A program made the position numbers and the translations under genes. Below, one piece after another: positions 1-64,000 of a stretch of DNA of 64,000 nucleotides. The stretch spans positions 248,001-312,000 of the forward strand of contig ML978129.1 in assembly GCA_010015805.1 (NCBI GenBank), read 5' to 3'. How positions within the stretch are numbered: the stretch's first letter is position 1; each line of letters begins with the position of its first letter. The DNA comes from Rhizodiscina lignyota (lineage: Eukaryota). Below the pieces are notes generated by a model. That model ran no database searches. It had not been told where the DNA came from and was given only the letters and a program-made list of their open reading frames with translations.

Positions 1-113
1 TCCCCGACTTTTGTCGTATTCAATTCTAAAGACATTATTATCTCATACCTCGAACCAAGATAGCGCGCAGCATTGATTTCCACTCAGGGAGACGGAGACT
101 AACTTTTACTTAG

Positions 114-868
114 AAATGCGTTAATCTACTACTCGCCCACGCTCTTCCAAACCATGGGCCAAGGCCACTCCATGCAACTCATTCTTTCGGGGGTGCTCAA
201 CATTGCACAGTTGGTGGGAGTCGCGACCAGCCTGTGGACAATGGATCGCTTCGGACGCCGGCCATTGTTGCTCTGGGGAAGCGTCTTTATGACCATCAGT
301 CATGTCATTATCGCGGCCTTGGTGGGACAATTTTCAAACAATTGGCCGGCTCATACTGGCCCTGGATGGACTAGTGTCGCGTTTCTGTTTGTCTACATGG
401 TCTCCTTCGGCGCTTCCTGGGGTCCTGTGCCATGGGCCATGCCGGCCGAAGTATTCCCTTCGTCGCTACGTGCCAAAGGTGTTGCGCTCTCGACATGCTC
501 GAATTGGCTAAATAATTTCATCATCGTGAGTCGTACTTGAATGGATCTAACGAGCAGTAATTCTTACTCTGGTCAGGGTCTCATCACGCCACCACTGGTA
601 GTGAACACCGGTTTCGGAGCCTACGTGTTCTTCGCCGTCTTTTGCGCATTGTCCTTTGTATGGACGTTCTTCTTTGTGCCTGGTAAGGCGTTAACGCGAA
701 ATTTAGCTCGTAGAACGATACACTAACTGTGCAACAGAAACCAATGGACGCTCTCTAGAGCAGATGGATCACGTATTCAAAGACCATACGACTGAGGCGG
801 AAGAACAACGAAAGCTTCGAATCGAGAGAGATATTGTCGGTGGCAAAGATGTGCCAGCACAAGCTTGA
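114..868 (+). CDS. MFS sugar porter (hexose/quinate-type transporter), 3' part; 5' end lies outside the window
   Basis: Exons 114-525, 577-682, 738-868 joined by GT..AG introns. Sugar-porter motifs NALIYYSP, DRFGRR, SWGPVPW..PAEVFP..LRAKG, FFFVPET.GRSLEQMD. Stop TGA at 866-868. Confidence 0.93.
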
Positions 869-1890
869 TATTTTCGTATTGGTCGGGCAATGTGTGCATG
901 GAGGCTTTTGTCAAGTTTCGTGTCCCTTATTTGCGACACTGTACTCTATACCAGGCCTTGAACAGGGCTAATACTGACATTCCTGGCGTTCGAGCTGGAA
1001 ATGAGAGCCATTAAATGAATCAGGTGTCACAGGACGGTTGGGTCGCCAATTCCACTACTGCATGAGTATGGACTTCCCGGATCATAGTGGAAAGACGCCT
1101 ACATATTAATCAAGCATAGTTTAACAATCATAAGTATCCCCCAGGCAAATTCCCCCGCACATCAGACAGAACGACAGCCTCGTCATGGCACATTGGCTTC
1201 TTGCCGCGAGTTGAGCCTTAAGCCTTGTGCATCAAGTTCGCGCTGTGAAAGTGACTCGCCTCACTCACGTAGTTATGGTACAACATTGATGTGGACAGCA
1301 TCTTGTTAGCCGGATATTCCGCCGACAGAAGAGAGTGATGAATAAAGAGTAGTTCTCGCATATGGGGTTCTTTCTGGTAGGAGCTTAACGGTCCCCAAGC
1401 TCTCCCAAGACTGCCAAGTGCGCGCCAAGACCTCTCCGCCAATGGGACCCACATCTCCGCCGGCTGAGCGCCGTCCTCGGCGCGTCTTTTGAACCAACCT
1501 AAACACCACCATCGAGCACGGGGATTCCTCCACTCGCACTACGAAGACGTGCCATTCCTGAACATCGAAAATTCCATGTCAACATTCATCGAGGAAGCCA
1601 CTTATACCAGGAACTTCGCAGGGCATGCTTAGAAATAGCTCCTGTTCATTGGACAATTGAGCCGACTCCTGAAGCTCCATCTGACGATCTAAAGAGCTTG
1701 GAGCTATGAGATTTGTTTGTCTTTGTGCTTTGGTACGACTTTTGACGTAGAGCTGCAGTCATCTCGCAGAAATGGACGGAAGGTAGAATGGACTTAAGAA
1801 GGAAGCTGCTCGCTGCCTGCAAAGCCGTGCCCTGAGAAGACTCTTACTCTGCTTCATTCATTCCACTTTTCTATCAACGATCGATTAGCT

Positions 1891-3807
1891 ATGCTTCTAT
1901 CTTTGGCCTCGCTCTTACTCCTCGTTGGCTCTGTCACTGCCAGCTGGGAAGGAAATATCAATTATCGTAGCCCTTCAGAGCGACATGCCTCACTCGGAAT
2001 CGACATCTCCAAGGTCTTAAAGCGGTCGAGCGGTGTCTTCAAGCGTGATGCCGATCCTGATGCGCCACAGCCTGGGACCTCATCATGGAGTGCGAGCGAG
2101 CTTAACTTTACCCATGGCGTCGCATCCGGCGACCCATGGCCAAATTCTGTCATACTTTGGACAAGAATCTCTCCAATGATGGCAAACGATGAGAGCAACG
2201 TGACCGTCGAAGGAACTGCGCCACTATACAATCACGAGACGGAGCAATACATCGATATCGCATCTAAGCGCGCTTGCGTGGAATATGTCGTCAGCACTGA
2301 CGAGAAACTATCCAAAGTCATTACCAAAGGCACTGCTTATACTACTTCGGATATCGATTTCACAGTTAAGGTTGAGGCAAGAAGATTGAAACCGTGGACC
2401 ACCTACTATTACCAGTTCAGCGTCTGCGGCTCATCCAACAAGAGCCCACTCGGGCGGACGAAGACTGCCCCTCGCTTGCATCAGAAAATCACGCATGCAG
2501 CAATTGCTGTATTCTCGTGCAGCAACTACCCCAATGGCTACTTCAATGCATACGGTAACGCAGCACGGAACGATAGAGTTGATTACTTCATCCACCTCGG
2601 CGACTATATCTACGAGGGCGGTGTCGGCGTGCTGGGTAAAGATCCTAGAGCCACCGCTCCGGAAGATGCTATCTTCACACTTTTTGACTATCGAACACGC
2701 CTTGCGGAGTACAGGACTGACTTGGATCTCTCGCTGGCGCACCAGAATTTCGCATGGATTCCCGTTTGGGACGACCACGAGATCTCCAACAACGGTTGGA
2801 GAGACGGTTCGAGTGGCTTGAATAACACTGAGGATTCTTTCAGAAATGATGGCGGCGTCAGCGTGGATCAGCGCAAGATGAACGCCGTCCGTGCTTACTT
2901 CGAATGGATGCCCATCCGCCAGGTGGACATGGATGACAATCTGCGCATATGGCGGACATTTTCCATTGGCTCGCTGTTCGACCTCATCATGCTAGACACC
3001 CGCAACTATGATCGTAGTATCACCACACTAGGGTGGAACGACGATTACATCTACGAAATATCGAACGATGCCGGCCGTACTCTCATGGGCTCGCATCAAG
3101 AGACCTGGTTCTACCGCCAGTTGTCCAACTCCAATAAGCGTGGAGCGACATGGCGTGTCATCGGAAACCAGATTGTCTTCTCAAGAATCAATGTCACGTC
3201 TTGGTTTGGCACATCCGAGAATCCGTACAATGGCGACCAATGGGACGGCTACATGGCCAACCGGAACAGGACCCTGCAGCATATGTATTCAAACAACATT
3301 GGGAACAACATTATGCTCGCTGGCGACAGCCACGCCAATTGGGTCAGTGACCTTGTCTGGCTCGATGAAGAGAAATACGACTCTCAGTCCGGCGCCGGTG
3401 CAATCGGTGTCGAGTTTGCTGGTACGGCCGTCTCTTCAACAGGCTTCGACGGTACCATTCGGGGCGCGAATAATCAGGCCAGCCTTCTGGTCCGCGATAA
3501 CGAAGAACTGCAGTGGCAGGAAGGGTACTATCGCGGCTACTTTGAGCTACATATCACGCCGGACTCTGCGACGGCAAGGTACTACGGCTGTCCAACGGTC
3601 GCGGAGAGGAATGCGTATGAGGTCAGCTTGGCCAACTTCACAGTCAAGGCTGGCGCGAATAGATTGAACAGGCCGATTGCAGGAGGCAGTGTGTACTCCG
3701 GTGCGACTCTGGAGAAGGAATATTTCCCGAGCAATCTGACGTACAACACCGAGACGAAGCAGTGGTCGACGATTGGGTTTGATACTATGTTCATTGAGTA
3801 CGAATAG
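1891..3807 (+). CDS. phoD: Secreted PhoD-family alkaline phosphatase/phosphodiesterase, 638 aa
   Basis: Signal peptide. Motifs FTHGVASGDP..SVILWTR, HLGDYIYE, WDDHE, AYFEWMPIR, LDTR, DQWDGY, GDSH. Single exon. Confidence 0.95.
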   Translation: MLLSLASLLLLVGSVTASWEGNINYRSPSERHASLGIDISKVLKRSSGVFKRDADPDAPQPGTSSWSASELNFTHGVASGDPWPNSVILWTRISPMMANDESNVTVEGTAPLYNHETEQYIDIASKRACVEYVVSTDEKLSKVITKGTAYTTSDIDFTVKVEARRLKPWTTYYYQFSVCGSSNKSPLGRTKTAPRLHQKITHAAIAVFSCSNYPNGYFNAYGNAARNDRVDYFIHLGDYIYEGGVGVLGKDPRATAPEDAIFTLFDYRTRLAEYRTDLDLSLAHQNFAWIPVWDDHEISNNGWRDGSSGLNNTEDSFRNDGGVSVDQRKMNAVRAYFEWMPIRQVDMDDNLRIWRTFSIGSLFDLIMLDTRNYDRSITTLGWNDDYIYEISNDAGRTLMGSHQETWFYRQLSNSNKRGATWRVIGNQIVFSRINVTSWFGTSENPYNGDQWDGYMANRNRTLQHMYSNNIGNNIMLAGDSHANWVSDLVWLDEEKYDSQSGAGAIGVEFAGTAVSSTGFDGTIRGANNQASLLVRDNEELQWQEGYYRGYFELHITPDSATARYYGCPTVAERNAYEVSLANFTVKAGANRLNRPIAGGSVYSGATLEKEYFPSNLTYNTETKQWSTIGFDTMFIEYE

Positions 3808-6036
3808 ACTATAGATAGGAGTTGATGGAGACTGTTACTATGTTGTTGCGCTCTTGCGCGTTAGCCTTTCTTCACAAATTGCACCTGCCTTGAGGGCTTC
3901 GGTAATATGGATATTAATTAGAAGGTTCTTCAAAATAGTAGTTCATATTGGCTACACGATAAGCTCAGTGATTCAACAAGAATTGTCATGTCGAGGGTGG
4001 ATGTAAGTAGAGCCGCGAGTTCGCGTTAACAAAAATGGCCCAAGTTCGCGACCTGATTGAGCCGAGTCCCGCGCATCGCAAACGAGTCGCTCGAGAGCAG
4101 TCCGCGCAGAATAAAGGTCTCTACAAGTTCGGCGATACGATAGGTGATCATCGCACTACCGTTTTTCGTGTTCGCGTTCGCCCTGCCAGCCGAGAAACTT
4201 CTTTAAGGCCCCATCATCGTCATTTGAAGCTCGTTGATCGGGACTGCGCTATGCTGGATGTTAGAAGCAGCGCACTCCAGAAGTTCTACATGATGGATAA
4301 ACACGTCGATACAGATGAAGCTGGAATGCCCTAAAATGCCTTGTCATATAGAGATGGTTTGGAACACTGTTCACCCTTCGAGAGGTCCCTCGAACAACCT
4401 TCGAAAGCCTAAATGCTGGAACTTGGTACTTGAAAGAGCTAAGAAACCTGAGAAGGCCGGAGTCTCGCATCTCATTTCAGTCTCGGTCTGGCGGTGGAAG
4501 AGGGTGAAAACGATACCGTGTCACAGGCGGGTAGCAGCGTTCGTGTTAACCCTCTGATCGCTATGCGGCATTAATAAATTGATACACTGCATGGATTGTA
4601 GGATTGATGCATCCCGTCTCTTGGATAAGGGCCTTTAAATTGAGAGTATATATAAATTGATGTGTCATACAGAGATTGAAGCACGACATGGTATCTAGGA
4701 AGATATCCAGGTTCGTCGTTTATTGCGGGTGACGATGCCTGCCGAGAACGAGAAAGATTCCCAACCCATCTAAGAAATAGAGTGTAAAAGGAGGAGAAAA
4801 AGAGACAGCTGAGAAACGAGAGGTCTTATCTCGAATACGGCTCCATGTGGGCGAGACAAGGAGTTCAGTACGAGCCTTGTGGCTAGGTAGATTGATATCG
4901 ACCAGGTTGGTGTGGGCGTACAATGTGCATCTGTACATCATAATCTGTAAAATACTCGCTGAAGTAGGACATGGGCATGTCGAGCACTATTAGTTCGTCC
5001 AACGCACCTCTGCAACATCGGTACATCAACGGCAAGAGGGTGAGGCGCAGGACAAGGAAGCAGGCGAGCGTGACGCCGCTGGCTTTTTTGATGGGTCTTT
5101 CTCCTTGGCAAAGAGCACTCGGTTCTGCTGTAGTAGGAGATCCTGTTTTGCTTCTCCGGCGGTTGCTCAAGGAAAGGAATGGATTGTCATGAATTGTGGG
5201 GAGGAGTCGAGGTTTGGGTTGAGGTGGGCTCAGGCACCGCCCACTCATCGAGCTGCCTTGGGTGCACCGCACGCCCCGAAACAGACCAGCCTTGTTATAG
5301 TGGGGTACCCCTGGCACGGGTGCCGCCCCGAGTGCATCAGACAACCAAGCACAGCAAGGGCGTCGCTTCTCTTTGTTTGAAATCGGGGACTGGCTGCGAT
5401 TTTGCTTGCACATCACAACGTCTGTGTGCGCGTAACCTTCGATGGATTGCTCCATGTGAGAGGCAAGTGTGTTTTGCCTCTTCATCTTTCTTACAATGCA
5501 CTCCTCACATTCGCTATTCGTTTGACAGTTGGCCTGAGTTCTTTCTCCTTCCAGTCAATTAACCACTATTCGCTACTACTTCACTGGGACAAAAGCTCCA
5601 CTCGCTATCATCAGAGCTCCGGCAACGCTCAACAACTCAAGGGAAAGAGTCCATTACATCTTCCTACATTGGTCGTTTGGAAGTCTCCACGGAGGGAACC
5701 TGCAGTGTGAGGGGAAGGGTACCCCCCCTCCAAGAGTAGGTCCCAGAGCGAGGCCCATACCTTGCTCGTGCTTGACCTGGGAGTCTCAACGACCGCTTTT
5801 ACGCCGCAATTGACTTACTTCGCTTTCCCATCTCGTACATTACGTTGTTCGTCTAAATGTGGTCCGAAGATACCTGTGGACGGCTCCTGATGTTGTCATC
5901 GCTAGCCTAGGTATTCCATCCCTACCTTAATTCTTGTGAAGACGGCTCCTGCCATCAAGCATGAGGAAGTTGACGGTGCGGTCATATTCCACGCGATAGC
6001 TATCGTCCATAACGTCGAGCGTACTCTTACCTCGTG

Positions 6037-7698
6037 ATGACTCTACACACTTCGTCGGCGTCAGTGCCTTATCCTCCCTCCGACTCGGATTCTCTTCCCA
6101 ACGACATCTCATTGGAAGAGAAGCTCTCTCTACTGGCCGACAAGACCGATCTCGTTTACGAAAAGGACATCGAAAGCGATTCGTTTTACACTCTTTCCTC
6201 TCCAACTTCGACATCTCCACCGTTATGGCTTACGGCGAAGACTTATTTCCGCAGTGTGCCAGCTCTTTCAAAAGCCACACATATCGTCCGATTCTTCATC
6301 GCCCTCCTCCCTTCCTTCGTCCAGACTCGCCTCAGCGGTGAGATATCCAAACCGGCTCGACTACTGCCGACTTCTCATCTCGATGGCATGCGTGGTCTCG
6401 CTGCCTTCTTTGTATTCATATGCCACTTGTTTTATAATTGTTATACCATTACTGTCGGCTTCGGGCAAGGAGAACCAGGCCAGAATAATAACATGCTCCA
6501 ACTACCCATCATCCGATTGCTCTACTCGGGGCCTCCAATGGTCGCCATGTTCTTTGTCATCTCCGGATATGCATTGTCTCTTAAGCCGCTCAAGCAGGCG
6601 CGAGCACAGCAATGGGATGCGCTGCTCAACACGTTGACGAGTTCAACTTTCCGACGCGGAATGCGTCTGTTTCTCCCCACCACGGCGTCGACGTTCCTGG
6701 TGGTCGTAATGCTGCGGTTGGAATGGTACGAGGGAACGAGAGAGTTCGCCTCAAACAAGGACTTCATGCGCAACGTCCTCGAGAAGCACCCAAAGCGTTT
6801 TGAGACGCTAGAGTTGCAGCTCCACCATTGGGCTTGGAAGGTGTTCAGCTTCGTCCACGTTTGGGGATGGGAGAACTTTGGCGGCAGCACACCATATGAT
6901 GTCCATCTGTGGACGATACCTGTCGAGTTCCGCTCGAGCTTGGTGCTGTTCCTGACGCTCTTAGGCCTGGCGAGAACCAAGGTGTGGATGAGGCTGACTC
7001 TGCTGGTCGGGGTGATGTGGTTCACCATTCGCGGCGATCGCTGGGAAATGGTGCTGTTCCTTGCAGGCATGTTCCTCGCAGAGCTAGATCTCATTCGCGG
7101 TCCTCTTACTCCGTCGTCTCCCGGAGCGACAGAGGCAACTGCAACGCTGGCTCCCCAGTCCGAAAAGGAGATCGAGGCGCCACCGCGAGTCCCGAAGATT
7201 GTGTCGCATTTGATGCGTTATATCTGGGTCGCGCTCGGCATCCTCGGCCTGTATTTTATGTCGCAACCCGACAGCTCCTTCGACTCTACGCCTGGCTGGA
7301 TGTGGCTCTCCACTTTCATCCCCAAGTGGTACACCCAGCGCTATCGCTTCTACCAGTGCCTTGGCAGTGTCATATTCGTCTGGGCGACCAATAATTCACA
7401 GATTCTCCAGCGCCCATTCAATCACCCCTTTGCACAGTACCTGGGCAAGATATCGTATGCCCTCTATCTCGTGCATGGCCCGGTCATCCACGTCGTCGGT
7501 TATCGTGTCGAGGAGTGGTGTTGGAGCGTGACGGGACGGGACACGCCCATGAAATACAATCTCGGCTTCTTTCTGAGCACGCTGGTCATCGTGCCTGTGA
7601 CTGTGTGGATCGCGGACCTGTTTTGGAGAGGAGTAGATACGCCGTGCGTCAGGTTTGCGAGGTGGTTTGAGAAGAGGTGCTGTGTGCTGGATACTTGA
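6037..7698 (+). CDS. Acyltransferase-3 (OafA-like) multi-pass membrane O-acyltransferase
   Basis: ATG at 6037. Motifs HLDGMRGLAAFFV, MFFVISGY, RR.MRL.LP, HLWTIPVEFRSS, YLGKISYALYLVHGP; many hydrophobic helices. Confidence 0.9.
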   Translation: MTLHTSSASVPYPPSDSDSLPNDISLEEKLSLLADKTDLVYEKDIESDSFYTLSSPTSTSPPLWLTAKTYFRSVPALSKATHIVRFFIALLPSFVQTRLSGEISKPARLLPTSHLDGMRGLAAFFVFICHLFYNCYTITVGFGQGEPGQNNNMLQLPIIRLLYSGPPMVAMFFVISGYALSLKPLKQARAQQWDALLNTLTSSTFRRGMRLFLPTTASTFLVVVMLRLEWYEGTREFASNKDFMRNVLEKHPKRFETLELQLHHWAWKVFSFVHVWGWENFGGSTPYDVHLWTIPVEFRSSLVLFLTLLGLARTKVWMRLTLLVGVMWFTIRGDRWEMVLFLAGMFLAELDLIRGPLTPSSPGATEATATLAPQSEKEIEAPPRVPKIVSHLMRYIWVALGILGLYFMSQPDSSFDSTPGWMWLSTFIPKWYTQRYRFYQCLGSVIFVWATNNSQILQRPFNHPFAQYLGKISYALYLVHGPVIHVVGYRVEEWCWSVTGRDTPMKYNLGFFLSTLVIVPVTVWIADLFWRGVDTPCVRFARWFEKRCCVLDT

Positions 7699-8416
7699 AT
7701 AGAAAGGTTACGTTGTTAACTCTTAGACTAAGACAATGCTTTGGAACAATTGGAAAGTCACAACTGATGCGATAATGGGAAATTGGAACGGAATAGAAAA
7801 AGTGGAACGGCGGGTGTGGTTGAAATATGGATCTGGCGATCCGCAGTCCGCAGGACGCTATGCCGGACTGGGTGGTGGTGATGGTGGAATGGCGCGATTC
7901 AGGTTATAAGCGAAGGCATCCGTGCATAAGATGGTGCAGCATGATGATGGATAGAATTAGGATGCTCCAAGAAGAACAGCAATTATTTCTTGTGAATTCC
8001 TATATAGAGTACCGAAATTAGAACCCTCGTAAACGTTATATTCTCCTCTCTGATTGAATTGATGAGGTACAGCAACCTTACTCCTGATAGCTTTTCTTGT
8101 ATTTACGAAGCGGAGTTTTACGAAATCGTTGAACTGAATTGTTTCAAACATGATCGGAATGCAGGACGCCCAGCGCTGAAAGGAAAACTACAATCGTATT
8201 AAATCACAGCCAGCCATTGTGAAAGCCAGAAACCAATATCAACCATATACTCCCTACGCCGGCCAGTTATCTGAAATGCAACGGTTACTGAACGCATAAT
8301 GCGCTGGGTTGCACATTTACCGCACACGTGAATATCAGTCTCAGTCTATTCCACCGGCGCGCGGAAGCCTCAATGATTTTGGAGACGCTTGAACTCTCCG
8401 CCGATGTCTGGCCAGA

Positions 8417-10060
8417 TTAAATATTGTCGAAATAGGTGCTAAATGCATCATCAGGGTTGATGCCAGGGAGGGTATACAGGTCTTCGTGTAAATCTGGCAA
8501 GTTTGTTCCATCAGCCTGCGGTGTGAGCCCTGAGATGGAGAAGCTCTGATTCTCATTTGGAAGGAATAGAGTTGGAGTTTCTGAGTCTAAGTATCCATGA
8601 GGGGGTTGAGCATTGGGCTCGTGTGGCAGTATGTTGCCATTTCCAATAGCAGGGAACGACTGCCCTGGGAACGGTGTCCGCCCTTCGTGTTGAGGCGCAG
8701 GGCTGCTGTCAGAGTTGTACATGTTTCCAACTATGTCGTCGCTAGGGGGCTGAGACTGAGTGTGAGGGGCCGGAACACGCCTTTGGCTACGCGAACTGAC
8801 CCGCATCGAAGACTGTGAGTGACGGCTTTGCTGTCGCTGCAGCTGTTGAGGGGTCTGGACAGTTGTCGAATGCGGCGGATGTCGTGTCCCAGAGTGTGGC
8901 GCAAGTTGCGACCTAGGGGAATCAGTAAGAGACTCGATTATCCCCAAAATGAAACGAGTAATTGCGGGCTGGTCGTCCCCAGATATCTCCCTCCTGCCCT
9001 TGATGAAACTCTGAAGCTCAAGCTGTCGCTTCACTGTAGCGAACTGTTCGGGAGTCCAGTGAGGAAGTGGCCAGAACCGAGTGTCGTCACCGAAATGCAA
9101 TTGTGATAGCTGTGTCCAGGTTTTCTTGATCCGAGATTGACCTAAAAGGTTCTTTATCATGATCCAGTCGTTGATCTCTTCGAATTTGTGGCCGGCCTCA
9201 ATATGTTTGTCGTAGACATGCTTACACCGCCGTTCCCAAGCGTTCTCGTCCTCTGGCCCGTCATCAGTCGTGACGTATGTACAGCCATAATACCCGCAAG
9301 CAAAAATCCTTTTCACTAGCTGTCGCGTGTCGTAGCAGGCCTTTGCGCTGCACTGATCATGCTCCCGTGTATGATGCTTGTTGATTTCAACTTCGAGGTC
9401 GAATGTTGCTTGACAACACGGCTCGTGCTCGCTTCTTCGATGGTTGCAGATCCATTGACGCCCAGGCTCGTGGAACTTCTCCTCGTGCTTTTTCCAATCG
9501 CTGCGCTTCGAGAAAGGTCTTGTACAATTTGATGAGAAAGTACAATATATGACAGCGCCGTCTCTTGGTCTGTTCTGACCGGCCCGTGGGCCACGCGCAG
9601 AGCGCTTCCGGGGGTGTTCTTCGGAAGGAAGCTCTTCAGTGGTGATCATGGAAGTGCTTGGAGGTGGCATATTTTCACTGGGTGGCATCCTCTGGTGTAT
9701 AGAACCTGAAGATACGCTCATCGTACTTGTTGTCCCACTAGATGAACTTGTCCTAACGCTAAATCTGCTGGATCCACTAGATCGACTTGATCCACTGAAT
9801 GAGGTCCGCATTGATCGCACGGAACCCTCGCCGGTAGACATCGGCGACGAATATTGATGTTGTACTACAGTGACGGTCAGTGAGCTATCCGGCATCGGCT
9901 ATGTTGACTCACGTGTTTGTAGGAGGGGGCTTTCCAAGGAACCTCTCTGTAACAAAACGCTGATGAGAGCTTCCGTCTCTTGTCTAGTGAACTTCTGTTT
10001 GCTTAAAAGGAGGGTGGATAGTTGTTCGTTGAGAGCATGGTGGAGGATTTGGCCGTCCAT
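8417..10060 (-). CDS. C2H2 zinc-finger protein (putative transcription factor)
   Basis: YCTFSSNCTRPFSKRSDWKKHEEKFH followed by further Cys/His fingers (WIC...C...KHHTREH; FACGYYGC...CKHVYDKH). Probable first exon 10060-9913 (ATG in ACAATG context) and 48-nt intron 9912-9865 (GTGAGT..CTGAC..TAG) that keeps the frame. Confidence 0.8.
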
Positions 10061-12351
10061 TGTACTATTAGCGAGCATAAGACAGAGAGCCACAAACGCT
10101 TTCCTTGTGTGTAGCCCTGCTTGAATGTGAGACCATTTCGTAAATCCGATACGGTACAATGCAAACGGTATGGAGGTGGAACCGTGAAATGTTGTGGCTG
10201 GTTGGAAAAAAGTCAAAAGATGATCACACAAAGTGTTTTGGAAGGTTCGGCCTTATTGCCATCATAATACGGGACTTCTGCACACGCTTTTCCATGGTGT
10301 GAAAATGCGCGAAGGGTATGGGAATCTTATTACTGATTTGAAGAACGACAGGTTCGTGCATAGCGATGACATGGTATACGGAATACATACGAGAAGCAAT
10401 TGCCACGCCCGCAAAATGGTCAGTGCTTTGAAGTTCGTACAGTACTCGCACTTTGGGGCGGACCGCTGTCGCCGACAGGCCGAGAGCTGGAGTCGATAGA
10501 GAGGGCGCTGGGAGGCGAATAACCTTGGTTAGCATCTGCGCCTCCCAGCTATCAAGGACTCAAAAATCCATGAGTTTGAATCAACAGTCTTAAGGAAGGT
10601 GGTCTGCATTTCGCGTGGAACCAGGATCTGCGCATCTAAAAAGGGGATTAGAATCGCAAACGTAATTGCATTGGTGTGTTCTTCAGTAGGTAATCCACAC
10701 CAATGGTGTGCGTACTAGTCCGACTGCCTTATGTCTGCCAGTGTAAGCAACATCTCTGTTAAACGAGTGGGAAGTGGTTCGACGAGAGGTATTGATAGGG
10801 TCATTTTCTAACGTAAGCGTTTGTCTATCTGCGCCGTTGTGGGTTGCAATTAGTCTTTATGAGTGGTAATTTCTTCAGGATAGTTGTCGATTCGACGTCG
10901 ATGACATGCTTGGAGAAGCTATGAAGAAAATATTCTGAGCGCCCGCTACGTGGGGTGAGTGAAGCATGCATTCGCAACGAACCACAGTCCGCAGCGGGCG
11001 CAAGCTGATGAGGTTGCCTGAGAGGATCTTGCATTTGTTGCTCAGGACCTGCATCTTTGCCACCTGCTGTAATTACGCCCCGCAACAGTTTGGGAAGGTG
11101 AGTCTCACCGCCCTGATCGACTTTAGCGAGCCGGGAGCCAGTACCCAAACAGTCCAACACAGCGAGTTGTACATGGAGCAAGTAGTAGCAATATATGGAA
11201 GCCTAACGTTGCGAATTTCGATCTCCACAGGAATTCAGAAGCGGAACCTATTTGTGGCCTTGTCACGTCAGAGAGATCTCTGGAACATGACCGGTACTCT
11301 CTGTAAACGTCAATAGAAGGACAGCTCGGGGAGGATTGTTACGACGCCGGCTTCTGAAGTGGCCCAGGAGGTACGTATTTCGATGAAATACTGTTGACAT
11401 TGAGACTTCCTCGCGAACAGGGGAGAAATGAGAGACGCGTCGTGTATGGTCTGCCTAGATTTCTACAGCGTCTCAGATTGATTTGGAGTCTCGGACGAGA
11501 TGACTTGGAGTTGGCGGCCTGGTAAGCCATTTGAAGACTAACAAGAACCGTCAAAGTTCGCGTACTCAGCAATGTTCATGGCATCAACTCGTAGGCATCT
11601 TGCATTGAGAGCTTTCGCACCCCTCTTTGTCGGCCCCTTATGTGCGCGGAACGGAGTCGGAGAAGAGGAAAGCCTGGCGGACGCGCTGAGCCGCACTTTC
11701 GTTAATAAGTCAGTATTTCGCCAACCATTCTCTGGCCGAGACTAATTTCCGCAAGCCTCAGTCTTTCTTTCATTTCTTATATACCAGTCAATTCCATTTT
11801 CATTCGCATTGATCATGTATAGAGTCCTTTTCATGTGCGCCCATCCTATTTTTATGTTGATCGTGTCCTGTGATACCAAAGGGCTCGAAATGGAGGAGCG
11901 GAAATTTATTGCCAATGGTGCCTCGTCAAGCCACCCGAATCGCGCTGGACTCGCGCCCACAAGCCCCTTTCCTTTGGCGTAGAGGCGCGAAAGCGGTCCC
12001 GTCTAGACTCCATTTTGTCTCGCGTTTCGTGCGCCATGCCCAGAAAATATCAGGAGGCACGCGCTTAGGCTAGAGTCGCGCAATTTTCAGCCGCACGGTA
12101 GGTGGCACATCGAGAGAGTTCTACAAAGTCTGCCTTGCGCTTCATTCCTTCAAGTGGTCCCCTCGTTTTTCGCTCAGCTAAAACATATCGTTCTCTCTTA
12201 TGCGACTCTTCGGACGCCTCTCGACCTCGCGTTCTGCGTTGCGCCTGAAGGTCTACCTGATTGCGCATTCAACTTTTTATTACCCCTCTTGACGCCTACG
12301 ACTTCAACCGATCATCCGGGCAGCTTCATTTCCTCCCGTCTAATCTTCAGC

Positions 12352-15300
12352 ATGGCGTCGATGGCTTCTGCGGGAGTATTGCTCCACAGTGCAGCTCAAT
12401 CACCTGTGCCGATGTCAGGTACCCCAACACCGAGCATACACTCTCCCATACCGATCCCACCGGGCGAGGCCGACTTAGAACCTGTCGAACTTGAGGGGAG
12501 CATGTTTGGCGAGCTCCCGGGCCATTATGGGAGCTTTGGGCAAAGTCCAGCTCCCCCAAGACCAACATCCACAGTACATGCGTCGCCTGCAACGCCCCAA
12601 GACCATCCGCCAATGCCTCCAGCATCACAAGCCCAGTCGCTCGTGTATCATGAAGATCAGTATCTGCAACACGTTCAATACGCTACAGCTCCTCAACCTG
12701 CAACGCAGCCAACGCAATACTCCGTCCCTCAGCCACATCATGCGCAGCTACCCTCTCCGTCGCCATCCCAAATGACTTTTCAGTCGCAGCAAAGTACGAA
12801 CATGGGCACACAACACCAACATCAACATCAACAAAACCAATATCAGCAACCTTCCACGCATCAATACCATCCATCAATAAGCTCATCTCTATATGGTGCA
12901 CAGCCTGGACAACCTGCAACTGGAATGTCTCAGCCCCACCCGCAGCATCATATGCAACATCATCAATCTATTCATCAAAACGTGGCACCTACGTCCCAGA
13001 CTCCAAATCCACTCTTTCAAGCACAAGCTCAACAGTATACTTATGCAAATCCCGGCGCACAGACGTTACAGCAACCAGTCACTGTCAATCCAAGTACTCA
13101 ATCAGTGATCAGACCTACGACTCCAGGCGTTCATCTTCAGAATGGACAACTTCAGCAAGTGCAACATCCATCTTTACCGGCAGGTCATATGGCTACCAAT
13201 GGCCAAGTTCTGATGCAACAACCGACAACAGCAGGAGGAGTGGCTCAGAGTCCACATAATGTGCAGCATCCACAACCGCATCCAGCAATGGCTCACACCA
13301 ACCATCAAGGCCAGCATAGTCAAGGAAGTCATATTCCTCTATCTGTAAATCAACACGGTCATCCGGTACATCCAACCCAACATTTCCATCCAACTCCGGG
13401 TCATATTGGCAATGGCCATCCCACCGCCCCGGCCATGGCATCTATTCCTCAGCTTCAGCAACACTCTATGCCTCAACAAGTCCCTCAGCAAATGGTACAT
13501 CAGCAACCAATCCAGACTGGTAAGCCGCCAAAGAAACAAAAACTACCAAAACTACCAAAACTTCCGAAGCCATCCAAATCCAGTCATAGAACAAGCATCA
13601 GTGGTATGAGTATTGCATCATCCGTCAGTAGCTTGTCAACAACACCAGATGGAGGCATCGTTTCTCCCATGTCACCGCCAACATATACTCCAACACCAGT
13701 GATACAGCAGCCGCAGCCACAAGCGCACGCACAAGTGCCAGTGCAAGTTGTACAGCAACACCCGCAGCAGAATATGTCCGGTGTAGCAGCGAAGATGAGT
13801 GGCATTGTGTATCATTGGTATTGCAGCAAGTGTGAGGCTGGTGAGAGCATATTCCCTATCGGTTATCCGAGGGGTCGCTTACCATCGTGTAGGACTGTCA
13901 ACGAAGAACGTTTACTTTGAATGTCTAATCTGCTCCTCCGCCGACATCCATTCGAAACTTTGCCAGGCATGCTACTTGCAGGGTTGCGCAAGCAATAGCC
14001 CCCCCCTGAGCCACGACAAGACCTATTACATCTCCAATCAAGACCCGACGCTCACGAACGATACAAGCATCCCGCCTCAAAAGTGGACAATCCGCCGCAA
14101 CCAATTCGGTCGAATATGGTATCAATCATGCACAGCTCCTGTTAAGACACATGTCCGGCCAATGACTGCTGCTATACCAAATCATTCAGGTTGGATCGAA
14201 GCAAAGAATCCTAATGGCCAAATCTTTTGGGTCAGCACTGTGACAGGACAGACAAGCGGGAATCGGCCCACTACGGGAATGCCAAAGGGCTGGAGAGAGG
14301 TTAGAACTCCCGAGGGGCGGCCATTTTACGTCAACGATGCCCTCGAACTTGCAACATGGGTGTATCCTGGTCATCAACCACCACACAATCTCCAAACGGG
14401 CCAGCACGCAGACGCGAATGTCGCGAACGCAATGCACGCCCAGGTGCAGGTGCAGGTACAGTCCGGTAACGCGACAGCTCCCCAACTCGTGCATGCGCCA
14501 CAACCCCTCAAAGTCGGCCCTGTCAATGGCGCTGTGACGATCCATAATACTGTCACAAGGCCACCGGTGGCTGGCTCAGTGCAGGTTACCGCGACTGTTA
14601 TGAAGCCTCAGAAAAAGAAGAAAGACAAGACGGATAGCGAGGCAAAGGCAGAGTTGAAGAAAGCCGGAAAGCAGGCCGGTCTTGCCATGGCTTCTGGCGC
14701 AATTACTGGCACTCTGAAGGGTATGGGTGTCGATTCAAAATTTGCGAAGGGCATCAGCCAAGGCGTGGTTGGAATGGGAAGGGCGGGCGTAAGAGTGGCA
14801 AAGCAACATATGGATCAACAGCACCACCAGTACCATCAGCATCATCATCAGCAACCTACTGCTGACGACACAAGCAGCGATAGTGACGACAGCTCAGATG
14901 ATGGGCAAGTTATCTTCACTCCTGATAGTCCGCCTCAAGGATTAGCCGCGCAACAAGTGCAGGGACAGTACTTTGTCGACATGAGCGGCCAAGGACAACA
15001 GCAACCACAGTCGCTAAATCAGCAGTTCCAAACCTTGCAAATAAGTAGCGATCCCAATGCTAGTGGAAATGCACAGCAAACGACAGATAACGCCAACATT
15101 TCTATCCAAGGAGATGTCACGCTCGGTGCGGCATTCGCCGGACCTGTCGATCCGCTTTCTTTGACGCAGGATAACACTTACATCGTCGATAATTCGACGT
15201 CCATTCAAATAGACCAGTCACAGTATGTCGACATGTCGTCGGTACAAGTCGACTCATCACAGTTCAATGGGATCGCAAGCGGTCCCGTACCAACGGACCT

Positions 15301-15529
15301 CAGCGGCTTCACTACAGTAGACGCATCGTCTATGAGCGTCGTAGATGCAAGCGGCTCGGTTGCGGATGGGAGTGTGAGCGTTGACGCATATCAGGCGTAT
15401 GCAACGCAAGTGGATGTTGGAGAGAGCAATTCGCAGGGGCTGATCGATGGGGATGTGGAGGTAGACGAAGTTGATGTCGACGTTGACGTTGACGTTGACT
15501 GCTATGATTCTTCGGCTGGGTTATTTTGA
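12352..15529 (+). CDS. ~1041 aa protein: Q/P/H-rich disordered N-half, ZZ-like zinc finger, three WW domains, acidic tail
   Basis: A 52-nt intron 13841-13892 (GTGAGA..TAG, phase 1) joins two long ORFs in frame and reconstitutes YCSKCEAG..YFECLIC..LCQACY. WW repeats: KWTIRRNQFGRIWY, GWIEAKNPNGQIFWVS...P, PKGWREVRTPEGRPFYVN...TW.YP. Confidence 0.85.
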
Positions 15530-15734
15530 AATTTGATGACAGTAAGATATGATGATGTACGAACAGGAGTTATGATTTGAGAGAAATGAATGTTGATATG
15601 AGGCATTCTCACTTGACATAATTGCTTTTCGGGCTGACAGAGACAACGCTCTCGAAGGTTACATTACACGAATGCCTTTCGTAGCTCTCCCGATCTAGTA
15701 CTGCAGCAGCCTGAAAGTGTTCTAGCCATGCACC

Positions 15735-16124
15735 CTAGTACTCTATCTTCCAAGCTTCGCCTTTCGCCACTCCGTCCTTGCCCCATACTATGATTTGTTT
15801 CGCCGTTCGCGCCCTCCAAGGTTTGCAGAACGAAGCGGTCGTGTTGGCATAAGTCTCCAGCTCGCCCTCCGCACATTTCTTCAAAACGCACATCGCACCC
15901 CTGCTAAGGTACTCCTTGCTTTGGCACATGCATTTCCACGCCTTGTCCGTCGTCTTCCTCGCGCAACTGTCGTTCATCAATTGTGACAGCCCGCACTCTC
16001 TTTGGCAGTCGGTTTTCAGCATTGAGAAATCCGGCGCGCCATGTTTCAAAGGCCCGTGGTGTGTGAGTCCGGCTGCGACTATGGAGATGCCGAGTGCCCA
16101 CGTGAGAATTGTGGTAATCTTCAT
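15735..16124 (-). CDS. Small secreted cysteine-rich CFEM-like protein, 129 aa
   Basis: Signal peptide MKITTILTWALGISIVAA. Eight Cys in CFEM spacing (CxxxC..C..CxC..CxxxxC..C). No TM or GPI tail. Confidence 0.75.
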   Translation of the reverse strand: MKITTILTWALGISIVAAGLTHHGPLKHGAPDFSMLKTDCQRECGLSQLMNDSCARKTTDKAWKCMCQSKEYLSRGAMCVLKKCAEGELETYANTTASFCKPWRARTAKQIIVWGKDGVAKGEAWKIEY

Positions 16125-18241
16125 TTTGGAGATGTTGGAGTTCGCAGCGGGACAAATAAAAGAGTGTGTGCAATGTGTACAGCAGAGTAGATGATTGGGA
16201 GAGCAGAATCGATACAGATCTGAAATTTATAAGACGTAGTGTGCGCCAGTGCGCAAACGTTGCACGAGAACCAATGAAGATAGTCCGCTGGAACCAATAG
16301 AGATCTTGCCATTCGAAAATAGCTCTTCAGAATCTTACCCCACTTCTCAATAATCGTCAAGTCGAAGCGGAGGGAATTGCAAGAGTGGAGGCTCCCTGCG
16401 ACCCATCGTGAGCGTACGTATTAAGGGTGTCACTCCAATCGTTGGCGCCAGTCGAGTCTGCCGTATAAAAGAACTGCACGATTGAGGCCTTATGGTCAAA
16501 GACTGGAAGCACTTAGACGTGGATCGTGTCCATTGCTGACCACTTGACATCTAAATTCCCTTGGGCTTGGTTAAATCGCGCCGGTCGAAGTCCGACGGCG
16601 TCATTCTTATTGTTGTAAAGCCATATCCTATAGAATTATCAGCGCATTCAAGTTCCTCCTTTGACAGGAGGAGGAATCGTACTCAATGTTCCACCTCTTA
16701 TGCTTCTTGTCCATCCATTGATGGATATGAGCCTTCATCCAGCCTGGGTCTGGTACTTTGGACAATAATCCCGGGGTCGATGGTTTCAACGTATGTGGTT
16801 TCCTTGTGGACTCGACTTGTGACGATCCGATGTTGTATGTTGAGGCCTGTTTGTAGACGTACGTGCAAGAGGAATGATATGAGACGGAGATGCTGTCAAG
16901 TGGGAACGGTGATTCGCCGGGTAGATCGGACGGGATGCGTGCGAAGGGTGATTCGACGCGTGGGGACCACGATCCATTGAAAGCGCGTGTCTTGGCAATT
17001 TGTTGTTGCAAATACCCGCCGCGCTGATTGTGATCTTTTTCATACTGTGTTATATGTACAACTCGCGTATTCTAATCCCTGTGCTTTCGAGCACTGGTGC
17101 GGAAAACATCAGGTAATGCTGAGTTTATCCTGGCCCCTCTTGCCCTTAGGGGCTGAGACCTCGTTGAGACGGACTGGGGGGTTCAGGTTTTTTTGCCCTT
17201 TGCTATAAAGGGTTCGATTCTCGCGGACATCATTCTCTTTTTTTTCTCCCTCCCCTTTTTTTTTGGAAAATAATTCATCCTATAAGGAGGAAAGAGTACA
17301 GAGAAGGTGTGTAGCAGTCTATTAGAAGTTACGTGATGGCAATTGAAATTGAATATGGCTGTGCGGCATACTGGCAGTGGCACCAAATTCAACCGATAGA
17401 TAAAGAAGCCACTGTTCATTGAGAACAAAAAGAAGTACGACGCCTTTTACCTGCTACAGACTGCCGGTGAAGGTTGTCTCTTTATTTTACCAGGCTTGAG
17501 AAGAGAATTAGAGTGAGAGGCATTGGATGTCGGCGTTTAGGTGCAGGAGAGCTCAACGAATTAGGGAGACAGTCTTGCTCTGGACCGGGCTCATCGATTC
17601 TTTCCGGCGTCCAGATGAGGAACGTGAGGGCAAGTTGTAGAGATCGAGATTATCCTCGGTCTGAAGGCATTTTTGAAAAAGACCACGATATTGAAAGCCA
17701 TGTACGTGACAGGTTTTCATGACCGGAAAAGAGCGTCAGGGTCTCCCCTTATCCCAAAACTTTGCACTCAGGGATGATTTCTATAAAGGGAATAGTCTAT
17801 CTTACTCATTAAACGCTGCGCATGACATAAGCGTGCAATACTCAACCTGCAACTTCAACTAACGGGTACTGACAAACCCAGAACTTGGGTACCTAGGCAC
17901 CCAGAACTTTGTGCGAGCGAGACTCGCAAATTGTGATCGCGAACAGCACACACCATTGATCTCGAGTACGGAGTAGAGCATAATCTGTAAAGATATTTGG
18001 AGATGTGGCCTCGGCGTCTTTTTAAAAGTCCCCGTCGAAGGATTTTGATGTCGCACGATTCGTCTTGGTGAATCCTTCCTTCGCTTCGCCTTCGCATAGC
18101 CCACCTCCATCTAGGCAGCCATGCCCTAGTTAACATTTTCTTGCAAGTCTCAAGTATCTGTATTAATTCATGGAATGCCCCAACCTCACACATCTTTTAT
18201 TATCCCTCCATTGTTGGAGAACGTGATTTAGAAGGGATCAA

Positions 18242-19031
18242 ATGCCTCAAGCGAACAATGCCACTGGCAGGCGTCATTACCAGACAACGACGATACTAAT
18301 ATGCCTATGGTTTCTCCAATTGTTACTCTTGCTACTTCTGATTTTTCCCGTGTATGGCATAGATTCGTTCAAGAGGGGCGTGAAATCAACACCGAAGCCT
18401 GAAGATTTGTAAGTTGTTCTCTCAATTCGCCTGTGATGCATAGTTATCGAATCTCTACTTCATTTGCATATGCTATTCTTTGCACTTTTACTCCTTCACT
18501 ACGGAGTATTACGCTTCTATTAACATGAATGCAGTGTTGAATCGTATATCGTTCTGGCACTTTTGCTGTTCGTCACCGTCGTCGATATCTTCGAAGCAAC
18601 GCGATACTTCATGGGAAAGCTTTCTCGAGACAATTACTTACGACTTCAATGGCTTAAGTTAGCCGTTTCAGTTGTTTTATGGGTCGCAATCATACTCCTC
18701 CTCCTGATCCCTTCGGCTCATTCTATTGGAGACAATAACCCGATACCCATATTGATGATAGTTGTTCAAATTTTGCTGGCGTTAATTGTTGCGCAGTGCG
18801 TCAACCCACACCGTCATACAGAGACAGACAGTGCTTACACCATACAGGGTTCCCATTTTGGCATCAGTGTTTTTCGCGCTTGGTTATCAAGAAACTTCCC
18901 CTGTGACAGGAATCTCCGAGACCACGCCGCTGAGACATGAAGAGCGAAGCCAAGAGAATGATGAATGGAGAACTGAGCCTCGAACTTCAACAGAGCTCGT
19001 ACGTGATCAACGATGGGGATTTGCTCCATAA
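18242..19031 (+). CDS. Hypothetical ~203 aa multi-pass (about 4-5 TM) membrane protein
   Basis: Exons 18242-18408, 18535-18795, 18848-19031. Both introns (GTAAGT..CAG; GTGCGT..CAG) are phase 2 and give an uninterrupted frame with several hydrophobic helices and a charged C-tail. Confidence 0.7.
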
Positions 19032-19103
19032 TGATATACAAATTTTCGGAGGAGACGTTTGAAGATGGGAGTCATACTCCAAGCCCCCATTTACGATAAG
19101 AAA

Positions 19104-20105
19104 TCAATTGAGCGCAGTCGGGCTCTCCAGTTCTGGTGGCTTGAAGTCGGTGCCAATCTCATACACATGCGCACCTCCCAGTTGCTGCGGCATACCACTC
19201 AGCTGCCATTGGTCTTGTGGTTGCGGTGCTGCATTATTGATCGGATAATCCTCCACTTTGGTCTCGACAGTACTTTGCGCCAGCTGCTCAGCTCTCGCGC
19301 GCCGTCTTCTCTCCCGCAAATACAGCGCTCCAAGAACAGTTGAGATCAGCGCAAGCGGGACACCAATACCAACTCCAACTCCTATTCGAACGTTCTTGCT
19401 TACTCTACCATCGTCGCCATTGTCAGCGGTCGACTTGGTTGCATTGGTGCTATTCGACGTAGAGATGGAATACGAACTCGACGCACCGTGCGAAGCAGAC
19501 GACGTAGGGCTTGATGTCTGCGAGATGGAAATGGGGTTTCCTGATAAGTCGGCAGTGGCAATGGGCTCCGCATTGCCGGCAATCTTCTGCAGGCCTCCTT
19601 CCGGCCAGGTAAAAGTATCGGAGTTGCAAACCGCAGATGTATTAGTGCCACACCATCCTTGGTCTTGTATGTCTGATTGAGTACATTTCCAGATGTTCGA
19701 CCAGGTATCACTATTCACTGGAGCGTATTTTAGCGAAGATGATATGAGCGAGCTGATTGATGGGTTTGTTACCTGTGGTGCATACGCCTGGGCAACTTCT
19801 ATCTTGCCAACTCCTGTCAGTGCAAGCACCTCGATATGCCATGTTGAGAATGGCGCCGTAACAGAGGCCGTTCGTTAGGCATGCTTCACCTGATGCGCAG
19901 CAATGGGTGTCGAACCGATAGTCTGTGTCGCAGGGGAGATCTATGCGTATCAATCCAATTAGCTCTCATAATATCAGATACGGATCGATCACTTCCTACA
20001 CTGAGGTGGAGCGGTTGTTCCGCTGGGAAAGTAGCATGTCCTATTCTCCTTGCAGGTTATGAGCGAGGTGAAGATAAAAACCACGACACATGTTAAGCGC
20101 TTCAT
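19104..20105 (-). CDS. Type I membrane protein: Cys-rich ectodomain, Ser/Thr stalk, single TM (Mid2/Wsc-like topology)
   Basis: Exons 20105-20000, 19940-19773, 19717-19104. Signal peptide; TCYFPSG, HCCASGEACLTNGLC, YRGACTDRSW..CP..C motifs; IGVGVGIGVP TM followed by RERRRR; C-terminal YEI/PELES motif. Confidence 0.85.
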
Positions 20106-20179
20106 ATCGTCTGCGTTAAATGCTTCAGTTGGATGTGTATAGAAATGCAATGATTACACGGACTCGAAAAGAAAGAGAG

Positions 20180-21734
20180 CTCTAAGTTTATCAATACGAG
20201 CCACGCAAGGACGTGGAGAGGTTTCAGGAACAGTACAAGAGAGAACAGGATTAGCCAAGAAGTAAAACAGAGAAGAAACATTATGGCGTACCATGTTAAC
20301 GCGCCACCTTATTACATTTGAGCCGAGTGAGAGAGACCTTTCGGTTCATTCCAGAAGGAATGAGCCCCTGTCATGATAGAGCCGTAAGGCGTGCAGCCAT
20401 GTGGCTCTGACTGCTAGTCACTGCAGATCTGAGATGAGAAGCAAGGGCCATGCGGGATCTGCCATAGTCATGGCATTTGACAGGTCTTAAAATATCGAGA
20501 GGGCGTCGGTTGAAGCTCAAGTCGAACTTGCAAACCCTATTTCAAAGCTGTCGGATCAGCGAATGGCAAGGCGTTAGGCGGATCTGGACGCGTCTAGTTC
20601 TTGGTGCAATTTCTGATACAACAAAAGCTCGAGAAAGTTGGGTTTGCATCCCAGAAACAATTGTTCAGGTATTTCAAGATTGGGTTCCAACCAATGGCAG
20701 AAAACACTCGAGCTCAAAAGAACTGCAGCGTCTTCGGGCGGGATGGCTGTTCTCTACTTTGCATAGAATTGTCTCATGTAAAGTTTTGATGGTATATATG
20801 ATACCCGGGAAGGCCCAACTTGTTGCGGATATGGTTTTCAGGCCTCCCACCGTTGGCTGACTGCTCAGGGGTTGAAAGGTTGTTCCGCAGCACGATGAAA
20901 ACCTCACTCTGGCGTGTTTGGCAACTCTGTGGAGATTTGAAAGTCCTCTTCGGCTGTCTTGGTATGGTTGCTGGAGAGGGTTTACGAGGTGAGAAGATGA
21001 GGCCGAGGATGAGGTTGGGGAAATTAAAATATTCTAATGCACGTGCTCGCCCCGATTTAGTCAAGCCACGATCTGCTCGCAATTTCTCAACACCTCCTGG
21101 ACTTCACCGGTCCAACAACCGTCACAATGTTGCGTTTAACCGCTCCCAACAGATCGGGCAGAAGATCAAATATGTCGCACACGAGTCTAGAAGATTTTAT
21201 TGGCTTGACTTTGCATGCGTTCTACGAGCAAGCGCAATGGTTTCCAGGTATCTCCTACCGCTCAGAAATGCTAGCTCCGAAGCGACGTACTCAGAAGCCG
21301 ACGGTATTTCCATACTACGTGAGAGGCTCTAAGACAGGTTCGATAGCCCTCACACGGCGCGTCGCTCAAGTCACAGCTTCAAAATGCCTCATTCTTTCAT
21401 ATCGCCGGTTACTCTCAGTTTTTCGGACTCTCACCCAACTGAATGGCTCTCAAGAAGTTAAGAGAGATCCTGTGCAATCTGGGATTGCAGCCGATCGCCT
21501 TCTCATGTCTTATTGCTCCCATTGATACAGCTCGCATTCCGAATCTCGACTAAAGATATTCTTGAAGATATGCCTAATTTTCACATGCAACTGAACACCA
21601 ACATAGCAAGTTTGCTTCCTGGAGTTCATTCACGAAAGTTTCATTTGTCGTACAAGCGCCAAAATACAACACGATGTGTCCAAGCCGAGGCCCGTTCCTC
21701 CATGAAGCTGTATTCTTTGCGTCATGTCTTCTGA
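20180..21734 (+). pseudogene. Possible decayed gene relic, unidentified
   Basis: Short ORF fragments interrupted by stops, several in the same frame (20601-20789, 20820-21332, 21513-21734), plus intron-like signals (GTAAGG ~20384..CTGAC..CAG ~20427). No family recognised. Confidence 0.25.
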
Positions 21735-21846
21735 TTCATAGAATATAGTTCTCGTTTGTCAAATTGCTAATGCTTTACCTACTTTCATTTCCCTCTTTGT
21801 CCTTGTTCAACTCACTATCCTCAGCGGTGTGCGGACATGAAGTAGG

Positions 21847-23680
21847 ATGGATCGTAGATCTTCAGAAACGTTGCAATTTGATATATCGAACAGGTATGGA
21901 TATTCTCCTCCAGCTCGACATCAAAGACCAGTGCCAATAGTCTTATTATAGCCCTCGGCGAGAGCATATCGAACTCGAGGAACGTACAACTCCCAGCAGA
22001 TCGACAGCGAGTGCCCGACATTCTCGACCTTCAGGAGCACATCACAATATTCGACCGCCGCCAGGCCACACCCAGCGTATACAACGACGGGATCTGCATT
22101 CTCCGCAGCCTAGTCAAAGTAGTGTGTCTTCGAGCTTCCATCCGCGACCGGGAGCTCAGCAAGTGCATCACCCCCCTGACCATGCCCAGCAGTGGTCATT
22201 CGATTCGATAGACCACGAGGATGTCTCTGAGGAAGAACACGAACCGTCGCTGAGAAGACTGAGTTTGGATTCTGTAGGTTCTGCCAAGATACGGCGTGTG
22301 GGAGCAGTGCGTGAGCATATTCGAGAGCGGCAAGATCTTAGGCAGCAAGAGAGCCCTAATGGGGACCGCGAGAGTACCAAATTGGATAACGATGATAACC
22401 AAGAGCAACACAGTTGTGGACGATGTCGTCGACGTCACCGTTGGAGTCATGAGCATGAAGAACTAGGCTGTCCGCGATGTCGGCGTCGCCACCAACTACA
22501 CCATATCCCAGAAGGGAAGTACTACTGCGCTCCCCACCAGAGTTGGCGTCATCAACGAAAAGAAGTTAGCCACGATGATCGTCGCACTCATAGGCGGAGT
22601 GGGGAATTTCATTCTCGCAGTCGACAAGACAACGCCGAATCAAGGCGCACGGTCCCTACCAGAACTTTCAGTTCCAAGATAGGAGAGTGGTTCTCCTCTC
22701 TAAAACATGGCTTCGACCTGAATCGCCGATCACAGATGGGAAGCAGACGGAGGCATAGAAGAGAACAGTCATCACTTAAAGGTGATGGAAGATTATCGCG
22801 GCTCGGCATCAATTTCTTGACGCCATTCGGCGGTTACAACCCTTCGTCTGAGAGGGTACCTTATCCTTCCTCAGGCTCTGCAGTGAATGTAAGCTCGCGC
22901 CCTAGGATCAACCAGCCTGGAGAGCGAATGAGGGGGCCACCGGGACATGATTCATCAACCGAAGCGGAGCGTATGGCGGAACGCGAGTCTCGAACTCGCG
23001 GACAAAGACGAGCGCATAAAGTGCAACACGGCGGAACAGGAGTGAGCAGCAACAGAAGGAAGTTCAAGAATCGAACTGCGCACCACAGTGTGGAAGAGGT
23101 GACCTCTTCCGAAATCACTCCTCTACATAACAATCTCTCTAACGAGGTGGCAAAGGTCCCTCCTCTTCGTCAACATCATGATGGTGAATCGGGAAAGCAT
23201 TCGAGACGACCATCAGACCCGACGCGCGAAAACCTGCGGAGATTTCTGCGGGAGCAAGAGGGCCCAAGTCCACCACCTCCGAGGCGCTTTCCGTCGGCTG
23301 CAATGCAAGGTCTCTACTCACCTACATACCAAGAAGAGCGAGAACAGGCTGCTGATCGTCGTCGACGAGAGCGCGCAAGCGCCTTGCCACATGAGCTGCT
23401 GGATCCGGGTAGAATGGAAGGGGAGCGAAGTCCTTCAGCTTCCGAGTACACAGAAATTACGCAGTTGAGCGCAAGTGACCAGGGACTTGCAACACGACCG
23501 GCCACTGAACATTCGCTGCGAAGAACTCAAGGCCACAGGCGACATACTTTGTCGGACAGCAATCTTGTCTGGATTGATCCACTTCGAAGCGATTCGGAAG
23601 TAGCTGTGATCGACGGGGGATGGCCAAGAGCTAAAGTCACGCATGAGCAGAGACAAAGCTTCTTCATGCAGAATGCTTAA
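21847..23680 (+). CDS. Hypothetical Arg/His/Ser-rich disordered protein, ~591 aa
   Basis: ATG 21847; intron 21894-21951 (GTATGG..TAG) joins in frame to the long open frame ending at 23680. Two CxRCRRRH motifs. Confidence 0.7.
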
Positions 23681-24014
23681 TGCTGGAGCGTCATTCGCAT
23701 CAAAATGACTACTAGATTTCCGAACCAGGAATGAGCACGGAAGCTGGTACTGTGATAGACTTTTGGTTGAAAGTAGTTCAATTAGAATACAAGTGAATAC
23801 CTGTAGGTATTTATGAACTATGTCATCAGATCGTATCCAAATATAACAGCAGAAAACTCCATTTGCGCCCGAACTGCGCCTCGTGCCGGAAACATCCCAC
23901 AAATGGATCCTCGCTGGACCGTAGTTACGTCCTTGACCAGCGGTGTTGCCCCATACCGATGCCTTGGACTCCTAACCTTCTGTGCAATGATAGACCGAAG
24001 AAAGAGCCCCATAA

Positions 24015-26225
24015 TCATCCGTCCATATCCGCAAATACGTTGCGAACCAGGAGGCCATCAGCGCTAAGGAGTTCTGCATCCGCCCTAAGGCCAATGCTGT
24101 ATTTCTCTGCCGGAGTCTCCATCTCCTTCAACGTCTTTTGAAAGTCACCACCAAATTGTTGCAGTGCCTCTCTGCAATTTACGCAGAGCAGCAGCCCGCA
24201 ACCTGACGCCTCACTTGACTGAGGGTCCAGTTCTTGGCCAGATGCATCGATCTCTTGCGTGCTACAGCAACGGAAGCTAGGCGGCGAGGGGCAAATGCTG
24301 CACAGATAAAGGTAACAGGAAGGATCGTCGTCCATGATGAGCTGATTGTTGGCTAGAATGATGTCCGATGTTAGCTCAGAAATGTCGTGCTGTGGGCAGT
24401 TGATGATTTGAAGACGAGCCATTGTGCATTGTGTGCACATGCGAGATGGGTGTGCTCCGCGCTCTTCATGGCCGCCACGTATTTCTTCATAGGCGAGTCG
24501 CTGATGCATCTCTTCGACCAGGACTTTGCCGAAGCCATGTCCGAAAATACCAAATGAGGCCTCTTTGCACCAATTGCAGTCACGGAATGGATCCGAAAAC
24601 TGGTTAGTCGTTGTATCACAGTTGAATGTGACAGGGTGGCAAAGAGAAGTTCTGATCCACAGCCTACGCCGACGACCAAATCTCCTCACTGGGCCCCTTT
24701 TGGAGTTTGGTAGAGAGACTGCCGGTTTGGCTTCTGCAGAATCTGGCTTCGAAGCTTCAAGTTTGCTGGGTGCCTCTTCCTCCACGTCCGATTCACTGGA
24801 TGAAACAGCTTCCTTGGTTTCAGCCTTACTTTTACCTTTGCTCTTCCTTGTTCTGCGAACGCCTTCGAAGATGCACGGAATATCCAGCGCGGCGCATGTA
24901 TCGCATGGTGGATCATCCGTCTTTCCCAACGAGCACTTCGACTTGTTCTCTCGGCAGTGACTGCAGCTGACAAATTGGCGGCGAGGAATATAAGGATCCA
25001 CGTTGTAATCTCGTCCAATGTATTTCCGCTGATACTCATAGCCTTCGGCTGGACCTGCAATGCATTGAATGCCGAGTGACGTGCAATGATCGCATTTCGC
25101 CGGCTGCTCTCCGGTGGCATCATCGCGATGCGAACACCTGCGCTTAAACGCTTTGCAAGACTCACAGCTTGCCTTCCTGATTGGGGGTGTAATCAGTTCA
25201 CACTCCTGGCCGTCCTCCACGCAGGAAACGCAAGGCCAGAAATTGCCGTCATCGAGTAGCGGGCACCGTGTGTCGACTGCGCGACAGGTTTTGCATCCAC
25301 GTGCCACCGGATGGCCAAACAAACCACCCTCTTCTTCGCCAAGGGGATCCGTAAGTGGGATGTAGTCAGCGGATTCCTGATTTGCATTTCGTCGGCGCTC
25401 ATTACGAGAAGAGTCCGTGAAAGAGTTATGAGACTCGGGCCAATTGTCTGGGATGCGTGAAGCAAACTCTCTAAGCTCTGCGTTTCCAAGCCCAATGCTG
25501 AAAATCAGCTGCGCGCCGTTCTGTCTTGCCGTATAACTCGACTTGTAAGTGCGGGGGCGTTTTCCCGCTCTGCTGTTAGCGTCGTGCTCTGCACTTGAAG
25601 GCTTCGCACCCGAGTCGCCGAGCCTTTTTCTCTTGCAAGAGGTCTTCCTGTGTTCTTCACTGGGATCATAGTTTCCGCTTTCGTCTTGGTCGACCCAAGT
25701 AGTCGAGATATGCTGGCCGCCTCTGGCAGAACCTCGGAGTCTGTACTGCGGCGACTGCCTTGGGTGTTCAGCGTCCCCGTCACTGCCATTATCGTCAGAT
25801 CTATTAGCGAATCCATTGTCCGTGAATGGAGAGGTTGGTGGTGTCGTGGATCCAGGTCTAAAGCCCAAGCGATCACTGCCATGAACGGCACTATCCACTC
25901 TGGCAAGGTCCAAATTGTAAGGAGGCGTTTTCAGACCGGCGTTTTCACTGAGCAAGTCGTCCTCTCCAGGATCGGCAAAGTTTGAAATCGGTCCATTTTG
26001 AATGGTAGCCGTGACGCCAATGGTATCAAATGGCAGGTTCGATTGTTCGCGACGGGGGTCGGATGCATCTTGTAAGATGTTTGCATGTTGTGCAAAACGA
26101 CCAGGGGTCAATTCTGAAGAGTTGGGGTCGCCAAAGAGAGAGAGCATGCCAGGATGAAGGTCATCATCTTCCTCATCACCCGCTGCAGACATGGAGGAAG
26201 GAAGACTAGTTAGCATGTCTGCCAT
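24015..26225 (-). CDS. Zn(II)2Cys6-like protein with three tandem C6 clusters and a Cys-rich C-terminal domain
   Basis: Probable ATG 26225 (MADMLTS). Three CxxCxxxxxxC...CxxCxxxxxxC units, NLS-like KRKR/KRPR, C-terminal CNWC, MCTQC, CSIC..CC, GCGLLLCVNC. Confidence 0.85.
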   Translation of the reverse strand: MADMLTSLPSSMSAAGDEEDDDLHPGMLSLFGDPNSSELTPGRFAQHANILQDASDPRREQSNLPFDTIGVTATIQNGPISNFADPGEDDLLSENAGLKTPPYNLDLARVDSAVHGSDRLGFRPGSTTPPTSPFTDNGFANRSDDNGSDGDAEHPRQSPQYRLRGSARGGQHISTTWVDQDESGNYDPSEEHRKTSCKRKRLGDSGAKPSSAEHDANSRAGKRPRTYKSSYTARQNGAQLIFSIGLGNAELREFASRIPDNWPESHNSFTDSSRNERRRNANQESADYIPLTDPLGEEEGGLFGHPVARGCKTCRAVDTRCPLLDDGNFWPCVSCVEDGQECELITPPIRKASCESCKAFKRRCSHRDDATGEQPAKCDHCTSLGIQCIAGPAEGYEYQRKYIGRDYNVDPYIPRRQFVSCSHCRENKSKCSLGKTDDPPCDTCAALDIPCIFEGVRRTRKSKGKSKAETKEAVSSSESDVEEEAPSKLEASKPDSAEAKPAVSLPNSKRGPVRRFGRRRRLWIRTSLCHPVTFNCDTTTNQFSDPFRDCNWCKEASFGIFGHGFGKVLVEEMHQRLAYEEIRGGHEERGAHPSRMCTQCTMARLQIINCPQHDISELTSDIILANNQLIMDDDPSCYLYLCSICPSPPSFRCCSTQEIDASGQELDPQSSEASGCGLLLCVNCREALQQFGGDFQKTLKEMETPAEKYSIGLRADAELLSADGLLVRNVFADMDG

Positions 26226-28496
26226 GGTAAACCCGCGGTTGCCAGCGGTGCAGTGCGCACAATGATCAATAAAATGTGCTGGGCGACCAGATATTTGAGA
26301 AAGAGTTACCAATGCAGGAGAGTGGATTGAATAAGTTGGGTTGTGAATGATCAAGAAGGTGTGCGGTGCGTAAGACCTTTGAAATGAGGGACCGCCGAGC
26401 GACACTTGGCAGTTGGAAGTTAGTTGAAGAAGCAGGGGCTTTGGGTAAGCGAGAGCTTGAATGTCGCACGTGATGCAATACGCAGATGTGGTATGCAAGT
26501 CTGATAGAATTGTTAGAGAAAGGGAAGCTGATGAGTATTGCCAGATAACAGGCAAAGAGTATCATGGGGAAAGTGCGAGTGTTTGGGGAGATAATGAAGG
26601 AAAAGACCCAAAACCTCGATGTCGTCCAAAGACAAAGTTGAGGAGCAATTTGAGGTTGTACTGAGATGTGATCGTGGATTACACGTACCGGCAGGGCCAA
26701 TCCCAGGAGTCATGGAAACGATCTAATTGAATTTTAAAGAGGGCTGAAAATCATTTAACGGCCATTTGAGTCAATTGGGCGCGTCTACAGATGAATTTCC
26801 TGACCCGCAAAAGGTAACGCCTTTCTGTCTGAGGCTCTGTTTTCAAGGAGGGATATATCAAAGAGTTCTAGAAACGTGTGTGGGGCGAAGTTGTGACGGC
26901 TGATATGAAAATTTGTGAACTTTGACAATTTGAAGAGCGAGAGTTGTTGTGATATATTGGTGATGCGAAATGAATTCAAGCCGGTGGTTACGGTTATTGT
27001 CGGATAAATATATAAAGATTGACTTCGAATCTGAACTAGCCTAGATTTGCGAGCAGCGCAAGATCACATAGGTTTCACAACGCCGTTAGGCTCTCCGGCA
27101 GCAGTGAAAGCACAACCGGATGATCGCTCCAGTAGACTCCAGGGACTAAGCCATGATTATCATGGCGGATACTTGTTTCGACCTTTGTGATTCCAGGACA
27201 ATGGCGTTCACTGTGGGCGCTCCTTCTAAGCGCAGCTTGAGACACTGAGGACGCTGTACAGATTTTTACCCCATGCGCTCAAGGGCTGCTTCGAAAGTAA
27301 GCACTGGGTAACTTGCATTCTTTGAAAAAGAGACGGAATTGTGAACGTGAAGGAGAGGGTGATGGAAAAATAACAAGTGCAGTTAAATTCTTGTAACGTT
27401 CATCTCTTGAAATGTCCAAGACTTGCAGTTGGTCGGGAAGCGGATTGGAGGCGGCACAAGGAGCGAAGTCGCCAAGACACTAGGATAAGTACCCGAAACG
27501 TAATTAGCGCTAATCAGCGCGACGACACGCCTGCCATCTCCGTCTCGTCGTCTGGTGTACGGAGTACGCGATCCAGGTCAAGGATCACCTCTCCGATTTC
27601 ATTGCAGGACAGAGCAACTTGTGCCTTCACAAGGAAAATGAGACGAGGGCCAGATAACAACGTCTTCTCGGCAGGCGGAGGCGACAGTCTCGCAGAACGC
27701 GACCAACAAATGCCCAGGCGGACGAGTCAGCCCTATGGGCGCGGCTGGCGTCACAAGGCAACCAACCTCTCGACGAATGGCATGGATCAGAAGCAGGTTG
27801 ATGTCATAGTCTCTGGAATATTCCCTATCAAATTCCACCGGTGTCACAATGGCGAAAAGCATATTCCATTATGGATTTCGATGCCCTCGAACTACTGCAA
27901 AAGCGGATGAGTATTGAAGACGATGTGTGATCTTCAATATATGGAGCACGCGAGCATTTCGCGACCCAGAAGACCGTCAGACCCACCGATGGACAACTGT
28001 ACATGAGAGCGTTCCCACATTTTCCTCGCCGTCGCCGAGTGAGACCACCGCTCTGGGCACCAAGACAATCCCAATCGTGGGGAAGGATCGGCGAGCGGGA
28101 GGCGCATCACCCGCTAAACATCGCGATCGTCGAAACGCCCAAAGTACAGTGCTACCCTCTGGCACTGCTCGCTGGTATTGCCCAGACGGCGGTTGAGCCC
28201 TAGCCAAGGACAAATAGTGACAGACTAGGCGTCATGACTGGTCTTCATAAATCCTTCCTTTGCACCCCGCAAAATGGCTCCTTTAATATGTATCCTAATT
28301 ATCAGAAATATTGTGATACCTAAACTGCCCCCCGGCGAAATACGTTGTAGGTAGATTTTCGCCGTATCACATAGTCTGCAGACCTGTACAATAAACATAC
28401 AGGGATATTGTGAGTCTATATATCAAACCTCGCAAGGCTTCGAAGAAAAACTCACTCTAACAAAATGACGCAGAAGCCCAAGTCTTATTGGCCATC

Positions 28497-30924
28497 ATGA
28501 ATGTGAACGATCACATTGACGGTTCCTCTCGCAAGTCAGAGGAGAAGGATCCGGACTATGGACATATCCCTGAACGGCCGCGCAACTTTTCCATTGCATC
28601 AGCTGCGGATCGTATGCGGTACAATGCGAATGCGAGACTTCAGAATCCGCTCGAGGAGTTCAGCGAGGACGACCTTGAGCAAATGGCTCTCGACTTCTGC
28701 AAAGACCATGCCGTCTCCGAAGAGAGTGATATCCGCGCCTTTCGCCTCGGTGCTATCCTCGCCAAAAATCCAGCTCATTATGAGAAGCTAAGGAACCTTG
28801 CTAGTGCCGAAGAAATGGATATCCTCGAGAAGGAGTTTAAGCATCGATGGAGTCAACCTTGGCTGTTGTACCTGGTTATCATTCTCTGCTCCACCTGCGC
28901 TGCCGTGCAAGGAATGGGTAAGTCGATCTTTGGTCGAATTGCTTTTGGCGGGATTGCTAACAGAATACAGACGAGACTGTCGTCAACGGAGCGCAACTAT
29001 TCTACACTGGCCAGCTCGGCATTAACAACGGTGATGAGCGGTCTACTTGGCTTACTGGTTTGGTTAATTCCGCTCCATATCTCTGCTGTGCATTCATCGG
29101 CTGTTGGCTCACGGTGCCGTACAATCATATCTTCGGTCGTCGGGGTACTATCTTTATTACTTGCCTCTTCTCTGCATTGGCTTGCTTCTGGCAGGGTTTC
29201 GTGAACACTTGGTGGCACATGTTCATTGCACGATTTGCTCTCGGCTTGGGAATTGGACCGAAGTCTGCTACCGTACCAATTGTGAGTACTATTACGGCAT
29301 CTGCCCTGATACTATGCTTAGTTATTTTGCTTATATTGACTGTAATGAACTTAGTACGCTGCGGAGTGCTCACCACCCGCAATTCGAGGTGCTCTAGTCA
29401 TGCAATGGCAAATGTGGACTGCGTTTGGAATTATGGTCGGATATGCAGCGTAAGCTCTACTCTCCCGTCTACGTGGTCGTGCTTCATTGTCTTTCTCTAG
29501 CCTCCTTTCATGTCTGGACGGACCGAATACAGATTCAAAAATGAGTGCATTTGTACGAGTACTGACAAACATCCAGAGATCTCGCTTTCTACAATGTTCC
29601 AGACAAGCACAATATCGTCGGTCTGAACTGGCGCTTGATGATGGCCAGTGCGATGTTGCCCGCCGTCATTGTCTGCTGCTTCGTCTTCATGTGAGCTTAA
29701 ATTTCGCTAGCAATTCTTGTGCAAAAGCTCACATACAGCAGGTGTCCTGAGTCTCCTCGTTGGTATATGTCCAAAGGCCGTCATTTCAAGGCTTACGAGT
29801 CCATGTGCCGTCTTCGCTACGACAAAATTCAGGCGGCTCGCGATATCTTCTACATGAATCAGCTTCTCGAAGCCGAAGCTCAAGTTGCGATTGGGCAGAA
29901 TAAGATGTTGGAGCTGGTCCGCGTCCCGCGCAATCGTCGTGCCATGCTCGCTTCCGAGATCGTTATGTTCATGCAGGTGAGTTGCCGATGTGCTCTGCTT
30001 TGGTCCCTTGCTAGTAGACTGACACATGCGACAGCAATTCTGCGGCGTCAATGTCATCGCGTATTACAGCTCCAGTATCTTCGTTGAGTCCGGATTCTCT
30101 GAGCTCTCTGCTCTGGGTGCATCCATGGGTTTCGGCGTTATCAATTTCCTGTTCGCCCTGCCTGCGGTGTACACGATTGATACCTTTGGCCGTCGTAACC
30201 GTAAGCCACACATTACCCGACGCCGGGGACAATTTGGTCACGCTAACGTCCAATAGTGCTGCTAACCACTTTCCCCCTGATGGCTATATGCATGCTCTTC
30301 ACAGGCTTTTCTTTCTGGATTCCTCTAGATACCAATCGCTCGGCTCATGTTGGCTGCATCGCTCTCGGAATATACCTCTTCGGCATGGTCTACTCTCCCG
30401 GTGAAGGCCCGGTACCCTTCACGTACTCGGCGGAGGCGTATCCACTATACGTTCGGTAAGCAATGCTTCGACTAGTTAATCATCCACACAATTTCTGACA
30501 TCCCCCAGTGAGTATGGAATGGGGCTCGCGACGGCAACTACTTGGTTCTTCAACTTCGTTCTTTCAATCACATGGCCATCGCTACTTGCCGCATTCACTC
30601 CGCAGGGCGCATTCAGTTGGTACGCGGGATGGAACATCGTTGGCTTCTTCCTGGTATTGTTCTTCCTGGTCGAGACCAAAGGCAAGACGCTTGAGGAATT
30701 GGACATGGTCTTCTCCGTCCCAAGTAAGCTTCCAGCTCGCGGCGATAGCATTCGCGATTTCTACTAACGATGTCGCAGCACACAAGCACGCCGCATACGG
30801 TGTGCAGCAGCTATTCTATTGGTTCAGGCGATACTTGCTCTTCCAGAGGGGCGCGAAGGCTCCGCAGCTGTACGATGAGACCGAGATGATAGCCGAGGCG
30901 GCAGAAATCGGCCATAAAGCTTAA
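28497..30924 (+). CDS. MFS sugar/polyol (myo-inositol-like) transporter, multi-exon
   Basis: Motifs [92 protein letters not shown]. About eight GT..AG introns. Confidence 0.93.
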
Positions 30925-31421
30925 AGGGCTGCAAATTCATGGCCCGAAAAGAATAATGACAAGGCGCATACGACATTCGCTCATGATCTTGGCTTCGTTG
31001 GATCACCACTATGTACGATATATGACACTAATGAGTCGTGGACGATGTGTCATTAAAGGGAGCTGGAAGCTTATGAACTCTGTATGACTTTAAGATACCA
31101 CCCGGGTCCTTTCGACACCATTCACTGCAAACAGTGCTCAGCAGATGTAGTTGCATAATCTTCATTTGGTATCAATTATCATAGGCCAAAATTTGGCACA
31201 AGGCGATATGCCAGTACAAGACCGTCTTTATACAAGCCCAATGCTCTCAGAGCCAATCTCCAGAACTATGTACGTCCAAAAGTCTTGATCTCAGCCCTCA
31301 AGGCTCGTCTATGCATTGGATACTCATCGGCATTAACCCAGGGCTCCTCAGAATCTTCACAAAATGAACAAACGCCAATTCTCCAATATTGCATTCTCCG
31401 TCATAGCCACCGCCATCATAC

Positions 31422-33076
31422 TCATAGCGCAGCAATAACTCCCAAAACACCCAACAGCCCCGCCATTCCAACACCCTCTGGGACCCTCACCGCCGCACCG
31501 GTGAACTGTGCTGGCCCGCTCTGTGTTGCGAGAGCAGCTGAGCCGGTGGCAGAAAGTGTCGCCGTGCCGTTCAAGATCGGGAAAGGCGTCGCGGCCGACC
31601 CACTGCCTTCTGGTGAGAACGTAAGGGTCTGTGACATCGCCGCGGAACCGCCCGCCGCTGATGGAGCCGATTGCGCAGCTCCTAAGGGTGCTGAACCAGG
31701 CGCAGAGGTCATGTTCGCGCAGGGTGCTGTGCCATTTCCCACTGCTCCGGCAGGAGTGCTAGCGCCGGTAGAAGCGCCCGCAGTTGCGCTTCCAGAGATT
31801 CCAGCGCCGAGGCTGCCCGAATCTTGACCTGGGCCACCTGCTTCACCGGAGAATCCACCTGAGCCGGAGCCAGAGCCGCTTGTGGAGTTGAAACCACCGG
31901 ACGTTGAATTGCCTGGACATGGTAAGTTTGTCGGCTCTTGAACAGTCAAGTACGAGTTTGTAGAGTTGAGAGTTGAAATTGGGGAGCTGAGACCTGACGG
32001 CGAAGAAACTGAGGAAGTAATGAAAGCCGGCGTGGAAGATACCGAGCGTCCTGTCGAAGAAAGAGAGCTGCTTGACTTACTTGCAATGCTTCCACCTGAT
32101 GAAGCGCCTGCCGAGCTTGAAGCGGAAGGAGCAGAAGCAGAGCTTGAGCTCGAGCCAGAGGCAGCTGAATCGCTCGTACACTTGATGCTCTGGTAGCTGC
32201 CAGTCTTGTCCGAGTATTCGTATGACGCACAAGGGTTGTAGTTCTTGATCGTGATCTGCGATACATACATGTTGAACGGGGCGTCGGCCATGTTAGCCAT
32301 GCCGCCGGCCCACTCAACGGTACCTGGATCATTCTTTGGCTGACCAGCGACCCAGTTGCCGATGCGGAGGTTGAGGGGCGTTTGAGGGTAGTTCTTCCCG
32401 CCGACTGCGTCGGCAAAGTTGAGTGTTCGAACTGCCTGGCCATCGATGTACCACACTGTCTTGTCTTGCTGCCAATCCACTGCATAAGTATGCACGGTCG
32501 TCTGCGGAGTAGTAACGGGGTGGAATTGGCCGCGGTCGTAAGTAGTAGTGTTTCCCTTTCCAAAATAATTTGACTGGACTTGAGTCGTCTGGCTTCCAAT
32601 GATTTCCTGCGAGGAGTGTTAGGAATGCCATGACCAGGATATTTCATCATTGCCTACCAAATCAATCTCATCCAAGTCCTGTGACTCCATGACGAATGTG
32701 CTGACGATTCCAGCGCCGGGTGCGGCTTGCATCTTCATCTCAACATAACCAAAGAAAATATGAAAGTTGCTTTGAAGCGTCGGGCCATCATTAATGGTGT
32801 TGATCTGGAAAAGTCCGCCCAATGACGAGGTCTTGAGCTCTCCGCTGGTCATAGTCCAATTGTCTGGAACTCCTTTGGTCAAGTCGATGGTGTACTCTGC
32901 TTGATTGAGTCCAACAGAGTTTAGACATGTTTCTGTACAGAATAAGCATCCTTACACCTCAGGCGAACCTAGTGCAACCTACTGTCCATGGGATTGCAGG
33001 CCGTTGAAGTTTGCGCGGTACATAGTGGAAGGGCAATAGCCGCAATGGCGGCCAAACTGGACACAACGCTATGCAT
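31422..33076 (-). CDS. crh1: Crh1/Crf1-type GH16 chitin transglycosylase, GPI-anchored cell-wall protein
   Basis: Three exons. Signal peptide, TACNP..C, FFGYVE.KMQAAPGAGIVS, catalytic DLDEIDLE across an intron, QSNYFGKG, HTYAVDW, YPQTP, GTVEWAGG; Ser/Gly-rich stalk; hydrophobic GPI signal. Confidence 0.92.
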
Positions 33077-34494
33077 GGCGACTTGATCGATGCTGTTGTT
33101 GAAAATTCGAGGAAATGTAAAAGTTCTAGGTTTTCCCAGCCCGTCTAAATTTTGTAGACCGCTCCGCGGCACGTACGTGGAGATGAAATGGCGTCACACA
33201 AAGAAGGAAAGCTAATGAGCGCACACAATGAGTGGCAAGAGGAAGCGAATCAACGCGACAATAGCACCGTCAAGGAGTGTTTGAATAAAGAAAAGATGAC
33301 GCTGGAATGGTGAAAGAAAGTGGGTGGCAGGAGTTTCGGTGAAGGAGGAGCTCTCCTTCAGGTATACTCGGTGTGGCGCAGGTCATAATTAGACGTACCC
33401 ACCGTCCCGTTCGAGAGCCAGGAGGCATGAAACAAAGAAGCAAGCGTGGTCCTTTGAAACTGGCGGTTTGCGCCGGTCCTGGAGTCACATCGCGGACATG
33501 ATCGGCTGGAATGAGGCAATGTGAGGATAAACGCCAGGATGCACCTCGTTCCGCAGGCGAAATGGAGCTCTCAAGCGCGACAAAGCGAGGGTCAGGAGAA
33601 CGGATATCACCCTTCATGGCAGACGTTTCGACGCAGACTCCTGTTCGATTGGAGACTGGAGGTTGAAGGAGCGAAGTGGGTCGGGTGTCGCAGGTGTCGG
33701 GTGTGAGGAAACACTGCAGCCACTCACGCGCCGCGCCAGCGCTCGAGCCGCACAGGAGACGGCCTTGGCGCCACGAGCGCGGCGCCCTGAGAGGCCGCAT
33801 CTCCCTGGCCCGCGAAACACTGCGAAAACGAAGCAAGAGTCCTTTGATATCGTCGCACTGCCTTCTGCCTCCAACCTTGGAGCATGACGGTGACGTAGCG
33901 GCCGCGTCGCTCTCTCATTCAACCCTACAATGCCGCCCTCTCGCTAATCGCAATGGATCGCGACGCTCGCAGTTCCCATTGGTAGTTCTGGAACAAAGTG
34001 ACATGTCGACTCGCTGTGCAAGGTGTCGCGAGTGGTGACCAAGTATATCGAGGCCTTTCGAATATGTCCTACCTCTGATCAAGAGATCCGATGCTGGGTA
34101 GTGGAAAGCATGAAGATTAAAAGCTCATGTTCAATAATTGCCAGGATCGAACCCAGTGCGTCAAATTTCCCAAGTCACGCTGTTCAAACATGGAACTTCA
34201 TGAAAGCCAGTCAACGTTCACTCGTTCACGGGATCCACTCATTCGCAATTAACCTAGGCATAAAACATCTCTAAATATGTGAAGCTCGAACTTCTACTGC
34301 GATATCCCAGCGAGTCAGTATCATTGTATCTCTCCAGATCCATTCTGCAGCTGTAGCTGTATTTGAAGAGAACTTACAGGGAGCTTTACCGACACAGTCT
34401 TTCATTACGAGTGATAAACCACCTACTCTCTGAACTGTGGTACTTTCTTCAGCCATCCGCTTCTGAAGCGCTTCAGTGCCATCACAGTCGATGC

Positions 34495-35067
34495 CTATTT
34501 GATGTATACGTCTCCTTTCAACCCATCGCCAGCTTCCGTGGCCATCAAGTCTCGCGTTGGAACGCCCTGCGCATGGTCCACTGCGAAGCGACCTTGTGCA
34601 TCCAAGGCCTTTGTCCACTGTTTAGCAGTCTCGCTAATCTCATCAAAGTCCTGCAACACGGTGCTCCTTAGGGAACCTTGGTGTGCAGGTAACTCAAACA
34701 AGGACGCCAAAATACCCTCGACCCAGAGCTCGGTCTCGCCCGACACATATCTTCCAACCTTGCTCTCAAGGTACCACTTCACGGCATCTACATTGTCGAC
34801 TGTGGCGACGATGAAGCGTGTGAGCATGTGGCCCCAGTCCTGGATGCGTAGCGGGAATGCTTTAGTTGCCTCGACCTTCCAATGGAGTTCTCCAAGAGCA
34901 TCTCGATGCTGTCGCGGCCAGTAGCAATTTACTTCATAGCTGAGAGGGGGACCAGGAAAGTGTTTGGTGCTTGGCCCCATGAGGACGCCCCAGACATACT
35001 CTTCGTTGTCGATCCCGGGGCCTTCAAAGAGCGCGACGTAGAGGCAGGTATGGCCGACGGTGGACAT
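34495..35067 (-). CDS. Hypothetical protein of a fungal 'LYVALY...HW...GP...VPTWD' family (DUF6914-like), single domain
   Basis: Probable ATG 35067 (MSTVGHTCLYVALF); the open frame extends to 35304. Motifs LYVALF..YVWGVLMGP, LTRFIVATVD, LWVEGIL, GRFA, VPTRDL. Confidence 0.7.
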   Translation of the reverse strand: MSTVGHTCLYVALFEGPGIDNEEYVWGVLMGPSTKHFPGPPLSYEVNCYWPRQHRDALGELHWKVEATKAFPLRIQDWGHMLTRFIVATVDNVDAVKWYLESKVGRYVSGETELWVEGILASLFELPAHQGSLRSTVLQDFDEISETAKQWTKALDAQGRFAVDHAQGVPTRDLMATEAGDGLKGDVYIK

Positions 35068-36289
35068 GGTTCCAAATTGTCGTAGATGTGAAGCTTGCCT
35101 CGCTTTCCAACGGCGAGACGGGGATGGTTGGTTTTCGATGACTCGATGACTCGGTGAGCGCTGGTGTTTTATTGAATCCAATATTTGCAAGAAAACATCT
35201 TCCACAGAGCTGCAGGGCTCAGCTGATAAGTAGCCAGGTGTTGCCATAGTGTTGTTTGTCTCCCCGCGGATTCCAAACACGCTCCGAGTTTTTGGAGTCC
35301 GCATGACAGTTCTGCATAGTACCTTATCGGAAAATGCTTAGTTTTGCACAAACAGGTTGCACTTGTCACTGTGAAGCAGCCTGACCATCTGACAGATATT
35401 GGCAACCCGAGAACGTGGCAAACCCTGAAAGGCATTTAAACAAAGGATGCCCGAGCCGCACAGTCTCAATAATACCAATTGAGGCGGACTCGGCAACACA
35501 GATCTAAACAATGAACTGCCATTTCATTTGTCTTTGACCTGCCCACAAAGCCTCCCCGGACAAATCACACTGGGCGTTACTCGTTGGATATGCGCCTACC
35601 GGGGATCATGACAGGCTGAGAGCCCATACGGATAAGTTCAACATCACTTGCCCTGACTGTGAGAGATGGGTTAAGAGCTCCCAACAATGGCCTATGGGTC
35701 TGGTCACTCGGGCTGGCATGCACAGCGAATTTTTAATTGCGTCGTTCCACTCCTCACATCAAAGGAAAACAGAGAGCGCTTCGTAAAGGCCCAACCATTT
35801 TCGAGGCGGGTGAGGTCTCCCTGAGACACTTCCGGAGGAGGAAGGTACGCCAGTTGTATCTCAGGCATTTGGCGAGAGCTGCAAATGGTTTCCATTGCCA
35901 TCTACGGAATGCCTGAATGCAATATGCTCCTGATAAGTGAAGGCGCACCATGGATAGACGCCCTACCTGAAAGAGCGTTGTTGGCGGCTCTAATGGGCGG
36001 CTAGTCATGCGTGCCTCTCCTGGTCTATCAGTCACCATATGCCTCAATCGCACCTGCCTTCGAAATTCTGCCCGCCCTACGGATTGGCCCTTCCTTTATT
36101 TAAATGGAATATGTGGTCTGCCTGCGTATTGTTTTTCGGTGTTCTTGGAATAACGATCTCATTAACAACATCTTCATTAATTCACAATTATCGTATATTT
36201 GCTCTACTTTACTCCAACTGTCGTTACTTTCAAGAATCAGGCACCGCGCATTCTAACCAGACAACAATATTTGCTCACCAGGTCTAGAT

Positions 36290-37627
36290 ATGTTTTGGTG
36301 GGCGAACAAGAACACGATGCCTCGCTTTCAGCATCAATACAACGGCGAAAGCACATTGGCACAGCCAGCATCAGCAAACACGTCGAACAAACATATCCTA
36401 GACGCCGATACACCGATAAATAAAACCCAATCACCGCCCATCAGGCACGAAAGAAAAGACACTCCAATCACAACTGGAATAAACCCCACAAAAGACAAAT
36501 TCTACCTCACGTCGTACACACAACCGGGAACATATGCAATTTATTGGGCATTCCTTTTCGGACCAGAGGACAAGGATGCATCCCTTCGGCTACGCCGGTT
36601 CACTGCGATGCGAATTTACGATAGCAGACGGCTCATGCATAAGTGGACCGGAATGTGCGACGAGGTGGGACTGGATACCACGGGTCCTGCACCATTCGGG
36701 CGCTTCAAATTTTGTATGGTTCTTGACAATGGCGAGAATCAAGGGGACATCGCGCTCGCGGAGAAGATTATTCGTCAGCATTCGAAAAGCGACTTGCAAT
36801 ACAACAGCTCGTTCGAGTGGGCTACCGACGCTATCCAAGCGCTACTGCGCCAGAGTTACAGGCTTGGACGGAGATGGGATCCTTTCCTCGATTGGGATAC
36901 TATCCAGAAAGTCTTTCGGCAGAAGCGATATGAGATGTACGACTCCGTAGTAGCAACAGTTCAGCCGCATCCACATCCACTAGCAGTTGCGATATACGAC
37001 TCAACGGAGGAGCCGTGCGCCACGCGGATTTTCGAGACGAAATTTCCCGCCACTGAGGAAGCCGGCGCCCGGCTTTTTGTCGAGCTCTATAACAACGAGG
37101 AACACCCAAAAGACCCGTACTGGGCGTTGACGTGCGGGCCATTTGTGACCACTCTGGGTATTCCGGTTCAGGCACTGTGGAGATATTATTGCTGGCGCCA
37201 CAAGGACCCAAAAGACACTTCTGGCGAACCCGCCAAGTGGGTGCCTTGTCGCGAGGGTATGAAAACTGCCACTCAACCTCTTCTATCCGGCCGGCTTCTG
37301 ACGCGGATGGTCATTGGAAAGCTTGTTGATACGCAGGCATTTGCCACGGCCATGGCCGATGGTCTCAACCCTATCAAAACACGCGCCGTCGAGACCGAAA
37401 CGTCGAACTGTTGGTATGTCAAGAGCGCCTTTGAGGAGCTGCGGAAGACGTCGGGCGCATGCATCTGGGCGCCAGCGTTGGAAGGGGTGGACGCGCAGAA
37501 ATTCTCGAGAGAGGTTTTCCGATGGCTGCAGTCTAATTCGAATAAGGGAAGGCTGGCTGAAGATGATCCCCGAAGAGACTATATCCCAACGTGGGATTGC
37601 TTTTCGCAAACGGAGGTGTTTTCATGA
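36290..37627 (+). CDS. Hypothetical 445 aa protein with two tandem copies of the same (DUF6914-like) domain
   Basis: Copy 1: FYLTSY..IYWAFLFGP..RRF..EWATDAIQAL..LDWDTI..AIYD. Copy 2: LFVELY..PYWALTCGP..WRY..LLTRMVIGKLVD..WYVKSAFEEL..GRL..IPTWD. Confidence 0.8.
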   Translation: MFWWANKNTMPRFQHQYNGESTLAQPASANTSNKHILDADTPINKTQSPPIRHERKDTPITTGINPTKDKFYLTSYTQPGTYAIYWAFLFGPEDKDASLRLRRFTAMRIYDSRRLMHKWTGMCDEVGLDTTGPAPFGRFKFCMVLDNGENQGDIALAEKIIRQHSKSDLQYNSSFEWATDAIQALLRQSYRLGRRWDPFLDWDTIQKVFRQKRYEMYDSVVATVQPHPHPLAVAIYDSTEEPCATRIFETKFPATEEAGARLFVELYNNEEHPKDPYWALTCGPFVTTLGIPVQALWRYYCWRHKDPKDTSGEPAKWVPCREGMKTATQPLLSGRLLTRMVIGKLVDTQAFATAMADGLNPIKTRAVETETSNCWYVKSAFEELRKTSGACIWAPALEGVDAQKFSREVFRWLQSNSNKGRLAEDDPRRDYIPTWDCFSQTEVFS

Positions 37628-37908
37628 GGTAAATGAAGGGGGTATTTGGAGAGTGTTTTGTTTGTAGTACCGATTAGAGCCCCCAGCCTCCAGGACTCCA
37701 TGTTGATAGGAGCTGAAATCAATGAGTAATTCAAACTGAACTTCTCGATGAAAACTTCCACACCAAAGGCCGTGAGTAGCCGAGAGGCTGAAAGCTCATC
37801 CAAATCGGGAGTTGCTTTGGGCGTGACAAAATATTTGGATGCCAGGCAAGCAGTATCGTAATGCCCTCCTTTCGTTTTGCAAATAAAGAAAAGAGAAAAA
37901 GAAAAGGC

Positions 37909-37990
37909 AAAAAAAAAACCCATATCCCCTCTGGGATTTGAACTCTGGATATCCGGATGTCGAACTATGGGTTAGCAAGTCTCAAATGCA
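37909..37990 (-). pseudogene. Degenerate tRNA-like 3' half (B-box plus Pol III terminator)
   Basis: Minus strand reads GAGTTCAAATCC (37945-37934), a short acceptor-like 3' strand, then T10 (37918-37909). The T-stem pairs poorly and no A-box or 5' half is found. Confidence 0.35.
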
Positions 37991-38514
37991 CTGTAAACGG
38001 TTAACGTGTAGGTGTTCTTTTCGGGTTAAAACTCTTACTTAGATTATCCACCTCAGCCAGTGTGCAGTGGCTGATTGGTGAGAGATCTAAATCTGAAATT
38101 AATTATATAGTCACCTTCCTTATTTATTTAATCGCCTAATAACACTAACACCCGGCCTTTGAACATATAAGCCGCAAGGGCGATTATCTCTTATCCTTTA
38201 AGGCAAGCGAGACTATCTCTGAAAGCTCAAGCACATATTCTTCGGAGTGTACTAAATAACGGTGAGCCATTAAAAACTTGTATACTTTGTTAATTATAGA
38301 AGCTACACAATATCTCCTATCAGTGTCTTAAAAGCTGCTGCCAGCGTTTTCGTCACCCTCGTGACAAGACACATGAGCACTTCTACTAACTTACACATGA
38401 TCATGGTTCAGAAGAACGACGGATCCGATATATGCAGCTGAAAGGATTGTCTGCGCTGCTCGTGAAACGAAGTACAAGTGAAATGTACTATGAAAGCCTC
38501 GAAATCGCCCTTGC

Positions 38515-39486
38515 TCATTGTGCATTCGTTTCGAATTTCGGATTTGGCTTCAGGGGCTTCCAAACACCCTTTAACGAATCCTGCCGGACCTCCTCTAGAA
38601 TCGGTTCATTTGCCGGATCATATCTGTAGTTGTCATTCTTCTGAAAGAACTCTTTATCCTTCTCCGTCCACTCCGCACCAGTCCAGCGAATCCAATATGG
38701 ATAGTGTTTGTACGTATCGGTGATCGCGAAGTGGGAGTTCAAGATCCGGATCCACCAGAATGCGTAGTCCGCGACGTCGGCCTCCTCTTCCGGGTTCTCG
38801 TAGCTTGTCTTTGGCGGTCCTTCGTCCTCAACAGTCTTGAAAGCACGAACGTCGCGGTCGTCGGCGTCTTCAAGCTGCACGAATGGATCTTCCTTTCCGG
38901 AATACGTTCGCACGTTCGAACGTATTGTATGGAGCCAGTCCTTCAAGTCTTCTCTGTCCTGGGCCATGAATTTGTCGGAGTGCACGAGCGGTGCCCAGAA
39001 CCATAGTGTGCGGACAAGCCACTCGTCCATGGTGTAATCGCGCTCGATCCACGCTCCTTTGCCATCGGGGCGGAAGTCACCGGGCAAGGCGATGAGCTGT
39101 CGGGCCAGTTTCTCGCATATTGGATCGAAGAAGGCGCGTACATAGCGGAAGCTGTAGCCTTTGAGGATAATGCGCGCTTGATCGAGCAGAGTGATAAGGC
39201 CTAGACTTTGCTCAGGATAGTCTGGTGCGTCCGCTTCCGGGAGGACTTCAGTTAGGTCGAGTGACATAAGCTCGTCAAGTGGAAGCTTGCTCAGTGGTAA
39301 TAAAGCGCTGTGGAATATCAAGTCATGGAATGATTTCATATACGAAGGACTTGGACGGAAGTGCATTTGGCCGATAGTAGCGCCGCTTGGAGGCTCGTTC
39401 TTTGGCCATGGGAACTTGAGGCGATAAACCGCGTGTAGAAGCTCCGGTGTCAGAATCTGTCTGACCTGTTCGATGGTGATGGCCAT
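38515..39486 (-). CDS. Divergent DUF924-like protein, ~323 aa
   Basis: ATG 39486. LGLITLLDQAR, WFWAPLVHSD and H..I...Y.HYPY.....G...T..DKEF resemble the DUF924 motifs LLDQ.PR, P.MHSE and H..II.RFGRFPHRN..LGR..T.EE. Confidence 0.7.
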   Translation of the reverse strand: MAITIEQVRQILTPELLHAVYRLKFPWPKNEPPSGATIGQMHFRPSPSYMKSFHDLIFHSALLPLSKLPLDELMSLDLTEVLPEADAPDYPEQSLGLITLLDQARIILKGYSFRYVRAFFDPICEKLARQLIALPGDFRPDGKGAWIERDYTMDEWLVRTLWFWAPLVHSDKFMAQDREDLKDWLHTIRSNVRTYSGKEDPFVQLEDADDRDVRAFKTVEDEGPPKTSYENPEEEADVADYAFWWIRILNSHFAITDTYKHYPYWIRWTGAEWTEKDKEFFQKNDNYRYDPANEPILEEVRQDSLKGVWKPLKPNPKFETNAQ

Positions 39487-40175
39487 GTTTAGGTCGAGTT
39501 GAATTTTTGAAAGAACAACGTAAGAACTCAATTGGAATATAAACGCAATATTGGGAGTTGTAGAGAGAGGAAATCAGCTCACCTTCCCCGCTCTAACGGC
39601 TGATGAAAGATTACGAAGCTAACTACTGTGATGACCAACCTACATGTGTTTTCGAGGCTTAAACTCCATGGTCCTCGAAGAAGGATAAACATTGGACTTA
39701 ATCTCCGAAGTCCGTTAAGCAAAATGTGTGCAAAGAAAGTCCAGAGAGGGGGAGACAGCCGAGTGAGCAAAAGGGGCTAGTACCATTTTGGGTTAAGCGC
39801 TTGCCTTGCGGAGCCGAGAAGGGTTTCGAGGAGGATTTCAAGAATCCAGTAATCTAATCACATCAACTGCGGACGAAGTAGAACCTCATATGATAAACCA
39901 TTACTCCTTGTGTCCAGTATGAGCATTGAGGGACCAAATCGCAGTAGCAGGAGATGATCTCAGCCTCATGTCTAGATCTGAGTGCCTTAGACTGCTGAAT
40001 GCCGGAATTCCACTAACGTTGTACACAGAGACGACATATTCAGAGCTGCTAAGTTACATTCAGAGCAAGAAGATGTGCTGGATATGCTGATATCGACTTT
40101 AAGAGTCACACTAAGCGCAGATTAGGCTAGAAGGTAAGTAGGATTTATCGTTTTGGCCTCTATGATGACGATCTC

Positions 40176-41306
40176 TCAGTCTACCTTGTGTCCATTAGCC
40201 ACTTCTCCTTTAGCTTTGCTCTTGCGAATGACAACCGGGACAGATGTGAATAACGATGGCCACACAACCTCGACTTCATCTTGCATGCCCTTCAAGCAAT
40301 ACCGCAAGTACACGCCCCAGGTCAGATTGTAGTATGCTCCGAGCCCAGTGAAGAGGTGCCTGGACAAGAGTTGGCTATATCCAACGATAGAAACGTCATT
40401 AGAGGAGGAGACTCACCACCAGCCATGTCCTTCAAGGACGATGCCCCACGGAAGGCCGATCTCTCGTCGCCACCGCCGCAGAGTTGAGCAATAGATATTG
40501 TCCAGGTTCCATATGAAGAAGCCGATGATCACCGAGAGGAAACCGCAGATCACCATCCACCACATTGTGTTAAGCATGCGAAGATCGCGAGCGTCACGTC
40601 TTGCCTGCTCTTTCTCATCGACATTAGCTGTTGATTCTTTGAGCGCGTCGGCCGATCTCCGCCTTCGCCTTGAAGGGCGTAGCTGCTCCATGTCATAAAT
40701 TCCCCTCGATACGACAAGGATGGCCAGCAAGGCAAACATGTTTTGGTGGAACACTGGATCCTTGAGATAATGGTAGTATCCTGTGATAAATGCGGCAAGA
40801 GAAACGGTGAAGACAAAGATACATAATCTGATGAAGGTTGATTTGTTAAAGGCGAAGACGGCGAAGAACGTCGTGCAAGTGAGGTATATCATGGACAATT
40901 CATCGAGCAGTTGCATGGAATCTATCAATCACGTCAGCCGAAGGACAATGGACAAGTCGGCAACGTTCATACATTTGAGGCTGGAGTGGAAGAAGAAGCT
41001 TCCGATTCCAATGAAGAGGTAACTAAAGAATGCGGCAAGAAATTCTGGATCGTGGCCATGCTGGATACAGTTGCGGATGCCTTTGTACGCGAGGCAGATG
41101 AAGACGAGATTCGTCAAGGTATTGACAATTTCCGCTGAATAAATGGATGCGTAGTAATCCTGCGGCTCGTCAGGAAACAGGCAATAGCCTCAAAGATCCA
41201 TCTTCATCGTTCTCACCTCCTCGCACCAATTAATTGTCGCTGTAACTGGGTTCCAGTATCCATCTTGCGTGGGAGGGTAAGGGACAGAGGGTAGTCACGA
41301 AACCAT
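40176..41306 (-). CDS. Alkaline (phyto)ceramidase, Ypc1/Ydc1/ACER3 family, with an in-frame TGA at codon 4
   Basis: Four exons with canonical introns. GYW.PVTATINWCEE|DY, AEIVNTLTN, GIGSFFFHSSLK|YSMQLLDELSMIY, IWNLDNIYC, LEGHGWW|HLFTG. Exon 1 reads ATG GTT TCG TGA CTA CCC. Confidence 0.9.
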
Positions 41307-42996
41307 CCTCTTCGTCAAGAGTGCTAGCGGCAGATATCGGACCTCAAATCGATCAGAGCGTGAAAAGGGCTGGATTTATTAAGAACGAAAAGATTTGGAC
41401 GTTGAGAGGAGAGCCGGCGTGTCCGGCCTGCCGGCAGGGCTGAACAAGGGGCGGACCGAACCGAACGTGAAACCCCTTCCCAGTTTGGCAACTGTGCCTT
41501 ACGTCGTCTCAGTTCTTAAACACAGGACTTGTCTCTTTACAGGAGTAGCGTTCGCGAAAATCGATTCAATTGGCAAGGTGTCATATTTGAGCGTTGGACC
41601 TTTACGCGCGAGCGTCGAGTAGATTGAGAAGTAATCGTATGCGAGGCCAATCACCACTACGTGCGAGCGTTGGTTCAATTAATAAGGAGCCGTATTCGAG
41701 AGGATTCACCTCTATGTAAGAGCGGTTACCACGTTCAGAGGTAGCTCTCCCTATTTAGCCATTTCCTCTCGGAGCTTCGGTTGTCTGAAGCCGATTTGCT
41801 CTGCCTGTCGAACCACGAAATCGCGTAGGTTTGCCGTAGTGCCCAGTCTCGTGAGGAATTTTGATATTGCTCGACTAATCATTTAAAGAACTAATAGAGA
41901 CACTATATCGGCCGCCTAGACGTAGTCTCTATAAAAGGCGAATCGTCGATATGCGACGAATGCGTTAATACTATTGAATTCGTGGATACCGACATTGAAT
42001 ATTTGAGAATGATCCGCATAAGCGAGATAAATGTGCGATCGACACCGATCTACTGTACGGCACCCTCATCGTTATCCAGTAAGACCAGTAGTCCTTGGGC
42101 TGACAATGCCATACTTGCTGCTGTCTAGGTTGTGGGGGAGCACGATATAGCTCAGCTGTATGGGAGTGAAGTCACCTTTACGCGCGAGCACTGATTCAAT
42201 TGAGCGGTGGTCGTATTTGAATGCTGCGACATTTACGTGGCAGGGCGCGTAGATAGCTCCGATGCAACGTCGCGAGAAATTGAGCTTGCTTGGGGAGAAT
42301 AACGCGGATGAGGCGCATGCGTATGGCGATGTAGGTTTCGAAGTCTGAGAATACATGCGACTCTAGCGCGCTTGCGCTTGCTTGCGAAACTTGAACTATC
42401 GCAACCAAAGTCATTCTTCTATCACTATCCCCCAGAGAACCAGACACTGTGCTCTCCCTGATTTATGTGCCTTTAACCAATGTACGACTACATGCGAAGC
42501 TTGCGAAATCTCCAAAGATGACTTTGTTCTTTGCCATTTGCCTATCCATGAAGTGTCAATTGCTACTTGGGAATTCCTACTGCGCACTGCTAGTGCATGT
42601 TTCGCGAGCGGCCCACTACTTTACCCATGTCCTTCTTCGATTCAAAATATATTGGCCCGTAAAGGCATAGATATCTAAGTCTTGCTGCATACACAGGTTG
42701 GCCGCGAGTGCTGGCCGAGCGCGCATACGATTATCTGCAGGATTAGCTTATTGCATTTGCGCAAACTTGGGCAAATCCGTAGGGTTAGTAACAACTGCCT
42801 ACTCGACGCTAGCATCGATGCGTGCGCAAATACCATGCTCTATGAGATGGGAGCTATTTAACTACAAGTACAGTAACAGACGAATTTCAACGGGAATAGA
42901 ACGAATTGTCCGTTATCCAAATACTACCATCGTACACAGGGAATAAAACGCCATAACAAGCCCAACCCCAAAATAAGCACACCCTAAACAGTAAAC

Positions 42997-43728
42997 TCAA
43001 AACTCCTCAAAGAGGACTTGGTACTCCATGTCTCTCAATATACCAAGATGCTCTTCTTGAAAATCCTCACTGTATTCCCACGGGGAATCCTCCGGAGGAG
43101 AATAGAGCTCCGTGGGTCTCTGGAGGAGAGGAAGAGGAGCCGGAGGGGAAGCGGCGACCGGGCCAGAGAACAAAAGAGAAAGTGAAGAGGAGGCGGAGGC
43201 GGAGGTAGGAGGAGTGAACGAAGGAGAGAGCGAAGGAGGGGCGGAGGTAGGAGGAATGGAAGAAGGAATGGAAGAAGCGACGGAAGAAGGGATGGCAGGA
43301 GGAATGAAACGAGGAGCCATAGGATGAGCAAATGGAGGAGCAGGAGGAGCAAAGGGAAGAGCAGGAGAAGCCAAGGGAAAGGCAGGAGAAGCCAGGGGAG
43401 AAGCGGGAGGAGCCAGAGGAGAAGCCAGAGGAGAAGCCGCAGGCATTTGTACTGGCTCATCGGAGCCAGTTTCGTACTGCTCATGGGCCATTGCCGCAAG
43501 AGTTCGCCGTTTTCTCGCGGTGTACTTCCGCGTTTTTCTGGCGATTTGCGCCCGAGTTAGAGGTGCGCGCGGCTCTGTCGCATGGTTGTTGGCATCACCG
43601 TTGGATGCCGTTTCGAGTATACCGAGAGCCTGTGTGTTGCTCGCCGGCTTGGCCTTCTGGGCTCTCCTTGATTTTGCCTTGCGCCTAGCAGCGGCAACGG
43701 TCTCGCCCTGTTGAGCGCGGTTGTCCAT
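42997..43728 (-). CDS. Orphan low-complexity protein: basic N-half, Pro/Ala/Ser repeats, acidic C-tail; 243 aa
   Basis: ATG in AAAAATG context and an uninterrupted 732-nt ORF. No recognisable domain. Confidence 0.5.
   Translation of the reverse strand: MDNRAQQGETVAAARRKAKSRRAQKAKPASNTQALGILETASNGDANNHATEPRAPLTRAQIARKTRKYTARKRRTLAAMAHEQYETGSDEPVQMPAASPLASPLAPPASPLASPAFPLASPALPFAPPAPPFAHPMAPRFIPPAIPSSVASSIPSSIPPTSAPPSLSPSFTPPTSASASSSLSLLFSGPVAASPPAPLPLLQRPTELYSPPEDSPWEYSEDFQEEHLGILRDMEYQVLFEEF
43330..43440. repeat. Degenerate minisatellite built from GGAGAAGCCAG-like units
   Basis: GGAGAAGCCAAGGG / GGAGAAGCCAGGG / GGAGCCAGAGGAGAAGCCAGAGGAGAAGCC; encodes ASPL/ASPA repeats on the minus strand. 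Confidence 0.7.
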
Positions 43729-46626
43729 TTTTCAGAGGTTTATGTGGAGTGCTTGAGAGTATGGTTGAAAGTTTGGATCGATCTGACGTTGGATCTCCGT
43801 TAGAGCCTTGAACACCTTCGTGAAGATTTGATTTACTTACTGTTGGGTTGCTTGGAGTTGCGGGAGGCGTGTAAATCGTCACTGTGTTCTACCTGGGCAA
43901 GGTGATGCTTGATGGTTTAGAAAATATGTGAAGAGATGAGAAAAGTTTATAGTCGGCGGGAGCTTGGGATTGATGGAATTTCAGGCCAAGTCAATAGAGC
44001 ACGTATCTTGCGTGAGTCAGTGCGGAGCAAACCAGAGTGTGGGATCTTGCTTGGGCCTCCAACCACGTACTAGCTATATCAGAGATGCTAGGTACCTGCA
44101 CTGGCGAGCGTGGAGTGACATTCTCAAACCCGGGCTCCTCATTTGTCACAAGAGCCAAAGCCACCGCGAGCCCCCTTTCCTTTCGCAACGCCCCCTCTCT
44201 TTTCCTTCGGTACGCCTCAGCCACGCAAGCTGCACATGACCACCGACAGCCAGCACCGGCAACATGATTCGGGACAAGAGAATAAGCTCTGACGACGACT
44301 AGAATGGTTACAGCAACTACATTGGTAGCATCCAGAGAGCATCGTGATAATGTCAGCGTATCGGTAATATCGGACGAAACGAAAGCCCGGAGGCGGAAAG
44401 GGCGACTGACAGGAATCCAAGCGAGAGCAGTACCCATCAACTGTGCCTCGATGCGACAGTCCCAACATGAGGGCATTTGTCAGGATGCGAATGAGGGGTC
44501 ACAGTATGTTGGGTAGCGTAAGGTGCTGGAACAAGCCAGTGCGCGTCGAGGGGCATATCTGCAGCGAAAGGAGTAGTTCTGCTATCCTCGAAATCAGCAA
44601 ATGCTAACAGTACGCTATGCCATCACTCAACAGCAACCAATGTTGACAGCACGATGCGACAGTCGGCGGGTCGGTTTTTACGTCGAGCAACGAAGCACAG
44701 GCAGCAACAGACCACATCGTGTGGGAGCCTGAAGCGGTCGACGACAATTCGGGGGTGACGACACCAATAGATGGAGCGGTCAATGACAACGACGGAGGAA
44801 GGTGCCAAAAGAGAAGGATACCGTTATAGAGGGAGGCCAGGGATACCAGAAGCGTCAACATGGAACATTAATGCGCGGTCCAGCCTCGAAGCATTGGTAC
44901 TTCCGGCGCTGGCAAGGCAGCATGAGGCCCCGCGACGAGAACGGTTGTCGAGGAGATTGCTCGGATGTTGCATACCTCAACTACCACAGCAACATCGACT
45001 ATGATGGTTCACATAGCGGGAATCGTGATCCGGATACTGTGGCAACAGGAAGCCCATTGAGAGAAACTTGCGCGGATGGAGTCGCCACTGTTCTCTTTGC
45101 TTTACGACTCCATGTCAATGGGATGCGCTTTCGTAAGCTCTTTAGTCTTTGTGTATAGCGCCATTCTGGTCTCTTGAGGTGGCAGGGCTAGTGCCATAGT
45201 CACATTCGATCCACGCCAGGAACCCAAGGATAGTGGAGGCATACACTATGCTAGGAATCTCTAGCATCTCTTCACGATACTGTTCGAAATCCGGAGAAAT
45301 ATTCTCATATTACTGTGGCAGCACCATGCTACAAAGGCAAGGAAACTGTAACCACGTTCGACCCGAAGGAGTCGGCGCTGATGTGTGGCCATCTTGAGTC
45401 GACTGAGGGCTTCCAAAGGGGTTTAAAGGTGTCGAAACATGATGCAGTCATTGAACGTTGTCCCATCCTCATAATTGTTGCCAGCTTCTTCATGAAAAGA
45501 ACGTGAAATTGGTCGCTTGAGGTTGAAGCTGGCACAACTAGCCCCCGAGGTTTTCCCTTTTTGTGAGCGTGGTACACGTGGTGACCAAAACCATCCATCG
45601 ATCCGTGCTCAGAATATCACCAAAACTGGTGATTATGTCATAGTCACCGAGGGTTAGGGTTTACAGCTCGAACTTTAATGCAGAGACATCAGACCATGTG
45701 TCTACAGCAGCGGTTGGCTTTCACTGTTCATTGAAAGCTTAGAGAAACCCTTGAGAAGTTCATGCTTTAAAATAGCGCTCAATTTTATTTAAGAGTACGG
45801 AGTATCGTATACTACTCTGTTGGTCTATTGAGTGGCTATATACTTGTACTACTAGCTCTTAGATGGTTATTCTTCCTTAGATGGTATCTCTTAATCCTCT
45901 TAATGACGTTTGATATAAGCTTTTTGTCCCTTTTATTTTATTTTATTTTAATTTTATTCCTTTTTTCCCTTTGGGGAGGCTTCGCGAGGTTGACTACGAA
46001 TGTGGCCGCAATCTAGATCAGCGCAAAGAGCAGTCCACCCACTCCGAGCCATTTTTGCACGCCGAAAATATATCAAGTTTTGATAATAGATGAGGAATCT
46101 CACGGAGAGGCTTTTTTTCAGTGCCTTTTATAGTAAACTCCAAAATGTGGCAACTATTGCGCATCATGACTCTAGAATTCAACGATCGGTAGGATGTGAG
46201 CGCTACTTGGTACAAACCATAAAGACCTCATCTATCAGATATCAAGGTCCAATCTGAACTCAGTGATTACGAACAGTGGGGGGCGTGGGGTTTCAAGAGG
46301 ATCGTTCAATTTTCAACGGGCGCGGTCTACGCCTCTACAAGACCCATAACATACACAGCCACCAAAGCATTCTTTTTGTCCTGCCGGCAGTAAATGAACA
46401 AAGTCGACAAGGCATCGACATATCCCAGGTTGAAGCAGACTTATCCCAAGACCAGAAAGACGAAGTCGGATCGCTAAGATGGTATCTCATCCGCCGGACA
46501 ACATAGAAGCAAAAATCGGAAACGTTACAGTCGCGCCGCGCGAACGGCATTATCTCTCCACGCGCCAAACGAGAGAAAACGAAGCCCTTTCTACATCGAG
46601 CCCTTGACCTGGTCAAACTGCGAAAG

Positions 46627-49600
46627 CTACTCCTCCAAGACGGGCTGCACCGCCGTCCCGGCAAAGCCCTGACTCACGCTACTCTTACTCGCCTTTCTCC
46701 CCAAATTAAAAGCGCTCAGCCTCTTCTTCACACTGCCGAAGCGATTCACAGCTCCTCCTCCACTCTGCGGACTCCTCGGCATAGCGGTCTTCCCCATCTC
46801 CGCCTCCTCCACTCTATCCCGATCAACGCTAAAGCTGCGCATGCCTGTTCTGGTATCATCGACACCGACACCCTGCTGAGTGCTGCCCGCAGAGTTCAAG
46901 AATGCCCTCGGTTCTTTGGCACTCATATCAGTGGCAACCTTCTTGAGTCCCTCTCCAGCCTTCTCCGGACTCTGTGGTCGGTCTGCTGTGGGTGGACCGT
47001 CGGCCAAGTCTTGGTGCTTAACATTGAAGAAGCTTGCACGTTTCAAGAACGCAAGGCTCAACCTATTCTTCTCGTTCGGCTTGATGCGCGGCTCTGGAGC
47101 GTTCTGTGGAGAACCTCCACGGCCACTTTCGTGGGAAGGTCGCATCATCGAGGTCCGGGAAGTTATAGCATTCGGTGGAGAGAGCGGAAGGGAGTGGTTG
47201 ACAATCCAGGAGGTGGTTGGTTCCGGTGCATTGGTAATCAGAGGTGCAAGGACGTCAAGTTCTGGTGCGAAGGTCGACTCGAAGCCTGAATAGAGTAAAT
47301 TAGCATCGTATCGAATGCAAGAGAGTCAAAAGCTTTAGGGTAGGTATGAGTCAAGAGACGGGGTACACTTACGTTGCATCAGATCCGCCTGCGTTGCCTT
47401 CTGATGCGCTCTGGAGTAATGGCTGAGACAGCGCTTCAGCACTAGCGCATGGTCAATCAGCGCGACTCGCAAAGCGTTCTCAAGCGGATCTAATGGTGGC
47501 TCCTCTCTCTCCATATCGTCATCTGTCTCGGCCTCTGAATCATCATCGGCGCGCTTCGGCAGCAAGTCGCGATAATGCGACACACTGGATTCGGATGCCG
47601 GATCGACAGCGAACATGAGCGCCTCGGTGAGTGGAGTGTAGGCTGTATCGTCGCCTTCGAGGACGCGCTTCTCCAACGCAGCAAGTTCGCTTGTCTTGCG
47701 TGTTGTACGCTCGATTGCTGCTTGGATGGCGGTCAAGGTGATCGTGCCGACTTCGACAATCTCGCTTCTGCGGAGAATGGTCGGGAAGGACTCTGCTGTA
47801 GTGTAGACTGTCTTCTCGACAGTTTGTTCCTTGACACCCCCTTCGCTCCCCTGGCGTCTTGTATGAGAAGTGAAAACGTTTGGCCGCGCTAACAAATGGT
47901 AGTCCCGAACTGATTGCGCAACCTTGGCACGTTGATATACAGGGTGCAACAAGTCCTTCTGTGGACTGACAGGGAAGACTTGTAGGTACTGGCCCTCCAG
48001 ATCTTCCTCGGTGCCTGAGCCAAGGATTTGTGCGGATGGATGCTGCTGCTGTAAACGGTCTTTGAAGCTCTCCAGACGGTCAGCCGCAGTGCCTTGAAAG
48101 ATGAACTGCTTATCTCTGAGAGTTGGCGGGAAGCCAAGACCCTTATAGACAACGCGGAAGTATCGCGGACTGTGCTGTTCGCCCTTGCTTATGCTTTCGT
48201 AGATCGTGGCCATCGCCCTTTGCGTACGGGCGAGCTTGGCAAAGTCAAAAATATTCTGTTCATATTGCGTCGAGAGTTCGATGTAGCACCCAAGCGCATT
48301 GTCCCAGGATTGTCCATCCTCAAAGTGCTTTATCATCTGGAAGTAGAGTTGCTCTTTTCTTTCGAAGGCGGTTTGTGTTGGGAATTGCGGGTCCTCAAGG
48401 GGCTCTAAGAGGCCATTAGGATCCCAGTCATACAACTCCGCGTGTAAGCGTAGAGCAAGGCCTGCTTCAGTGTTGTTTTTGGCGTCTGTCTGAATGGAGG
48501 CAAGCTGGTGAACATAGCGAATATAGATGTCTTCTCGGTGCATGTCCTTCAGGAATTCCATGAGATGCAAGGTGTCCATGATGCGGAATGCTTCGCCAAT
48601 TGACTCAACGCCGTGAACAGCGGCTAGAAGATCGAGCAGCTCATCAATCGTGGCGACAAGCGACTTGACAGCAACCAGTAGTGGCTCCTCATCTTTGTGC
48701 GCAAGAGGCTCGAACAGATTCAGAAGTTCTCCGATGAACAGCTTCTGCACAATCGTCTCTGTCGGATTCTTTGTCTTGAACAGTCGGTCGAGGCAGTCGA
48801 TCATCTCAGCTTGAATGAGGCTCAAGTCTTGACTGAGCGTCCATTCACTGACGATCATTGTTTGCAGCACGCTTGTTGCAACACTGCGCAGGCCTTCATG
48901 GACGCTGAGGCACAACTCCACAATGGGCGCAACCAAGCCAGGAACATATTGGACCTGGTAGCCGCCAAGCTTCTCCAAGCCGTATTGCTGCCTGTCTTCG
49001 GAGCTTGTTTCCCATCCGATAGCTTCCCAGCTGCGTCGCAACAGATCGGCTCCCTGCTCGCGAACATCGCCAGCAATCTTCCAGACTGCTCTGCGCTTTT
49101 GCTCAGGGAAAGTTTCAAGTGCCAAAGCGTCACTGCCAACCAGCTTGAGCAGGGCATCAAAGAATGCTCGCCACAGCTCAGTATTGAACTGGTCGGCATC
49201 GTCTGGGTGAGGCAGAAAGAGGTCGATCAGATTGCTGGAGAGTTTCTCGAGCGATCGCATCGCAGATCTGTGATGGTAGATGTGCAAACTCAGCCACGAC
49301 CGAGGGAATGCATCTCCATCCAAGATTGAAATGTAGACTTGCAACGCGCTGAACAGGAACTCTGCCAGATCAGACTCGCCGAGGTCAAGGTGAATTAAGG
49401 TTGGAAGATTCGTTGTTCCGGCGAGTACCGAGGCGATCTCGATTAGTGCCTCATCGAAATCTGTCTCCGCCAAGATCGGTCGTGAAGGGAAAGGATAAGA
49501 AGTGGGGAAGAGTAGGGACAGACTCTTCTTTGGTGTTCTTGGTACAGCCTGTATTACACGATAGGAGTCCACAAGCTTAGGGATATAGTCGCAAGCTTCT

Positions 49601-52600
49601 TGACCTAGCTCGTTGACCTGAGATGCGACTACCGAGCAACATAGCCGGACTTGCTCTCTCCACTGCTCGGTGACTGCGTCTGTCTTTCCCCAGTAAGGTG
49701 CCAGCCACCGAACGGTATTTACAAGCAGTGCTCGCCTGTTCTCTGGAACCTTGAAGACGTCGAGCTCGGAAAGATGTATGATCAATACCAGTTTGTACAG
49801 GATGAGCTTTCCGTGCACACCTGCACATGAATCGATGAAGTCGGTGACCAGTTGCAAAATCTCTGTGGCCGTCATCACGCTTGTGAGTTCCGGGATCCAG
49901 GTATGGAAATGCTGTACAACCAATGTCTTTGTGCCAATCAAGATTGGGGTCGGATTGATCATCAGGCTCTCTAGAGACTTGAAGATATTTTGCAAGTCTC
50001 TAGTGAACGCTGCATTTGCACTTGAGCTTCCGCTGCCAGTCTCCTTGGCCTTCTGTTTCAGCTGCGGATGAGTGATGAATTTGAATATGTGGGATCCGAC
50101 TTTGAAAGTTGCGCGAAGCTTTCGTGACGCCTCGGAGTCGACTGGGTTCCCAAGAAGCCGGTGGAATGGCTTCATGATACCTGCCGCGGCTTCGGGTTGC
50201 TTGAACTTTGCATCCGCATACTGATCGACAAGAGGTCCGAGATTGAATCGTCGGTCGTGGACGATTCCAAGAACGAAAACGAGTGCACTAAAGACTAGAT
50301 CTTCGATTTCCTGCGAACCAGCGTAGTCTACGAGGATCTCGAAAAGAGCATCGAAGACTTCGTTCAGAAGTTTGACAATCTCGATTTCAGGGACGAACAC
50401 GAATCGCTTCAGTAGAGTCTTGAGATCATCGGCGCTGCTCTGAGACCACTTCAACAACCCCAGTAAGGTTGGATCCTGAGAGTATTTCGTGCTGCAAAGG
50501 TAGGTCCTAACGTGCAGCGAGGCCATCGTTGGAGCTGCACCTTCGCTGGGTTTCGGAGCATCCCATGGAAGCGCCAAGTACGCGCCACGACCTGAAATCA
50601 TACTGGACGTATATTCATCGTAGCTGTATAACGAAAGGGTATGCGGTCCGTCTCTTACGAAGGCTCCATCCAACCAAAGCGGCATCCAGCAAAGTGCAAA
50701 CGGAAAGCCTGGCGCATCGGCAATGCTCATGACAATATGGCAACCCGGGACATCGTCGGGGGCAATGGCGAGTCTGATGGTGAGGTTCCACGGTTCTCCC
50801 CTCTCTACAGCAGTTGTCCGCCATGCAGTGTGGCCTGCACTATTGCATGATGGGTAAATACAATTTTCTATTCTCTCACCTGTCGATCTCCGAACTTCAA
50901 GAGTGAGCTGCAGGTTTGCGAGTGATGTGGCCTGCGTCATGGACGCCGTGCCAAACTTAGGGTGCGCAAGATATGTGCTTTTTGATACGACAGCCTCGGA
51001 GAGTGTCAGATAAATATCACTTCGTGATTTGGTTGGCGCGCCGGAGAAGCCGATTTTCTTGGTCGGATTGACGTTGAGGAGCAATGTTGGCGTCTTCTGG
51101 ATAAGTGCTTCGACGTCGTCGTGCGTGAACGATTTTACGGAGACACCTAACGGGTGGGTGAATTTGAAAGTTTTGTAGTGCCCCGACACGCTTGGTAGCA
51201 ACTCGGGAATCAAATCGTCCCAAGTCTCATCTGGATCGCTTTTCTCCTCAATAGAGTATGATGGGGACCAGAATGACGCCGTAAGTTCTGCCTCATCATC
51301 TCGCCTCATAATTTCATCCACTCGCAAAACTGAAGTTGCTACCGTCCGCTTAACGAACTTCTGCTCCTTAGCTGACGGTGTTCGCGGCGGTTTCGCAGAG
51401 TTTGGCCGGGGTTCCGCAGGTCGGTCTCTGACTGCGCTGGGAGAAGTCGCGTTCCCGGGGGATTGTTTTGCACCCCAAATGCTTCGCCTACCGCCTCTCA
51501 CAGATCCCGTCTGCACTCCAGTCATGTTTGCTGGCTGGTCCGAGGTGCTGTCGCGTGACATTGAAGGCCGAGGATGTCCGTCGTGGAAGTGCTCATTTGA
51601 CAGTACCTTGAAAACGAGATACAGCTCAGAGCCAGTACCTGCGCCTTCTCCAATATCCGTACCACTCAGGTCTGCAAACAGCGTCTTCATGTTGACGTCG
51701 GCGTTGAGGTGCGCATTCGAGATATCCATAGCGAAGACTTCTGAGATGGGCCTAAGTGGCTCGCCGGGGACCTTTAAGCAAAGATGAATTGCCATAGTCG
51801 TCGACGTACTGACTTCTCCGAACGAGTTTGAGAGGGCTACAAACAGATGATGCATGATGTGTTCATCTACCGGCGGCTGTGGTCGCTCGATGAGGAGACT
51901 CATCTCTGACTGCAACTTGCTAATCTCAACTGGCGAGTCATCGCTCGTTAGTATCCGACCTCTCTGGGATGGACTTCGCACGATGACCTCTCCAGAGAGC
52001 ATACGATTGCCTGCCACGAGACCCCAGACAGTTCGCTCTCGTAGTTTCCGGAGCTCATAAGCTGTCAAGACCTTGTGTAGAAGCTGCCTCCTTGCAGTAT
52101 CCAGTCGTTGTACTAAGCTCGACATCTTGTCTAATGAGGTGTAATGTCGCGCGAGGAGCAACTCATGCACTTTTGTCGAGTGCCATTCCCGTAGACACGA
52201 TGCTATTTCGTCAACCAACGGTTCTTGCGCGGAGGTAGGTGTCTCGTCTCCAATCTTGAGCATCGGTACTGGTGCTGGCGGCTTCGTGCCACTGTGTTCG
52301 CGAACGGAGGCTATGGACATCGGGGAGAGGGGAACGTTGATGGGTTGAGATGCTTGACTTGTTCGTGCCGGAAGACTCGCCAATTTCATACTGTCCACAA
52401 GGGCAGACCTTTTCTGAGTCGTGGATGGCGGTCGGCCTTCCTCCTGGCGGTTGTTGCGGTACTTAATAGGTGTACTGCCGTCTACATCTGGCACAGGTGG
52501 CACAGGCGACGAACTGTGGGTGGGTGTGAGAACGCCATTGATCTCGCGACTCGCATTCGTTGCTGAGCGTGAGTGGCCGGCAGACATCCCAAGTTCGTCA

Positions 52601-52887
52601 GTCTTCCGTCTATCCTCCCCCAGCACCTCGCGGATCTCCACACAACATTTTGGAAAGACGCCAGAAAAGACTCGCGCCTCAAGCGTTTGTCCCTTCACGC
52701 TCGTCAGACCAGCCAACAATGACGGCGGGGCCACCAGGTAGCCACGATACCACGATCCATCGTCCCCACCCTGCTCAATTATGTACAGTTCGTCTCCAAT
52801 ATCAAGAGGAAGGTCAGCGGCGGAGGAGGGCTGAAATGGGTATATGCAGACACCGAAGGCAATGCGAGGGAGTGGTCGCCAGGGCAT
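46627..52887 (-). CDS. DOCK-family (DOCK180/Dck1-like) Rac guanine-nucleotide exchange factor, ~2057 aa
   Basis: N-terminal SH3 (IYPFQP..DLPLDIGDELYI..WYRGY..GVFP), DOCK_N region, DHR-1/C2 (RSDIYLTL..TYLCSTKYSQD..LLGLLKW), DHR-2 (YIRYVHQL..EAGLAL.LHA, YFRVVY.GLGFP..LRDKQFI, FPTILRRSEI). Intron 47372-47286 joins in frame (MQR|FESTFAPEL). Confidence 0.95.
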
Positions 52888-54710
52888 GGCAGCTATCGAA
52901 GTGCTCTAGGCCGTGAACACATAACGCGTGGAATAAACAATTGCTGAAGAAATGCGCACTTGAAGGCGCGAATGTGTCGTCGACCGCGTAGGGGGGTCTG
53001 TCGCGAGTAGGGAGGGCCAGCCAATCGCGTGGAGTTGCGGCGACTTTACGAGTCAATGCTGCAAGCAATGATGGAATCGAAGATGATTGCAGCGCGCAGG
53101 GAAGAGGACGAAGCGAGAGACAAGCCTGGCGCGGGGATTGAAGGTATGGTGGTGAGAAGGAGAAAGTATTTTGATAGCTCACGTCGTCCTCGCGTCTGCA
53201 AAAGCAAATCACCAGGTATAGGGATCGACTTACGGACTCCGCTTAGCTGCCAAGCAATTGTGACGGCTCGGGCATGTGCGCGCTAGGAAAATTAAACTCG
53301 CCAGCACGCCCGTCTGTGCTTGATGCTCTGTGAGAGATGCGCTCGATTAAGCTTCTTCTTTTCTTCTACACACTTTCTACACACCTCGCCGTGCTCGAGT
53401 TCTGCGCGGGTTTCAAGAAGCGTTGATCACGTCCCATGTCGTTCCTGGCCAGCTCCCCGCATGCTGTTTGGTTGTATTCATGTAACGTTCCCAGAACAGC
53501 TAGCCAGTAATCTCTCCTGCATGAGGCAGATGAGCCGGAGCAGCAAGCGACTGGCAATCACAGACATTCGCAGCTGATACCTATCCTCAGTTGCTGCTCT
53601 CAATGGACCTCGCCTTTGAGACACCCTGAGATGGCTGGCCTTGCCAGGATCACGAAAGATAGTCGAGTCGTTCGGCGAGTTCGGCGAGCGCGGCTTCTCG
53701 GGGCGTAGAAGATCTCCTACAGAGGCATCCCACGGACCAAAGCCGTGGCTTAATGAGCTGTCCTGCACGCTTTTTGTTGGCACGGCGAAGGATGGCTTGA
53801 TGGAGCAATGACGCCTTCTCACCGACAGCTAGTCTATCCCCAGACTCTGTCCTACATGTGGAAAACTTGCAGAAGCAGTCGACTTTATAGGAAGCTCAGG
53901 CAGAGTGTCACCAGGGCACGAATGATCTCCGCCCTCCCGTCAGGAGCATTTTTCCTTGGAAGTTATCAAGGCACCCTGCAAGAAATGGAGAGACCAGGGC
54001 AAGGGAGGACGACGCCCTCTTTCCCGGGGGATATTTTGCCGATGTATCCTGATAACTTGTCCGAATGTAGTCAGGGGGTTTGGACATGTGCTTGCCCTCC
54101 TTGCATTAGTGATTGCTTCAGGGGCGTCTTCGTCTTGAATTTACCATCGAGATCACCATACGTAATCACCCGAAATTCAATCGTGCTTATTTTCTGAGCA
54201 TCTCGGTATGAGATAGAAGTTGAAGTTTACCCTTCTCTACTGGAGCGTCGCGGAAGATCTCAACGTCGACTCCGCAGGAAGCGGGCCGCTGTAGCTTTCT
54301 GCCCACACACATACAGGTCACCTACCTTACATCGCACTCCAATTCGCTCGATGCTGGGTAAAGCTAGCATCTAGCACGACGATCCCTCCGCAAACAAGCT
54401 CCTCCGCTGCTCGATGCCTTTTTTGATTGCTTGCTGTGGAGCAACATCGAATGTAACGTAACGGTTCACGCCCATTAGTGCGTTCGTTCCTGGATTCAAT
54501 TGCATCATGTCGATATCTGCGGAGAAGGTACCTACAGCTGTACAGTTGTTGCGCTGCAGCACCACCTTCGCTCACTGCAGGACACATGCCGGTCGCTATC
54601 GAGTATGCCCGATGTATATAATGCGGTGGCTCTTGATTATAGCCGTGTTCGCCACGATTGTGTGGAGCTTTTTCGTTTCGAGTCCAGTGCTGCAATCCGC
54701 GGCGACAAGT

Positions 54711-57709
54711 ATGAAGAATTTCATAGCACCCGTATTTGTAGCTCTTTCTTTGCTCCAGCCAATCTCATCATACAGTGTTTATGATTTGAGCAATGTACAA
54801 TGGACTTTGAGTGACCCTGGAAACAATGTTTCCGTTCCCGGCTCGCTACCATCTCAGGTAACTACTTGACTCCATTATCTCGAATCTCCTTTAAGACATA
54901 ACTAATACATGGTTCAGGCACATCTCGATCTCTTCAAGGCTGGTGTGATTCCTGATCCGTATCTTGGTCTTGGTGATTTCACTTTGCGTTGGGTCCTTTA
55001 TTCAAACTGGACATGGTCGGGGAAGCTACCGTCAAGGTACGACGCTAAACGTCAAATGAGAATCGTGTGTTGATATTGTTTCTTACAGCTGCTACAGCGA
55101 CGGCGGTCAGAATTGGCTAGTCTTCAATGGTTTGGATACCTTCTCGAGCATCTCATTATGCGGAAAGCACGTAGCTGCAACGAACAACCAATTCCGGCAA
55201 TACTACTTTGACGTCTCGGATATCCTTTCATCATGCAACAGCAGCAGCCCAGAACTCAAGATCAACTTTGGCAGTGCCGTCAAAATTGCGAACGAAATTG
55301 CAGCACAGCCGGGACAAGAGACCTGGCCGTATCCTGTCGAGCAAGTATTCGAGTTTCCGAATCGCTGGTTTGTCCGCAAGGAGCAGAGTGATTTCGGTTG
55401 GGACTGGGGTCCAGCATTCGTCCCTGCAGGTCCGTGGCAACCCGCATACGTCGCCAGTCTGAAGTCGAACGATGTATATGTCAGGAACACTCTCGTCGAC
55501 ATTTATCGCAAGGGCCAATTGCCTTTAGTCCCTCCAGACCAGTCTCAGCCATGGGTTGTTAATGTCAGCTTGGACTACTTGGGGGATTTGCCAAACGGTA
55601 CCAAGTTGAAGTATAAACTTACGGATTTGAGCAATAAGACCATCGCGAGTGGCTCGCTTTCAAACGTAACAAGCTCCAAGGGTGTCATTGGTGGCACTAC
55701 CATAGTTGAAGATGGAGCTGTGGATCTTTGGTGGCCTGTTGGAATGGGTGATCAGACTCTATACTACCTGCAAGTCGACATTGTTGGCACGAGCAATTCT
55801 GCATCAGTCACTAAACGTGTCGGCTTCCGTACTATTGTCAGCAATCAGTTCCCAATTACCGACGAACAACTCGCGGAAGGCATTGCACCAGGAGCTAATT
55901 GGCATTTCGAAATCAACGGAATGACGTTCTATGCGAAAGGCTCGAATTGGATTCCTCCAGATGCATTCTGGCCAAGAGTTACGCCTGCAAGAATCCAGCA
56001 ACTGTTCGACTCGGTCGTTCTTGGTAACCAAAATATGCTCCGTGTCTGGGCGTCGGGTGCTTACTCGCCGGATTTCATGTACGACCTCGCCGATGGTATG
56101 TCTTCGTTTCATCTGATATAAATTTTGCCTCTAACAATCTGCAGAGTACGGAATTCTGCTCTGGTCAGAGTTCGAATTCGGTGATGCGCTGTACCCGGTG
56201 GACGAAGCATTCTTGGCGAATGTCGCAGACGAGGTGTACTATCAAGTTCGGAGGATCAATCATCATCGTACGCTGCACATCACTCACGCCCTAATTTATT
56301 CAACTCGCTAATTACATCCAGCATCTCTCTGCTACTGGGCTGGTGGTAACGAGCTGGAGAACTTGGAGCTGTCAGAGATTGCGCAATACGCTCCCGACCA
56401 ATTAGCCAGATACCAAGGCGAATATGAGAAGCTCTTCCTCGACACTATCGTGCCCATACTCTTTGGCAACTCTCATAGCATCTCATACTCACCAAGCAGC
56501 ACGAGCAATGGTTGGCTCAGCCTCGACTTCAACAAGTCCCAGCCCATCACTGAACGATACAACAACAAGACCAATGGATCAATCTATGGCGAGACGGACT
56601 TTTACAACTACGACTCCTCCCAATCGTTCAATCTTTCGGCATACCCCGTTGGCCGCTTTTCCAACGAATTCGGGTTTCACTCTATGCCATCTTTGCAGAG
56701 CTGGCAGGATGTATTAGAACCAAGTGACTGGCACTTCAACTCCTCAACAGTTGTGCTTCGCAACCACCACTACCCGCCTGGTGGGCCGTTCACAGACAAC
56801 TTCGCCAATGCTTCGAAGGGTATGGGTGAGATGACGATTGCAGTCGAACGGTGGTACCCTGCGCCTGACAAGACTGACTCTGTTGCGAACTTCAGCGCCT
56901 GGTGTCATGCTACGCAAATATTCCAGGCGGACCTCTACAAGAGTGAGATACAGTTTTACCGCCGTGGTTCCGGCTTGCCAGAGCGCCAACTCGGAAGCCT
57001 GTGGTGGCAGCTGGAGGATATTTGGCAGGCACCGACCTGGGCGGCTGTCGAGTACTCAGGTCGATGGAAGGTGCTGCAGTACATCGGCAAGGATATTTAC
57101 CAACATGTGATTATTGCGCCGTATTACAACGTCACCACCGGCGATTTGGAAGTCTATGTGACGTCCGATCTCTGGACGCCCGCGAAGGGCTCTGCCACGT
57201 TCACTTGGTACGACTGGTCGGGCAAGAAGTTGAACGTCAGTACCGCAAGCTCTGTAGACTTCACAGTCGGCGCAATCAACACCACGCGCGTACTCCACAC
57301 GAACGTCAACGAGTCGCTGGCGAACTTCGACATGGCTAATGCGGTGTTGAAGATGTCCGTTTCCGCAACGGGCTCGCCACCAAACTCGAATGCCTCGCAG
57401 ACATTCACGCATGAGAACTGGTTCCACGCGTCACCTCTGTCGTCTGCGAAGCTCGTGGACCCTGGGTTGAAGTACAGCTGGGACAGTAACGGCTCCTCAC
57501 TCACGGTGGAGGCGACCAAGGGAGTCGCAGCGTGGACGTGGATCGATTATCCACACGGTGCAATCCTCGCGTTTGACCAGAACGGATTCTGGTTGGGGAA
57601 GGGAGAGAAGAAGACGGTGAATGTGATGAAGCTATGGAGTGATACTACGAGCGGTGCTTGGACGAAGAATGTGACCGTGGAGAGCCTGTGGGATCAGACG
57701 CAGTCATGA
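54711..57709 (+). CDS. mndA: Secreted GH2 beta-mannosidase A
   Basis: Five exons. Signal peptide, [52 protein letters not shown], catalytic WAGGNELE and [24 protein letters not shown]. Confidence 0.93.
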
Positions 57710-59319
57710 GAGCCATTGAAGGTAATAATATCTAATGGGTTACAAACCATCTGCGTTTAATTAGGTGGAAGAATAGTAACAATCGGACTTCATATGTTCA
57801 TGTCGCAGACCAGAGCCTGTTCGCTCACTAACCATGCTGTCAAATTGCTGAAGGTGACTTCTGCACTCTCCAAACGTGTGGATGGAAGAGAGTTCGAGCA
57901 TCAGAGAAGACTGCTCGACTTTGGCGAGATTGTGAAGGGGAGGTCGTTGTCAGCCACACAAGAAACCCCACGTCTGGAGTGCGAGATCTCGATGAACCTT
58001 GGTCGTGATATCGATTTTTCTTTACTGGTTCCATGATTTTCATTGGTGTCGTACGAAGAGTCACCAAAACGTACTTGAGAGATCAAGAAGAGGCAACAGA
58101 ACCTTGTTTCTCGCTCTTTTACGCTTTTTGATGGAGACAAAGTCACTAAACAGAACATGTTTCCAGAACACGAGGACGCACGGAGGACAGCCCGTCGACA
58201 ACGCCGACATGTCTCGGCGTAGCCGCGTAGCTGGAAGCATTCAGCCTCGAAGCCATCCGATTTGAAGGAGCGGAGGAACGTGGCAGACCCACCCGTCGCG
58301 CGAGAACACGAGTTGAGCGCGCAATAAAATTTCCTATCCTCTCAACGGCTAAGCGTTTCGCTATATAGCAATCTGTCATCAGTTCTTCTCGCATTTGTTC
58401 GATCTGCTGCAAGCAGCGTTGGCGTGTGCTATTTCTGGGCCGCTCTAGCGTTGCCTCCGTCCAAATTCGTTCCCCTTGTCCATTCGCATTGGGTCGTATC
58501 CCGTTCCTTTTGGAAGTTTTTGACAGCGGCAATCTGGGGAAATTGCCGACGAATCCCTGGGCTGGAGTGCCAAGCTGCAGGGAACATTGGCTAGGAAGAC
58601 TTTGCTGCAAGGTCTAAGGGTCGAAATTCAATGCCAATTGGAAGCTTGGAAGCTGCACGACAAACCTGCAGGTTGCCGAACGAGGGACGACATCTCGTGT
58701 TCAATTCAACTTCCCGCAGCGCCATGAAGAATTACAGAGACGTCTGGCTTTGAAGCTCTATGTGGAGAGACCGTTGATAGCCCCCAGCTGCCTGTCTCTC
58801 CTTTTCCCTTCTCGAGTCTTCAGCCCGTTGATCTGGCCGAGGCGAACGGCATGCCTTGTCCAGGAGAGGTTCTGTGCACGCCCGCCGAGCGCCACAGCAC
58901 CCCCTCTGCGTATCACGACTCGCGCCTCCTTCAGAGGCCAGCCCGAATCTGTCTCTTGACGGCTTAGCCTCGTGGCAGAAAGATGGTGACTTTCGAGGCG
59001 CCGGCGCGGGCGCCCGCACGATCTCGCTGCCCGGTCCAAAAGAACACAGATGCAAGTGGTCATAAGCATCCTTCTGTGTGTGTGCGGCGTCGGAGTGTCA
59101 AAGGGGGTGCCGTCGCAGCACAATGCCCAGCCTTACTTACGATGCTCCCTCCGTCCCTGTAGTGCCGGCGCGTTTTTGATCCTCTGGATCTTTGCCTTTG
59201 TATATTTGCTCCTCTGGCCTCTTTTCAAAACGCGTCCTTTCTGGCGTGAGGAGCCCCAATTGAGCGACTTCCGTTTGCGTGTCGGGTGTCCCGACCGACC
59301 TTCCACTTTCACATAGAGC

Positions 59320-62289
59320 ATGGCGGACATCGGAGCTGCGGCTCTCCGGGTAAGACAATCATAATCTTGCTTGCTCCACACAGATTGCTTTCCTTAGAGT
59401 CGCGTTGCACCACTCGTCATTGTTGCACTGTTACGCCTTCAGCCCTTTCCCGCTCTCATACTCATCGGAAACGCTCAATTGCTGATCAAATGCGATTTAT
59501 CAATACAGCCAGGGCACCGACCGCAGTCGTCCAGATCAGATAGGAGGAATGTACCCAACCAAGATGCTGCTTCTCGGGCTTTTAAACCGGCGCCACAACA
59601 GCAGCTTCCTCAGTCCGATCCAGTAGATGCGCGAGATCTTGCCCGACGGCTTGAGATATATGCTATCGAGCTTCAACTCAGAGCACAGAGCCGACCAGGG
59701 CGGAGTCCGAGCCCACCTCCTCGAAAGCGACCTCCTCCAGATACACCTAGCGCATCTTCGTCTAAAGCTGAATCGCCTTACCGCAGTCTGGATGAGAATC
59801 ACAGCCACCACTTCTCCAGGCCTAATTCTATGATCCCTGAAGCTCTGGCCCGCAGCGTAGAAGTACACAGGATAGAATCGAAGCGAGCATCAGCAATACA
59901 AGTTGCTCGATCGAAAGCACAAGCGCGGCCGAACTCTATAAATCCCAGTTTTGCACTCGCAAATGCTCAGCAGGTGAACGGACTAGCCTCGAGGAGAGTA
60001 AGCCGGACCATGACAGTGTTAAACGCGCAACTTCTCCCGCAAGTACCGGACGACGTGCCTGCCCTGCCTGAGCCGAAAGTGAGGATGGATTTCGATACGT
60101 GGCAAGCGCCCAAAACAACGGAAGAAGCAGTTGGGGCACTGGCGGCTTTGGCAGAAAGAGAATCGATGTTGACGGAACGGCAGGAGCGCGAGCAGGAGCG
60201 CGAGCAGGAGCGAGAGTTGGAGAAAGACCCAAGGATAGAGCAGGGGCAACACTTGACTGTAGACGAGGACGAGCGGCCGTTAACCGCAGTGACCGCAACC
60301 ACCGATGGCCCGACGACTACACACTCACCAGAGCAGGCAGCGATTGATCTAGTGCAAACAGCGGCTCCTGGGACGGTCAAATCAGTGCTGGTACACAAGC
60401 CCACATTGAGTGCAGAGAGTGCTGCGCAGGCGAATGCTTTTACAAGGGAAGGGAGTCTGCACTCGAACAAGAGCAAAGAACAAAGGCCTATTTCTATTGA
60501 GACGGGACCACCACTGCCTGAACCGTCACCATCACTTTCTGGTTTATCACCGTCGCTGCCTGATCCACCACCACCAACCCTTGATCCGTCTCCATTACTG
60601 TCTGAGCTATCCCCATCCTTTCCTGATTCGTCACCATCTCCGAATAATCCGAACAAGAAGCCAGATTGGATGGACTTCCCTCCACGGACTTCATCTCGGC
60701 CGGATAGCATACAAACCAATAAGCGAAAATCTGCAGCGTCCGATAAACGGAAGAGCACGGTGTCTGCACTCAACATCAGCACCATCGATATTCGTAACTC
60801 TCAACATGGTCCTTCACAAACCAATTCCGCCGCACTTCGCTCTCCAGAATTGGTCTCACCTCTCCCATCACCTGGCCTCAGAACTCAACGCAAGTCCCAA
60901 CGCTTTAACGAGCGTGCATTCATTGAAGCTGCCCGTAAACCAGCAAACGATGCTGCAGCCACTGAGGCTGACCGTCGTAGTCGTCACGTCTCAACGAGTA
61001 TGTCGACGATCGACCACAGGCAGAGCATGCGTAGCTTGAGGGCGGCGGCAGAGGCTGGGCGAGTTACGCCTTCATCGCAGAGCCGCCCTACATCTGCTCA
61101 TGGCTCTGACAGATACGGAACTCCAGAGCCGGGAATTCTACCGAAAAAGCAAGAATCAAAACGCTCAAAGGAACGCGCCATGAGAGATAAGGCGGTTAAG
61201 ACCGCTGGTGCTGCCAGTATCGCACCAGTTGCGAAGCCATTAGCAGGAGAAGGCAAAAAGAAGAAAGGGAATGCGCCATCTGCGGCAACAAACGCACCGG
61301 AAACAGGTAGCCTTGCCAGCGGACGCAAGACGCCGACCTCAACAACCACCACTCCAGCCATCCTCAAAAAGTCGACAAAGTCTCCCTCATCCTCACGTCC
61401 ACCATCACGTGGTACTCTTGCAAGCACGAATCGCTCCCGGGCTAACAGCCAAGTCACCGTCTCCTCCCCGCTCGCATCTAATGTTGAATCCGAGCCCCTA
61501 CCCCAAACAACATTCCCAATACAGCAGCCAACCGCACCGAAAAAGCAAAAGTCCCTCCCGATGCTCCCCAAAGAAGATGTACCTAATCCGCCAACACTAC
61601 ACACGAACCACCAACCGTCCATTGATGCTGGCCCATTCCGCTTCCCCGAACTCGCCGCCGAGCAGCGCGCTGCTTCGCCTGCCTTCGTTGGACCACCACC
61701 TGGAATCAATCACTCAAAGAGCCTGTCCAATTTCTCGCGGCCGAGCAGTAGTAGAGGTCTCTACGTTAACGGCAATGCCCCATTTACTATGCCCCCGCCT
61801 CCGGATCCCGTATACAGGAAAAAAACTGGCGAGAGGCGGACGACGAGTACGGCTTCGATTGGCGTGCGAAGTTTCAAATCATTGAGTCGGAAGGCCGGTG
61901 AAGTTGGACGCGCTCATAATCATGCAAGAGACAAGGAGATGGAGATTGAGATTGATCAAACAGGCGGGATGACAGATGCAAGTCTGGCACTCTTGAAGCG
62001 AATGGAAGATGAGTTGAAGACGAGACAATCGAGGCGTGGCTCGGCGAACCTAGACAGCTATGACACCTCTGGTGAGGTGACTAGGGCTACGAGTAGGGTG
62101 TCAAGGTATGTGGCATTAGATGGAAGGACGAGCGTCATGAGTATGCATCAACACTTCCAAGACCATGGCGAGAAGGTTTATGAGGAGAAGGCGCCGATGG
62201 TTAGTGGGCAGGAAAGCTTTGAAAAGGATAGGTCGAGCGGTGCTGGGAAGAAGAAAGGGAGAGGTTGTTTTGGTTGTTTAGGGCGGTGA
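59320..62289 (+). CDS. Hypothetical ~936 aa Pro/Ser/Arg-rich disordered protein
   Basis: Probable 30-nt exon 59320-59349 (ATG..CGG|GTAAGA), intron to CAG 59508, then a 2.8 kb open frame. Internal (QERE)n and PSP repeats; ends KKKGRGCFGCLGR. Confidence 0.8.
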
Positions 62290-62620
62290 CTCTTGGATAG
62301 GGCTGGCATGTATTATAGGTCGGGCGGATGTAGTAGAGTAATGTGTATATATATTGTTCGTGGAATGCTGAAAATACTTTCCCATGCACTTGAATGGTCA
62401 TTTATGATGCTTAACTGTGTAATGGACTGGCTTTCGGCGTCTTTGTGAGATCAGTTGGAGATTGGCAGTTTGAGATATAAATTTTGCGAACTTCAGAATT
62501 AAAATAAGACGTACGATCTACTACATACTAACTAGTAGGTGGTAACTTAGCACAGGCAAGCAGCCCACCGTCGCTTCATAAGGGAATAAGGAGATACGCG
62601 CATGTGGGGTTGAGCAGGTC

Positions 62621-62660
62621 TAGGGTTAGGGTTACACCAATGTTGGCTAAAACAACGCGT
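62621..62660. promoter_or_regulatory. Telobox (TAGGGTTAGGGTTA) and MCB-like element (ACGCGT) upstream of the kinetochore gene
   Basis: Motifs at 62621-62634 and 62655-62660, 150-190 bp upstream of ATG 62807. Confidence 0.45.
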
Positions 62661-62806
62661 TGCTCAAGTTGATAAGTCGTGTCCACTCTTTCTCCACCAT
62701 CACAGTCTAACAGAGCAGAACAGATCCTGATTCTTCAGGGGACTCCGAAAAAAGTTTGATTCTATACTGCCCTTTGTAATCATATCCGCGTGGCGCATAA
62801 CGTACA

Positions 62807-63770
62807 ATGGCTCCATCAACTTCAGCAAGACGACGCGTCCCAGACACAAACTCAGAAGCTCAACCAACATCGCGAAAGCGCAAATCAGATGGAGCTCCCA
62901 ACGAAGCGTCCTCGCGCCCGCACAAGCGCTTCCAATATCTGAAACCCCGTACGCGACGTATATCCCAGAACCTCATCACCTCGAAATGGACGCCGCTTCC
63001 TGCCCCCGCGCAACAGCAAGTCCGCGAGCTGTTCAAAGCAGCCAAACGACCAGTTATACTCGCGCGGCATGATGAGCGCCGCAAGCGCGAGGCGGAGGTT
63101 GTACTGGATCATATGGTGACGAGGCTGGAGAAACAGTTACCAAGGATGCCATTTCCACCAAAGAGCAAGGAGGGTGACTTTGATTTGGATGGATTGGTGG
63201 AGAAGAATGTGTGTTGTTTGTTGGGCTGCATTTGTGGAAGACACTGCTGACATAGTGGTGCAGCGAATGTTGGAAAATCTGGTTACCCCGGCGATACATT
63301 CTATCGAGCTTCTAAAGGCAGAAATTGAGAAGGAGGAGGCGGCTCTCCAAAGGGATAGGGAGACGCTGAGGAGGCTAGAGCGAGATTCCCAGGCCGAGCA
63401 GAGGGCTGCAGAGAGCAGCGTCACCACGGTGAGGACTATCAAAGCTTGACAGTGGTAATACACTAACGTAGCTCTCCAGATCCATCCACTATTGGAGTCT
63501 GGACTTGATTCCGAAACTATTGCGAATGATGCAGAAAGCATCAATATGCAAAAGGCAGATGAAGCGAGCTCAATACCTCTGGAGGATATGGATCACGAGC
63601 TCTTACCATTGATTGCCCAGTTTAGGAGTCACCTGGAGAGCATGCAGGCCAATGCCATGCAAGTCGACGGTTTGAGCGAAGCAATATCAAGAACATCAGC
63701 TGCCCTAAACAGTGCGTTCTACCAGAGGTCTGGAGGCCGTCAATACGAGGCCATATTCGACGTGAGCTGA
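62807..63770 (+). CDS. CENP-Q/Okp1/Fta7-like kinetochore protein
   Basis: Exons 62807-63208, 63264-63428, 63480-63770. YLKPRTRRISQ..I.SKW.PLP, LPRMPFPP, coiled coil SIELLKAEIEKEE..L..D...L..LE, IHPLL, L.PLI.Q..SHLESMQAN. Confidence 0.85.
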
Positions 63771-64000
63771 AGCGGATTGTCGATCCCGTGCGGCTTGGTC
63801 CGGGGGTCCTAACGACTCTGCGCGACGAATTGATGAGCGATGATTCATGTATGCTACTGAAAATCATACCATTGACATAGGATGAAATCCATGAAGCCCA
63901 ATTGTTTAATCTTTATCCCAATTGTCATCGCAGATTCCTAGCCAATGGGGACCGAGGTTTTGAAATGATGTAAGCTCCACCCTCGGCAAAAAGGAACCCG

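Follow-up and report, generated by a model that had tools for sequence, protein, structure and literature searches.

An in-frame TGA-CTA at codon 4 of an otherwise intact alkaline ceramidase gene in Rhizodiscina lignyota, probably a young nonsense allele

The ceramidase locus

The window analysed here, that is, the whole 64-kb stretch of Rhizodiscina lignyota DNA, carries on its minus strand a ceramidase gene of four exons, the features of which are collected in Table 1. The spliced coding sequence amounts to 966 nt, made up of 321 codons and a terminal TGA at 40178-40176. Its three introns (57, 51 and 57 nt) all begin with GT and end with AG, and the length of each is a multiple of three. Read directly, the minus strand from 41306 to 41271 gives ATG GTT TCG TGA CTA CCC TCT GTC CCT TAC CCT CCC. 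The TGA in fourth position is the sole internal stop of the coding sequence. The preliminary description of this locus had placed the same letters, ATG GTT TCG TGA CTA, at the beginning of the minus-strand exon 1, with the TGA at 41297-41295, and we recovered them unchanged. The listed orthologues start at the equivalent methionine (for example MVSW.. or MPSW..).

Table 1. Coordinates of the features of the ceramidase gene within the window
Feature	Position	Strand	Remarks
Start codon ATG	41304..41306	-	strong context, A at -3 and G at +4: GAGGATGG
In-frame TGA, codon 4	41295..41297	-	column with Trp in 78 of 119 listed orthologues
CTA (Leu-5)	41292..41294	-	abuts the stop and is followed by C; core UGA-CUA context without the G of the extended motif
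Exon 1, 90 nt	41217..41306	-	M-V-S-stop-LPSVPYPPTQDGYWNPVTATINWCEE; includes the Ca-site loop (NWCEE)
ACG, codon 13	41268..41270	-	sole in-frame near-cognate start between TGA and GYW; poor context (C at -3, C at +4)
First ATG past the stop, CDS position 44	41261..41263	-	out of frame (+1)
Intron 1, 57 nt	41160..41216	-	GTGAGA..GCAG
Exon 2, 187 nt	40973..41159	-	TM1-TM2; Ser84 and His88 (ACER3 S77, H81)
Intron 2, 51 nt	40922..40972	-	GTATGA..ATAG
Exon 3, 505 nt	40417..40921	-	codon-95 ATG (40916-40914), Asp99 (ACER3 D92), His258 (ACER3 H217)
Intron 3, 57 nt	40360..40416	-	GTGAGT..CCAG
Exon 4, 184 nt	40176..40359	-	His262 (ACER3 H221); terminal TGA 40178-40176

Upstream of the ceramidase gene, the next long open reading frame of the minus strand lies at 42997-43731 (244 codons from stop to stop). 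It is rich in Pro/Ser/Ala repeats (ASPLASPLAPPASPLASPAFPLASP..), and none of its tested frames matched a Pfam family. Approximately 1.7 kb between this frame and the ceramidase start are apparently non-coding. Elsewhere in the window, a minus-strand frame at 34498-35523 matches DUF6914, a domain family with no assigned function (PF21858, E 9e-11). A tRNA scan of the window returned no tRNA genes.

A coarse screen of the 64-kb window was performed for other single stops flanked on either side by 60 open codons or more; by this design it is blind within 60 codons of a gene end. It delivered 60 candidate stops, four of which (in three genes) are spanned by a Pfam domain. All four were rejected as cases of recoding: they are canonical in-frame introns, two of them being introns 2 and 3 of the ceramidase gene itself. 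A sugar-transporter gene (PF00083) contains at 526-576 of the plus strand a short in-frame intron of the form GT..CTAAC..AG with a single stop, and the same arrangement is present in a GH16 gene (PF00722) at about 32610-32650 of the minus strand. In a six-frame view such introns mimic stops inside a domain. No further recoded stop was found among the stops lying at least 60 codons from gene ends.

Integrity of the gene and reality of the stop

The predicted protein matches the Ceramidase profile PF05875 over positions 2-258 of 259 (E 8.7e-90, 301 bits at a cut-off of 32.5), and human ACER3 (PDB 6g7o) with an E-value of 1e-47. The gene is an alkaline ceramidase gene of the Ydc1/ACER3 type, with the corresponding activity predicted. 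According to the structural description of ACER3, its zinc site is composed of H81, H217 and H221 with S77 and D92 as helpers, and an N-terminal calcium site is formed by the D19-W-C-E-x-N24 loop together with E33 (PMC6303388). In the alignment to 6g7o, the zinc-site equivalents S84, H88, D99, H258 and H262 are all kept, and the equivalents of the calcium site are N26, W27, C28, E29, D31 and E40. D19 and N24 of ACER3 are replaced by N and D, respectively, in keeping with the fungal consensus: among the 119 listed orthologues, 92 have the N and 101 the D. The ACER3 substitution D19G is described as affecting activity only partly (PMC6303388). The preliminary description had regarded the gene as otherwise intact, with three canonical introns and its catalytic motifs; the GT..AG boundaries and the complete set of metal-site residues bear this out.

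For comparison we used 119 orthologues taken from the best 120 of 263 protein matches; they are proteins of 294-2000 residues and all carry PF05875. Of the 106 alignment columns conserved in at least 90% of these 119 listed orthologues, 99 are kept by the ceramidase model, the orthologue median being 105. As few or fewer are kept by 11 of the 98 full-length orthologues, which puts the model at about the 11th percentile, and its seven departures are conservative. The coding sequence was also searched for signs of pseudogene decay: no further stops, frameshifts or lost splice sites were found in it. A disabling lesion, as expected of a unitary pseudogene, is present in the form of the stop at codon 4 of 321. 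Codon 4 aside, the gene is intact by its predicted product and codes for an enzyme whose lineage diverges somewhat; if it is a pseudogene, it is a very young one.

A separate observation concerns the gene models of the orthologues. Seven of them (P0014, P0015, P0016, P0017, P0034, P0039 and P0056) are devoid of the segment VTSTLNWCEE and read ..GFWSP directly followed by DYYAT... Because this segment contains the calcium-site loop, the seven short models most likely reflect mis-set donors of exon 1 rather than real deletions.

A base-call error had been among the alternatives named in the preliminary description, together with an inspection of reads at 41295 as the appropriate check. A Logan contig of 3727 bases, built from a public DNA run at a k-mer depth of 158, covers 39900-41900 with no differing letters, no gaps and no joints, and it carries the TGA. 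The introns are present in this contig without any joint, so the run must be one of DNA. Possibly the assembly was made from this very run, which speaks for one sample, not for other strains. With a separately built contig of this depth spanning the site without a single difference, we regard a base-call or assembly error at 41295 as practically negligible; the identity excludes such an error and leaves room for a strain-specific allele. A balanced second allele in the sequenced sample is unlikely, to judge from the unbroken contig.

The stop has been met before. An NCBI protein named 'alkaline ceramidase, partial [Rhizodiscina lignyota]' equals residues 5-321 of our model letter for letter. 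Since it begins with LPSVPYPP, right after the TGA, the annotators evidently encountered the stop as well. What the label 'partial' conceals is the ATG just upstream, together with the stop in its frame. For the most part the practical consequence is one of annotation: the gene should be flagged as bearing a genuine premature stop instead of being called partial.

Codon 4 and the origin of its context

In a MAFFT alignment of the 119 listed orthologues, the column of codon 4 contains Trp in 78 sequences, a gap in 16, Phe, Ser and Met in five each, and other residues in ten. The N-terminus of one orthologue (P0045), MVSWLPSVPYPP, is the same as that of the Rhizodiscina gene except at the stop. 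Aulographum hederae, placed in the same order (PMC7082219) and its only other sequenced member, has Ser at position 4 (P0064, MVASLPS). Trp is therefore the likeliest ancestral residue, not a certain one. The ascomycete consensus given in the preliminary description, M.SW(L/I)PS.PYPP, was largely right in this respect. Some orthologues lack position 4 altogether (MLPSTPYPP..). Because the position is variable and missing in part of the orthologues, any residue inserted there should be tolerated.

The nucleotide context was followed in a metagenome scan, which provided 67 related loci. With the best of them 62-68% identical, these are distant comparators. An exon 1 is recognisable in 36 of them, and the other 31 were left out of the counts. 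None of the 36 has a stop between the Met and the GYW motif. Fifteen distinct loci have Trp followed by Leu, and the codon after TGG is TTA in six, CTA in five, CTT in two, and CTC and CTG in one each. In four of the 15, the letters are TGG CTA CCC, the same as in the Rhizodiscina gene bar one base. CTA stands behind an intact TGG in these relatives, and we therefore conclude that the context predates the stop: an inherited TGG-CTA was probably hit by one G>A change. This agrees with an alternative raised in the preliminary description, that of a recent nonsense allele which is leaky and whose CTA is no more than the Leu codon of the ancestor.

The Leu codon deserves a remark of its own. Leu-5 is encoded by TTA or CTA in 11 of the 15 distinct related loci (L005, L009, L010, L011, L017, L020, L025, L029, L032, L034 and L038), and these two codons account for only four of the 32 Leu codons of the Rhizodiscina gene. 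It seems that a rare Leu codon ending in A is retained immediately behind the start, perhaps through an effect of codon usage or structure at the 5' end.

UGA followed by CU(A) is documented to promote readthrough in Ustilago maydis and in human cells (PMC4207609), as the preliminary description had stated for fungi and animals, and UGA CUA G is described as a strong, extended form of the motif (PMC4207609, PMC12233894). The core, UGA followed by CUA, is present at 41297-41292. The extended motif is not matched, the CTA being followed by C. Nor did we detect a downstream RNA structure: the 80 nt behind the stop fold with -17.1 kcal/mol, a z-score of -0.24 against 200 mononucleotide shuffles, and the fold around the stop is no better than shuffles either (z -0.44).

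These data bear on the possibility, proposed in the preliminary description as a dosage rheostat, that the stop is an evolved gate. Selection would then keep UGA-CUA at codon 4, and only those ribosomes that read through it would make ceramidase, at a low and possibly condition-dependent dose. The core motif works in fungi (PMC4207609), the gene is otherwise intact with all its catalytic residues, and a low dose could be favored, given that overexpression of YDC1 is cited as harmful in yeast (PMC4713442, citing its ref. 42). Moreover, of the 139 single-base changes that create a stop in the coding sequence (34 of them transitions), only the observed one produces TGA-CTA, a count which takes codon 4 as TGG and is post hoc, since the site was picked for its context. 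The lone TGA-CTA hints that leakiness mattered for survival, and it would be expected if no nonsense allele other than a leaky one could persist; an accidental leak explains it no worse than a design does.

Against the gate stands, above all, the origin of the context. CTA is common behind TGG in relatives (five of 15 distinct loci, and TTA or CTA in 11), so nothing in the context has been built for gating. Conservation of TGA-CTA in orthologues had been put forward as a check, and the stop is absent from all 36 related loci with exon 1, even the nearest of which are only 62-68% identical; one genome alone carries it. The G of the extended motif is missing and no stimulatory downstream structure was found. 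Further, doses are lowered far more commonly by a change in a promoter or in a uORF. We consider a gate unlikely.

Ways past the stop and comparison with known systems

If most ribosomes terminate at codon 4, it is worth asking how an enzyme could still be made. Reinitiation offers little. The first ATG behind the stop is out of frame, and the next one in frame is codon 95 (CDS position 283, 40916-40914). It lies past the calcium-site loop, S84 and H88, and reinitiation is therefore predicted to yield no active enzyme. The preliminary description had likewise located this ATG behind the WCEE motif and the first zinc-binding His, which is residue 88.

Alternatively, the stop might be bypassed, either by initiation at the ACG of codon 13 (41270-41268) or by an unannotated upstream exon spliced past the TGA. 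Some orthologues have short N-termini (MLPSTPYPP.., MFHIPYPP..) and ACER3 has only eight residues before GYW, so a shorter N-terminus could work. There is also ample intergenic space upstream, the next long minus-strand frame ending at 42997. However, the ACG is in a poor context (C at -3 and C at +4), and its use as a start would be purely conjectural. As for an upstream exon, the letters from the ATG to Leu-5 contain no AG. Past the stop, one first occurs at CDS position 42, in the weak acceptor AAG; splicing to it would remove the conserved LPSVPYPPTQ, which makes such an exon unlikely. Orthologues start at the same ATG, and the only upstream ATG within 400 nt opens a frame of 15 codons. 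Altogether a bypass by either route appears quite improbable.

A third way would be A-to-I editing of UGA to UGG at some stage of life, as in the genes of Fusarium and Neurospora whose premature stops are corrected in RNA. Fungi are known to have a class of genes that are intact except for a premature stop in place of a Trp codon, 71 of them in F. graminearum counting PUK1 (PMC11156358), and Rhizodiscina forms apothecial ascomata, i.e. sexual fruit bodies (PMC7082219). In the known cases covered by the review, UAG becomes UGG and U is strongly preferred at -1 (PMC11156358), whereas the stop here is UGA and its A is preceded by G. Editing had been judged less likely in the preliminary description for lack of U at -1, in agreement with that review. 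Fungal editing is also said there to favor hairpin loops (PMC11156358); in the minimum-energy fold, the A is predicted in a stem next to a loop of 4 nt, in a fold no better than shuffles (z -0.44). Genome-wide editing is described in Sordariomycetes and one Pezizomycete only, it was not found in A. nidulans and B. cinerea, and the term Dothideomycetes does not occur in the review (PMC11156358). Editing is thus very improbable.

Two other ideas were rejected. Judged by the preferences of repeat-induced point mutation (RIP), this process is an improbable cause of the stop: the changed G is in a CpC context on the other strand, and the gene is apparently single copy. Selenocysteine at the TGA is not applicable, because fungi are described as being without the machinery (PMC4207609).

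We suggest that the locus probably holds a young nonsense allele of an ordinary Ydc1/ACER3-type gene, near-null or weakly leaky, and not an evolved gate. What is observed is that one sequenced strain carries TGA where its relatives carry a sense codon, mostly TGG for Trp. A single substitution would have created the premature UGA, namely G>A in case the ancestor had TGG. Most ribosomes would end after Met-Val-Ser without recovering the frame. By chance, the new stop would find itself in UGA-CUA, the leakiest termination context known, and by analogy with other UGA-CUA sites a few percent of ribosomes at most may read through it. Ribosomes that do so may insert Trp, Arg or Cys and complete a full-length enzyme. 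Nonsense-mediated decay may reduce the yield further. The allele would then be near-null or a weak hypomorph. For natural UGA-CUA sites, readthrough of a few percent is reported, with about 4% for MDH1 compared with far less than 0.1% for most genes (PMC5133446), and the residues inserted at UGA can be Trp, Arg, Cys or Ser (PMC4207609). Since yeast can do without alkaline ceramidases (PMC4713442), the allele should be tolerable; even yeast that lacks LAG1 and LAC1 in addition to both alkaline ceramidases is reported to be viable (PMC4713442).

Several points count against a young nonsense allele. Firstly, the lack of a second lesion is compatible with selection that still acts, no less than with a mutation of very recent date. 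Secondly, the start ATG keeps its strong context. Thirdly, the post hoc observation that TGA-CTA is the lone outcome of its kind among 139 possible nonsense changes hints at a role of leakiness. Finally, the ancestral codon is uncertain, Aulographum hederae having Ser at this place, and the best relative is only 62% identical over exon 3.

As a young allele, the site offers a small natural test case, in which the leakiest known context coincides with a tolerant position. It may show how much function is kept by a UGA-CUA nonsense allele in a filamentous ascomycete. Were the gate true after all, readthrough would limit a whole protein rather than extend one. A sphingolipid enzyme that is potentially harmful would have its dose set at the N-terminus, and perhaps tuned by conditions that alter the fidelity of termination. 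Only with the same stop kept by further isolates or by sister species would the gene become an example of readthrough that throttles a whole enzyme, which would be new.

The Rhizodiscina gene can be compared with four known systems. With Ydc1/Ypc1 and ACER3 it shares the match to the full PF05875 profile, the zinc ligands and their helpers, and the equivalents of the calcium-site W-C-E and E33. It differs from them by the stop at codon 4. In both fungi and animals, metabolic enzymes acquire peroxisomal PTS1 tails by UGA-CU(A) readthrough (Stiebler et al. 2014, PMC4207609); Schueren et al. reportedly described such readthrough in 2014 as well. These cases have the same core motif and the same expected near-cognate decoding. 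Those sites are natural C-terminal stops, conserved across species, with the extension on a minor isoform (PMC4207609). In contrast, the Rhizodiscina stop sits at codon 4 and blocks the whole protein, and it is restricted to one genome and absent from 36 of 36 related loci.

The genes with corrected premature stops in Fusarium graminearum and Neurospora (PUK1, AMD1 and others) resemble our case in being otherwise intact and having an in-frame stop at a Trp position (PMC11156358). They have UAG with U at -1, belong to Sordariomycetes and are backed by RNA (PMC11156358), whereas Rhizodiscina has UGA with G at -1, is a Dothideomycete and is represented by DNA. The last comparison is with fortuitously leaky nonsense mutations in contexts of the UGA-CUA type (PMC4207609). 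Organism and gene are different. Nevertheless, we think that the site may be likened to them: both would be changes of the spontaneous or disease type, softened by a weak termination context.
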